61,698 nt of DNA from Patellaria atrata CBS 101060 (lineage: Eukaryota): positions 486,615 through 548,312 of the forward strand of contig MU006105.1 of NCBI GenBank assembly GCA_010093705.1, written 5' to 3'. The translations under genes and the position numbers were made by a program. Of the stretch, positions 1 to 61,698 are shown one piece after another (the stretch's first letter is position 1; each line of letters opens with the position of its first letter). The notes beneath the pieces are model-generated. The model saw nothing but the letters and a program-made list of their open reading frames with translations. It was not told the DNA's origin and ran no database searches.

Positions 1-387
1 AGCAAATCGGTTATGGAAGTATTTGAGAAGTTCGTGGACTGATGTGGTAGTTTTAAGGGTAGGTAGGAAGGCCCTATCCACTGTTTTAGTGATATGTACT
101 CTGATAAGACCAAGTTTCTCTTGTTTGCATTCAAATTGTTTGAGGGAATGCTTGTACTGATCAAACGCATCTGAGAATGGTTCTCCTTCAGCGGTAAGTG
201 TTTTATTCTCAGCATGTCTGATAGGTATAATTGGTTCCTGTAGTGGTTCACAAGTCTTCTCTAGGTCAATGAGATCCCAAAGGCTGTAAGACTCGGCCAT
301 GCTTTTGATCACAAAGTTCCGGGGAAGCCAGTCATTCATGCCATGAAGAGTGACTTCTTCTGAGATCATCTTGGAATGAGTAGGCAT
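1..387 (-). mobile_element. Ty1/Copia LTR retrotransposon, 5' end of gag ORF (runs off window edge)
   Basis: The minus-strand frame from ATG at 387 is open to base 1: MPTHSKMISEEVTLHGMNDWLPRNFVIKSMAESYSLWDLIDLEKTCEPLQEP... The LxGxxDWxxxxxxIKxxAxxxxLWxxID pattern is typical of fungal Copia Gag N-termini. A PBS-like site lies upstream. Confidence 0.7.
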
Positions 388-511
388 GATGAAGAGCAGT
401 GGGATTAAGGATAGAAAATAGTAGGTAATATGGTTAAGATAATTGATAGGTAATTAAACAACTAGAGGTAGACTGGTGGCCTCAGTTGGTAATTAATAGG
501 AGCAGATTATG

Positions 512-668
512 CCGGGTTCATAACTATAAGGTGGCAAGGGCATGTAAAGTGAAGAATGTAGATTGAAGTGTCTGAACTAGAAGAGACTGGAGGAGGATAG
601 CATTTATACCCGACTGAGTGCTTAGTCAGGTGCGATAATCATTGTTATACTAATACTAATCAGCAGCA
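512..668 (-). mobile_element. Putative Copia primer-binding site plus short 5' LTR
   Basis: Minus-strand GTTATGAACCCGG (524-512) resembles the GGTTATGAGCCC PBS of fungal Copia elements. It is preceded by a ~145 bp segment starting TG and containing TATAAATG. LTR limits are approximate. Confidence 0.5.
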
Positions 669-743
669 CTCCCTTCAGTCTACTGGCTTTACTCTTTCAG
701 TCTACTCTTTCGCCTCCTCCTCTAACTAATCTCCGTCTGTGGC

Positions 744-1012
744 TGTTGAAGTATGGGTCCCCTTGTTAGACTGAAGATCTTGGTGGAAAGGATAATCAAG
801 TATATCTCCTACTGCCTTACGCTAGTTATTAGCATCATTCCTTTAACATAGCTGCCTAGTAGGTATCAACGCTGTTGCCTGCATGTTCTCAGTTGTCTAG
901 TAGGTATAAACGCTGTAACCTGCATGTTCTCATGTATTTAAACGCTCTTTAGAACAGTCATTAAACAAGGGAGCGATTATCTTGATCATTTTCAGCACCC
1001 TTACGTCTGACA
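744..1012 (-). mobile_element. Solo LTR (family A, copy 1)
   Basis: TG...CA termini, flanked by the 5-bp direct repeat GTGGC (739-743, 1013-1017). Near-identical reverse complement of 1066-1335, with an internal 41-bp tandem duplication. Strand is relative to copy 2. Confidence 0.85.
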
Positions 1013-1035
1013 GTGGCATTCAGCCTCCCACCAAT

Positions 1036-3375
1036 TGACATCGTGGCTGCTCAAGACCTGATATTTGTCAGACGTAAGGGTGCTGAAAATGATCAAGATA
1101 ATCGCTCGATTGTTTAATGACTGTTCTAAAGAGCGTTTAAATACATGAGAACATGCAGGTAACAGCGTTTATACCTACTAGGCAACTGAGAACATGCAGG
1201 CAACAGCGTTGATACCTACTAGGCAGCTATGTTAAAGGAATGATGCTAATAACTAGCGTAGGGCAGTAGGAGATATACTTGGTTATCCTTTCCACCAAGA
1301 TCTTCAGTCTAACAAAGGGGACCCATACTTCAACAATATTAGTAGCCAAAGAACATGGCATTGAATTTGATATTGCAAAAACGGAACTCATTCACTTTCA
1401 TAACAAGAGAACGCCAATCCAGGACTCAATCTGCCTCTTCAACCAGGTGGTCCAACCAAAGTTAATGGTTAGATGGCTCGGGATGTGTCTAGACTCAAAA
1501 CTCACTTTCAAACAACATGTAGAGAAAAAGATCAAGAATGCAGAAAATGCAATGTACATGATTTAAAGACTAAGAAACACACAGAAAGGTCTATCAATGC
1601 AAGCAGTGCGTCAACTGTATAATGCATGCGTCAACTCAATAGCAGACTATGGAGTACCAGTATGGTGGAATCCGAATCACAGGAATAACTAGCAAGTTGA
1701 AAGGTATCAAAAATTGCAGAACAAAGCATTGAGAATGATCTTAGGTGCCTTCAAAACTTCTCCAAGCATAGCCATGGAAATTGAAGCAGGTCTGCCTCCT
1801 CCAGCTGTCAGATTCGAGAAGTGGTGCAATTCTTATACACTCAGGACTCTAAAGTTCCACAAAAATTACCTAGTTAAGAGAGTGCTCTGGGAAGAGGTTG
1901 AAAAAGATGACTTAGCTGCAACCTTAGACTCTGACTCAGAAGCAGACAATACCCCAATCAAGTATATCACAAGACCAAACACTCAGCTCCTATTCTTATT
2001 GAAGAGAATCCAGGAGTTTATCACCAACTGGAACATAGAAAAGATTTCTATACATAATGCGCAACCTTGGAGGCCAAAATTAAAGGCATTATTTATCATC
2101 TCCAGCAAGGATAAGGATAAAGCATCAAAGGAACATGATAAAATAATCAGAGACCTAGAATCAGGCATGAAGAATGGGCCAGTCAGTGTTTACTACACTG
2201 ATGGGTCTAAAGAAAGCAACAGAAATGCTGCAGGAGCATGTCAGATAGGCAATAATCAGCGCATTTTGTTTGCCGGCAACTGGAACTTAGGGGATAGCGT
2301 TGAGATTATGGACGCAGAGCTATTCGCCATCCTCAAGGCACTTGAAAGAGAAAAGACCCAACGTGAGAAGGGACAATCCATTGCCGAAAACCTATGGGTC
2401 TTTGTGGACAGCCAGGCAGCACTTAAGAGAGTACAAAAGAATAGCCTTGATGGAGGACAAGAATTAAGTGTGATGATAACAGACCTATGCAATACTCTTA
2501 CCGATGAATGGGAAATGAAAATTACCTTCAGCCGGGTTCCCGGCCGTAAGAATATCTTTGGAAATGACATAGCAGACAAGCTGGCAAAAAAAGGGACTGG
2601 ACCGTAAGCCCATAGGCGCTTCGTTCACATCACTCAGTCATATTAAACGAAAATACAAGGAAAAGATCTTATCTAATTGGAAACAAAGCTGGGAAGCCAA
2701 TAGTAAGAAACAAGGCAAACATTATACACCAATTTGCAGAGATCTTGTGCGTTTCTCACTCGGTATACCCAAATCCAATGTTCAGAAAAAGATCCAAGCA
2801 GCATACTTTCAACTTAAGACCGGTATTGGATACTTCAAGACTTACTCTAAGGTGATTGGGAAAGATGAAGAAGCGAAGTGCTTCAGAAACTGTCAATCAC
2901 TCCAAATACCAATACACCTTATTCTACATTGTACACACTACTCTAAAGAGCGCAATGAAATGAGGATGCAAATAAGATCAAAGGTAACAATGGCAAAGCT
3001 TTTTTGCACAAAGTTAGGCAAACAGGTGTTATTCAAGTATATAGCAAGAACTCGAATCTCTACTGCCAGATGGTTAATACACGCAGGAGATGTAGATAGA
3101 GTAGAACTGTAGAATCTACAGAAGATAACAAGATGTATGGCATAGAACTAGAATTAGAAATGAGATGGTAAAGAGGAAGAAAGACGGCTTTCCAACAATT
3201 TCCTTTGTATGGAGTTTAAACGTAATGACTTTCCTTTATATATAAATTATCAGTGGATTAAATTACTGAAGACTTCACTAAGCATATAAGGGCCCTGAAA
3301 AGGGATTTATGTATATAGGGAGTTGCGCCATAGCTTGAAGGCTGCATGCGCAGTATTGTAGATAATACAATACAA
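1036..3375 (+). mobile_element. 5'-truncated, inactivated non-LTR retrotransposon (Tad/I-group LINE; RT C-terminus, RNase H, zinc knuckle)
   Basis: RT motifs KTELIHF, VRWLGMCLDSKLTFKQH and QNKALRMILGAFKTSP. RNase H motifs YTDGS, DAEL.AI..AL, DSQAAL and GNDIADKLAK. C-terminal Cys/His motif CFRNC...HLILHC. Premature TAA at 1564-1566, a frameshift near 2600, and a short ATACA repeat tail at ~3364-3375. The 5' limit is approximate. Confidence 0.9.
1066..1335 (+). mobile_element. Solo LTR (family A, copy 2), inserted into LINE reverse transcriptase
   Basis: TGTCAGACG...CTTCAACA with 5-bp TSD ATATT (1061-1065, 1336-1340). Removing it rejoins the LINE frame ...AAQDLI|LVAKEHGIEFD. Confidence 0.85.
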
Positions 3376-5963
3376 TGGAATTAAACAGAAAATAAAAATT
3401 AGAAAAAATCGACATCGTTAGAAGATAAAAGAGCAATCCAGAAATGGGCTTCACCTAACAACCTAAAAGAGCCAGAAATGATCAAAAATTGTTGATGTAT
3501 AAACTTGATCTTGACAGAAACAAAGTGTCCTGAAGATGTAAATACTCCACGAAAAGGTGAGATACTTATACCCGGAACCCTCGCCCGTGGCCTATGCACC
3601 CGTCACTGAACAAGACCGTTATGATGCTCATGATCCACTTAATGAACACATCACGAACATGAACCGACTCCATATACCACGGTATATGAGCCCCATGACT
3701 GTACAGTTTCAGAGATAAGGAAGGGCATATAATCTCTCTTCCCTCTCTATAGATATTTTGATTCCTTAAGAATTTGAGATTCTCCTTCACTTATGACTAA
3801 CTTACGGAAGGAATCGTTATCGCAACACTACAGATGAACAATTGGGCCCTGGTCCGAAAACCCTCGCGACCTTTAATTGGAGGATCCCCAGAGGATCAAC
3901 GGAAATTCGGTTGTTTTGCGGTCTGGAACGTTAACCCGTAGCCAGGAGTTGAGGAGGTTCTCGAGACCCTACCTGTGGTGGACCGTAGGACTAATGATAA
4001 TAAATAGCATCAGCAAACCGCGATACTACATACCATCACCTAGTTTCCGCGATATCGAACACCGTCATTTCTTCCTCTATCCCTCCTCTCCTAAGTCTCA
4101 ATTCTCAAAGCTCTCCGTCAAACCACACCAATATCGAGTCCACTTTCGTCTTCTGGAACAAGAGCCAAAAAATACCCAGATCACTTTATACGAGTAGCAA
4201 ATGCACCTTCTTCCTACAGAGGTGTCTCTTTGTGAAAGAAATATTCAACTCCTTAACGAGAAAATAAGAACCCCCTTCACCCATGACACTCAAACCCAAC
4301 ACAAACGCAACGTCACAAAGGAGACGTATGATCCAACCACCTGCTTAACCTCATGACACTCACACGCTCAATCCACCACTTACATTCGAACCCTATCACA
4401 TCTATCATCTGATTCTCCATACCCCCTGAGTCCCCCTCACGGAGTCGGATAGGGTATATAACCCCCCTTCCCTCTCCTATTTCCAATTCTAGTTCTCTCA
4501 AATTTAAGCTCTCTCGGGTAAGAGTGTTAAATCACAAACATGTTTCGACATCTTCGCCACATGTGCCATTGATCCCTGGTCGGAAGTTGGTAGATATCCC
4601 ATTGGGAGAAGTCGTCCAGCATAGAATGTCCTACTTGATTGGGAGAATGGGTGGGATGTTTGCGTGTTATATCTGTCGATATAGATAGTCGATACCGGGT
4701 ATATGCATTTTGTACTGAGCACTGAGTATTGAGGGGATTAAAAGGGCGAAGGTAGTGGTCATCAGTGGGAAGGAATGATGGAGGGTATCGGTGACAAACC
4801 ACAAAACCATACCACCGCTCTCAACCTCACAATAATACGCAAGAGTAGACTTTTGTGGGGAGGAGCCCCAATAATATCTTTGCTGAGATTGTGGGAAAAC
4901 CAGCAATGGTTCGTATCTAGTACACAACAGAGGTACTCTCATTCACGATTGGGAAAAGATGTGTTGCTGTAAGAACATTATCACAGTGGCGAGATATATA
5001 CCCCCGAACCCGAGACCTAACCTTCTTCTACGGTCAAATGTGCGCATTGTATGAGCACTACATCACATCCTGCTGCCGCCAGACGTTACCCATCGGACCG
5101 CCTGCTCTTAGGACCACAAGCCGCCTAATCCACACGTCCTGATCCTATGACCTCAAATCCACCCCATTAACACACGCGCTCTCCCATACCCCTGACCCAC
5201 TCCCACGAGACCAACCCAACCATATCTCAGACACCAGTATAAAACACCCTGCTCTCCCCTCCATTTCCCCATCCCCCTCCCCATCCAGACCTTTACTCCT
5301 CAGCGAAGTTGGCAATAGAATATATTGGGAGCCTGGGAGTTCGCCAACTCCGAGTGGACCTTATCATTGTCGCCTGCCCCTCTGCTTGGACCGTCCAGAA
5401 TATATGCGAGATAAATTGGGACTTGGGAGGAGGGTCTCTGTCTCTTTCGCTGTCTCTCTGTCTCTATGTCTGTCTCTGTGCGGTGTTCGGTGTCCAACCT
5501 GGAGCTTATCGTGAAGGGAGAATATATATTATGCGACCCATATCGCATGATGAAGCATATAAGTGTTGAAATTTAAGGCGATGATGAGGTGATGATGCAT
5601 ACCGCCTCCCTCCACGACACAGAAGCAGATACCCATCATCACTCTATAACCCACCATTTCCCACCATCCAACCGTCCTTTAACAATCCAACATTTCCCCG
5701 AATAAAAAGTACGACCTCACCCCCCTCCAAAATCCGGGAGAGGAGACCAGCGTGTCGCGCCGACCCACATTATCATAACTCACACCATGTTCCATAACCC
5801 CTATCACGGACGTGAAAGTATGTAAACAGTTCTGTCTCTCCGGATTTTAGAGTCTTTATATCCCTTGAAGCCTTGTACTGTACACATACATGATCATCAT
5901 TCATTACCACTTACATCACCCCCTTCCTCCCTCAAACCCCAACCACAAACCCCCATCCACCCC

Positions 5964-7408
5964 CTACTGATGCGCCACAGCTCCCCTCTTCTCCTGCTCC
6001 CCTGCCTCCCTCTCCATCCTCGCCTGATACCCCACCACGTCCTCCACCGGCAAATCCGCACTCAACGTATTTCCCCTCTCCCTATACTCAAACACAGGGG
6101 ACTTACTCTCCTTCGGGACCGGTGACCTCGTCGGGGTGGTTGGTGGTATAGTTGGGGTTGATGTCGGTGCGGAGGTTGAGCTTGGTGTCATGGTCAAGAA
6201 AGCGGGTAAGCCCGTGGAGTCGATCTCGACGATCTCCTCGTACGAGCCTTTGAAGACGGTCGGCGCGATGGAGATCAACCTGTGCTTGAGGTCGTACACG
6301 ACGTACGTGGAGCGGAGCGTCGTCATGCCTAGGGTGCAGTCTTCTACTTCGTCTGTGGTGCGTATGCCGAGGTAGCATAGATCGATGGGATGTCTGGCGG
6401 GGGGTCGAGGACCAATTCACGCATGCAGATGGGTACGGTGACGGTGCCGAATGTGATGTTGAGGATGATCGGGTTGTTTTTTTGGGAACAGCTGACGAAG
6501 GCGACGCCAAGGTTTGCCCGCCATTCTGCGTTCATCATGTCGAAGATTGTGAAAGCTGTTGCAGCGGGAAGTTTTGTCAAGGTTGCACCGGGATTTAGGT
6601 AAAAGAGCCAATCTGGGCCGACTTCCAGATCAGTATCGCCAATCATCATTTTTGTGACTCTGACAGAAACATCTGCTGGATCATTGTTGACCATTAGAAC
6701 AGTAACTAGGGGGGCGATATACTTTTTTCGATCAACACCTCAGAACAGTAAGGCTCCTGAAGTAGAGTGGACGTCGTTGAGCCAAAGACTATAAGCGGGA
6801 AGGTTAATGAGGCCCTGATCAGTCATCGATGTCAGAATTGTCCCGTATGGGACCGTATCTTGCTCTTTGTTGCGCAGGGAATCCAAGATCAAGAATATTT
6901 GTGTCATTTCCTTCCCAAGCGACTCCAAATTGCTGATGCGGGATTTCTACGCCCGCAATTTGAATTGTATCTGTGACGAAAATCCCTGTAGGGCTGTTTG
7001 CCGTCTACATATTCAATACTGGAATTTTCATTCATGTATACCCCTGTCGACGATGAATCGAAAGCGTAAGTACCGAAGATGCAAGGATCGTCCGAGTCAG
7101 AAGATATTGTGCAACTGGTTGAATTCTCGGCATGAAACCAGGTGTCCGCAGTAGAAGCAGCAAGGATCGCACGTACTTCTTGGGGGGGGAGTCCCAAGAG
7201 ACATATTGACAAGATAGGTGATGCGGTTGTTTTCGATAATCTACTCGTAGGCTTGTCGTTTGTGGATCCTTGAACGTGAGTGTGAGTGCGCAGCCTTAGA
7301 CTGATATAGGTCCAAACTGACGACGGCTGGACTTTTTGCGGCAGTGACTGCATCATAACAGTTCGCGGCAATGATCAGGACTGACAGTAGAGTATGGAAG
7401 ACTGCCAT
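5964..7408 (-). pseudogene. Secreted/yapsin-like A1 aspartic protease pseudogene
   Basis: ATG 7408 gives the signal peptide MAVFHTLLSVLIIAA and a KR site. Fragments in several frames follow: YLVNMSLGTPP/QEV, C...DPCIFGTY...SST, IEYVDG, GLINLPAYSLWLND...GALLF*GVD..KY, FVSCS, LG..TLRSTYVVYDL...ISIA, then an S/T/P-rich tail. In-frame stops (~7244, 6740) and several frameshifts. Confidence 0.8.
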
Positions 7409-9198
7409 GATTAAAGAAATTTTATACAGGTATTATGAATGGGCTGGAAGTGATATTATGCAATGTGTTGTTTCTATCTTCTAACTGGAGAGAACGTAGA
7501 GTAGGAAGATACGGCGGAGGAATTGAGTTAGACTGAGTTGAAGAGTTGGGACAACAGTGGTGTACAATGTTCCACAACAGCTTTCAGCTATCTGCCAAGA
7601 AAGCAGATATGAAAGAATTGGAAGGGTAGCTCAAGTCAAAAAGACGAGACAAATAAAACTTAAGAGAAACTGAACAACTTTTTCGTGCACAGCCTTCAAG
7701 AAAAAAAAAATAAAGCTTGAGCATGAGCCTCCGCTACTCCGGAATTGAAAATCGAAGCGGAACTTTACCAAGACCTGATATATCATGCCAGCCCCCACCG
7801 ATTGTATGACTATTAGTATGCTAAAAGAAAAGCCGAGATGGATGATACAACGGGAATGTGCATCTAGAAAAGACCCAAAAGGTGACGCCAAGGGGCCTCG
7901 TTCTCGGGGGGACTGTTATTGACTGGAGCGGCGTGGAATGCCATGGCTCTAAGGTAAGTAAACTGCGGGGACGAAGCGGCCGGGTTAGGTGAATGGGATA
8001 TACTTGGGGCGGAATATTCATCGTGCTGAATTGTGATCTGTTGCGCAAGGTTGGGAATGGAGATTTTATATACCGCAAGGCTGCCAAGTTGAGGCGTCCG
8101 GATTGCACGGCAATGGAAAGCAAACTTTATTAGAGTTACCAAATACAAAAGAAGTAAACATGAGGGGAAATAAGTAATATCGATTGAAGAAATATGTGAA
8201 GTATGAGTCTTCCCAACGTATAAAATCAGAATAGAGAAAGGTTTTAATACTTATACTACCTGCGTATTCGGACCCCAATATGGGATTATCAATGGTACTA
8301 TCTTGTATCTGGAAGCATATGTTCCCATTCTCCATGCGTAAAGTACGCTCTTCATCAGCACAGTCCAGTAGCTCTGATACCATGATGTGTTGTACGCCAG
8401 AACGTCCCACGTGGAGTTTGGATCGTGCCTATTGTGCGTGATACAGCGTCTGCAGATCCATCCTGGGTAAGTGAGCAGGCCTAATCCTCGCTATGTAGAA
8501 TAGCAACCTATCGAGACCGTACACTGTACAGTACGGAGGACGATGGGGATGTATTAAGAAAGATATTCGTTCGGACAGACGTTTCTGTGCCCGATACTTC
8601 GAACTTCTGCCTTGTCGATAGTTTTTGGTTGTCCAGATGTGCCTCAGGACAAAGGTCTTGGGAGTAGATAACGTGGTAGATATAGAACTATACGCAATTG
8701 CGTAAGTTTGCTCCTTCAGACATATTATTGTATATCATGAATGAGATGAAGTTGAAACGGGAAATATTCCAACTACAACTGGTTCTATGCCAAGGCGCTT
8801 CTGAGTCAAGTCGAGCTAACCCTTAAAAGTAATATTACATTCCCTTCAGAAGAAGTGTTCCTTTTTCAATGATTTCCTAAACTGCCACAAGTTGGGTTTT
8901 ACAAAGGATAATTATCAGGACAGTAGCCATCGTCCTTAGAACAGCACGTTCTTCAACCCCAACAGCACAAAATGCAACATCTGGTAACATGTTCAAGAGC
9001 TTCAACATCCACATTAACATGACATACATTCCTCATCTTATCCTATACAGAAAAAAGCCATCACAGACAGAGCGAGGAAGCTAATAACCAGAAATCCACA
9101 AATGCAGACCCGTAAAGCGATGGTATCACAAACACCTCCGTCCCCCTTTTCACCCCTATCACCCATTCACCATATGTAAGGGAAATGTGTATCCCGTT

Positions 9199-11202
9199 CT
9201 ACTCTCTCTTAACAGCCTGCTCCGCCCCAGTCAACTTCGGCGCAGTAGCAACATCGCTCGAACTCCTCCCCGCACCCAACCCCTCCTCATCCACCCCCTT
9301 CCCATCCGCCGCTTTACCCCACGCAGCGTTATGTTCTCTCTCCTCAGCCACAAACTCAGGAATATCATCCTCGATCTCCTCCGGCAGGATCAAATTCAAG
9401 AAAAGGGCCAAGAAAGCGGTGACTGCGAAACCGGTCTCGAGGACAAGTTCGATGGCGTTGAAGAAGCCGAGGAGAGCACGGTTGGGACCACCGTATGTGA
9501 AGACGTAGGCGAACCAGCTGTAAAATATCAGTCAAATGTCTGAAGGGTTTGTTTGTGGAGGGAACTTACTCAGGAACCAATGTAGCACCGTACCCAATCG
9601 CCAATGCGGCCGTCAGGATAAACCTGTTCCGGCGGGTAAAAGGAATCGTGCTGATAATTCTGATACCCGAAACCGCGACCGCGGCAAAGAGGAAAGTGGT
9701 CATACCGCCTAACACCGCACCCGGGATGGCGACTAAGGCAGCTGCGAACTTCGAGAAGACCCCCATGACGATGAGCCAGAAGCAGCATGCGTATCCAGCT
9801 TTACGGTTGGCGCATCGGGTGAGCGCTATGACACCATTGTTCTGCGCAAAGGTCGACATGGGGGTGATGGTGCAGAGGGCGGCGAGGATACCGTTCAGAC
9901 CATCAGCGAGCACACCACCTTGGATACGGGAGTCGTAAATGGGGCCGTCGACTTCAAGTTTGCTAACATCGCAAGTAGCTGTGATATCACCAATAGCCTC
10001 CATAGCCAACACAATGTAGACGGCTAATAGTGGAAGGATAATCGGACCGTAGACACTGAGTTTGTAGGTGTGGACCCAGATGAAGGAGGCAGCAGGGGCG
10101 CTGTCGATGCCAGAGCGGTCAAAGTAACCACAAGCACCGGCGACAATGCAGCCACTTAGGAGACCCAGCACAACGGAGGTCGACTTCATGATTGGAGACC
10201 CGAAGCGCTCACAGAAGATGATTGTTACGAAAACAAGGAAACCGAGACCGATGAATTCTGCACTACCCCATGGGAGAGGGCGAGGTGCATTGATAGTCGG
10301 ACAAAGCCGAAAGAGACCTTCTTCGGGGCGAGATGAGCAGTTACCGTTGCCGCCGGCCCAGTTTTTGAAGCCAGATTCAATGAGCTTTACACCGATCAGC
10401 ATGACGGTGGGGCCGGTAACGAGAGGTGGGAAGATTTTCTTGAGCAAGACTGGTGGAGTGAAGCTCATAAGAATTTCGAGAAGAGCACAGACGCAGGCGG
10501 TACCGAGAATTGCACCATAACCGTCGGGACAGGGGAGCGGGTTGCCGTCTGAGTCGGAGGGACAGAAGCCGGTTTCGTACATTTGCGCGAGAGCACCAGT
10601 TGCGACGGGGATAGTGGCAAATGAGGTTCCAACAACACTGATCAAGCCGGTTCTGGTCACGAGTTAGTATTCTGTCGCGGTATAAAGGGAATCCACATCT
10701 GTAAACACTTACCCAACGAAATATGGTGTTTTGTAGATGTGAAATCGCGTAATCTGTATAGACGACAGGATACCACAGACAATCAAAGATGTTGACACGA
10801 GATATTGCGCCTGATCAGGCGGTAGATTCGCTCCTCCTTGACCGGATAAGATGATAGGTGGTGTAATAACACCGGCCAACATAGCCAGCGCATGCTGAAA
10901 ACCGAGTAAAAGAGCAAGGAATACGGGCATCTTGTCATTCAGACCAAAGAAAGGTGCGGCGCGTCTGTCCTTCTTCATAAAAGGGACATTTGGTCTGAAT
11001 AGAAAACCGTAATCATATGTTCCAATGAGGCCCTCTCTATGATGATGTTAGTTCTGGCCTTAAACTGAAATGTCACTTTCTAGAGGGCCTCAATGCGCAC
11101 TCACTTCGTAGTAAATGACTTTCCTAATCTCCTCAACCTCTCGCCAAACGTCTTCCTCCTGCTCATATCCGGTCCAATGGTGACATCGCGTCCGTCATCC
11201 AT
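9199..11202 (-). CDS. uapA: Uric acid-xanthine/purine permease (NAT/NCS2 family, UapA/UapC-like), 4 exons
   Basis: Motifs LLGFQHALAMLAGVITPP and the NAT signature FAQNNGVIALTRCAN. Inferred exons: 11202-11105, 11036-10713, 10652-~9570, ~9517-9199, with GT-AG introns. uapA versus uapC cannot be resolved by eye. Confidence 0.92.
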
Positions 11203-13385
11203 CTTTTCAAATAAAAATGTTCACTTTTGGTAGGGTTTGGTGGAACCTCTAAAATCCAATTCAATCCAGTTTTAGTCCCTCAAATAGGAAAACTCTTTGA
11301 TCTCGAGGATTCTGGGGAATCGGAATATCACCGCTCTTTAAACCTTTGAATCCCAAGGTCAAAAGCAAAGAAAACGAAGCTATGGATTCCAGATAAGACG
11401 ATTGGCAATCTGTGATGCTAGATTCGATCCCTTTTCGGTTGGAATTGCACGCTACTGTGTAGAATGTAGCTTGGATGGAAGCTGGTCTCGTGCTATCACC
11501 ACCTCTGACGTTGGTGTATGCTTTCTTTCGATATCCGGGGCGTCGATCTTGCTTGATTAGTCCTCGACAATCGCAAATGCCACTCGATACCGATCCGATA
11601 ACCAGTTCTGGCGTTCCAATAAAGATGAATATGATGAAGCTGAAGATGAAGCTGAAGCTGAAGCTCTTGATCTGCTTTATGACACCCCGAGTCTCGCAGC
11701 TATACTTATAAGAATTGAGATGATGATCCCTCCCATCGGCAACGCCCATGATATCAGATACACAACCTCATCCTGGCCCCAGATGATTCCGATCTAGGCA
11801 CACGACAAGGGCCTGGCCCGACAAAAATTCTACGCCTGTCTGTAACTCCCAATCAGCAAATCAGCAAAGATGAGCCGGAGAACTAGGGACTTGACCTACC
11901 GCGGCCAACACCTTCATCGCTAGGCGCCGTTCACCATCAAGCGGGGCAAGCATCCCTCATCCATCCCTTCATACATCCCTCGGCTTTCGATCCGCTTATG
12001 AAGTCAGCTCTGAAAGGAGTAAGGTTGTGTAAAGTCGTGTGTTATTGGAGAGATAAGGCTCTTGTAGGTCACGATAAGCTTCCTTCAACCAATAAACATC
12101 CAGATATAAATCCCTTTAGCATATCTCCTGAATAGTGTTAGCTTGGAGGCTGGTCAAGAGCCGGATTTTAAGCGGCGCTACTAGGCGGATTCCGATATCA
12201 CTTCCCTTTGCCTTCACACAATTCCTCCATCTCTCATGTTTACTGCAGCGGAGAAATCAACATAATGCGGCATATTGATCTATAAGCAGGTCTTCATGAA
12301 CGACTTTCGAGCTATGAGGCTTTTCGGCTTCCTAGGATGCCACGCGGGAGACGGGCGAGACACTCTCCTGGGTCCGGGGAAGTGCTACAGCTTCTCTGGT
12401 AATCATCCTAAGCTAGAATTTTAGACCGCGCTCCTACCAACAAGAACAGTCCAGGTATTATACCTGAATCATTCATCAAGGATTTGTCTTTGCTGGTAAC
12501 TATTGGTGCTGTACTTTGTATGCCTCTAGTTTTACAAATGTTTCCAAGTACGTATTGTTCTACCGTACCACTACCATGAAAAACCATATTCAATTATTCC
12601 AAGTCTATACTCTGCACCTCTATGGAGTTCGTATGAGATTTCCCTAAGGTATCTTCACACGAATTCCGAACTATATCAGTATTCCCGGTTCCATAAGCTC
12701 GGCATCCGAATATCCCCTCCCAATCCCACGTTATCAATCCCCCACTTTAGCTCTATCAGAGCCTCAACTCCTTATGCATCCACGTAAAACTGGTGACAAT
12801 ACCGGGTCTCGACAACAACAAGGTATGATTCGCATCTCACGGTTCTCACACGTTCCTCCACCTTACGACATGACTCGCTCCAACCTCTCGATACCACTCC
12901 ACATTTCCATCATCCAACGCTTTAAGTAATCAATTCTCATATCAAAACCACTTAATAAACCAAGACGTAGAACGAGAGGAACGGAAGTATTATACCATCT
13001 ACTATATATAACAGACTCACTCATAGTGCAGGTACCGTACAAATCCCATCCAAAGAACCGAATACCTCACAAATATGCTCCTCACACAGTATACCGCCAA
13101 AGACACGGGCGCCCTCACGTGAATGTAACCGGTGTGGGATACGCCTAGTTCGATGTTTAGATCAGTTGCACAACTGAAACATACGCTACCGTAGACGATC
13201 GGTATGATTTTATTTTGAGAACCTTTTTACTGTACTACTATAGTCATGGCGGATTCTCCCGAGCATAGCATGGCATAACCATCAGGTATACTCTCATCGG
13301 TCCAAGAAACTGCCAAAACTCCCTCGAGGCCATATCGCACATGCACACAGAGCAAAGCAGAGTAGAGGAGGGACAGAGCTAACAT

Positions 13386-16326
13386 CTACTCCTCCTCCTC
13401 CACCTCCTCCTCATCCTCCTCACCCTCCTCCTCATCCTCCTCAGCCTCCACCAACTCATCACCCTCCACACCATTAACCTCCCCACCCTCACTCCTCTCA
13501 AGCATCAACCACTCCTCCCACTCAGGAAACAACTCCTCATCCGCACCCTCTCCACCCGGGGGAACCGCAACCCCCCTCGCAGCCCTCCCCTTCCCCTCCT
13601 CCCCCTCCTTCCACCTCGCCACCAACCCCGGCGCCCTCGAGGGCCTATAAGTCTGTGCCAAAAACACCGCCTCCGCGACCCTCCTACTCTGGACCAGCAA
13701 CTCAATGCACGCATCCACATCCCCAAGCAACCATAGTGCCGAGAACTTAATATTGTTAGCCGCCGCATCGCCGGCTTGCTTTGCCAATTTCTCAAGCCCC
13801 TTCGCGTTGGCCGTGGAACTGTACAGGAGGAGCAGCGAGCCGAGGTCTTTGGCGTGGCCGAAGCATTCCTCCGCCAATTTGAGGTTCCAAGCCGTGAGCG
13901 CGGCGTCGCCGACCGTCTTCCACTTGTGTTCTTTGTCTGCTTCCCTCGCGAGCTCGAGCGCGGTGTTCAGTCTGCCCAGACTGAGCGCGAGATCGAACCT
14001 ATGCTCGGCGTCGGTCGCGACGTCCAGCGCTTGCTCTTTGTACCCTTGACCCTCGAGGAAGCGAGCGATTTTGTTCTTCTGGTCTTCGGGGATCGTGTTG
14101 AGGATGTCGTTTGCGGCGTCCAATTCGCCTCGCAGGACGAGGGTTTGGTATTCGACGACGGAGAGGGAGAGCGCGTAGGCGATGACGTTGACGTCTTTGT
14201 CGGCGAGGTAGATCCGGCCGTCGCGAGGGAGGTAGCCGAGTACGTATTTAGGCTCGTCAAAATGGGCGATTGTGTAGGTTTGGTCGCCGACAAGGTAGTT
14301 GAGGCGGTTTGTAGAGTTTGTGTAGACGAAGCAGTCGCCGACCCATTGGCCGGTTCGTACGCTGCGATTATTAATGAGTACTATGTGCTCTATTGGGAGA
14401 GGGAACCATACCTTTCGTTGATGTCTGTGACGACTTCGAACGCGGCTTCAACGCCATCTTCGTCGCCTTCTCCTTTTGAGAGAGCTTCTGCTGCATCCTC
14501 TTCTGAATATCGGAGGACGTAGAATGTGTCATCGCATGCAAGGGTGACGAGATCTCCACTCTCTGACCAGTAGACCTGTATCCTGATTAACAACTAGACA
14601 ATATATGGCAAGAAAATTCCGACTTACACTCTTCGGATCCACTTCTATTCTACGGATAAGTGAACCATTATTCCAGTCGAAAAAGCTGATACCACCCTGG
14701 CCCTTGATACCGAGAAGGGCGCCTCCGCTCAAGCCTTCAGCTTGGAAGCCGAAATCAACCGCTTTTCTCTCCTTGAAGTTTCTGAAGATCTTAACGCTTG
14801 TTGCTGACTCTCGAATTGCGTGATCCTTGTCGTTCTGTTTCCAGGCCCATACAAAATCTAACGCTGAACCGAAAGCATGATTACGTAGTGCCAGAGCCGT
14901 ATAGACAATGTACTCGCCATCACCACATACAGCTACAAAGCGTCCATTGGGAGAATGGATTAGAGATTGGGGATAGAGGTCGGTAGATCCAAGATCCTTG
15001 GAAGGTAAAGTGAGGCGATCGCCATCCTTGAGGTTCTTGTCTGGAATATAATCAGGTCGGTAGATTAGAAAAAAAGATATTGGTTTTACTCACCAACACC
15101 TTTTATGACAGTAGTCAGAATCTCGCTATGTTTCGCCCAGACAATCTTTCCTGATCCATCCATAGAGACTGCTGGCTCTTCGCGACCCATTTTAACGACA
15201 ACCGCCCCATCGTCAAAACCAACTGCTATGCCTTGTTTGCCTTTCTGCGAACTCACACACCACGCACGCTCTAAGCCATAATTCAACGATTGTTCTAACC
15301 GGTAGGTGTTGGCGTGCCATATCTTGACCGTCCCATCTTCTGAACCTGAGATGATGACTGGGAGCTCTGGGTGATAGCAAGCAAAGGAGACATTGCTGGT
15401 ATGTCCTTCCAAAGTCGCAATAAGGGCCTTGGTAGTGTAATCCCAAATTTTGACAGTGCGATCATCCGAAGTGGTCAGGAGATATGGTTTATCGGATGCA
15501 GGGTAGTAGTCGACATGATTTACTCCCTTGGTCTCATGAGCCTCGAGTGTGAAATTTGGTGTCGAGGAGCCCAAACTCCAAATCTTAACCGTTCTATCCA
15601 AACAAGCAGACGCAAAGGTATTTGTATCCTTCGGGTTTATAGCAAGACCCATAACATAATGACTATGTCCCTCGAAAACCTGGACGCATTTCCAGCCACG
15701 GTCCCAATCGAACAGTTTGATTGTCATGTCATCTGAAGCGGTAAGAACGAACGGTTGAGTAGGATGTACAACGATTGCGCGAATGTAGTCAGGGTGAGCT
15801 TCGAAGGATGTTATCTTTTCTGAGGTGTTGTAGTTATATACTCGTAACTGGAAATCGTCGGAACCGCATACTATCCAATTCTTTCGCGCAATGAATCTAC
15901 CAGCTCGAACGGGAACATCTGTGAGCTCGAAAGTTTTGACAATCGCCTTTCCATATGTCAGTAGTGCGCCTATTTTATTGAACTGGAGCTCTTACCTGCG
16001 TCTCGTAAGACCAAATATACACATGTCCTACGTAGGTTCGTCAGTCACCACAATCTACTCCATTTATGGGACATGTAGATTTACCGCTGTAGAGGGTCGT
16101 TAAGATCTAAACTTCTTAGTAATTTTCCCTTAAAGAGGGCTTTAGGGAACTTACCCATGGCTCGGTGGGGTGGAAATCTATGCCTTTGACCCTCTCAGAC
16201 CTCGCAAAGAGCTGTCTCTACACGTTTGGATATGAATTAGTAAGATTCCTTTAGTTCGAGGTAGGATAAATATCGCTCCGGAAAAGAGACCACAGGTATG
16301 GAACATGCCTTTACGTCCAGACGCAT
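13386..16326 (-). CDS. SEC27: Coatomer subunit beta' (COPI), multi-exon
   Basis: Spliced N-terminus [47 protein letters not shown]40 repeats, coatomer WDAD region and acidic tail. Small 5' exons: 16326-16309, 16217-16155, 16106-16085, 16027-15996. Confidence 0.95.
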
Positions 16327-17169
16327 TTTCGAGATCTGGCGCACAATTTAAGAGAGGTATTTGGAGACGTGGCTCGAGTTAGCCAGTCAATGCACCGAGC
16401 GGAACGAAACCTATTAATCCCAGAAGCTTCAGAAGAGAACAAATCACTGTATTAAAGAGCGAAATCCAAGGTGAGAGTTTAGGATGGAGATCCAATTGCG
16501 GGCTGTTATTGTGGCTTCAAACCTGAAGTTCGAGGTGTGCAACTTGACCCTTGCCGATTTCGCCAAGAAAAGGGACTTGGTGTGGGAATTTTGGAAATGG
16601 GATCAGGAGCTGCACAATAGATAACAAGAGAGCATTTTTAAGTATCACATATCTATATGAAAAATCATATATTAAACTCGGAGACGATAGCTAGCCAAGA
16701 CTGATTGTACAAGTAAATCCATCTGCGATTCACTATCTGCAACTACCCCTATTTACTTACAATACCTCCTATACAATCCCCTCCGCCACCCCAATCACGG
16801 CTCTCTTCCTCTTATGCCACAGTCCTCAAAAAACACCTCATCCCCTTAAAAGATGTCTAACTTCCACTAAGCGAGACTGGTATCTAGGAATTGAAAACTA
16901 ACAACCAAAAGAAATGCTACGCGGTCCAAATGAAGAAGTAAATATCAAGGAAATAAAGTCAGGTAGGTGACATATGATGGCAATCCCGACGCCGCTAATG
17001 ATATGGTGCATGGGATGTAAATAGGAAATGTAGAAGTAGTATCGTCCGCCTCTTTCAAAAAACACAAAAAACCGTTACGTAGGCCGTTATTTCGCCTTTG
17101 GTGTAGGAAATATAGTACACATAAGCTCATTTTTTTTTCCATCAAACAGTCGGATGCGAGTTAGCATGC

Positions 17170-19995
17170 TCAGTTCCATCCGAGTGAGTTCTCTGCCATC
17201 ATTGGTGCGGAGATCTGCGCCGTTCTGACGCTTCGTCCATTACTGCTGCTACTCCCTCTGCTTCCACGAGACTCACGACCGTCGGGGGTGGATCTGCGAG
17301 CTCCTGCCATCCAACCTCCACCGTACGAGGAGCCCCGATGTTGGTTGCTTGCGAGAGAGCTGGACCTTTGGTGTCGTTGCCTGCGTTTCTTGTATCTGCG
17401 GGCGACGAAGAACATAGCTGCACCATAAGCTGCAGCACCTCCTATCGAGGCAAAGACAACGCCAGCTGTAGTTCCGCTCATCGATGAGCTATTGCCAGAA
17501 TCACCGCCAAGAGGAGCAGCATCATCTGTCCCTGGAGCTCCAGATTCTGTAGACCCAGACGTTGTTGATGGATCGTTTGGAGATCCAGCAAGTAAGGGAA
17601 TCGAAGGGTCGATCATGGACATCAAAGTTGAAACAGTGCCGTCTGGATTCTGATACAAGGGCGATAAGGGTGCGTGTAGATCCACGGATAACTGGCCAAC
17701 CATATCACTTGGGACATACATTACAGCCAAGGTCGTGATATAGCCCAAAGTTCGCATCGTGTCATACGGTTTCAGTGTGTCCATAACAACTTGCGATTCA
17801 TCGACATCGAGTCCCTTGATAACACCTTCCGGAAGGTACTTGAAGATTTGGTTTTGAGATTTTGGGGTGTTTGCAACAAATTTGAAGTTAAGTCGAAAGT
17901 CGAACCCAAGTTGAATCTTCGTTCCATTTGGGGGTGCCTCTGGAGATGGCCCTTCGGGTGAAAAGATGACTTGAGGAATATTGGTAGGGATACCGGTCTC
18001 CATTGAGGTAGGATTAGGTGTCGCAATCACCGTGCTGGGTTCGATGATGATGCTAGTGGGGACTAGTACAGAACTCTCTGAGTCAGTTCCTGTTGGCTCA
18101 ACTATCGTCTGAGGCCTAGTAGATACTTCAGGCGCTTCTGTGGTGGCAGGTTCAGAGGGACCGCTTGTTTCCTCCGCCGTAGTTAGAGCTATCGATGTAG
18201 GTGCAGGTACTTCTGTTGTCAGGGGTTCAGTTGGAGCAGTTGAGTTCAAGCCAGTTCCCGAGCTCTCTGATGTCACCGGCGGTGTACCCGTCTCTGTAGC
18301 CGTCGGTAAAGTCTCCGTCGGTCCAGTAGGAGGTAAGGTGTCGGTTCCCGTGGGAATTGAAGTATCCGTTGGATCAACTGTATCTGTTCCAGTGGGAATG
18401 GGAGTATCCGTCCCAGTAGGAAACAAGGTGTCGGTTCCAGTAGGTACCGTGTCAGTTCCTGGACTAACTGTATCTGTAGGAACAATTCCAGTGGGGGGAA
18501 GAGTCTCCGTGGGTGGAGGTGTTTCCGTAGGTGGAGGGTTTGGAACAGTTGTTTCCGTTGCTGTACCATTGCCCGCCGGAGGTAGAATTGTGGTTGTGTC
18601 ATCCGGAACGGGAACGATAGTTGGAGTTGGTTCACCAATGAGACTCGAGATAAGAGAGTCAATAGGGTTAGCAGTATCAGTGGGGGGGAGGCTGTCAGTT
18701 GGCGCGGTAGGTGGTGCTGTCTCTGTGGGGGTTGGTTCCCCAAGGATACTTGAGAGAAGTGACTCAATAGGACCAGCAGTCTCAGTAGGTGGAAGAGTAT
18801 CTGCTGGAGTTGGCGGTGTCGTCTCTGTTGGCAATGTCTCTATAGGAGTATCCGTAGGAATCGGTAGAATATCAGTTATTAAAGACGAAACCACGCCTGG
18901 AAGCGGAAGAAGAGGTTCGCTCGATGTGGTTGGGTCAGGCGCTACGGTCTGTTCAACAGCAGTGGTATCCGGAATGGGGACTGGGGTAGATCCCGTAGGA
19001 ATATCTGTAGGTCCAGGCAATACACCGCTCAAAGAGGTTGTTTCTGGATCAGATGGAACGACCTCGGATGTAGGTGTGGGTTCTGGTAGCAAAGAATCAA
19101 TCAGGGAAGAAAGTCCCGGAATGAGAGGAAGATCTCGCGTTGTGGTCGGCTCGATCACGGTCGAGAGGCCTACTGTGATCCCCTCAGATGTGGTAGTGGG
19201 TTCAGTTGGGGGTACCAAATTTGTCAAGGGCGTCGTTGGCTGCAGAACTGATTCAGGGAGACCACTCGATGATGCCGGGACTTCATCCGTAGACGTTGTA
19301 GCCGGCTCCTCAGCTACAGTTGATGTCGAATCCACTTCAGAAGAGGTGGTTGTAGTGGGAGGCTCAAGGATTGGACCCAGAATACCGGTGGAACCAATGA
19401 TATCAGGAATGTCCAAGGACAGGAGAGGTGCTCGAGATATGGTCGTTTCAGCATCTGCCGTCGTATCGAAGCTGGGTGTTGGTGTCCGCGTAGGAGTGAT
19501 AACATCGTCTGGAATTCCAGCAGTTGAACCTACACTTGACTCTGATTCCGTCTCCGAAGTAAAAGCAGAGGTTGATTCCTCGGTTGTGGATTGCTCCGTT
19601 GACTCCGAAGATGATTCCGAGGTAGACGGTCGTGTAGATGGCCGCGTGGATGGCGGTGCGGATGTATCGGGCTCTAGTATCGGCGCAGGAATGTTCGTGG
19701 GCAATATACCCGAACTCACCAAACTTTCGAACAAAGAAGTGAGATCGTCGCCAAGTTGCCTACTTGTAAGAGTCGCAGACTCTGTAGATGCCAATTCCGA
19801 TGATTCTGTAGTGGTTGTAGCCGCGGGTGTTGTGGTATTGAAGAAAAGTTGACGCTTCACATGCCTGGGGAAGTAGTACCTTGGTCTCGGGGTGGGAGGA
19901 GCCTGATGTGCAGGTGCTGCTTCCGCTGTGGTTAGGGGACTATAGAAAGCTGCTATGGCGAGAGAAGCCGCCCATATCGTCGATGAAGACCGCAT
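17170..19995 (-). CDS. MSB2: Signalling mucin Msb2/Hkr1 family
   Basis: 941-aa single ORF: signal peptide, long S/T/P-rich mucin region with PTDT/PTGT repeats, Hkr1-Msb2 homology domain (IQLGF...LNFKFV...QIF), one TM helix followed by RRYKKRR, and the conserved C-terminus QISAPMMAENSLGWN. Confidence 0.92.
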   Translation of the reverse strand: MRSSSTIWAASLAIAAFYSPLTTAEAAPAHQAPPTPRPRYYFPRHVKRQLFFNTTTPAATTTTESSELASTESATLTSRQLGDDLTSLFESLVSSGILPTNIPAPILEPDTSAPPSTRPSTRPSTSESSSESTEQSTTEESTSAFTSETESESSVGSTAGIPDDVITPTRTPTPSFDTTADAETTISRAPLLSLDIPDIIGSTGILGPILEPPTTTTSSEVDSTSTVAEEPATTSTDEVPASSSGLPESVLQPTTPLTNLVPPTEPTTTSEGITVGLSTVIEPTTTRDLPLIPGLSSLIDSLLPEPTPTSEVVPSDPETTSLSGVLPGPTDIPTGSTPVPIPDTTAVEQTVAPDPTTSSEPLLPLPGVVSSLITDILPIPTDTPIETLPTETTPPTPADTLPPTETAGPIESLLSSILGEPTPTETAPPTAPTDSLPPTDTANPIDSLISSLIGEPTPTIVPVPDDTTTILPPAGNGTATETTVPNPPPTETPPPTETLPPTGIVPTDTVSPGTDTVPTGTDTLFPTGTDTPIPTGTDTVDPTDTSIPTGTDTLPPTGPTETLPTATETGTPPVTSESSGTGLNSTAPTEPLTTEVPAPTSIALTTAEETSGPSEPATTEAPEVSTRPQTIVEPTGTDSESSVLVPTSIIIEPSTVIATPNPTSMETGIPTNIPQVIFSPEGPSPEAPPNGTKIQLGFDFRLNFKFVANTPKSQNQIFKYLPEGVIKGLDVDESQVVMDTLKPYDTMRTLGYITTLAVMYVPSDMVGQLSVDLHAPLSPLYQNPDGTVSTLMSMIDPSIPLLAGSPNDPSTTSGSTESGAPGTDDAAPLGGDSGNSSSMSGTTAGVVFASIGGAAAYGAAMFFVARRYKKRRQRHQRSSSLASNQHRGSSYGGGWMAGARRSTPDGRESRGSRGSSSSNGRSVRTAQISAPMMAENSLGWN

Positions 19996-22900
19996 TTTGT
20001 ATATATGTAGTTTTGATAGACTTGAGTATACAAGATTTTATTGACTGCCGTAGAGTTGATAAGTCAGCGAAAGCGATAGATAATCCTACGAAGAGGAACT
20101 GACTGTCAGGAAATTTTATAAACGAGTGTACTTGACGAATCAAGGGTTGTAATGAGTGTGTCTGCGGTCAACCAGCGTTAGTGTTAATATTCAAGGCTCA
20201 TGGGGATACCGTTACATACTAGTGAGCGCAAAAAAACGCTTCAACGGGCAAGAACCTCAACCTAGAAGTATATGTACTTGTGCGGAACGTTTAGATCGCC
20301 TTACAGTATTCAGGCCATTCTCCTCACGAGATACTAGCAATACTGTCAGATATTTTGAGTGCTGATGCCTTTACAGAGAGCTTGGAATGTCCGTTTTGAA
20401 TTGCAGTACGTGAAAATGGTAATATTGACCCAATAGACCGTCTCTTTCTCAAATATCCTACGGCAAATTAAAAGATTCAAAGGCGTGGGCGCTGATTCCT
20501 GGCCAAGCCTGTTGTTCTGGCTTCGGAGACAAAGAACCACTGGCGTTCTTCTCTTTCACAATCTTCCTGAAATCTTTTGAACAGTTCTGCCACCTGATCA
20601 GATGAAGAAAGCCGTGTTTTACTATTTCTGGCCACCTGTGGAAAGTAGATTGTGTCTGAGCAGTGCTGACTTGGAGTTTTTCTCGGTTGATCCGAAATGA
20701 GTGACTTGGAGTTTGCCGCACGGTTATTATCGAAAGCTGGAAGGGCCAGACAAGGTCTTTGCTTAAGAAATACGGTTTATCGTAGAATAGAAAGTTGAAA
20801 TGAGTGTAGTTGATCCACTAGGAATCTGGAAAGGAAGGCGAAAGTGAGAATGGGAGACGCTGGGGGGGCGGAATGTCGACACCGTTTGGGAGATACAGTC
20901 GGATGCGACAGCAAAGTTCGACGACACGGTTGGCTTTGTGCTGAAGAACAAGTTCTCACAGCACGTCGATTCGAAGATTGTCCAGGTCGAAGAAGTGGGC
21001 GCGAGAGAGGGTTGGAAGGTCGGGTGGAGAGGATGGCGAAAGGAAAGGATGCGCGAGAAGGAGTGAAAGGTGTAGAAAAGAGACGGGATGGGGAAGGGAA
21101 GGCCAAGGGCTCAAAGCAGGCGAGATGGTCCTGCCCTGGGAACTTTTGGGAAGTGTACGGGAGGAGTTGACTAGCAAGCGTTCTAGAGGGCTAGGGTACC
21201 CCTTGGGTGTATGGGTTTCCCTTGGATGGTGCCAGCGACGGCCGAAGTTGTGCACAAAAAGATGACAAGAAACACACTGAACACAACTGGAAGGAACTTC
21301 ACAACTCACAACCATATCCCCAGTCACACTCATACACAGAAGCTGCTCTCATTCAGCCCCTGCATCAACCGTCTTGATGTCTTTTCAGTGCAAATATTTA
21401 ATTTACTTCCCGCATAAACTTGCAGCCAAAAAGTGCATAAGTCGTTCATCTGTTACCCGTTCAGGTATAGTTATTGATCTCGAATGCTTGTGCACAACAC
21501 TCACACGGCCAGGCGCTTAGCAGTTCCGGGAAATGGATGAATTGAGGGAAGAATAGCCTGAGCATAAAATAAGTTGCTTGGATCTACAGGGCGGAGAGCC
21601 AAATCATAGGATAACCCAGAGCGCTCTCGCAAATTTGCAGTACACAGCTCATTTCTTAACATGATGTTAGTTCGAACAAAGATGACTTTGAGCGACAGCT
21701 GTCAATAATCTGTACTCTTTGCTATCAAGCGCGGATGGTAGAAAACGTCAACCAGAGAATCGAGTGGCCGTTTTCCGTAGCATAGCAGTTATGCAAGGTA
21801 TGGAAGGGTAGGCTGTGCATATCTCTGCATATTTATTCGGCGTTGGTGGTTTGAGGAAGAGGAAGCTAACAAGCACCAGGCCGGAACAGCAACCGCTGAC
21901 GGTACAGGGTAACGACTCCTCTTTTCAAAATGTCCGGACATTTTTGCTCTTTCCCAATAGGTCTGATTTTACTGAATTGTTCTTATTGATCTTACACTTT
22001 CCTTAAAATGGCATAGAGAGACCGTTTAGAAAGGCGGAAAAGGACTAGGAAGAACCTTGTGAAAAGCGAATAATCTATGAATCAAAGCCAACTAAAAGAA
22101 CCAGGACGCGTATCAGATCAAGCCTACCAAGCTCCCTTCAATAAACTCGTGCGCCATCATCAAGACCCATACACGCCATAACAGAGACCCAACTCTTTTT
22201 TTTGATATGAAGGAAAATAGGGAAAGAGATATGTAAGCGACTCACAACACGTGGTCCCACCGTTGAGTCGCCAAATCGATCAACACCTTTATCACACATG
22301 TTTTTGATCTTCAAAACTTGCGCAACGCTTCTTGTTTGCTTCTCTTTAATTGTGTCGCAACGTTCGGGGCCGAAATCTTAACAGATTTCCCCGCTAGTAA
22401 CTACCGTCAGCAGCCTCATTCGGCCTCATGATGATTTGTGCATTGGTACGACGCACACAATATTTTGGCGCGATGCACCTGTGGTAGCCAACAAGAGCCT
22501 TAGGACTAATTCTAGTAAGGAAATAGCTTTAGGGTTGTGTGTCTTGTGAAATTGTGCAAAAAGTTGTGTGATCCCGTATGTACAGTACCATAACAAAAGG
22601 TTCGGCAACTGAAGTGCAAGGTGTTTGGCTTCTTGTCCAGTCTCGCGTGCCAACCCTAAACCCCTAATTATATTTCTCGGCTAGTCGCACTTCGGACTCG
22701 TGCCATCTCCTCTTCCATCCATCCCGTTCCTGAATCCAGAACCGTTGTTCACGATCTTCCCTGGGATTCTAAGAACAATTTATCGATCTGTTTTGAACTC
22801 GCCGTTATCGTTAATAAAAAAAAACACTGCTTACTCCTTTAAAGGATGACCAGGAGCTCGCTTGAATTAAAATCTCCCCGACCTGATACTCCTCCTTTTC

Positions 22901-24144
22901 TACCAATTTCAAGTCTCTCCAAAGTGAGTTGTCATTGTATAGGGGTGTATGCGCGTATAAGGAGTCACAATGTCAGAGTAGGGTACCAAGAAATTCTGAT
23001 ACTCAAAGTACTCTGTTGCTCTGCATTCTTTATTGAGGATTGTTTGACCGAATAGTTCACCTGCTGCTTTTGGTGTCTTGTCATCTATCGAAGCGTCAAA
23101 GATCGATATACGGCGCCTCACCCGTCCCTCCTGCATCGTGGCAACGTAGTCGGGCATCCCGAACCATGAAGATCTTGAAGATTGCGTCTTGAGTCTACAA
23201 TAATAGTATCTGAGTGAAGATTACCTACGGTAGCTTCATGATGGATCCTGGTTGGGAACGGAGCAACAATCATCTACCTTCAAGGAGACTTTTCCTCGCC
23301 AAAGGAATCAGAAGCGTAAGTACCACGAGGTAGAAATAATATCCACTCCACCGACGTTACCATGGGGCGGAAAGGAAGACTGCACGTGGATAGGGAACGT
23401 GCAGGTAATAGTGTTGCCGACCCAACCTGCGACCATGCTTGTTGCTTCAGGTAGGTTGCAAAATTGGATTGACCTGAGGTCTCGTTCTCCTCGAACGTCA
23501 GGGCAACAATACTGTATCCTAATCTTCCCCCGTCTCCTTTTGTAGTTCTTTGCATACGGCATTCCCGGCTTGTCATCTGCAAACCGGTTACTACAATAGT
23601 ATATTCCCTTGAGACTATGTTTTCTATACTCCAGACCGATAATCAGCCCTTTCAAATCTAGAGAATTCTTGCGGTTGATGTTTGGTCGTTTCTTCAAAAG
23701 ATTCATCGCATTAACTGTTTTATCAAAATCATTTCCAGTCATTTCATACCTTCTTGACTTCGCTGGGTCTGATCTCGCATGGCAGTCAGGTATGCAAAGA
23801 GCTAAGGCATCATCTCAACTACTGGAATTCAGGGACCCCAATAGTTGCCGTCGGATGCAAGACCGTTCCTGGGATTCCACGTTGTCACCTGGGAATAAGC
23901 ATACTTAAAAATAGGTCAACATTCAAATAACTACTGCATGTGAGCTTAAGAAGTAACTTCGGAAGGATTTGAATGCAGTTAATATTCTTTCTATTTTACA
24001 ATCGAACTACTGTACGGTGATTCCATTATCACGTTATTCATATGCTTAGTCTCAATTACAACACCAACTGATGTGGCTTCCTCATCTGTGACTTCCCTTC
24101 TTGGAAGTAACCTTCCATACCACATTTATTTCTCAATCCACATC

Positions 24145-25668
<1,524 letters not shown>

Positions 25669-26061
25669 CGTCTGGTGGTGAGTGTAGATTTGAGTGGAAG
25701 TTCAGGTGTATAGGCTCGAGTATACCTATGGTAGTTTCGAGTGTATATCTTCGAGTATATATATTTAAAGTCCCAAATAAATAGTTCAGGTTCCAGTATA
25801 AAAATATCTGAATATCCAAAAGAAAAAACTAAATAAAGTGCAAGTATATATAAACCGAGTATACCAAATTCTCAAATGATCATAAAGTCTCTATGTATTC
25901 AGATAAAGTTCTCCCCCTATCCTCCCTTTCCCACCCTTTAACCCGCCCTTACCCTCACCCTTCCACCTCAATCCCCATACCACCACGAGATTTCAAACTC
26001 CTCGCCCTTCCGCCCACCTCACCCACCAATCTCAATTTTCCGAAATCGTACGTCAGCATTC

Positions 26062-26242
26062 TTAAGCCGCCTTACCACCCCTCAATATCCTATATACAGT
26101 ACAAAGTACATGCTCGGATACTTCATCCTCCCCTTAAGCCGCGCTCGGCTTAATGCGGCTTAACGGCATAAGCATCCATCAACAGGACAACACCGAAAGA
26201 TAATGAAGGGTGTGATACTGTAATACGGTAAAAGAGCGGTAA
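26062..26242. promoter_or_regulatory. Cluster of TTAAGCCG/CGGCTTAA motifs in the hppD-TPR bidirectional promoter (candidate Zn2Cys6 sites)
   Basis: TTAAGCCG at 26062 and 26134; CGGCTTAA at 26146 and 26156; CGGCATAA at 26164; two CGGTAA near 26226-26242. Confidence 0.5.
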
Positions 26243-26503
26243 GGAGAGGGATAGAGACTTCGGGTTATGCTGGAGGTCTTTCTTTTGGTTTTAGGGGGGG
26301 AGGGGATAAGTGTTTGATTTCACGCCGCGGATAGATTCCATATTGCTCTGAACTACTTTTTGGGAATATCTGGATATTTAATTCTCGGATATAAACGTAT
26401 CATCCCTTCTTCGACGAGCTTTAGAGTCTATACTCTGCTATAACCAAATTCTACCGAAATACCCTCAAACTGCCGATATCTGCTTCTAAAATCTACCGCC
26501 ACC

Positions 26504-27277
26504 ATGTCCCCCCCCCTAACCTCAACACCCCAAATCACACCCTTAGACAACCAAACCCTAACCGCAATATTCGACCCCGAATCTGCTTCCTCCGTCCCGA
26601 CGCCAACCATCCTCCCCACCCTCCCCTCAGACCCACACATCCCCCACTCTCTCCTCCAGATGCTCAAAGCGCGCGAAATCGCCGTCATCCGGACCATCGA
26701 ATCCGCCGCCCCCTCAGAAAAACACATGTCCTACCTCCACGCGCGCCAAAGCTTCGAGGACCTAATATCCGCGCACCTGACATACGCCAGCGCGTACAAC
26801 AACCTCGCGCAACTGATCCGATGGCGGTTCGGGGACCGAGGGACCCTAGTCCACCGAGACACGGAGATGGAGAAGGAGGTCGGGAGAGCTATGAACGATG
26901 CGATAGTCGCTTTGAATAAGGCTGTGAAATTGGCGGCGCCGGAGACGCCTACAGCTCCTGTCTCCCCGGCTCAGGCGAGGACCCTGGCGCAAGCGTATAC
27001 CCAGCTTGGTTCTATTTTCTACTCTGCTTTTAAAGATCTGCAGGCGGCGGAGGAGGACGGGGTTACGGTTGTGATAGGAGGTGGAGAGAGGGGTGGAGGG
27101 GAGTGGATGGAGTGGAGGGAAGAGAGGTTCGAGGAGGAGGCTAGTCGGTGCTTTTTTAGGGGTGGGTTGTATGGGAATGAGATTGGGAGGGCGATGGCGG
27201 TGCATACGAATCCGTATGCGAAGTTGTGTGGGAGTATTGTTAAGGAGGCAATGAGGAGGGAGGGGGTACCGGTGTGA
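26504..27277 (+). CDS. TPR protein, TTC36-like; probable HmgX (HppD accessory factor)
   Basis: 257-aa intronless ORF with D..TLTAIFDPE, ASAYNNLAQ, LAQAYTQLG and NPYAKLC motifs matching the TTC36 family as recalled. Head-to-head with HPPD. Confidence 0.8.
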   Translation: MSPPLTSTPQITPLDNQTLTAIFDPESASSVPTPTILPTLPSDPHIPHSLLQMLKAREIAVIRTIESAAPSEKHMSYLHARQSFEDLISAHLTYASAYNNLAQLIRWRFGDRGTLVHRDTEMEKEVGRAMNDAIVALNKAVKLAAPETPTAPVSPAQARTLAQAYTQLGSIFYSAFKDLQAAEEDGVTVVIGGGERGGGEWMEWREERFEEEASRCFFRGGLYGNEIGRAMAVHTNPYAKLCGSIVKEAMRREGVPV

Positions 27278-27590
27278 GGATTGCCGAGGTTGGAGGGAGG
27301 TGTTGTCGTGTGATATTGATACTAGGAGCCTGAACGGCTTGAGATAGAGGACCGATTCGTACGACATGTCCAGGAAGAAAGTAGGATGATACCAGTGTTG
27401 ACGAGTCGGTGGAGGAATCTGGTAATGATGCCGTACAGTGCGGTTGGGGGGGATAATAATTTGGCTGCATATCACGATATGGCTTCGTGCAACCTTATAG
27501 CAATATATTTGGGGGAGGGGTAGGACGATGTATTGTTACACCACGCCGTTTTGGTTGTAGATTTAACCAGCTCTTTTGACAACTTCCAGA

Positions 27591-28481
27591 TCACTTGACT
27601 ATCATACGTTCCAGGGTTCCATCGGAGATTTCGATCAATTGAGTAAGTCTATTGGCATCTCTCATGATAGCTGGAATATCTTCCCTAGTCATAGCCAGTT
27701 TCTGCTTGACCACATCGTACTTTTCTTCTCTGGACGTATACTCTCGTATGACTTCTCCTGTTTCAAACTCGATAAACACCCGGGTATCTCGAATCCGGAA
27801 GATGACATCGTCTAGGCGCATGAAGAACCTAGAGAGGAGTAACATCCGGGCTGGCATAACCCTAACTTTGCATGATAGCATTGCGATTCCGTTATCTGCG
27901 AGCTCATCCTCGTATAGCATAACATCGTCGAAGAATAGTATAGGGTCAGGTCGTTTGAGAAGGGCTAGAGGGATGAGAGTTTCGCTAGGTTCGAAGGTAC
28001 TACCGTTGGGTGATGTTACAGTTCCCTTGAAATCAGTGCTGTAGGACCAGTCGAATGGTTTGACGACCTCTTTGATATCTTCGAATTGTTTTTGTCTAGA
28101 TATGGAGATTAGTCTATACAGATAAACAAATCCATACTTTGCAACTTGTGCGCACCTATTTTGTTGCCATTCCTTTGAGTATGAAACCTTAAGCATGGCA
28201 TCACCAGTTTTGTCTACACGATCCAGCGCATCGAATGCATTGAAGTCGATACTCCAACCAGTAGCAGGATGTTCGATGCGAACACAGTTATCGCCAAAAA
28301 TCATCTCAGGAGGAGTAATCTTTAATCTGTCTGTCATCTCTTCTATAGGCCCTGCCTTGAGTATAGGTAGTTTCTGAGTGGTGATTTTGAATCCTGCTTG
28401 AGTGACGGAATTTGTTGCTTCATCTTTGACGGGTAGTGGAGTATCGGCGGGTCCATTGAAGCTTCCATTAGCTGAGGCCAT
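27591..28481 (-). CDS. TIP41: Type 2A phosphatase regulator TIP41/TIPRL
   Basis: Motifs PEMIFGDN, VKPFDWSYSTDF, ILFFDDVMLYEDELADNG and RFFMRLDDV..RIRDTR. A probable in-frame intron at ~28156-28097 (GTGCGC...CTAAT...TAG) is read through by the ORF track. Confidence 0.93.
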   Translation of the reverse strand: MASANGSFNGPADTPLPVKDEATNSVTQAGFKITTQKLPILKAGPIEEMTDRLKITPPEMIFGDNCVRIEHPATGWSIDFNAFDALDRVDKTGDAMLKVSYSKEWQQNRCAQVAKYGFVYLYRLISISRQKQFEDIKEVVKPFDWSYSTDFKGTVTSPNGSTFEPSETLIPLALLKRPDPILFFDDVMLYEDELADNGIAMLSCKVRVMPARMLLLSRFFMRLDDVIFRIRDTRVFIEFETGEVIREYTSREEKYDVVKQKLAMTREDIPAIMRDANRLTQLIEISDGTLERMIVK

Positions 28482-28828
28482 AATTGTAATCGATTTGCTG
28501 TCGTCTTGAATGTTTGAAATACAATATCGACGTATTTAACTGCGGAGTGCTTTTAGGTGGAGGGCGTGGAGGGGCAACTCTAGGCGCATGAATCGCGGAT
28601 TGTTGCTGTGCGGAATTTCCCTAGCAACGGCCCTAAACAATCCTAAGACCATCAAACACTCGAAACCCCAAACTCTACAGGACGAAGGACAAACAACCTA
28701 AAATTCTTCAACTCCCGGATTCTGGACTTGTCTTTTCGCGTTTTCTAATTCTTATCTATTTGCATTGTGCTTCTCTCGTATCTTCTTCTTTTTCCACGAC
28801 TTTGATCTTCGCGTCTTCAGCAATCACC

Positions 28829-30123
28829 ATGGACACTCAGAATCTCGAAGCCGCTTTCGAGCGCACTACGCTTAATGATGAAAATGGGTACCAGTATGCG
28901 CATAATTCTAAAGTGAGCCTCCCAATCAATCTCTGATATACCCTATACTGATGATTTTGAAGGCCTCTCTCTCCACTGCAATGTCCATTGCAGGCCTCGG
29001 AGCATCTACCAACGCCAACAGAATGAAGCTTCCACTTCAAAAGCTACAGAATGGTGCAACAATAAAGATAGCAAATGCCACAGCTACTGTCACAAAAGTA
29101 ACTCTTCCATCTCAAGCAGCTCAAAGGGATCAAAGCTCCACCTCCCGTTCTTCAGATGAGAACTCTCAGCGCACCTCGGATGCACTCATCCGCCAACCTT
29201 CAGCTCCAAAACAATTCCACTTGGGTATGTTCGAGATTGGAAAACCCTTGGGTAAGGGTAAATTTGGCCGTGTTTACCTGGCCAAGGAGCGTTCATCCGG
29301 ATTCGTATGCGCTCTGAAAGTCCTCCATAAACATGAACTCCAAGTGGGCAAAGTCGAGAAGCAAGTACGCCGAGAGATTGAAATTCAATCCAACCTCGCG
29401 CACCCAAACATCCTCCGTCTCTTCGGTCACTTCCATGACTCTAAACGTATCTTCCTCATCCTGGAGTTTGCAGGAAAGGGCGAGTTGTACAAGCACCTGC
29501 GTCGGGAGCAAAAGTTCCCAGAGTGGAAAGCAGCCCAGTTCGTCGCGCAAATGGCGGCCGCTCTCAAGTATCTGCACAAGAAACATGTCATTCATCGTGA
29601 CATCAAACCCGAGAATATTCTTGTCGGCATTCATGGAGAAATAAAGCTCTCTGATTTCGGATGGTCGGTACATGCTCCTAACAACCGACGTGCGACTATG
29701 TGCGGTACCCTTGACTATCTCCCTCCGGAAATGATCAAGCCGGGCTCCGACGACAACACATACAATGAGAAGGTCGATCTTTGGAGCTTGGGAGTGCTGA
29801 CGTATGAATTTTTGGTTGGTGAAGCTCCTTTCGAGGATACTCCCGTTATGACCCAGAGAAGGATTGCGAGGGGAGATATGACCATCCCGTCGTTTGTGAG
29901 TCCGGAGGCGAGGGATTTAATTAAGAGGGTAAGTCGTTGACAGCAGTTTACGTAGAATATCATGGACGCTAACGTAACCTAGTTACTGGTCCTGGATCCC
30001 GAGAAGCGGCTACCGCTTGATCAGGTACAGCAGCATCCGTGGATCATTAAGCACTGTGTCAAGGGCGAGAGGGCGACTGAAAGGGCTTCGGGAACGAAGT
30101 CGAGGAATGCTCTTGAGGAATAG
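28829..30123 (+). CDS. IPL1: Aurora kinase (Ipl1/Ark1), 3 exons
   Basis: Motifs [47 protein letters not shown] and [24 protein letters not shown]. Introns 28913-28962 and ~29929-29982; TAG at 30121-30123. Confidence 0.95.
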
Positions 30124-30378
30124 ATTTTGTGCAATTTCGGATCGGATCATTTGGAACGTAATGCATAATGAAGACGGGAGTCAAAGGACTTATAGGTATC
30201 GGCGTGAACGGCGTTTGTACCAAGCAGCTGTTTTACATTCAGCATTGGATGGAGTTGGGTTGGGATGATCTAGTACAATACACCGAAATCAAAATAACGC
30301 CGTCGCTATGCTGCAGACAAAAGTCCCTGACACGCCCATATACATCTCCCCTCCAACACCTGAACTGCTTCTAGGGTA

Positions 30379-31246
30379 TCATCGATAAATCTCATCAAAA
30401 GGTCTCGTATCACCAAAACAACTATCCCAAACCTCATTCACCAGCTTCGCAGCATGCACATCATCCCTAACCCCTGGTCTAGCCAGCAGCGAAATCGCCG
30501 CCCTCCGCTTCACGCACGTCTGCAGATGCGACGAAAGCTTCCACTGACCTTTCGTGAAGAACTCCCGCGTGAATCTACACTCGCCCGATAACGTAGACGC
30601 CCTTATCTACATCGACAATCAGTCCCTCCCCTCAAGCGACCGTCATGGTCAGGTGTAGGGCTGGTTGGGCAACTCACCTCCGTGCAGGCCTGGTGTCGGA
30701 GATTCCACCGCTCCACTTTGAACCGCAGGTGGTCGTACGCGTGGACCATCTCGTGCGCGATCGTGTCCTCCATCTCCCCGCGCGCTTTTATCTTATTCGC
30801 GCACAGGAGGATCCCGTAGTCTTCGCTGAAGCCGCCTTTTTTGTGCGTGGGGCAGCGGCGGCAGCGTATGTTTGTGGGGTTCAGGTCGCCGCCGAGGAGG
30901 GCGATTTGTTGTTGCATGAATGTGACGATTGGGCCTGTGGATAGCCAAATGGGTCGGTTAGATGTGTGTGTGAGGGGAGAGGGATATTGGGGGAAGTTAT
31001 ACTGTTTTTGAGAAGCCAGTCTCGGTCGCTCTCGCATCTTTTGCAGTCTTGTTCGACTTTTAGTGTATCGCGTGCTTCTAGATATTTCATAGCATCGTCG
31101 TATGAGAGGGTCCCGGCTACGGCTTTGAAAAAGTTCTTCCAGCTGTAGGCGGAGAAATCGGGTTCGGGGGTGGTATTTTCTGCGCCGGTGGAGGGGATGA
31201 TGGAGGGAGGTGGATTGCGCGCCTTGTTGTCGTCTGGTTCTACCAT
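30379..31246 (-). CDS. ATP23: Mitochondrial inner membrane metalloprotease Atp23 (peptidase M76), 3 exons
   Basis: Motifs [50 protein letters not shown] and [14 protein letters not shown]. Two GT-AG introns. Confidence 0.93.
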
Positions 31247-31531
31247 TATTGCCAATGCGAGAATATAGAGTTAGATGAAAAGTTAGACGAGAGGAATATG
31301 CGTCGATTCGAACAATGTAGTGGTTTTGCGCCCTCCCGATCATTGACGTGTGAAGGCGGTGGATATAAATTTCCTACTTGGGTTTGGGGAACTTTTTTTT
31401 GACCCACGCCGACTCCACAACTCCACAACAACCACATAGGACTGTTGTATCTGAGGGAATATAAGAATATGATGAACCTCGCAAAATGGTTAGTTATTAT
31501 ACAAGTTCAATTGAGTTTCTAGGAAGCTAAT

Positions 31532-32973
31532 ATGGTCGTCAAAATGAAGAAACACCTCACAATTGTCATCAAGCTTGGTAAAGTATTGCCTGTACTACAT
31601 GTTCTCTACAACTCCAATTGTGCATGTGCTAATGGCATAAAGGTACAAGCTCTATCGTCGATGAAAATTCCCACGAACCTCTCCTCTCAATCCTCTCTGT
31701 TATCGTCGAGACTGCCGTGAAGCTGCACAAAGATGGACACAAAGTCGTTCTCGTCTCCTCTGGCGCCATTGGTATGGCACTAGGCCAGATGAACCTCGAC
31801 AGAAGACCAAAACACCTCCCCAAGGTTCAAGCATTAGCAGCGATAGGACAATGCCGTCTCATGAGTCTCTGGGACCAGTTATTCGGCCATCGAAAACAGC
31901 CGGTTGCTCAAATTCTGCTCACGAGGAACGACATTGCGGATAGAACACAATACCTCAACGCCCAAAACACATTCATTGAGCTCCTAAACATGGGCGTCAT
32001 TCCCATAGTGAACGAAAACGATACCCTTGCCGTCACTGAGATCAAGTTTGGCGACAACGACACTCTATCCGCCATAACGGCCGCCATGGTGCAAGCAGAT
32101 TACCTCTTCCTAATGACTGACGTCGACTGTCTCTACGACACTAACCCGCGCTCCAACCCAGACGCCAAAGCAATTGAAGTCGTCGACGACATATCCTCCC
32201 TCACAGCCGACGTCTCCAGCGCCGGCTCCGCCCTCGGCACCGGCGGCATGAGTACCAAAATCGTCGCCGCCCGTCTCGCAACCTCCGCCGGCGTAACAAC
32301 AGTGATAACCCGGTCCTCCAAACCCGGCAACATCGCCGCTATAGTCGAGTATGCCGAAGCCCAAAAAGCAGCCGCGCCCGGCCTAGCCACACCGGACGAT
32401 TCCCTCGCCAGCTCCACCGCCTCCCTAGAACTAGCCACCGTATCTTCCTCCCGCCCCCCGCTCTCCCGCAGCACCAGCCGCGCAACCACCCTCCAAAATC
32501 CCCCACTGCATACCCGGTTTTTACCCGCCCCGCGCCCGATACGCGACCGCTACTTCTGGCTCCTTCACGGCCTCGCACCCCACGGCAGCATCTACATCGA
32601 CGAAGGCGCGCACCGGGCCCTCTCCAACAAAGCCGGCCTCCTCCCCGTCGGCATCGTAGACGTCGAAGGCACCTTCGCGCAGCAAGAGAGCGTGCGCATC
32701 TTCGTCGTCCGCCGCCTCCCCCCAGCGGAAAAGCACCAACCGTTTGCGTACGAGACTGATCCCGCGCCGAGGGAGGTCGGCAGGGCACTGGTTAATTACA
32801 GCGCCGCGGAGATCAGGCGGATCAGGGGTCTGAGGAGTAGTGAGATTATTAAAGTGCTGGGCTATGCGGATAGCGAGTATGTCGCGCTGAGGGAGAATGT
32901 AGCGTTTTTTGGGGGCCAGAGGAGTAGGCCGCCGACGCCGGGGGTTGGTTCCACGGGGGGTGAGTTGATGTAG
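31532..32973 (+). CDS. PRO1: Glutamate 5-kinase with PUA domain, 2 exons
   Basis: Motifs IVIKLG|TSSIVDE across intron 31578-31642, VLVSSGAI, IPIVNENDT, KFGDNDTLSA and GTGGMSTK, plus a C-terminal PUA domain. Confidence 0.95.
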
Positions 32974-34248
32974 GGGGAGTACTGAGGATGGGGTTTGATG
33001 GGAGGGGGGGAATATGGGCGTTGGGTAGATGGGTTGGTGTTCCGTGTTTCTAGGGTAGATGGGTAGATGGTTATTATTATTTCGTCGTTAATAGCTGATT
33101 CCTGAGTGAATTAAAGTGAGGGAGTCGCTGTACTGCGAATGCCGCACCGAGGAGGTCCTGTACCTAGAACCTCCGTTCAGTTCATCAAGCTTCTATTGAT
33201 GAAGACCCTACCTCATTTCGTGCTTATTGAAGTTTATAGAGTTGTCCTAACGTCGTATCTGCTTATGGCCTCGCTTCTGAACCATTTCATCTATCAGGGA
33301 ATATACCCTCACATCTCCCACACTGTTTCATGAATTCTTCACGTTACGAATATAGGGTTCATAGATATGTGTGCGAAATGCGGTTAGAGATAGATTTCAA
33401 CTATAGAGTAGGATCGCAATCACAATCGAAACGGGGAATATCGGAGAGACAAACACAGATCCGGTTTCGTGGTGTGTACTCAGCTAGTCACGAGAGTTGA
33501 TCTGATTCGATAGAAGGGAGTGGTATGGAATTTCTTTGATAGGACGGGATAGCGGACTGAATGAGGGAGCTGAAATGAGGGATATTTGTTCGGGAAAGAT
33601 GATTGAAGTTGGAGTTGAAGATTGTTGTAATAGATACGGCGGAGGAAGTTTGGAGGGGAATACTGAGTGATACTGCGAATAATGTGGGAATTTGGGATGT
33701 TAGAATGAACGTTGGTAAAGATAAAATTATAATAGATAAATATAGTAGTCAAAAGTTTAGGTAGACAAACTTAAGGACGAGAAAAGACTGAATGGATACC
33801 CAATATAAACACTAAAGACGAAAGTTGATATCAAGTTTAATTGAAAAGTCTCTATAGAGACTATTTACTGAAGTAGGGAATTAAGGCGTAAGAAATGAAA
33901 GAAACACGGAGGAGCGATATTAAAAGAATATACTAAGGTATAATGAGGAAAGTAAAATAAAACCGCTATCAAGAATATAAGAGGATAATATTAAAGGGAA
34001 TAATAATAAAGTAAAAAGAAACGGAAAAGTTAGTAGCACGGATAATAGAGAGAGTATAGTAGATTTTATTAGAGAATTAAATAGCGAGATCCTAAAAAAA
34101 TTGACTAAAAGATAAAATATAAGATACGATAAGTATACGCGTTAGAGAATATAATTAGCGTAAAGTTTACACTTCGAGTAAGAGATATATAGAGAAGCGC
34201 AATAAGTTAGAGATTCCGAGTTAAGAGATAAGGTTCGAGAAACGCAAG

Positions 34249-34763
34249 TGTTACAACGGGAGTCTATACTTATCGAGATAGAATAGGATAAGTCTAGAAA
34301 CGCGCCTGGCTTCTCACTTAACGTGGTCAACCACTGGGGTAGGTTTGGCAAAGTGATAGGATACGTATAACAAAGGCACTTCAAGTTGACGATACAACTT
34401 GCTGACTCCTTGACTTCGGGTAATGCTCACAATGAGACAAGACGTACCGTATGGAAACAGCGTAACAAATGAAGTCAAGTTCAAAACCGTAACATCCAAA
34501 TCTATGGGTAAGATTGATGGTAAGAATAACTACGAAGAACTTAAATACATGAGGGAAAGACCGTCCTTAAATATTTCTATCCTCTATAGTTCAATTTAGT
34601 CGTTTCGCACCTTTGGACGTGCTGGACGTAGAACCCCTTCTACGTCCACAACGTCCACGTCACGTGATTCCTGTATCACCGTTTCCCCCACAGTTGTGCC
34701 GTATGGTCCTCCCATGTCCCCCACTTGCTAACGACATGCTTCCAACGATTTGTGGCCGTAACA
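34249..34763 (-). mobile_element. Solo LTR (family B, copy 1)
   Basis: TGTTAC...GTAACA termini. Flanks GCAAG / ATAAG (5-bp TSD with two transitions). Shares ~345 bp at one end and ~14 bp at the other with 34929-35551 in reverse complement. Confidence 0.8.
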
Positions 34764-34928
34764 ATAAGTGAGAGACACGTCGAGTGAAGGGATAGAGCTA
34801 AATAAGTTTCAACTGAAAGGCAATATAAAAGACGGAAACGAGACGGTTCTAGAAAGAGATAGACTTAAAGAGGTATATAGAGAGAATATATATAGAGAAA
34901 AGGCGTGTAGAGAGAATATCCGGAAAAG

Positions 34929-35551
34929 TGTTACGGCCACAAGTTATAGGAACATGTAGTCAACGAGTGAGGGGAAGGAAGAAAGACCACTCGGGGGAAC
35001 TGCGGGTGACACTGGCGACTAGGGTCACGTGACCTGGACGTTCGGACGCGTTGGTCGTATGGTCGCAAGGGGAACGGCCAAACAACCCAAACGACCAAGC
35101 GACCAGGAGAATGGACGTTTGGATGCGTTGGTCGTACGGTCGTAAGTAGAACGACCGAACGACCAAAACGACCGAACGACCAAAACGACCAAACGACCAC
35201 CAAATTAAACTATGAAGGAAGAGGAATATTTAAGGACGGTCTTTCCCTCATATATTTAGATTCTTCGTAGTTATTCTTACCATCAATCTTACCTATAGAT
35301 TTGGATGTTACGGTTTTGAACTTAACTTCACTTATTACGCTGTTTCCATACAGTACGTCTTGTCTCATTATAAGCATTACCTGAAGTCAAGGAGTCAGCA
35401 AGTTGTATCGTCAACTTGAAGTGCCTTTGTTATACGTATCCTATCACTTTGCCAAACCTACCCCAGTGGTTGACCACGTTAAGTGAGAAGCCAGGCGCGT
35501 TTCTAGACTTATCCTATTCTATCTCGATAAGTGTAGACTCCCGTTATAATA
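34929..35551 (+). mobile_element. Solo LTR (family B, copy 2)
   Basis: Begins TGTTACGGCCACA and ends CCGTTATAATA (transition-mutated CCGTTGTAACA). Perfect 5-bp TSD AAAAG (34924-34928, 35552-35556). Internal AACGACC tandem array at ~35150-35198. Confidence 0.82.
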
Positions 35552-35564
35552 AAAAGAGGATAGG

Positions 35565-35796
35565 TGTAAGGGCTTTGTCACGGATCCAGACTCGTGGCAC
35601 AAGCAAGGATATAGAATACGAGGACAGTAGATCATCAGATAAGATATTAGCTAGTGGCTTGGCACGATCATAATCCACTTGTCGGATCGTGCCTCGCGAT
35701 CTATCTTGATACTCTTTGCGTGTTACTTTCGTAGCTAATTAACTAGTTACTATTACTTTGACCCTATCTTTGATTACTTGTGAACAAGCCCTTACA
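35565..35796. mobile_element. Solo LTR-like element (family C)
   Basis: 232 bp bounded by inverted termini TGTAAGGGCTT...AAGCCCTTACA. No clean 5-bp TSD, but AAAGAGGATA occurs on both flanks. Confidence 0.6.
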
Positions 35797-38700
35797 AAAG
35801 AGGATACGGAAAGCGCATTAACAGCGGAAACATCAATATCATAATAACTAACTTCGGATAGACTAGTACTAATATGGAAATGGCGTTGAAATAGGAAGAT
35901 AATACGCAAAAGTAAGAATAAAACGATATGAGGAAAGAAGACTTCTAGCATAAATTAGCATAGCACGACTTGAAGCGACAAGCTAGAATGACCGGAGGTA
36001 TAGAAAATAGATTAACTCTAGGATACCCGAATAAATGGGAAGCGGTAGAATGCGGACGGTATAAGGAAAGGTATGCTAGAAATAGATTGACATAGGCCAT
36101 TAGCTAAACTTCTTACGACTTTACCATGCAAAAGCTTACAACATGCACAATTGCTCCCACAACCGACGAGAATGCTCTCATACCGTATAGTGACCGTAAG
36201 CAGTGCCTATTGTACCGTATGCGTCCTTTTAACCTTAGGTGGAGTGTGCCGGTATTTCGAATATCTTCGCCCTCTGCATCCAAAAGAGACCGGGGAATCT
36301 TCTCGACAGCATCGAAGATCTTGGCCCTTATATCCAATTGTTTGATGCTATCCACGACTCCGCGTGTCGATTGTGAATCTGGATCTTTCTCCTGTGTCGA
36401 GGCAATCACTAGGGAAGCAAGCCACATCAGCTAGGACGGCGTGCCAAACTGCTCAGATCGACGAGGCAGCAAGCAGAACCTATGGTTTAACTCTGAATGA
36501 TACAGTACATGAAAGATTGACACAAGGAGTGTCAGCTTCACGGCCGGCTCATCGTCTATCCCTTATTCTTCTCCGTTGTGTGATTTCTTTGCCGGGGAAA
36601 AATGCCAAGACCAACGGATTTCGGCAAGCCGCGCCGTCCAGACGACAGCATTGAAGGGTTGGGAGTTTTTGATAGAAACTAAATGTTGTGAACGCGTTGT
36701 TTATAGAGTGGAATGCTTGAAGAAGCTAAAGGAGAGATGCTGCTGATGTTTTGTAGGGGAAGCCCGGGGGAGGCTGCTGAAGGCGGCGAAGCGGAGAAGG
36801 CATGCTATCGACCAAACCGCATATTTTCATACTAGAGTAGAGCGGAGCTCGCTAGGAAGAGTCAGTTCACCCTCAAAGATATTCTTTAGAACTGCATGCA
36901 CATCGTTGTCGTTGAGAGGGACCGGTGTTGACCGCGTCGACCTCGGACGATCGTAGGGCAAGTTCGCCGTCAAGGCAATGCTCAGGTGATGGCGGAATAT
37001 TTACGAGATGAAGCGCATCACAGAATGTAAAGAGGGAAGCTGTAGAACCGCAGATGAGGGCGTGGGCAGATGCAATGGGCGCTGTTGGGCGTCGTGCTTG
37101 GATGATCTGAAGGCGGAGAAGGCGAAAAAAAAAAAGAAAAAAAGAAGGCCTCCTCGCCCGGAAGGCGGAGGGGCGCGAAGGAGGGTAATGTGAAATCGTT
37201 CCGCTCAACCAGACATTGCCTAAGACGAAGGAATGGCTTTCATGAGCACGAGAAAGCGCAAGGAAGGTGGTTGGAGGAAGCGGGGAGGGTGAGTCGAAAG
37301 TTCGAAGAGAAAAGCTCGGTTTTCCGTAGAGGCCTGATGCCATGACGCAACGATTCTTCAGCAGCAACGAAAGAGAACAGGACCGCATTTCGACCAAATA
37401 TTTTGATATTCTAACAAAACAAGCAAACCAAGGCCAAACCTCAGGTGATGCCTAACTAGAAAGCATCCAAACATGAAAACGTCCTTCAAAATGTTTTTTT
37501 GGACGGGGAGGGTCCAACCGGCGAAGATCTGACGTACTGTACAAGCTCCGAACTCCTCAAACGAACATAACGATCGACGGATTTTGGAAATAAGAAAGAA
37601 CCGCAAGCCCTGCATGAATGCCTTGCTTGTAGCTTGGATAAATGAGATGTATGATCCCCCGTAGAACGATATGAACTCCTTAGGTGCAGTATGCACTGCT
37701 GTGCATACCTTCATCACCGATCTCGACCGGAAAACAACGGAATAAGCTGAGTGATTTGTACCAAGGGTAACAGCTTTCGTGGACAGCCGTACGACCTTTC
37801 TGGAGCGCCATTGCCAGGGAGGACATGGAGATGAGGAGAAAGAGGGAAAGGGATTGACACAACGGAGAGGGGGTATACGAATACATGGAGGGCATAATGC
37901 AGAAGACGCGGAACGAGAGACTCTCCATCGTAAAGCAGCATTAAGGTCCCCTGAAGAATCTATATTGTGGCGGTAAGGGATTGATGGGATGAAGTGAAAG
38001 TCAAGACACACGAAGGAGTCTGCGTAGATATGTTGAGAGATTGAGTTCAACCTACCCGTCTGCGCATCGGCGTACGATGAGCCAAGCTCCCTTCGATGCC
38101 AATGTGCTGGAATTCGGAGTTTTTGCAGAGAAGAACAAAATCGCACGGCGTTCTGTCAGCATGCCGCGTAGACACAAGGATAGGAAGATAATGGATATTG
38201 AGCGGTGGTGGTGAGAGAACCGAAAACGGAAAACGATCTTCCGAAGCTGCAGAAGGTAATATATTCGTCCCATGAGTCGAGTAAGAAACCCGTTGATAAG
38301 CTGACCTGGGTTCCACGATATACGGAAATATAGACCATGTTCAGTGCCACAGCATGAATAGATCTCGATAGAAGAAAACGTAGAAGCGCGGCGTTTCCAT
38401 CGACATTGGACGTTCTTCCTTGGGCGGAAGGTGTTACGTTATAGGATTCTCCCAGCAAAGGCTAAAAGAAAGTTCCCTAGTGCCCTAAGAAAAACATGTA
38501 TAAGAGAGAGGACTTACTTATTGGCTAAGTTCCCAAGAAAACGTTAGAAAAATGCAGGAAGAAACTCTATCAAGGTTGAAGGAAAAGGATGCAAAATCTG
38601 ATCCAAGGTATGGGAGAAAGCTGTGCATTTGAGCACAGAGAACATGAGGAGTTTCTGCTCGAATGGTTCGTCGGATAGGTGGACCGTATTCCGGTTAAAT

Positions 38701-41282
38701 CTCCTAGAAGTAGAGGCTGAATGAAGATCCCAGCCACGCATTGAGGCGCCAAAGTATCTGATACGCAACGGTTTGAATTATGCCCAACAAACTTTGCAAC
38801 TGCGTCTCATCAGGTCTTCACGTTGTGCAGTTCCATAGAAACCTAATAGATGATCATACTATTACAAGCTTGTACGTCAATCACAAGGAAATTATTCTTC
38901 AGCATGGGTTGGATAAGGCCCCTTGTGATTGATGATCTGGGCCTCCCCCTGCTCATGCAGTGCTCTATCGGAACTATAGAGACTTGCAGAAGTTCGTCAG
39001 CAGTCAGCAAGCAAGTAAAGGCGATATCTGAACGTACCGTATCTCTACTCGCTCTAGGGGAGAAAGGACGGGAAAAGATGGAGAAAGAGATGAGAAAGGA
39101 CACGAATACGATATGGATTGAACCGATTGTACCGAAAAGCACCAGTGGCAACCGGAATTGGCAAAAGGACTTTCTCAGATATCCATCTACAACACGAACT
39201 CGTTCGGTTCCAACTGTAACAATATTTTTCCGCGACCGGTATTGTTCGGTTTGACACCTATACACCCTGAAGGCGATCAAGATCAACCTTGCGGGGTAAG
39301 GAAGCTTATCGAGAATCGACAGTTTGGACCTGCATATGTAGACAAGGCCATATATTGAAGCATTCAATTAGAGTTTCCAACCGCAGCGCCATACTCTCAG
39401 CAGTTCAGCATGTTTCAACGGATATCTCAACACCATGAACATGGTCTCCCTGTTGTCAGCATCCAGCAAATGTCCTCCCGGCCTCCCCGATGTGAGGATC
39501 TACTACCGGCTTTCTACCTCTAGTCGCGGAGGCCAATGTAGATTCGTAATGGACAGAAACGGGATATCTGCGGTAGGAAAGTTTGGTGTCGGGTAAAGGT
39601 GAAAATTTCTCGGGGGTAACCTGATAAGGGGGACTCTGAGCGGCTTTTAGGTGGGTCAGTAATAATGACACAAGCATCTGTGGAGTCGTGAGAAGGTCTA
39701 ACTATCCGCTACTCTACTCTGTAGACCGTACCTAGACGGTCCTCGGTGGTCTCGTCAGACGTCAGATCCGCACTTCGCCAGACACGTGGGTCGCTGCAAC
39801 GACGTTTACGGTTTCGATAATTGATCCGGATTGCCGCATGAAGCTAAATTGCTTCTAGAAAACTTTCAGGGAGATAGTGGTTGATTCATGTGAGTGAGAC
39901 GGCCAGGGCACGCTTACTCGCTGGGGAAGCATGAGATACCGTCTACCCCCGCCATCGTACCCGGTACTTTCATTTCGCCACTGGTCTGGCAAGTCGATAA
40001 GGTACTGAAGACTCTTCCCGAGGGAACCGTCGGCTTGTGATTTCCTCTTCAGAGTTGTATTGGCTCGTTTCGTAGGGTTTAGGTATCTATCTCCTGGGCG
40101 ATGTTCGGGCAGCGGGCTACAGAACGCTACATACTACGTGCGTTACGGTACTCGATAAGTGCATGTGAAGCCCGCGATGGTTGATCTATGGGCTCTGGAG
40201 AAAAAGTCAATAATATCGTTGCATGTTGTTGCGATCGTCCTTGGCCAGTGGAAGTGTTCAATGCTCATCCAGCGCGTAGTCAAGGATGACCGCTGTGGTG
40301 ATGGTAGATGATGAGGCGGCCAGAAGTCTTCCAATTATTTCTCTTTATCAGGTACGACGGTGAACTCGTATACCCCTCGCCGGCCTTCAGACTCAGCGCG
40401 CAAGTGATGTTATTTTTGGTTGACAAGCCCTGGAGAGTCCGCTCGGCCCTGCAGTCCCGCGAAGCCACCCGCATTGAGCAGGTCCCCCACAATCTGTTTG
40501 ACGCTTTCTGCCTTTCACGGCTTTTATGAAGTTGTACCGTGTTGCTGGCGGAGTTGTCCCTCTTGATTCGATACACTCTCCGAGCGCGGGTCTGGAACTT
40601 CAGCTTCATCCCCACGAATATCGACAGCAACCTCCGTTTCTGTATGGCGTGTGGGGCAATTGAGCGCCACGAAGGGAAGAATCCGGGGCAAAAGGGGGGT
40701 AAAATCAAAAGAAGAAACGCGTTGGAATCATGTTGGAATGCTGGAGTTGCGGACCGGGTCGGGAATCGCCTGTTGGACAAAAAGAAAAAACTGTCTCGTA
40801 TACCAAGTGATGGGAGTAATAAGCCTGAGGGGTAGCAAGAAGTAGCATGATCCTCAGGTCAGAGGCGGCCTTCCTTTGATAGAACCTACGGCAACTTCCC
40901 TATCGTTGCTCTACTTGAAAGAGAAAATGGGTTCAGAACTAGGTAGAGAGTACCGCAGACAAAATTCCACCGGCTCACCGACTATTCCTCTTCCCAGCAA
41001 TCGCAAGCCCTACTGAAAGTACTGTACAATACAGTGGACAGGCGCCAGGGCAACTGCAAGAGTAAATAGATGATCTGCTTTAGCACCCAACCGTGATAAG
41101 TAAGTCTACCGGTCCTAGTATTCTTCAGACTCGATGCAAGTTTGCAACTCTGCCAAGTTAAATGTAGGTAATGTACAGAACGTCAAGATCCCCAAGATAC
41201 TTTGTCCTTCTAGGCGCTAAATCTGCAATTTTCCTTCAGCTTTTCTTTGTGAGATTTGAATATAGTGGTTGGGCCAAGTCTT

Positions 41283-43313
41283 CCCCAGGAATCCAAGATC
41301 GACGACGCGGAAGACATCCAGATGATTGCCTATTCTGCCGCTGAACCAGCACTTTCATCCACGAAATTGTAACCCCAGCAAGAAACCCCCCACACATCCA
41401 CGACATCTCATCCATTTATGCCGTGGAACGATATCCCCCCCTCGCAGCCACTTGGATAAATGTGTCCCGAGACTGTGGTTATGGGGCGTTATTGGACATC
41501 ATATGGACGCCTCGCTAGCAGAGTAGCCCTTCACATGTGCCAGTTCTGAATCCTGAAAGGCAAAGAGGAAATAGAGGAAGACACTACTGTACTAATCATC
41601 CCGCACGCCATCACCTACTAGCCTCGGTTATCATCATGTACTGTGCTAACTTAACAAAGCTGGTTGAGTTCTTGAGTATCACTATACGTAGCTTTTATGG
41701 GTGGAGAAACCTGTCCGGTATGATATCGGTCTTCTGTGCTGTAAAGTTGTTGGGTAAGGGGACTTTTGACATTTTGAGACCCTATTGATTGCACACTCTC
41801 CATATGGGTTTTCGTATCACCGCAAGTCTCACCTCTCTTCTGCTGCGGACCAATAACCCTGTTACTGAAACTCGAGCAAGCAGCGCGCCGACAGCAGGGC
41901 AACAGGCTGTGGATTGTGGAGGGATTAGGGGGGAAGGGTTTTAGATGGGGGCTGTTGAGTTGGTTGTAAGACTCCGGGCTAATATTAAATGGCCACGAAA
42001 CCCCCATATTATTTCGAATCTCTCCCCGGATTTTGCATCATCTACGGTCTGTTTGCAACTAGTGGGAGATCTTGCCAGCTCTGCCTGCACCTTCCTTGTT
42101 GACACTTCACTACTGTGGTGGTTACTGCGATATCCTTATCTACAAGTCTTCTCCCTCCCCAGAGTGCCTCCCTTCTGGCTTCTGGACTGTTTCCCCCTTG
42201 ACTCTAACATCCATTATTCTACATCCCTTGCCCCTTCTGACCTTATGGACGGAAACTCCCAATAGATCTTAGACACCCCCAGATAAAGCGTGACAAGGTC
42301 ACGAACAAACAAGTCAATTGACCCAACATCTCACACACCCTCCAGGGCTTGATCACCTACATCAATACAAAGGTTACTGGACCAACAAGTTGCGCAAAGT
42401 CACAGTTACAATTCGAGATCAGAGATACAAATCAGCCCTGTCCCCTACAACATACGTGTATACTTTTTCCTCCCCCATCGAGAAAGTAGCACGTTTCGGT
42501 GCCACCGATATTTTCTCCAGTCTCCACAAAGCTTCCATTTTCAAAGTCCTAGCCGAAGAGATTACTCGTAACGGACCCAGATAAAATCCACCAGGTCATC
42601 ATCGACAAACCGTAACCGTAACCCTCGGTTTGACAGTTTGAACTTTTTTTTTTTTATCAGTGCCCTCGGTACTTTGATACTTATCTGGTTGTCATTCTCA
42701 CCGCTCTCTGTACCTTATTCCCCCCCTTTCCCCGACATCATCACCCCGATACCCCAACAATTCACCTCAGCCTCAGCCCTGCGACAGCGCAAGGGCGGTC
42801 CGACTCACGGTGTCCAAGTCTCATCTCCTGCATTATTGGCAAAAATTTGTGTCCGGTTCTAATTTCCTGCGGAGTACACTAGAATAGAGATTCTTAATCC
42901 CGGGAAGAATTCCGAAGCAGAAACAGATACTTCTTTGTCCACAAAGAGGTTATCGTATCGCTTGATTCCCGGCATCTTCTGTGGAAAATCCTTCTGCACA
43001 GTCGACGGGTGGAAAAAGGCTGACTCCGCAAGGGGCGAGAACAAGGCTCCCAAAAAAAGGTTCGTGTTATTTTTCTTTTGGCCTTTTCCCATTTCCGAAG
43101 GCCGAGTTCGAGCTGACAGTTTTTCGCCCCCAGCCAGCTCCCAGATTATCCTAGAAGTTGAGGTGTTAGGTGTCTAGGGCGGTTTAGGCACTTCGATACT
43201 TTCACAGGTACCCGCAGTCCCGCAGTCGGCGCCAACTTTTCAAGGGCATCCCACTCATTCCTAGGCATCCCTACCGCCCGGAAAGCGCCCCACAGTCCCA
43301 CACCACACCCCAG
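41283..43313 (-). promoter_or_regulatory. Cluster of SYGGRG (CreA/Mig1) sites upstream of creA
   Basis: CYCCRS on the plus strand at 41283, 41373, 41388, 42024, 42157, 42277, 42340, 42515, 42522, 43024, 43128, 43288 and 43308. Confidence 0.5.
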
Positions 43314-43551
43314 CTGCGCCAGATCGATAAACTATACCTTACGGTAACTGCAGTACAAGTATAAACTGCATTATAACTGCCACATCCCGCTACTGAAGCG
43401 ATATTTTCCGACCCTTTTCCTACGCAAACATCACCAAAACCTTCCACCTTTCCACCCCCCTTCAACATTCCACCAAAGTCACAACACCAAGAAACTATCT
43501 TGCCTTCCTCCTAACGATACTGATTAACTTGTAATAAACATCCACCGTCTC

Positions 43552-44850
43552 ATGCAAGTTCACTCATCGTCGGTGGATTTCAAAAATCTACTGAACCCAG
43601 AGACTGCTCAGCTATCTCACCAACAGCATCTTCCTTCTCAGTCAGCATCCATGGCTGCCGCTGCATCTGTGAGCCTCATGGCTCATGGCCTTCAAAACGC
43701 TCAGCATGTGCAACCCAACCAAGAAGAGCCTCGTTCAGATCTACCCAGACCGTATAAGTGCCCACTCTGCGAAAAGGCCTTCCACAGATTAGAACATCAG
43801 ACGAGACATATTCGGACTCATACTGGTGAAAAGCCTCATGCTTGCCAGTATCCAGGCTGCTCAAAACGCTTCAGTCGATCTGATGAACTCACTCGTCACT
43901 CAAGAATACACAACAATCCCAACTCAAGAAGAGGAAACAAGCAACATAATGCCGCAGCGGCCGCCGCTAATGCAATCATGGACTCCGCAAACGCACCTGT
44001 CGCCCATATGATGCCACCACCGGTTGGAAAGCCCATCTCCCGTTCCGCTCCAGCCTCACAACTCACCTCACCAAATGTGTCACCTCCGCACTCTTTCACC
44101 AGCTATGCTAGCAACATTCCCTCCAGTCTTGGACCTTATAGCAGAAGTAACACTGGTAATGGAATCGGAAGTAGCCCCAACGGAATACCTCGTCCTCTAG
44201 AGAACATCAACATCTTGGCCACTGCTGCTTCTCAAGTGGAGAGAGAACATGCTCTACCATCGTTACTCGCACATCCAAGACATCCAAACGGATTTTCTCA
44301 CGTCTCTCATCCTTACGGAAGTGCTCGGCTCCCAAGCCTATCAGCTTATTCATATTCCACCCCGATGTCACGAAGTCATTCTCATGAAGAGGATGATCCA
44401 TATGCGCATCGTATGACAAAGAGGTCCAGACCAACTTCTCCTATGTCTACAGCGCCACCATCCCCGAGCTTTTCTCATGACTCGCTATCTCCAACGCCGG
44501 ATCATACTCCTCTCGCGACACCTGCGCACTCTCCACGCTTGAGACCACACGGTTACCTTCATGATGTTCAACTTCCTCATATCAGGCAACTCTCTCTGCA
44601 ACATGCTCCAGCCCTCGCTCCAATGGAACCTCAAACAGATGCTCAACCAACATATGTTCCTGCTCAGAGCATTGGTCTTCGCATCGGAGACATCATTTCA
44701 AGACCTGACGGTGCTCAACGCAAACTTCCCGTACCTACCGTTCCCAAAGTTGCTGTTCAAGACCTCTTGAATGGGCCGACTGGACTTACATCGGGAACTT
44801 CTTCCTCCTCAGCATCTATTGCTGGTAACGACCTGTCCGAACGCTATTAG
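43552..44850 (+). CDS. creA: Carbon catabolite repressor CreA/Cre1 (C2H2 zinc finger)
   Basis: [34 protein letters not shown]...[14 protein letters not shown], poly-Ala, acidic SHEEDD, the conserved [25 protein letters not shown] block and LPHIRQLSL. Intronless. Confidence 0.97.
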
Positions 44851-47800
44851 ACTCGAATCAAAAAGTTGGAGTTCAGGATCGATTAACATGATTTCTTATA
44901 TCGCAAAGGCGTAATCATCGGGCAGCGTCCGTATCTAATTGATTTGAGCGTTTTGGTAAAGGCATAGAACGGACTTGGGAAGTGGCTACAATGCCCCTCG
45001 CAAAGAGATTAAAGGCTTATGGATAAAGTAATATTGGGACTTTACACGATTTCCTTTCTCTGGGTTTCACGGTAGAAATCGGGGTGTTTTCCTTTCTTTT
45101 TTCTTTTTTTTTTTCTTCTCTTAACACATACCCCCAATGCGTGCGCTATAGCTCGCAACATGTATCTTCACTTCTCTACTCTGTTTTACTTGCTTTATTC
45201 GCCCTGTAGCGGGCCCCTTTAGAATGCTAGTCCACACTTCCTCACTTTACATAACAAAACTATTTCATGGAATGTTGGGTAGACAAAGCGAGCTACATCT
45301 TGGACCGCAGTACGTGTGCACGCTATTTGATGATCAACCATCCATCCATCCATCGCAACATGGATGAACAAATGACGCCTTCAGTGCCACTTGGCCACCC
45401 AGCCGGCAACACCATTCTCAAGGCCCCTGACTATCTCGTTACGCAATGGAATGATCAGGTCGGACAGGTGTACAGTACACGACAAGCAAGCGATTCTCGA
45501 TTTAGCAGCACGAGGAGTAACGCTAAGTAAACCATTGTATTTCTTGCACCAACTAAGTTTACCGTATGGTTTTTGTCGCTCCGCAAAAAGTATGGTAGCG
45601 TTCCCCGGAATACTTACTCCACATGCAATGAGTAAGCGGGGAAAGGCCTGCAACCACCTCAACCACTTACCGTATGGAAGAACTAGCCCCTTGAGGTTCC
45701 CTTTTTTGGGGGTGAGCATGTTTATCGCCCGCCAGTTGAGTGCCGGTGTGTCGCTTATACTACCGTCACTTTCTTTTTGTCGCTTTTCGGGGTGTATGAG
45801 GGAATCTTTGGTGGAGTTGTCGTCTGGGACTGTACTGTAGATGCACCCCGGATCACGAAAAACCCCACCATTTTTCTTGAATGATCTACAGCTGTCTGCC
45901 GCGAGAGTGTGCACCGAGATGGTGATGGGGGAACAGTCGCAGGACTTTCAGCAGACGATAACATCACACCGAAAGCGGGACACAACGATAACAACGGGTC
46001 ACTTTGCGTCTTGCGTGCTTTCCCGCCATATCTTGCTTTTGCTGTTTCTGGAGGTTGAACACGAACACGGGAGTTTCTAAAAACGGGTTATCAAGATCCT
46101 TGCGTCGGCGCGATCGTGGTTAGTTCGTGACTGATATACCCGAGCACAAGTACGCCTTTCATATGGGGGGAGGTGGTTGTAGATTGGGGGCAGCAAAGAC
46201 GTAGTAGCCGGAAACGCAGCTGTGGGGAGTGGAAAGGCCCCCTTGCTTGCATTTTCATTCCCATCCATATGTCTTTCCTTCAACAAAGACCTGGCTGAAG
46301 GGAACGGAGCAATCTATTTCCCCCCGGTGATGAGGGCTACTAGACGCAGTCATCATGTTAGACTCGTTCGCTGTAGATTGATGGCACCCCTTTAACCGAT
46401 ACAACCATGGCCAGGCGTGCCATTCAGCGTCGTTTCCCCGGACTCCTTTCGCGAGAGACGTAGGGAGAGGCCTGGTTGAGGAGTGATACTTGTTCCAGAT
46501 TTCCACATCCAACAGTGAGATAAGGAGGGACCCGGCAGATTGGGTCAGAGGGAGTGATTCCAACAGCCAGATGTTTCGAGGGGGATACAGTACGCTTGGC
46601 CTGCATCCCTCCACTCCGTCATCCTCACAACTCTGTCCAGTCTTAGACCTTGGATGGCCTTCCTCTATCTTCCTCATCACAGTATGTTAGCATCCTTTGA
46701 CGCCTCTTTTCATCTCTCATAAGCAGAACAGGGCTGCTGCTTTCGAGAAGGACGCGGTGGTCGTGGGGTACCTTACTCCACAGATCCAGTGAGATGAGGG
46801 GAGACCCCCAGAATCTTGAGGACATCATCCGGAGATTCCTTGAACGGAACACTGCAGGAATTACGAGCATTGCATCTCGCTCCTGTTCGGAGGAACTGCC
46901 TGTGAGGTACATCGCGGCCGTTGAAGGATCGAGTGTACAGATACTGTACATGTACATATATTGTACTGTACAAGTACTGTACCTTTTCAAAGTTACTTTT
47001 ACAAACCGTTACATCTAGAAGTATTTTTATCAAAGATAGCAGCACTGGACTTGAACATCCGGCCTGTCGGTAAAGCAAAGCAACAATATAAGGCCTAAAA
47101 GCAAATTTGATAGCTAATCTCAGCAACCCGCACTTACAGCTCATCCTTCTACAGTACAGTACATGTTGAAAAGAAAAAAAAAATCTTTGAGACATACAGC
47201 TCTGTAGGATCATATCTCGTTGAGCAACCAGCATACCAGGTATCATCTCACATTTCCTCACCGCCATCGGCCGCGAGGTGACCTCGGATGTCGATGTTAC
47301 ATCAGACAAACTTCTTTATCGTCCACTCTTCTCACCGCCAATCCAAGATCATAGCCGAGAACAACATCACTCTTTTGCAGCATCTTTCCGTCCGGGGCCG
47401 GAATCGCGGCAACTCGTGCCCGTTAACCGAGGTGCGCCCCGTTCCGTACCAGACGGCTTCTTGCTGAGGTTGTGATACGTTCACTCCTGGTGGATCGAGG
47501 GCGTCACAGGATCGTTTATCTTTCTTGATCTTTAAACTAACGGCCAACTTAGGCGTCACGAGTATAGGGCAAAGCTAAGGGCCATACCGTCGCGGCTGTA
47601 TCAACCAAATTTCAACTAAACAGTCATTTTTCTTTGTAGCGTCTTGTCTCCTATATTGGGTAGGACCATCACCAATAACGGATTTACACCTATATCCCCT
47701 TAAACCCACGATATCATCAGGATTAATATATAAATCCTTATACCGCTAGTTATCTTTAACGAAAAAATACTCTCCGCTCTCCCCCCCACAACGTCTCCTG

Positions 47801-50318
47801 CACAATGAGCAAATGTTACCCGCCCGCCTGGCTCAGAGTGTCGATCACCACTCTACGTGTCCCGTGTCCCGCGTCGAAGAGGGGAATAATGGGCGTCTAT
47901 CACTCGAGAGATGATGCGCTATCACACTCCCCATATTTTATGAGAGACCGAGTGTGGGAGAAACACACGATAATGATCCTATCCACTCCTTCAGCTATTC
48001 TCTTCTAGATTAAATAGCAACTTTGATCAACAGTGCTGGCTACTGCTGTGGAAACGGTGAAAGTTGGATGAAACAATCTATGTAGCGGACTGTCTTTCTT
48101 TTTTTTTTTTTTTTTTTCTTTTTAAATTTTTGGGTTTTGATGCACCTTTTCCCAAAATCCTCACTTTGATGTATGGAGATGTCGTCAACTGCGGATGGTG
48201 ATATCTGCACGGCACGACACTGTCTCATAAGTATAATATGCGTGAAAAAAAGGTACATAGGATACTTTCGTATATAAGTCGAGTACGTACCCTCTGTCTC
48301 CACCTCGCGGATTCAATCCGAGCCATCCATCCACCATCCACTCAAATACACTTTCTGAACTTTGCAAATATACCCTTTATTACCGCAACGTTTCAGCAAA
48401 CCTCCGATTCGCATCGGATGTCGTGGCTACGTCCTATAAATGTACTGTACCTGTGCTGGAGACACGTGCGTTCGCATACCTTACCGTCCTATAGGGCCTC
48501 GAATCCTCCGACAACAGCATTGGACGGAATGGGTAGGACGTTTACGGGTTGCCTATTTGGGATGTTTCTGGACTGTAGGAGGGAGTGTTTGGCGTTCGAT
48601 ACTATCACCCCAACAGTAACAGTAAAATGAACCAGAAGCAGTCTTTCACTCCTTTCTTAACGATTACCATTCCATAGTAGTCCTTCCACTCTGTCTCCTC
48701 CATACCCGCATCCTCACAATGTCCGTTTCTCAGATATTGCACAAGGAGTCCTATTGATTCTAGTCAGCCTCCTCACCATCTCCCCTCTCCTCCGCCCCTA
48801 CATAAGGCATCATAGAACCCATCCCGAACGTGCCCATCTCCGCTCCTGACTGTAAAGCACAAACCCGCCCCCTCTTTCCGCTCCTCCTCACCACCTCAGC
48901 CTCACGCAGACATGGACCCCCGTCCCCCTCTCTCAGCCTCATGCCGCAGCAAGAGACAACTGCATACAGCACCGTACCATAATTCTACGGATCCAGTCGT
49001 CTCAAAGCAGAAACAACATCCCAAACACGGCATCTCTGAAACCCCCACCGCGCGCGACCCGGCCTGGTGAGAGTTATGTACAGAATGTAGGAGAAATCAC
49101 TGTCAGGTCTTTTTTTTTTTTTTTTCTTAAGCAAAAGGGGGAGGCCAATCCCATCTCGTTCCTATCATTCTAGGACTGGGGCTATAGTATAGCAGTAAGG
49201 TACGGTACGTATGTGAAATTATGGAACTACATATTATATGAACCAACCATGCGGCACGTGTCTACTAGACATCTACATGGCATAAACATAGTGATCGGCT
49301 CCACCATAGTACTATGCTATAACAGGACCCAGACAGCATGATGTAGTTATAGCACCCCCACGCGGGGGAGGAGGAACCCCATGGGGCCGAGGACAAGGAT
49401 CAAGATGATAAGAACCGAAATCAAGCACCATCGAAGTTTCAGGATAAATATAATATCCGCCGTTGACGCGTGATTCCTTCTCAAACGTTCTCATAGCACA
49501 TCGTCTTCCGTACCTTAGATTCCTTGATATTATAATATCTGGTATCTCATAACGCAGAGAACTCCCCCTTCCTTTAGTCCCTAGAACTAGTCCCTCAGCA
49601 ACCTCCTTGAAACGACATGGGACTCGACGCAAAACCGCCGTAATTCTACTCCAAATCCTTAAAACCTACCCACTTTAGCCGTCGGAACCAAACACTCGGG
49701 ACCAGGACGCGGGAGATGCCATCAGAACTTCTAGAAAAAAACAAAAAGAAAAAAAAAAAAAAAGGGACACTACTACTCCTAAAAAGTCTTGTAACAAAAA
49801 AAAAAAAAAACCCAAATGCCAGGCCCCAGATCTTGGCGGTCAGAATCTCCAACAACGAGGGCTGAGGAGCGGGAGACAAGGGCGTGCTTCCCCGACGTGG
49901 CTAGAGTCTGCCCAGTTGTTGGAGTGAGATTATGGGGGCGGATGAGAGGGATGGGGTGTCAAGCACAGTCAACAACCATAAGTCGCAGGAGTAGAGTTGG
50001 TATTTTACATTCCGTTGAATGGTTGTAGTTAGTTGTTATAGCAGTCTAGGAAGAAAGCATAGCCCAACAGGTGCAGCTGACATGCTTCCCATCCCGACCT
50101 ATCAGCACACCCGGGGAACAGCAATCGACCCTTCCGGCCCTCTTTCCCACGTTTTCGTTGCTTTTTCCTCCGCTGTAGAGAACATGCACGCGATCGGCCG
50201 TCAGTTCTGTCGGCTACGGCGCGCTGGGTAAAAGCTCTAACTCCTTCTCCCAATAATCTAATGTCGTACAGGTAATCTGCACTGTGGCAATTCTCACGAC
50301 CCAGGAGGCGAATAAAGC

Positions 50319-51905
50319 CTAGGTCTCTCCTTCTACCTCTTCTGCTGTCTCTGCCTCGAGTAAGGTTTCGTCGACGAGTAACCCCTCGGCAGCGAGTTCG
50401 TCGTCGTCCGCCCAGCCATACTCCTCGTCCGAACCTGCGTCCGAGTCTGCGATCTCGGCGACTATTCTGCGCTTTTTAGACGGGGGACGCGCAGGTGAGG
50501 TCGACGGCTGTATCGTAGTTGTGAGGTCCGCGGATGCGAGATCGAGGTCCGCGAGGCCGGTCTATGTATGGTTAGTAAGGGTAAGTGAAGTGGCGGTGAC
50601 GTTGACGCTATTGCTGTGTCTCGCCTCCGTTATACGAAAAGGATACAAATACAGGCTATACAGCAGCAACGTTATGAGGCTAGAAGAGCATTTTTCTTTC
50701 TTGGAGATGCTCTAACTCACCGTCTCAATCGTAAACGGGACCACTGCTCCGAAAGTCCCGTCATCCGCCAAAGTGACACCTCCCACCTTAACCACACCCA
50801 CAAAACGCACCCTGGTTCTCTGATCCTCGCTGATCCCATGACCTCTCAGTTGAGCCGGCAGCCAGTCTCTGAATAGCACCAGCCGAGTCGAGATCGTGTT
50901 GTCCCATTCTGTTCCTGATAGCGCAGGATGTAGCATCGCTCCAGAGCCGGCTCGTACTCTCGTATTCACCTGGTTGAGGAGGAGAACGGTTATGTTGTGC
51001 AAAGCTGCTGCTCTAGATAGCTTGAGAGCGACTTCACTCATTGCTGAGTATCGGCGACCGGCTGCCCAGCGGGTGGTTTCGCTTTTGGTGTGCCCTGGCT
51101 GATCTGAGATAATGTGGGGGTAGGCGTTCTCGAATACTGTGGAGATGGAGTCGATGACGATCAAGCTAGTTCCAGGCGGAGGAAATGAGGGGGGAGGGTG
51201 GACTAGTAATGCCAATAGATGTGGCAAAGTTGGCGTCGTATAGTGGTGAAAGTGCTGTGCCAGATCATCTGACGACAGGTGTGGGATGGGAGTCAGCGCA
51301 GTTGCTCCCTTCTTGTAAGATAGCGATGCAGACAGTATCTCCTTGACTCGACGGGGTGCTAAAGGAGCAGCAGCATCTGTATTGACGCATCAATATAGCC
51401 CACCTATAGCAGCTGGACGACATCGACATACCGATCCACACGACATCATCTCCAGCTCGTAAAGCAGACACGCAGGCCTGTATGCTACCCACACTCATAT
51501 CAGTCATGTCCCTCCAGAATCCTTCGCGTATCCCGTTTCTTTGCCCATAGCACGTATACCCCTGATCGAAAGGAGTGACGTACCCGAATGTAGTCTTCCC
51601 AGCTCCTGGAGGACCATAAACCTCAGTCACTTTCCCACGCGTCAAACCCCCTCCTGAACCCCATGTTGAGTAAGAGTTGCCCGCTGCACCTGTTAGGATA
51701 GCGTCCAACCGTTCAAGAGCGGTGGATATGGCGCGTGGAGCTTGTGATTTGAGGTTCTCGAGTACTTGAGACGCGGTTACCGTGGGTAGTCTACCTACGC
51801 GAGTATTAGCAATTGAGGAGTATACTGGGGTAAGAATCTTAGTAACATACGTGATGATGAAGATGAAGGAAGCTTTGAGCTGTCCTCACTTGCTATATGC
51901 TCCAT
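50319..51905 (-). CDS. Rad51 paralog (Rad55/Rhp55-like DNA repair ATPase), multi-exon
   Basis: RLPTVTASQVL...ISTALERLDAIL, Walker A GKVTEVYGPPGAGKT, Walker B LIVIDSIS, VLLLNQ and an acidic tail EIADSD...YGW. About four GT-AG introns inferred. The exact paralog is uncertain. Confidence 0.85.
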
Positions 51906-52360
51906 AAAGCCTGCTACTGGTCAAGGGAGGGGTGGTGACGTGGAGGCTTTGAGAAAATGGTCGGCTTTCTCGACCATCCCGTTTATTCAAGTCATGGTGA
52001 TGCTCTAAATCAGTGCGCACAACCCATCTCGCCTGCTGGGAATAGCTCTAAAGTTTGTATTGATGGTGAAATGTTTCGTTGAACAGTTCTGGACAGCTGA
52101 ATGTCAATGAAGCGGGATCTAGCGCGGGCTGACCCAAGTACACGCCCTCGGTCTGTCGAGGGCGTCTTTCAACACAATAGAATGTGGACAGTCCGCAGAC
52201 TTGTCCGGTATCTTACAAATCCCCGGACATTGATTGGACTTCAATTGCAATTTTTTTCTGCAATGTGGTAAATTGAAGCTTCTTCAAGTTTCAGTTCTCA
52301 ATTCCTCTTTCTTTTACATCACTTTCCTAAGGTAGTTCTGGAACTATAGAACTAGCCGTG

Positions 52361-53883
52361 ATGGACGGTATCCAAGCACTGCGGGCACAACTACAGAACT
52401 CCTCCCAATGGACAAAAATTTCGTTATTTCTTCCAATACTTCCAGTAATCTATCTCCTGATTTCTGAGTTTTTAACCCAACAGAAAGAAAGAGAAGCTCC
52501 CGCAGGATGTCGTCAACTGGGAATCCCCCAAGGGCTTCCAAGCAAGTTATCAGACCAGTATGACAAGAGCTATGCTGAGGGTACCGAAGAAAGTAAAGAC
52601 GAGAATGGAAGGGGATTGTGGAAGATCAAGGCCTTATTCATCTATCCTCTCAAGAGTTGCTACCCGGTGGAGCTATTCGAAGGCGAAGTTATCTCCACGG
52701 GTATGGCATGTGATCGTCAGTTTACCTTTGCCCAGCTCGTCTCAAAGAAGGAGAAAGATGGAAATCAATCTCGGGATCCTCAATGGTCTTTCATCACCCA
52801 AAGGGAATACCCATTATTAACGAGAGTCAAGACGGAGCTTTGGGTGCCAGAACCAAACCTAGACACATATTCTAAAGATGCAGAGTTCGTCAAGAATAGG
52901 GGCTGTATCGTTGTCAAGTTCCCATTCACGCCTTCAGTTAGCTTCTCCCCTCAGGGGCTAAAGAACTTCTTCGATATACTAGTGGCTATGATTTCTAGCT
53001 TTAGCATGTATGCTGAACCTGAAGTATCTTTCCGTGTACCATTCAACCCAACCTCTGAGCGGTACAAGGAGAAAGGTTATACACGAGAAACGATGAAGAT
53101 CTGGAACGAATATCCCGAGGCTCTTAACGTGGGCTCTGAAATACCACCCGAGGCGCTGTCGAAACTTAAACACTTCCTTGGCGTGAGAAATCCGTTAACT
53201 CTGTTCCGTATCGACCCCCAAAGGTACCGTGAGGTCCATCGTGCTGCGCCGGAAAAGGATGTTTTAGGATTTCAACCTGTCATTGGCATGGCAGATGCGG
53301 TATGCCACCGTTGCTCGATTATGAATTCCTCGTACATCTAACTCTCTATTAAAAGTACCCCTTACATCTCGTCAACCTCTCTAGCGTCCACGATCTTGCC
53401 TCCAAACTCCCCTCAACCCCCAGAATCAACCTCGACGCCCTCCGCTTCCGCGCAAACATCTACAGTAAGTCTCCACGACAGCTTCCCTCCTTTCCCCCTG
53501 TTTCTCTCTCCAACTCCACTTTCTCTGCATCATACATCACCTCATTTTCCAACCTTAATTCGCCCTTCACAGTTACCGGTCCTCCCGCCTTTGAAGAAGA
53601 CACCTTCTCCATCCTCCGCCTCAATAACCGCAATTACCACGTTTCCTGCCGTACCGCGCGGTGCAAGCTTCCCAACGTCTCCTCCGCCACCGGCTTCGCG
53701 GATCTCAACCAGCCTTATGTGACGATGAGCAAGTATCGAAAAGTGGACAAGGGGTCCCCGAAACATCCGGTGTTTGGACTGCAGATGGTACCTATGGAGT
53801 CAGGGGTGGGATTACTGAAAGTGGGGGATGAGGTTGAGGTTGTGGAAAGGGTGGAAGGGGAACATGTTTATATCCCGCAGTAA
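52361..53883 (+). CDS. MOSC-domain protein (mARC-like) with N-terminal hydrophobic anchor, 3 exons
   Basis: MOSC_N motifs IKALFIYPLKSC and DRQFTFA; MOSC motifs DA|YPLHLVNLSSV, RFRANI, AFEED, CRTARC.LPNV and G.LKVGDEVEV. Introns 53300-53355 and ~53465-53572. Confidence 0.9.
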
Positions 53884-55618
53884 GCGGGGAGGAAGGGTGG
53901 CGGGATTTTGATGTTGGATTCACTGGTGACGTATGATAATTGATCAACAGCGATATCGAACAACATTTCATATCATCCTGGTACCATATCTCCTATCCTC
54001 CGCATTCACGAAATCACCCTCCTCTCCTAACCACCCGCCCCCCATATCCCACACTCCGACACCTCATCCCCATGTCCTCTCCCCTTCCCCCCAAGCTCAA
54101 ATGACGCCCCTACAGTCTTCCAACGTACCACATCCCCAAACGGATATCCCCGACTTCAACCATCACACATCGACCTGTACGCAAAAAATCAGCCCTGCTC
54201 CATTTCATCATACAATCCACATACCATCGCGTCAACCACTTCATCAACCCACGCCTCTATCTCCCTCCTCTTCCTACTTCCCATTAAATCCCCGAAGCGT
54301 CTGACTCCCTGCACTGTACGGTCTTGTATAGGTAGCGTTGGGGGATGCGAGGTCAGCGGTCCGTATGCTGTGGGTGCTAGTATGGGAGGTTAGGGGGCCG
54401 GTTGGGGGGCGTGTGGGGGTTGTGGTGTCGTTGGCCTGGGGAGAGGGGGGGGAGGAGAGCGGGTGGTGGCAGAGGAGGACGGCACGGAGGGAGTAGTAGA
54501 GGGAGAGGAGGAGAGCTTTTGGGGTGAGCCAGGGTGTTCACTTTAGGTGGTGGTGGCTATTGTGGTACTTTGGGGTCAATGGGACAGACTTGGGGTAGTC
54601 TTTTGAGGTTGAGTTTGTTTTGGGATATGGTGTGTTCTCCATTCTACTGCTCTAGACTATAATCTACTTTTATTTTACTTCATTTTATCCTACCGCACTG
54701 TTCACTGTCGGTATGTTTGAATCCGCTTCCTATGATATGGAGAAAGTAACCATCCAACCATCCGACTTCTTCTTCTCTTTCTTCTGTTCGAGACCCGGTT
54801 TTATTTTCTGTGAATACTTTTGTAAACCATGATACCGGTAGAGCGAGGTGTAAGTGCTGTGGTTCCAGTGGTTGCTGGGACAACGGGATGGGTAGTGAGG
54901 TGAGGTTGATGGATTATAGTGGATGTGCCTTGAGATGTATCACAGAGAAGAGGGATGACGATTTTTCGGCTGTTATTGTGATGCTTTTGAGAATTTTGAG
55001 CTTTTATTGTCGTGATTGAAGACAAGTGTCTCCAGCCAGATGTCGTGTAGGCCAAATTGAACAATGCCAGCGCAATGTCAGATTCTGATTGGAAACGTCT
55101 TCAGACTAATCTCATCAGTTAAAACACGCGAAGCAGTATAACGACACTTCTAGCTTTGTGGTTGTGTTTTGAACTCACTCGGTCTTCATCTATCTCTGTT
55201 CGGTCGGAAGTTGTAAACACATTTGAAAAATAAGGTGCCGTGGCTGTTATGCGCTCTCCGATGGAGATTACACCCCAGGCATGAATTGAGGAACATCTAT
55301 TTTCTGATCTGATGGATGTGGTCCGAACTTCTGGGAAGTGTTGGCCTTATTTGAGCTCCAGCGTTGCTTTGCGGGCGGCGAATACATACGTGACTTCGCA
55401 GATATCATACCTACGACTATGCTCGAGGCTCACGCGGGCGCACGCAAGATCGCTGGGCCTTAGGGACATGGTGCAAGGTATCACTTGAGATAGCAGATGC
55501 AAGTCAATTGCCAATCATAAACACTTTCGTATCCCTATCTCAGCTTTTGAGCGCATGTATTCAAAGACTATCTAAAGCAAATCTATCTAAATAGCATCAA
55601 AACAGAGTCAGCAAACAT

Positions 55619-55713
55619 CAAAGGCTATCAGATAATCAAGCCAGCAGCTGAAAACCATCCGAAGAGGTTATCAAGCTATTGCTAGAAATCATGAGTTCAT
55701 CATTTAGCCTTTG
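55619..55713 (-). ncRNA. Candidate box C/D RNA, copy 1
   Basis: Box C ATGATGA (55703-55697) and box D CTGA (55631-55628). Perfect 9-bp terminal stem CAAAGGCTA/TAGCCTTTG with the canonical 3-nt K-turn bulge. Internal hairpin capped by cUUCGg. Confidence 0.65.
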
Positions 55714-56171
55714 TAATCGCGGGTTCCAGTCATGATTTCTTTCCGCTACACCTTAATCCGAAGGTCTCACAGATGCCAGATTACCTCTGCACCGCATTGC
55801 AGTGCCCAGAGCTATTGGAAAAGAAAAAAGAGGAAGAAGTTTGGGGGAGACGAAGGGGTTTATATATCCTACGCCAAAGCTTCTGGCAGAATGCTAGATC
55901 AACCGAGACGGCCGTCAGATCACTCGAAGGCGGTAGAACCAGCTGGAGGACGACTGTGAATGTGTTTGGATCATTTATTTTGTATCGTCGGATTCGACGA
56001 TCAAGCAAAGTGGCCGGGTCTCCGACGTTCATGGAAAGACATCGCTTCAAGGGAGTTCAAAATGGTGGAAAGTTGATCATCACATTGAATATACCTATCT
56101 AATATCTACTATGTACTATCGAGTGAGAGAGCAAGAAACACCTGACAACCAAGCAGAATCTACAAACATCA

Positions 56172-56260
56172 TTGCTATCAGAACACAAGCCTAGCAGTTA
56201 AGTCACCTTCCGAAGAGTATGTCTATTGCTGAGGCAAGCGTAAGTTCATCATTTAGTCAA
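56172..56260 (-). ncRNA. Candidate box C/D RNA, copy 2
   Basis: Box C ATGATGA (56252-56246) and box D CTGA (56181-56178). Terminal stem TTGACTA/TAGCAA, extended stem II (AAC/GTT), the same cUUCGg apex and similar C-D spacing to copy 1. Confidence 0.6.
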
Positions 56261-59200
56261 GCGTAACCCGGGATACGCCATGATTTCCATCCACAGCGAC
56301 CTAAACCCGAAGGTCTCACGGGCGGGGATACACTTTCCCTTTGTAAAAAAGGAAAATAAGAAGAAGAAGTTTGGGGGGAGGGGATGAAAGGGCTTATATA
56401 TTCCATACCAAGGCTTCTGGCAGAAAACTGGATCACCCGAGGGCGGTCTAGCGGTTGCTAGATCACTCAGGGCGGTCGAAGGTGGTGTAAAGTTGTGGCC
56501 GAATCATCAAGGGGGCAGTTGCGGGACGTTTGATGTGCATTTGACTTGACTCTGTGATATTTGTTTCTTCAGGAGATCTTGCCGGCACACAGAGTACATG
56601 CGGGACGACTTTTCAGGGCTGTCATAATAGAGAAAGACATAGAAATAGCTTTATTGATCATAGAGATTCTTTCCATAAAGTAAACGGTACTGTCTTGAAG
56701 ACTAGCCTAAGAATAACTCACAATCTCCCTTTCGAACTGCCTCCTAAACGCCACTCGCCGCAACTCCGCAAGCAGATCTACTCTATTCCTTCAGGGCTGT
56801 GACCTCAATTCCACGGAACGATTATCGACGCATCTACGCAACCTATAAGAAAACACTAAGGGCTAGAGGAAGACGTTGTTGGTGCGCGAAATATATTTCT
56901 GACTATCACGAGTGATGAAATAATACCCTATAGAATGGAAATAGTACAGTACCATAGCAGAGCATACTCCCATGCTGTGAGCATAGAAGATCGGCCTTCA
57001 GATTATGCTCAGCCTCCGTGTTATTCTTCTCTCACTTATTAAAAATCGGTTCTCGGTAAGTCCCTTTTCCTCGTAGCGGCTCAACATGTTTTAAGAGTAT
57101 TCGAATTTAGGAGATGGATAGGCGGCGCTTTCTGATATCCATCGAGCGGAATTCCACAACCACACAATGTCCTATTCGGAAACCTTCCTTCAAGGCGACC
57201 ATATCCGATATCTCTTCGACTATTTTTTGCCCCTTCATCATGCATAGTGCTTGGAAGAAAGTTTGCCACCTGCCCAACTCGTATATACTAGACGGTTGAA
57301 TACTAGAACTCCCAACAAGTTTTCAGCTCCAAGGCAGCAACATATCATGTATGTTCAGGCTCAAAGAAGAATGCCACGGAAGAAGTCTCTTGAAACACAC
57401 GGGGAATGATATAGAATATAGCGGAAGGAATCGGAAAGAGATATGAAAGCACTTGGGCAGCATTGGCAGAGATCGGGCTGCAAATTCGGAGTCTTGGGAG
57501 GGCGGAGAGTGAGGCTCAAGGTCACACATCTCATCAACGTGGGATGGTTCTCAGCTAGACAGGGCTCTACATATTACCAGAAACGTATCAAAGGATCACA
57601 ACCCTCCAAGGCCGTTTGACATGCCCAGCGGGTGATTTCTGAGGTAAGCAGCTTATCTCGCGGTTAAGTGCTCTACTTTCTCCGCGTGGTTGACGAAAAG
57701 AGACGGGGGCGATAATAAGGATACCAGAATGAGGTTATGATTTATACCAGCCACAATGTGGCGGGCTTGGATGGAACGTCCGGGTGAGGTCAAGTTTGGG
57801 GGCGAAAAGATGGTTAGACCTGCCGCCCAAAGTTGGAGAACTACTGATTTCGAGAGAAATATAGAGGGCCTGAACAATGTCTGTACCGGAAACTCATTTT
57901 TTGATACAGAATCTAACAACAATCAACGGGATTACGGAGTTACATACCTGCTGGACGTAAAGTCGTGCAACATTGATAATCGATACCCAACTGCAGCCCT
58001 TTCTCAGGGCTGAGGATTCTTCGGCTCAGTAGACGTAGCCGTTGTGGTTTACACGCGTCGTTCTGGCGCAAGAAAGAAAATCTTCTACTATTGTTAGGAA
58101 ATTCGATCAAGTGATATCTGAACGAAGACTGTCGTCCAATAGACGACTATGCACCAACAACTGATCGCCCTCTCATTATTAGCAGTTTTTTATGCGTTCA
58201 ACACCTTGTCACGATAGTTCAACTCTCTCCTCTTCCCCTCCTGTCGCCTATACAGATATCCCTATTGAAACGGCCGGGTAGAGACTTCATCGGCGTGGAT
58301 CGTGAGGGCGCATATGTCGGCGTTGATGATAGGCATGCATCCTTAGTTCCCGCTGCTGTCTCGATGCCGTCCCGAATGTGTCCCTGAACGCTCTTCGGCA
58401 GCGAATGATTGTTGTCTCCAGTATGGTAGCCTCGACCAAAAAATGACTGCTGGACAAAAAAGCTTTAGAAACCACCCCTTGGTCTCTCGGCGGGCTTTGG
58501 AAGGGCGGTGCGTGAGGCGCAGAGAAGTACCATATACTACGGTCATATGAGGCCTAGCGTCTTGGAGTATGGTCCATGTTTCCCTTGAACTACTTCCCTT
58601 ATTCCCTGAGACAACGCACCCTCCATCTTCCATCTTCATGGCCGCTCGCCTCATCCATTCAGCTGCCTCAGACGGCACAAGACCAGAGCGGTACCTGATG
58701 ATCAGTCTGGTGCTAATGCGTAGTATTCAAACCATACCGTGCTTGTTAGATCCTCAACTTGAGCCCAGCGGACAACGGTACAGTATCATCGCCAATTCCA
58801 ACCATGTCTCTCCCGAATTTGTTACAGAATAGCTATTTACGATGGGGCTGAAAGTACCCTCGTGATCTCCAGTTCATCTTCTTCATTCTCTTGAAAAATC
58901 TTTAGTCGCAAATTGGGACACATTAGGACGAAAAGTGCAGGGCTTTATGGCCATGTACAGCCCCAGAGCTGTGCATTTTCGAGTCTCTCATACACCTCCC
59001 CTTCAGGTATCTTTGTAATAATCAGACCATTCTTGATTCTTCAGAGATTTTCATGGACCCCAAATTTATATTTGCCCCTAGTTGAGAAGTGGCTCGTTCG
59101 TCCGATGATGTTTTTGTATGATCGTCTAAACTTCCTACATTGTTGGCGGTGGCCGCCAGGCTGCACTTTTCAATATATGGTTTGGCCCATCTCACAGTGA

Positions 59201-59674
59201 GGTTAGAGTTACTCCTACTTTTATACTGGATATCTTTAGAGTAATATATCAATGGTCCTGACATTTGATATTTGCTCTTGATCAATTAAATTGCATCCCA
59301 TCTTATTGCTTTTCACATTGTTTCCATATAAACCTTCGGACTGTCTCAGTTCAGTTTGTCATCTGCAACAAATCATCATCAGCATATAAGGTACGTCCAT
59401 GTCCACCCTTTGACTTGACTTGATCAGCCGTTTGATTTTTCGTTAGTTTGCTCTCAACCTGAGTTCGATTTACTGCCTTATTTTGTTCACAACAATTTTT
59501 CCCGAGCAAAGGGACTTCTAAAGCATACTTACCACCTTTCTTTCACACGAAATACATATATACAAATCATCCATACGAATCTGAGCTTGTAAACTATATC
59601 GAGTAGCTCTCCTACCTTAGCGCAATAGCGGATCCCTTCTCATCATCCAACTTCCATCTCAACACAACATCCAA

Positions 59675-61636
59675 ATGTGTGTTATAGAGCGGAAGACGTA
59701 TACGTACGAAGACGGCTCGACGTCTAAAATCGATAACCTTCGCCCATGTGTTAATAGCGATGGAATACGGGACTGCGGGCGTGACGTCCAATACAGAGTC
59801 ATGGAGAGGAGCGTTAGAGAAGCAATACCACCTCCAAGCTATAAAATGAGGGATGCTGGGGCGTCTCCCGTTTCACCGAACTTCCCGCCTACACCACCTG
59901 GGGTAGCGCCTTTGAAGGTTCGTCGACCTGAATCCGACCTCACGTCATCCAATAGGGAGAGGCCAAGAAGTCAAAAGAAGTATTTTACCGTCCCAGGTAT
60001 CGTTTTCAACCTTGGTGGAAGCGACTCCAAAAAGGAGAAGAGGAGGTCAAGTCACACTCGCAACCCTAGCTCTGAAAGCTCGGGCATTGTTTACGTCGAT
60101 GATCCCGGAACAAGGCGACCACAGACGGCCTCATCGGTAATCAATGTTCCAGAGGTTTCAAAACCCCAGCCTGATTACAAAACGGCGTCTTATTATATAC
60201 CTCCACCTCCACCTCCGCCTCGACCATCGAGATTAGTTACGCCATCTACTGTTTCCGCTGAGAAAGAACCCGCAGTACGTAGTAGAAGACGGCCACGCCC
60301 ACTGGTTGTCGTAACGCATGCAGGCCCAAGCGAAGAACTTCCGATTCCTGAATTCGCTAATAGGGCACCATCACCACCTCGCCAACCCACTCGTCAACCA
60401 ACCGGCTACTTTCACACTCCCTCACCTGCAAATGAAACACTAGATGATAACGACGCCTACGCCCAATTCCGCAAAAGAGACCGCGAAAGAGAGCGCCGCA
60501 AGCCACAGGAAGAAGAAGACCACAGACTAGCGCAAGTCCTCGCACGCAAGGAGAGGGAAGAAGCGGACCGTGAAATGGCGAGAGACCTTGCTCGCAAAGA
60601 AAAAGAGAAAGAGGAAGCGCGACTGGCCGAACTGGAAATAGGAAGGTTCAAAGGTCGGGCTGAAGAACGAGCCATGGCAGCGGACGTTGCACGACAGTCC
60701 GCCCGCCTCGAAAGCAGGGAACAGGCACGCGCCGCACAACGCAAGCAAGAAGAAAGAAGGAAGGCAGAAGAAGAAGACGCCGCACGGGAAGCCTCGCGCC
60801 TGCAAGCCAGAGACCGAGCACGAGAAACATCGAGACAAACCCGCGACCGCGAAGACCTCAGAATAGCAGAAGAGGAAGCAGCCGCCGCTCTTAGAGCAGA
60901 AGAAGCCAAACGCCGCCGTCGAAACGAAGACATCAAACGCCTCAAAGACGAAGAAGACCGTCTGAAGGAGGAAGAACGCAGGACGGAAATTCTCAAGCGT
61001 CAGAAAGATGACACAGCCCACCAAAAGGAACTAGCAGACACCTACGACCAAATGGCCCGCGAGCGCTCCCAGGCACATTCAGTCCACCGCCTCGACTCCC
61101 TCGAACAGGAGGCCGCGGACGCGATGGAGCGCGCGGAGAGAGAGGTTAGGTATTGGTCTGGCGAAGTGGCTGAACGGGACGCCATGAGCATAACTGCGCC
61201 GTCTCGAGCTCAGCGCTCGCCGAGGGGCACAAGGTACGCGACGAGGGTGTACACGGAGCAGATTGAGGGCCCGAGAGCAGGGGAGAGGAGGAGTATCACT
61301 GCTGCTGCTGCACCGAGGGCCCCGGTCGATTTTGTCAAGTTCCAACCGCAGGGCCCGCCGTTGCCTGAGAGGCGCAGGGAGAGCGGTATGAGTGAGTGGT
61401 CTAAGCGTGTCCTCGATGAGGCGAGGCAGGATAGTAGGGTCAACAATGTCGGTGAGATGATTGCAAGGGTCGGTGGTGGTGATGATAGTGGGGATAGGGA
61501 TGATGGGGAGGAGGCGGGTGAGGTGGTCGTGAAGCCTGAGCGGCTAAGGAGAAGAGGCACGGTTGCGGGGGATGGGACGTATTATCGTGAGAGGGAGAGG
61601 GATGGGTATAGGAGGAGGCTGCTTTTGAGGTTTTGA
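59675..61636 (+). CDS. Hypothetical protein, Pro-rich/disordered N-half and long charged coiled coil
   Basis: 653-aa open frame with ATG in a CAAAATG-like context, three Cys in the first ~35 aa, poly-Pro and an E/R/K-rich heptad region. TATA at ~59327 and a possible 5'UTR intron (GTACGT at 59391 to TAG at ~59620). Confidence 0.8.
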   Translation: MCVIERKTYTYEDGSTSKIDNLRPCVNSDGIRDCGRDVQYRVMERSVREAIPPPSYKMRDAGASPVSPNFPPTPPGVAPLKVRRPESDLTSSNRERPRSQKKYFTVPGIVFNLGGSDSKKEKRRSSHTRNPSSESSGIVYVDDPGTRRPQTASSVINVPEVSKPQPDYKTASYYIPPPPPPPRPSRLVTPSTVSAEKEPAVRSRRRPRPLVVVTHAGPSEELPIPEFANRAPSPPRQPTRQPTGYFHTPSPANETLDDNDAYAQFRKRDRERERRKPQEEEDHRLAQVLARKEREEADREMARDLARKEKEKEEARLAELEIGRFKGRAEERAMAADVARQSARLESREQARAAQRKQEERRKAEEEDAAREASRLQARDRARETSRQTRDREDLRIAEEEAAAALRAEEAKRRRRNEDIKRLKDEEDRLKEEERRTEILKRQKDDTAHQKELADTYDQMARERSQAHSVHRLDSLEQEAADAMERAEREVRYWSGEVAERDAMSITAPSRAQRSPRGTRYATRVYTEQIEGPRAGERRSITAAAAPRAPVDFVKFQPQGPPLPERRRESGMSEWSKRVLDEARQDSRVNNVGEMIARVGGGDDSGDRDDGEEAGEVVVKPERLRRRGTVAGDGTYYRERERDGYRRRLLLRF

Positions 61637-61698
61637 GTGAAGCTGTCTCTTTTCTTCTTGGGTTTGGTTTTTGTCGGAGTCGTGTGTGGGTTCTGGGC

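Follow-up and report, generated by a model that had tools for sequence, protein, structure and literature searches.

Among described box C/D RNAs, U14 and snR190 are non-methylating or chaperone RNAs whose C/D RNP holds an internal stem-loop, and RNAs of the snR4/snR45 type are independently transcribed in yeast. The family described here resembles the first pair in architecture and proposed mode of action and the second in its probable transcription. With the fungal methylation guides, such as Neurospora Nc CD1-55 (PMC2780460) and a U2 guide of the present genome that served as our control (locus L012), it shares box C (AUGAUGA), box D (CUGA), a terminal stem, a C-to-D span of 75-85 nt and a liking for UUCG hairpins. 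It differs from them in having no free antisense element, its interior being a single rod, and in having four paralogues, where fungal families usually have one member per genome (PMC5824354). The word GCAAUAG occurs in none of the Neurospora sequences of supplement 1 (PMC2780460).

In the window (the whole 61,698-nt stretch of DNA analyzed), the initial annotation had described a tandem pair of orphan box C/D RNA genes. The pair is half of a family of predicted small non-coding RNA genes with at least four members in this filamentous fungus, copies 3 and 4 lying on further contigs of the same genome (loci L011 and L027). We infer that these genes are expressed and functional and encode an orphan box C/D RNA of a novel variety.

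The order of elements first read in copies 1 and 2, both on the minus strand, proved correct throughout, each element lying at its given position. Copy 1 begins with a distal promoter motif, CCGCC-N5-GTGATC (55918..55933), present in copies 1-3 and in 0/7 snRNA promoters. It is followed by the 16-nt family-specific upstream element CTGCCAGAAGCYTTGG (55874..55889), exact three times in the genome (copies 1-3) and carrying one mismatch in copy 4, then by a TATA box (55860..55866), TATATAA in all four copies, and a tract that is 90% pyrimidine (55817..55859). The start is predicted at ~55816, given that the U1, U2, U3 and U4 genes start 43-53 nt past TATA over a similar tract. The leader would then hold a 7-bp hairpin (55789..55805) whose sequence is not conserved, the segment being 18% identical to copy 2; the GTGAGACC hairpin with a possible 5' splice site (55750..55770, GTGAGA at 55770); and the word GAAATCATG, common to both copies (55731..55739 in copy 1, 56279-56287 in copy 2). 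The predicted mature RNA (55619..55713; fold z -4.31) comprises a K-turn stem and a rod interior: box C (55703-55697), an AGC-AAU-AG strand with a 3-nt bulge (55676..55683) that has the same length in all four copies and reads UAC in copy 4, a cUUCGg apical loop (55659..55664), the word CUGCUGG (55641..55647) and box D (55631-55628). CUGCUGG, either a degenerate C'-like box or an antisense element, is the most conserved interior word, with CUGCU invariant in all four copies. Branch-like GCTGAC (55612-55607) and an AG (55588-55587) follow in copy 1 only (55587..55612). Copy 2 has two distal CCGCC/GTGATC motifs (56431..56475), the upstream element (56408..56423), TATATAA (56400-56394) with an 88% pyrimidine tract (together 56345..56400) and the GTGAGACC hairpin with its possible 5' splice site (56299..56319, GTGAGA at 56319). 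Its predicted mature RNA (56172..56260) contains box C (56252-56246), AGCAAUAG (56230-56223), cUUCGg (56215-56210), CUGCUAG (56197-56191) and box D (56181-56178). The terminal stem of copy 1 is, as annotated, a perfect 9 bp with a 3-nt bulge.

The window has two occurrences of the combined C/UUCG/D pattern, against none in 100 shuffles, and a 3-bp stem closes no other box C-box D pair in it. DNA contigs of two sequencing runs, which may be the source data, have no listed difference across copies 1 and 2. A protein-coding reading was rejected: the copies share no ATG ORF, in agreement with the initial annotation, and the overlapping frame has no Pfam match. No tRNA was detected.

Across 335 aligned positions, copy 1 is 68% identical to copy 2. 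Conservation had been placed on the boxes and both UUCG loops. It is indeed found at the boxes but is not confined to these elements, since several other blocks are 79-100% identical (promoter element to TATA, 79%; GTGAGA hairpin, 83%; RGCAATAG, 88%; CTGCT, 100%), with 47% beside box C and 36% beside box D. The 5' GTGAGACC-TTCG-G forms no UUCG tetraloop in the minimum-energy fold of either copy, contrary to its reading as a UUCG hairpin. The apical cUUCGg stands for copies 1-3 but does not define the family, as copy 4 lacks it while retaining CUGCUGG.

Copy 4 was traced through the common promoter word; a model from which it had been left out gives it 51.7 bits (E 5.5e-11). Among the 30 promoter-word matches examined, the four copies alone have a TATA no more than 15 nt away and box C downstream. 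One pattern search of the genome gave 13 matches against 3 in the control; among 12 loci checked, one was a family member and one a U2 guide, and the remaining loci had no support as members. A second pattern, with 13 matches in the control, gave 46, including every copy; the remaining 42 were assessed by eye on partial match sequence, so that four copies is a lower bound. With model R1, in whose training both took part, copies 1 and 2 score 98 and 86.6 bits. Outside this genome, a pattern scan of metagenome stretches found no homologue: among at least 119 stretches listed, 0/119 loci exceeded 17 bits with R1, so that the matches look like chance, and a downstream CTGA occurred in 10/120 among the matches listed. 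The metagenome pattern would also miss members like copy 4. The family is not described in the literature compared; the supplements of PMC5824354 and PMC2377427, which lie outside that comparison, could hold a homologue.

Dispersed copies known from one genome might be non-functional relics, either snoRNA duplicates that have decayed or a small mobile element. We regard this as very improbable. Core identity between copy pairs is 56-68% and overall identity only 52-54%, yet the boxes, K-turn stem, bulge length and 16-nt promoter word have outlasted that divergence in four known copies. Copy number, for which a high value had been suggested as the mark of a transposon, is low, and no terminal inverted repeat appears among the 25 longest listed. 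There is no strong transition excess and no RIP-type dinucleotide skew, and RIP was rejected for want of a signature.

All four copies place box C (RUGAUGA), box D (CUGA) and the terminal stem in K-turn geometry, with a K-turn bulge of 3 nt in copies 1-3 and 4 nt in copy 4. Between the boxes lies a rod-like interior of 64-74 nt, in which the 3-nt bulge faces the conserved CUGCU(G/A)G. The interiors fold with z of -2.30, -1.80, -2.00 and -4.42 in copies 1 to 4; as whole units, copy 2 (z -0.13) folds no better than shuffles and copy 3 reaches z -0.91. At the level of sequence, this predicted rod is maintained by compensatory change: in a model-fitted alignment of the four related sequences, two-sided changes affect 10/28 pairs, 90.8% of cells are paired and covariation is 0.488 versus 0.325+/-0.040. 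The rod was missing from the RNAalifold structure of a plain MAFFT alignment of the four copies (-1.2 kcal/mol, 0 compensatory pairs). CUGCU(G/A)G and YAGC are candidates for degenerate C'/D' boxes, with no tandem G-A pairs. The claim that there is no obvious C'/D' pair must be qualified, because CUGCU(G/A)G retains the UG..UG expected of a degenerate C' box. This word is nevertheless not a second K-turn: it is part of a Watson-Crick helix whose other strand carries the bulge. In the comparison of copy 3 with copy 4, 1/20 positions changed in the 3' arm and 8/24 in the 5' arm (Fisher p 0.027, post hoc), as would be expected if the 3' arm were under constraint from outside.

Core promoter geometry in copies 1, 2 and 4 is similar to that of this genome's U1, U2, U3 and U4 genes; the tract of copy 3 is just 58% pyrimidine. 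Because of this resemblance, and because copies 3 and 4 have no GTGAG donor from the predicted start to box C, independent Pol II transcription would fit better than the host intron originally proposed, and the upstream element, private to the family, suggests that these genes are regulated apart from the housekeeping snRNAs. That at least copies 1 and 2 are intron-encoded snoRNAs from short non-coding host transcripts seems to us improbable. Both have GTGAG 67 nt upstream of box C, and copy 1 has its donor, GCTGAC and AG where annotated; in copy 2, box D reads CTGAT with a TAG 17 nt on, a branch geometry like that of this genome's U3 intron, and 45/55 Neurospora C/D snoRNAs are intronic (PMC2780460). 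However, the donor is present in only 2/4 copies, and the copy 1 branch lies just 16 nt past box D and is not retained in copy 2, whose site had been called degenerate; the full donor, branch and acceptor set occurs in copy 1 only. With U3 (RF01846) the family shares the TATA and pyrimidine-tract promoter and, in copies 1 and 2, a GTGAG donor near the 5' end. It is far shorter, with no A', A or B boxes seen and no RF01846 or RF00012 match for its copies. The true U3 gene (locus L060, 130 bits) and the spliceosomal snRNA genes lie elsewhere in this genome, bearing out the initial view that these RNAs are neither.

Rfam 15 gave no match at the gathering threshold in the window or in L011, and E-value mode gave weak generic matches only. 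Together with the finding that no D or D' guide common to the copies exceeds shuffles, this upholds the orphan assignment. The top weak match to copy 1, plant snoR31/Z110/Z27 (RF00353; 26.4 bits, gathering 45, E 0.49), scores mostly on boxes and stem and has no equivalent in copies 3 or 4. U14 and snR190 are set apart by the family's lack of rRNA complementarity above 13 nt and of an Rfam match. For copies 1-3, complementarity of the U14 domain A/B kind was not among the matches listed at the 18S positions that we take to be the U14 sites, and no interior match of >=9 nt was seen there. The acetylation guides snR4, snR45 and SNORD13 (PMC5464676, PMC9226516) likewise have a 5' extension before box C and a large helical interior, and their degenerate C'/D' boxes have candidate counterparts here. 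In contrast to them, this family has an unconserved 5' leader and lacks a conserved element, 5' or internal, that pairs with both sides of 18S C1280 or C1773; bipartite pairing looping out these residues gave summed p 0.31-0.98 for copies 1-3, and the helix 45 pairing of copy 3 ranked 11/25 among CCG sites. An acetylation guide formed by two 7-mers of copy 3 was rejected, because these fall on the stretch kept as a loop by snR45 (GS1 1781-1798, GS2 1760-1767) and their energies are at chance.

The 15 nt preceding box D would take 8.6-12.2 kcal/mol to unpair, versus 0.0 for the control U2 guide, and the pairing probability of the 10 nt before box D is 0.63-0.78 versus 0.17 (naked-RNA prediction). 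In a contiguous scan of rRNA and snRNA, no D or D' register rose above shuffles (the best was matched by 10/100); the control gave 12/12 Watson-Crick pairs and 0/60 shuffles. No rRNA or snRNA target common to all copies was found above chance. With the targeting segments folded into the long hairpin, the function is probably other than ordinary rRNA methylation.

It is rather unlikely, in our judgment, that the four are ordinary but diverged 2'-O-methylation guides, with YAGC as D', CUGCU(G/A)G as C', proteins opening the rod and a lineage-specific target for each paralogue, possibly in tRNA or mRNA. The spacing would be canonical, C-(12-15 nt)-D'...C'-(9-13 nt)-D, and C'/D' boxes are often degenerate in fungi (PMC5824354); self-paired guide segments and the lack of a target in common speak against it. 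The copy 2 D+5 duplex on 25S C2353 has 12-13 bp including 3 G-U, equalled by 1/250 shuffles, but its G-U pairs adjoin the target, it is one of ~30 tests and the rDNA contig may be mixed. The D side of copy 4 forms 10 Watson-Crick pairs at 18S C518 (24/100 shuffles). On its D' side, copy 2 matches 9 nt at both 25S A2888 and U2 A31, by our own mapping the apparent equivalents of the two sites guided by plant snoR31, the RNA that copy 1 weakly recalls. This dual target was rejected as at or near chance (34/60 and 46/100 shuffles), and U2 A31 is already served by the perfect guide L012.

Tentatively, and with slightly less than even confidence, we favor a scheme in which at least four independently transcribed, snRNA-type Pol II genes give rise to box C/D RNAs that act as non-methylating antisense or chaperone RNPs. 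Trimming of the variable 5' leader would leave an RNA of ~90-100 nt; an untrimmed product would be longer and capped. Snu13 would sit on the terminal K-turn, with Nop56, Nop58 and Nop1 presumably protecting the ends. With both guide positions paired to each other, the particle would not be a working D+5 methylation guide; its mode may instead resemble that of U14 and snR190. We imagine that the CUGCU(G/A)G strand, held in a weak helix facing the 3-nt bulge, can give up its AGC-NNN-AG partner and pair instead with a target bearing AGCAG. Candidate leads are the base of U1 stem-loop II, 25S ~1500-1512 and 18S helix 18. U1 44-53 is the best joint partner among 9,904 nt, and the G-to-A change of copy 2 converts a G-U to an A-U pair; the site is not significant (equalled in 24-28/200 shuffled target sets) and is missing from 1/3 U1 variants compared. 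The helix 18 pairing was set aside as at or near chance, equalled by 10-12/100 shuffles for copies 1 and 3 and 90/100 for copy 2.

A different fate for the rod, to which we assign a low probability, would make these RNAs C/D-capped hairpin precursors, sno-derived or microRNA-like, from which RNase III cuts a 20-25 nt 3' arm with (C)UGCU(G/A)G as its seed. The imperfect rod of ~30 bp, the better conserved 3' arm and a CUGCU starting 20 nt (copies 1 and 2) or 24 nt (copies 3 and 4) before the end of box D would suit this, although a 4-nt offset between subfamilies does not suit a single cutting ruler, the helix end would be shielded by the K-turn RNP, and a brief literature search found no fungal precedent. 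In humans, miRNA precursors that look like C/D snoRNAs bind fibrillarin (PMC3089480). Human intronic hairpins flanked by C and D boxes are alike in arrangement.

One can also envision, as an unlikely but broader proposal, that this lineage recast the C/D scaffold as co-regulated, self-masked antisense RNAs. The C/D RNP would be a stabilizing cap, and the bulged helix would hide CUGCU(G/A)G until it is freed for a non-methylation target (e.g., the base of U1 stem-loop II, in 2/3 U1 variants) or excised as a small RNA. If this is true, C/D RNAs would influence the fungal spliceosome or gene silencing in a new manner.

Nearly every fungal C/D snoRNA is a single-copy guide whose target is known; the earlier orphans snR4 and snR45 proved to direct a different chemistry. 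As these genes show, homology surveys seeded from five model fungi can overlook lineage-specific families. With four members, its own promoter element, a structure maintained by compensatory change and no free guide, this family may offer a compact, deletable test case for other roles of C/D RNPs.

The tandem pair on the minus strand of the window (55570..56480) holds up on inspection. All of the elements that the initial annotation listed for its two copies, from the TATATAA word to the terminal stem, were found in the window sequence, and their combined pattern had 0 occurrences in 100 shuffles of the window. The copies are spaced by 549 nt and are 68% identical over 335 aligned positions. 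In the predicted fold, the terminal stem of copy 1 is, as had been described, a perfect 9 bp, and 3 nt bulge out ahead of the GA in box C, as is standard for a K-turn. Copy 1 also contains AGAAATCATGA (55740-55730), able to pair over 11 bp with the segment 3′ of box C, an alternative fold not retained in the other copies; in copy 2, TTACGCTTG flanks box C on both sides (56236-56243 and 56258-56266, minus strand). Nothing in the window reached an Rfam gathering score, as the reading of the pair as an orphan had anticipated, and E-value mode gave weak matches only (top, snoR31, 26.4 bits, E 0.49).

The window (G000:C17:486615-548312) belongs to a genome of 28.7 Mb in 127 contigs. The pair lies within a stretch of ~4 kb without long ORFs, on the downstream side of a MOSC-domain gene encoded on the opposite strand, and nearby frames have eukaryotic housekeeping domains. 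The closest non-identical homologues of the window's glutamate 5-kinase, at 72-74% identity, are from genera that we take to be Dothideomycetes. A charged low-complexity ORF of 653 aa (59675-61636, plus strand) has no Pfam match. The window is richer in AT at its start, where a frame resembling RNase H (1693-2607, plus strand) is probably a retroelement remnant. At 57741-57867, sequencing run X2 gives short contigs with several differing letters, which suggests a small repeated or variable sequence.

The two copies are real, but the family is larger than the pair first claimed, with at least four copies. Copy 3 (G000:C1:1294392-1294476) was found by a loose C...GCAATA...D pattern, and its upstream region, which lay outside that query, has the same GTGATC, CTGCCAGAAGCYTTGG and TATATAA words as copies 1 and 2. 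Only copies 1-3 match the interior pattern GCAATAG...CTTCGG...CTGC (control, 0). The promoter word alone, allowing up to 2 mismatches, gave 35 matches, 3 of them exact (control, 29); among the 30 examined, 4 combined a TATA no more than 15 nt away with a downstream box C, and these were copies 1-3 and a fourth locus, G000:C22:198231-198313. That locus, copy 4, scored 51.7 bits (E 5.5e-11) with R1, a model trained on copies 1-3, and was thus picked independently by promoter and structure. No homologue of the family was found among the matches listed in a metagenome scan, nor is it described in the available parts of PMC2780460, PMC5824354, PMC8216456, PMC4138321, PMC5640933, PMC8053127, PMC5464676, PMC9226516, PMC3089480, PMC2377427, and bioRxiv 10.1101/2021.11.25.469989. 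On sequence grounds, copies 1-4 form a real orphan family of box C/D RNA genes, with at least these four members and without Rfam annotation.

The cores are 56-68% identical pairwise, and in each copy the interior between box C and box D is predicted to form one imperfect rod (z, -2.30, -1.80, -2.00, and -4.42). All four copies retain a central helix that pairs RGC-(3 nt)-AG with CU-GCU; its bulge is AAU except in copy 4, which has UAC there and has also lost the UUCG cap. In an alignment of these four related sequences fitted to the model, 90.8% of cells are paired and two-sided changes occur at 10 of 28 pairs, equalled in 2 of 500 shuffles. RNAalifold on a plain alignment of the four did not recover the rod, and the fold of copy 2 as a whole was no better than shuffles. 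We consider it improbable that the rod marks a small-RNA precursor, and still more so, by about half, that the copies are relics.

How are these RNAs made? Six of seven U1, U2, U3, and U4 genes in this genome start 43-53 nt past a TATA-like box, with a pyrimidine tract of 83-98% in between; no such box was found for one U2 gene. The tract of the family is 90% in copy 1, 88% in copy 2, 78% in copy 4, and 58% in copy 3. With TATA-to-box C distances as different as 163, 148, 142, and 103 nt in copies 1-4, the leader does not count as a conserved domain. Upstream, the snRNA genes carry TGA(C/G)T(C/A)AT (4/7) and TCGCTT (5/7); both are absent from all four copies, which have their own words instead, and snRNA-type 3′ words are absent from copies 1-3. 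Downstream of the snRNA genes (L056, L057, L181, and L182-L184), a TTTTCATT...GAAAG signal was noted by eye, and together these words are candidates for the promoter and 3′ box of snRNA genes in the lineage. The initial annotation had placed copy 1 in a plausible intron. A GTGAG donor is indeed present in copies 1 and 2, but copies 3 and 4 lack it and the GCTGAC branch is limited to copy 1, so that intronic release has little chance of explaining biogenesis. We infer that the copies would be transcribed independently and trimmed to their boxes, although copies 1 and 2 may be spliced.

The same genome encodes two U2 genes (one intron-bearing), a U6 with an intron, another U6-like sequence that has diverged strongly, and a U3 with an intron, all among L056-L060. 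Five U1-like matches fall below the Rfam cut-off; in the three examined (L182, L183, and L184), the 5′ end and the promoter are intact and stem-loop II varies. A box C/D RNA (L012 1501-1589, G000:C2:2002535-2002623, plus strand), under the Rfam gathering score and with donor-, branch-, and acceptor-like words alongside, resembles Nc CD29 of Neurospora; its 12-nt guide fits U2 A31 perfectly.

That RNA served as the control in searches against the genome's own rRNA and snRNAs, pairing at 12 of 12 positions (0/60 shuffles). For the family, contiguous D+5 scans found no D or D′ register above shuffled guides (best, 10/100). When duplexes were scanned by energy, a single one stood out, between copy 2 and 25S C2353 (3 G-U; 1/250 shuffles). 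It is not common to the other copies, for which 25 (copy 1), 115 (copy 3), and 19 (copy 4) of 250 shuffles did as well. Unpairing the 15 nt on the D side is predicted to cost 8.6-12.2 kcal/mol, versus 0 for the control. That the family consists of diverged methylation guides seems unlikely, if less so than the other alternatives. Two-sided pairing of copies 1-3 about 18S acetylation sites was at chance level. The conserved 3′-arm strand CUGCU(G/A)G pairs over 9-11 nt with U1 44-53 in all four copies. As a joint site this ranks first among 9,904 nt, but 24-28 of 200 target sets equal it after shuffling. Close behind comes a site in 25S near 1507, and 18S helix 18 fits copies 1 and 3 only; all three are leads. 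The rDNA contig (L009, G000:C51) may be mixed, its ITS2 and 5′ large subunit, although not its ITS1, being presumably Eurotiales-like, which weakens the large-subunit predictions. L004 contains a fragmented 18S copy of lower score.

U14, snR190, and snR4/snR45 are closest in the proposed mode of working, although for each of them the family lacks those defining features that were tested. As judged from sequence, four genes share a promoter, C/D boxes with K-turn geometry, a conserved rod, and self-paired guide positions. It is very likely that their RNAs are transcribed, bound by core proteins, and trimmed. The reading that we favor, at slightly less than even chances, is that the bulge-weakened CUGCU(G/A)G strand would give them a non-methylating antisense or chaperone role.
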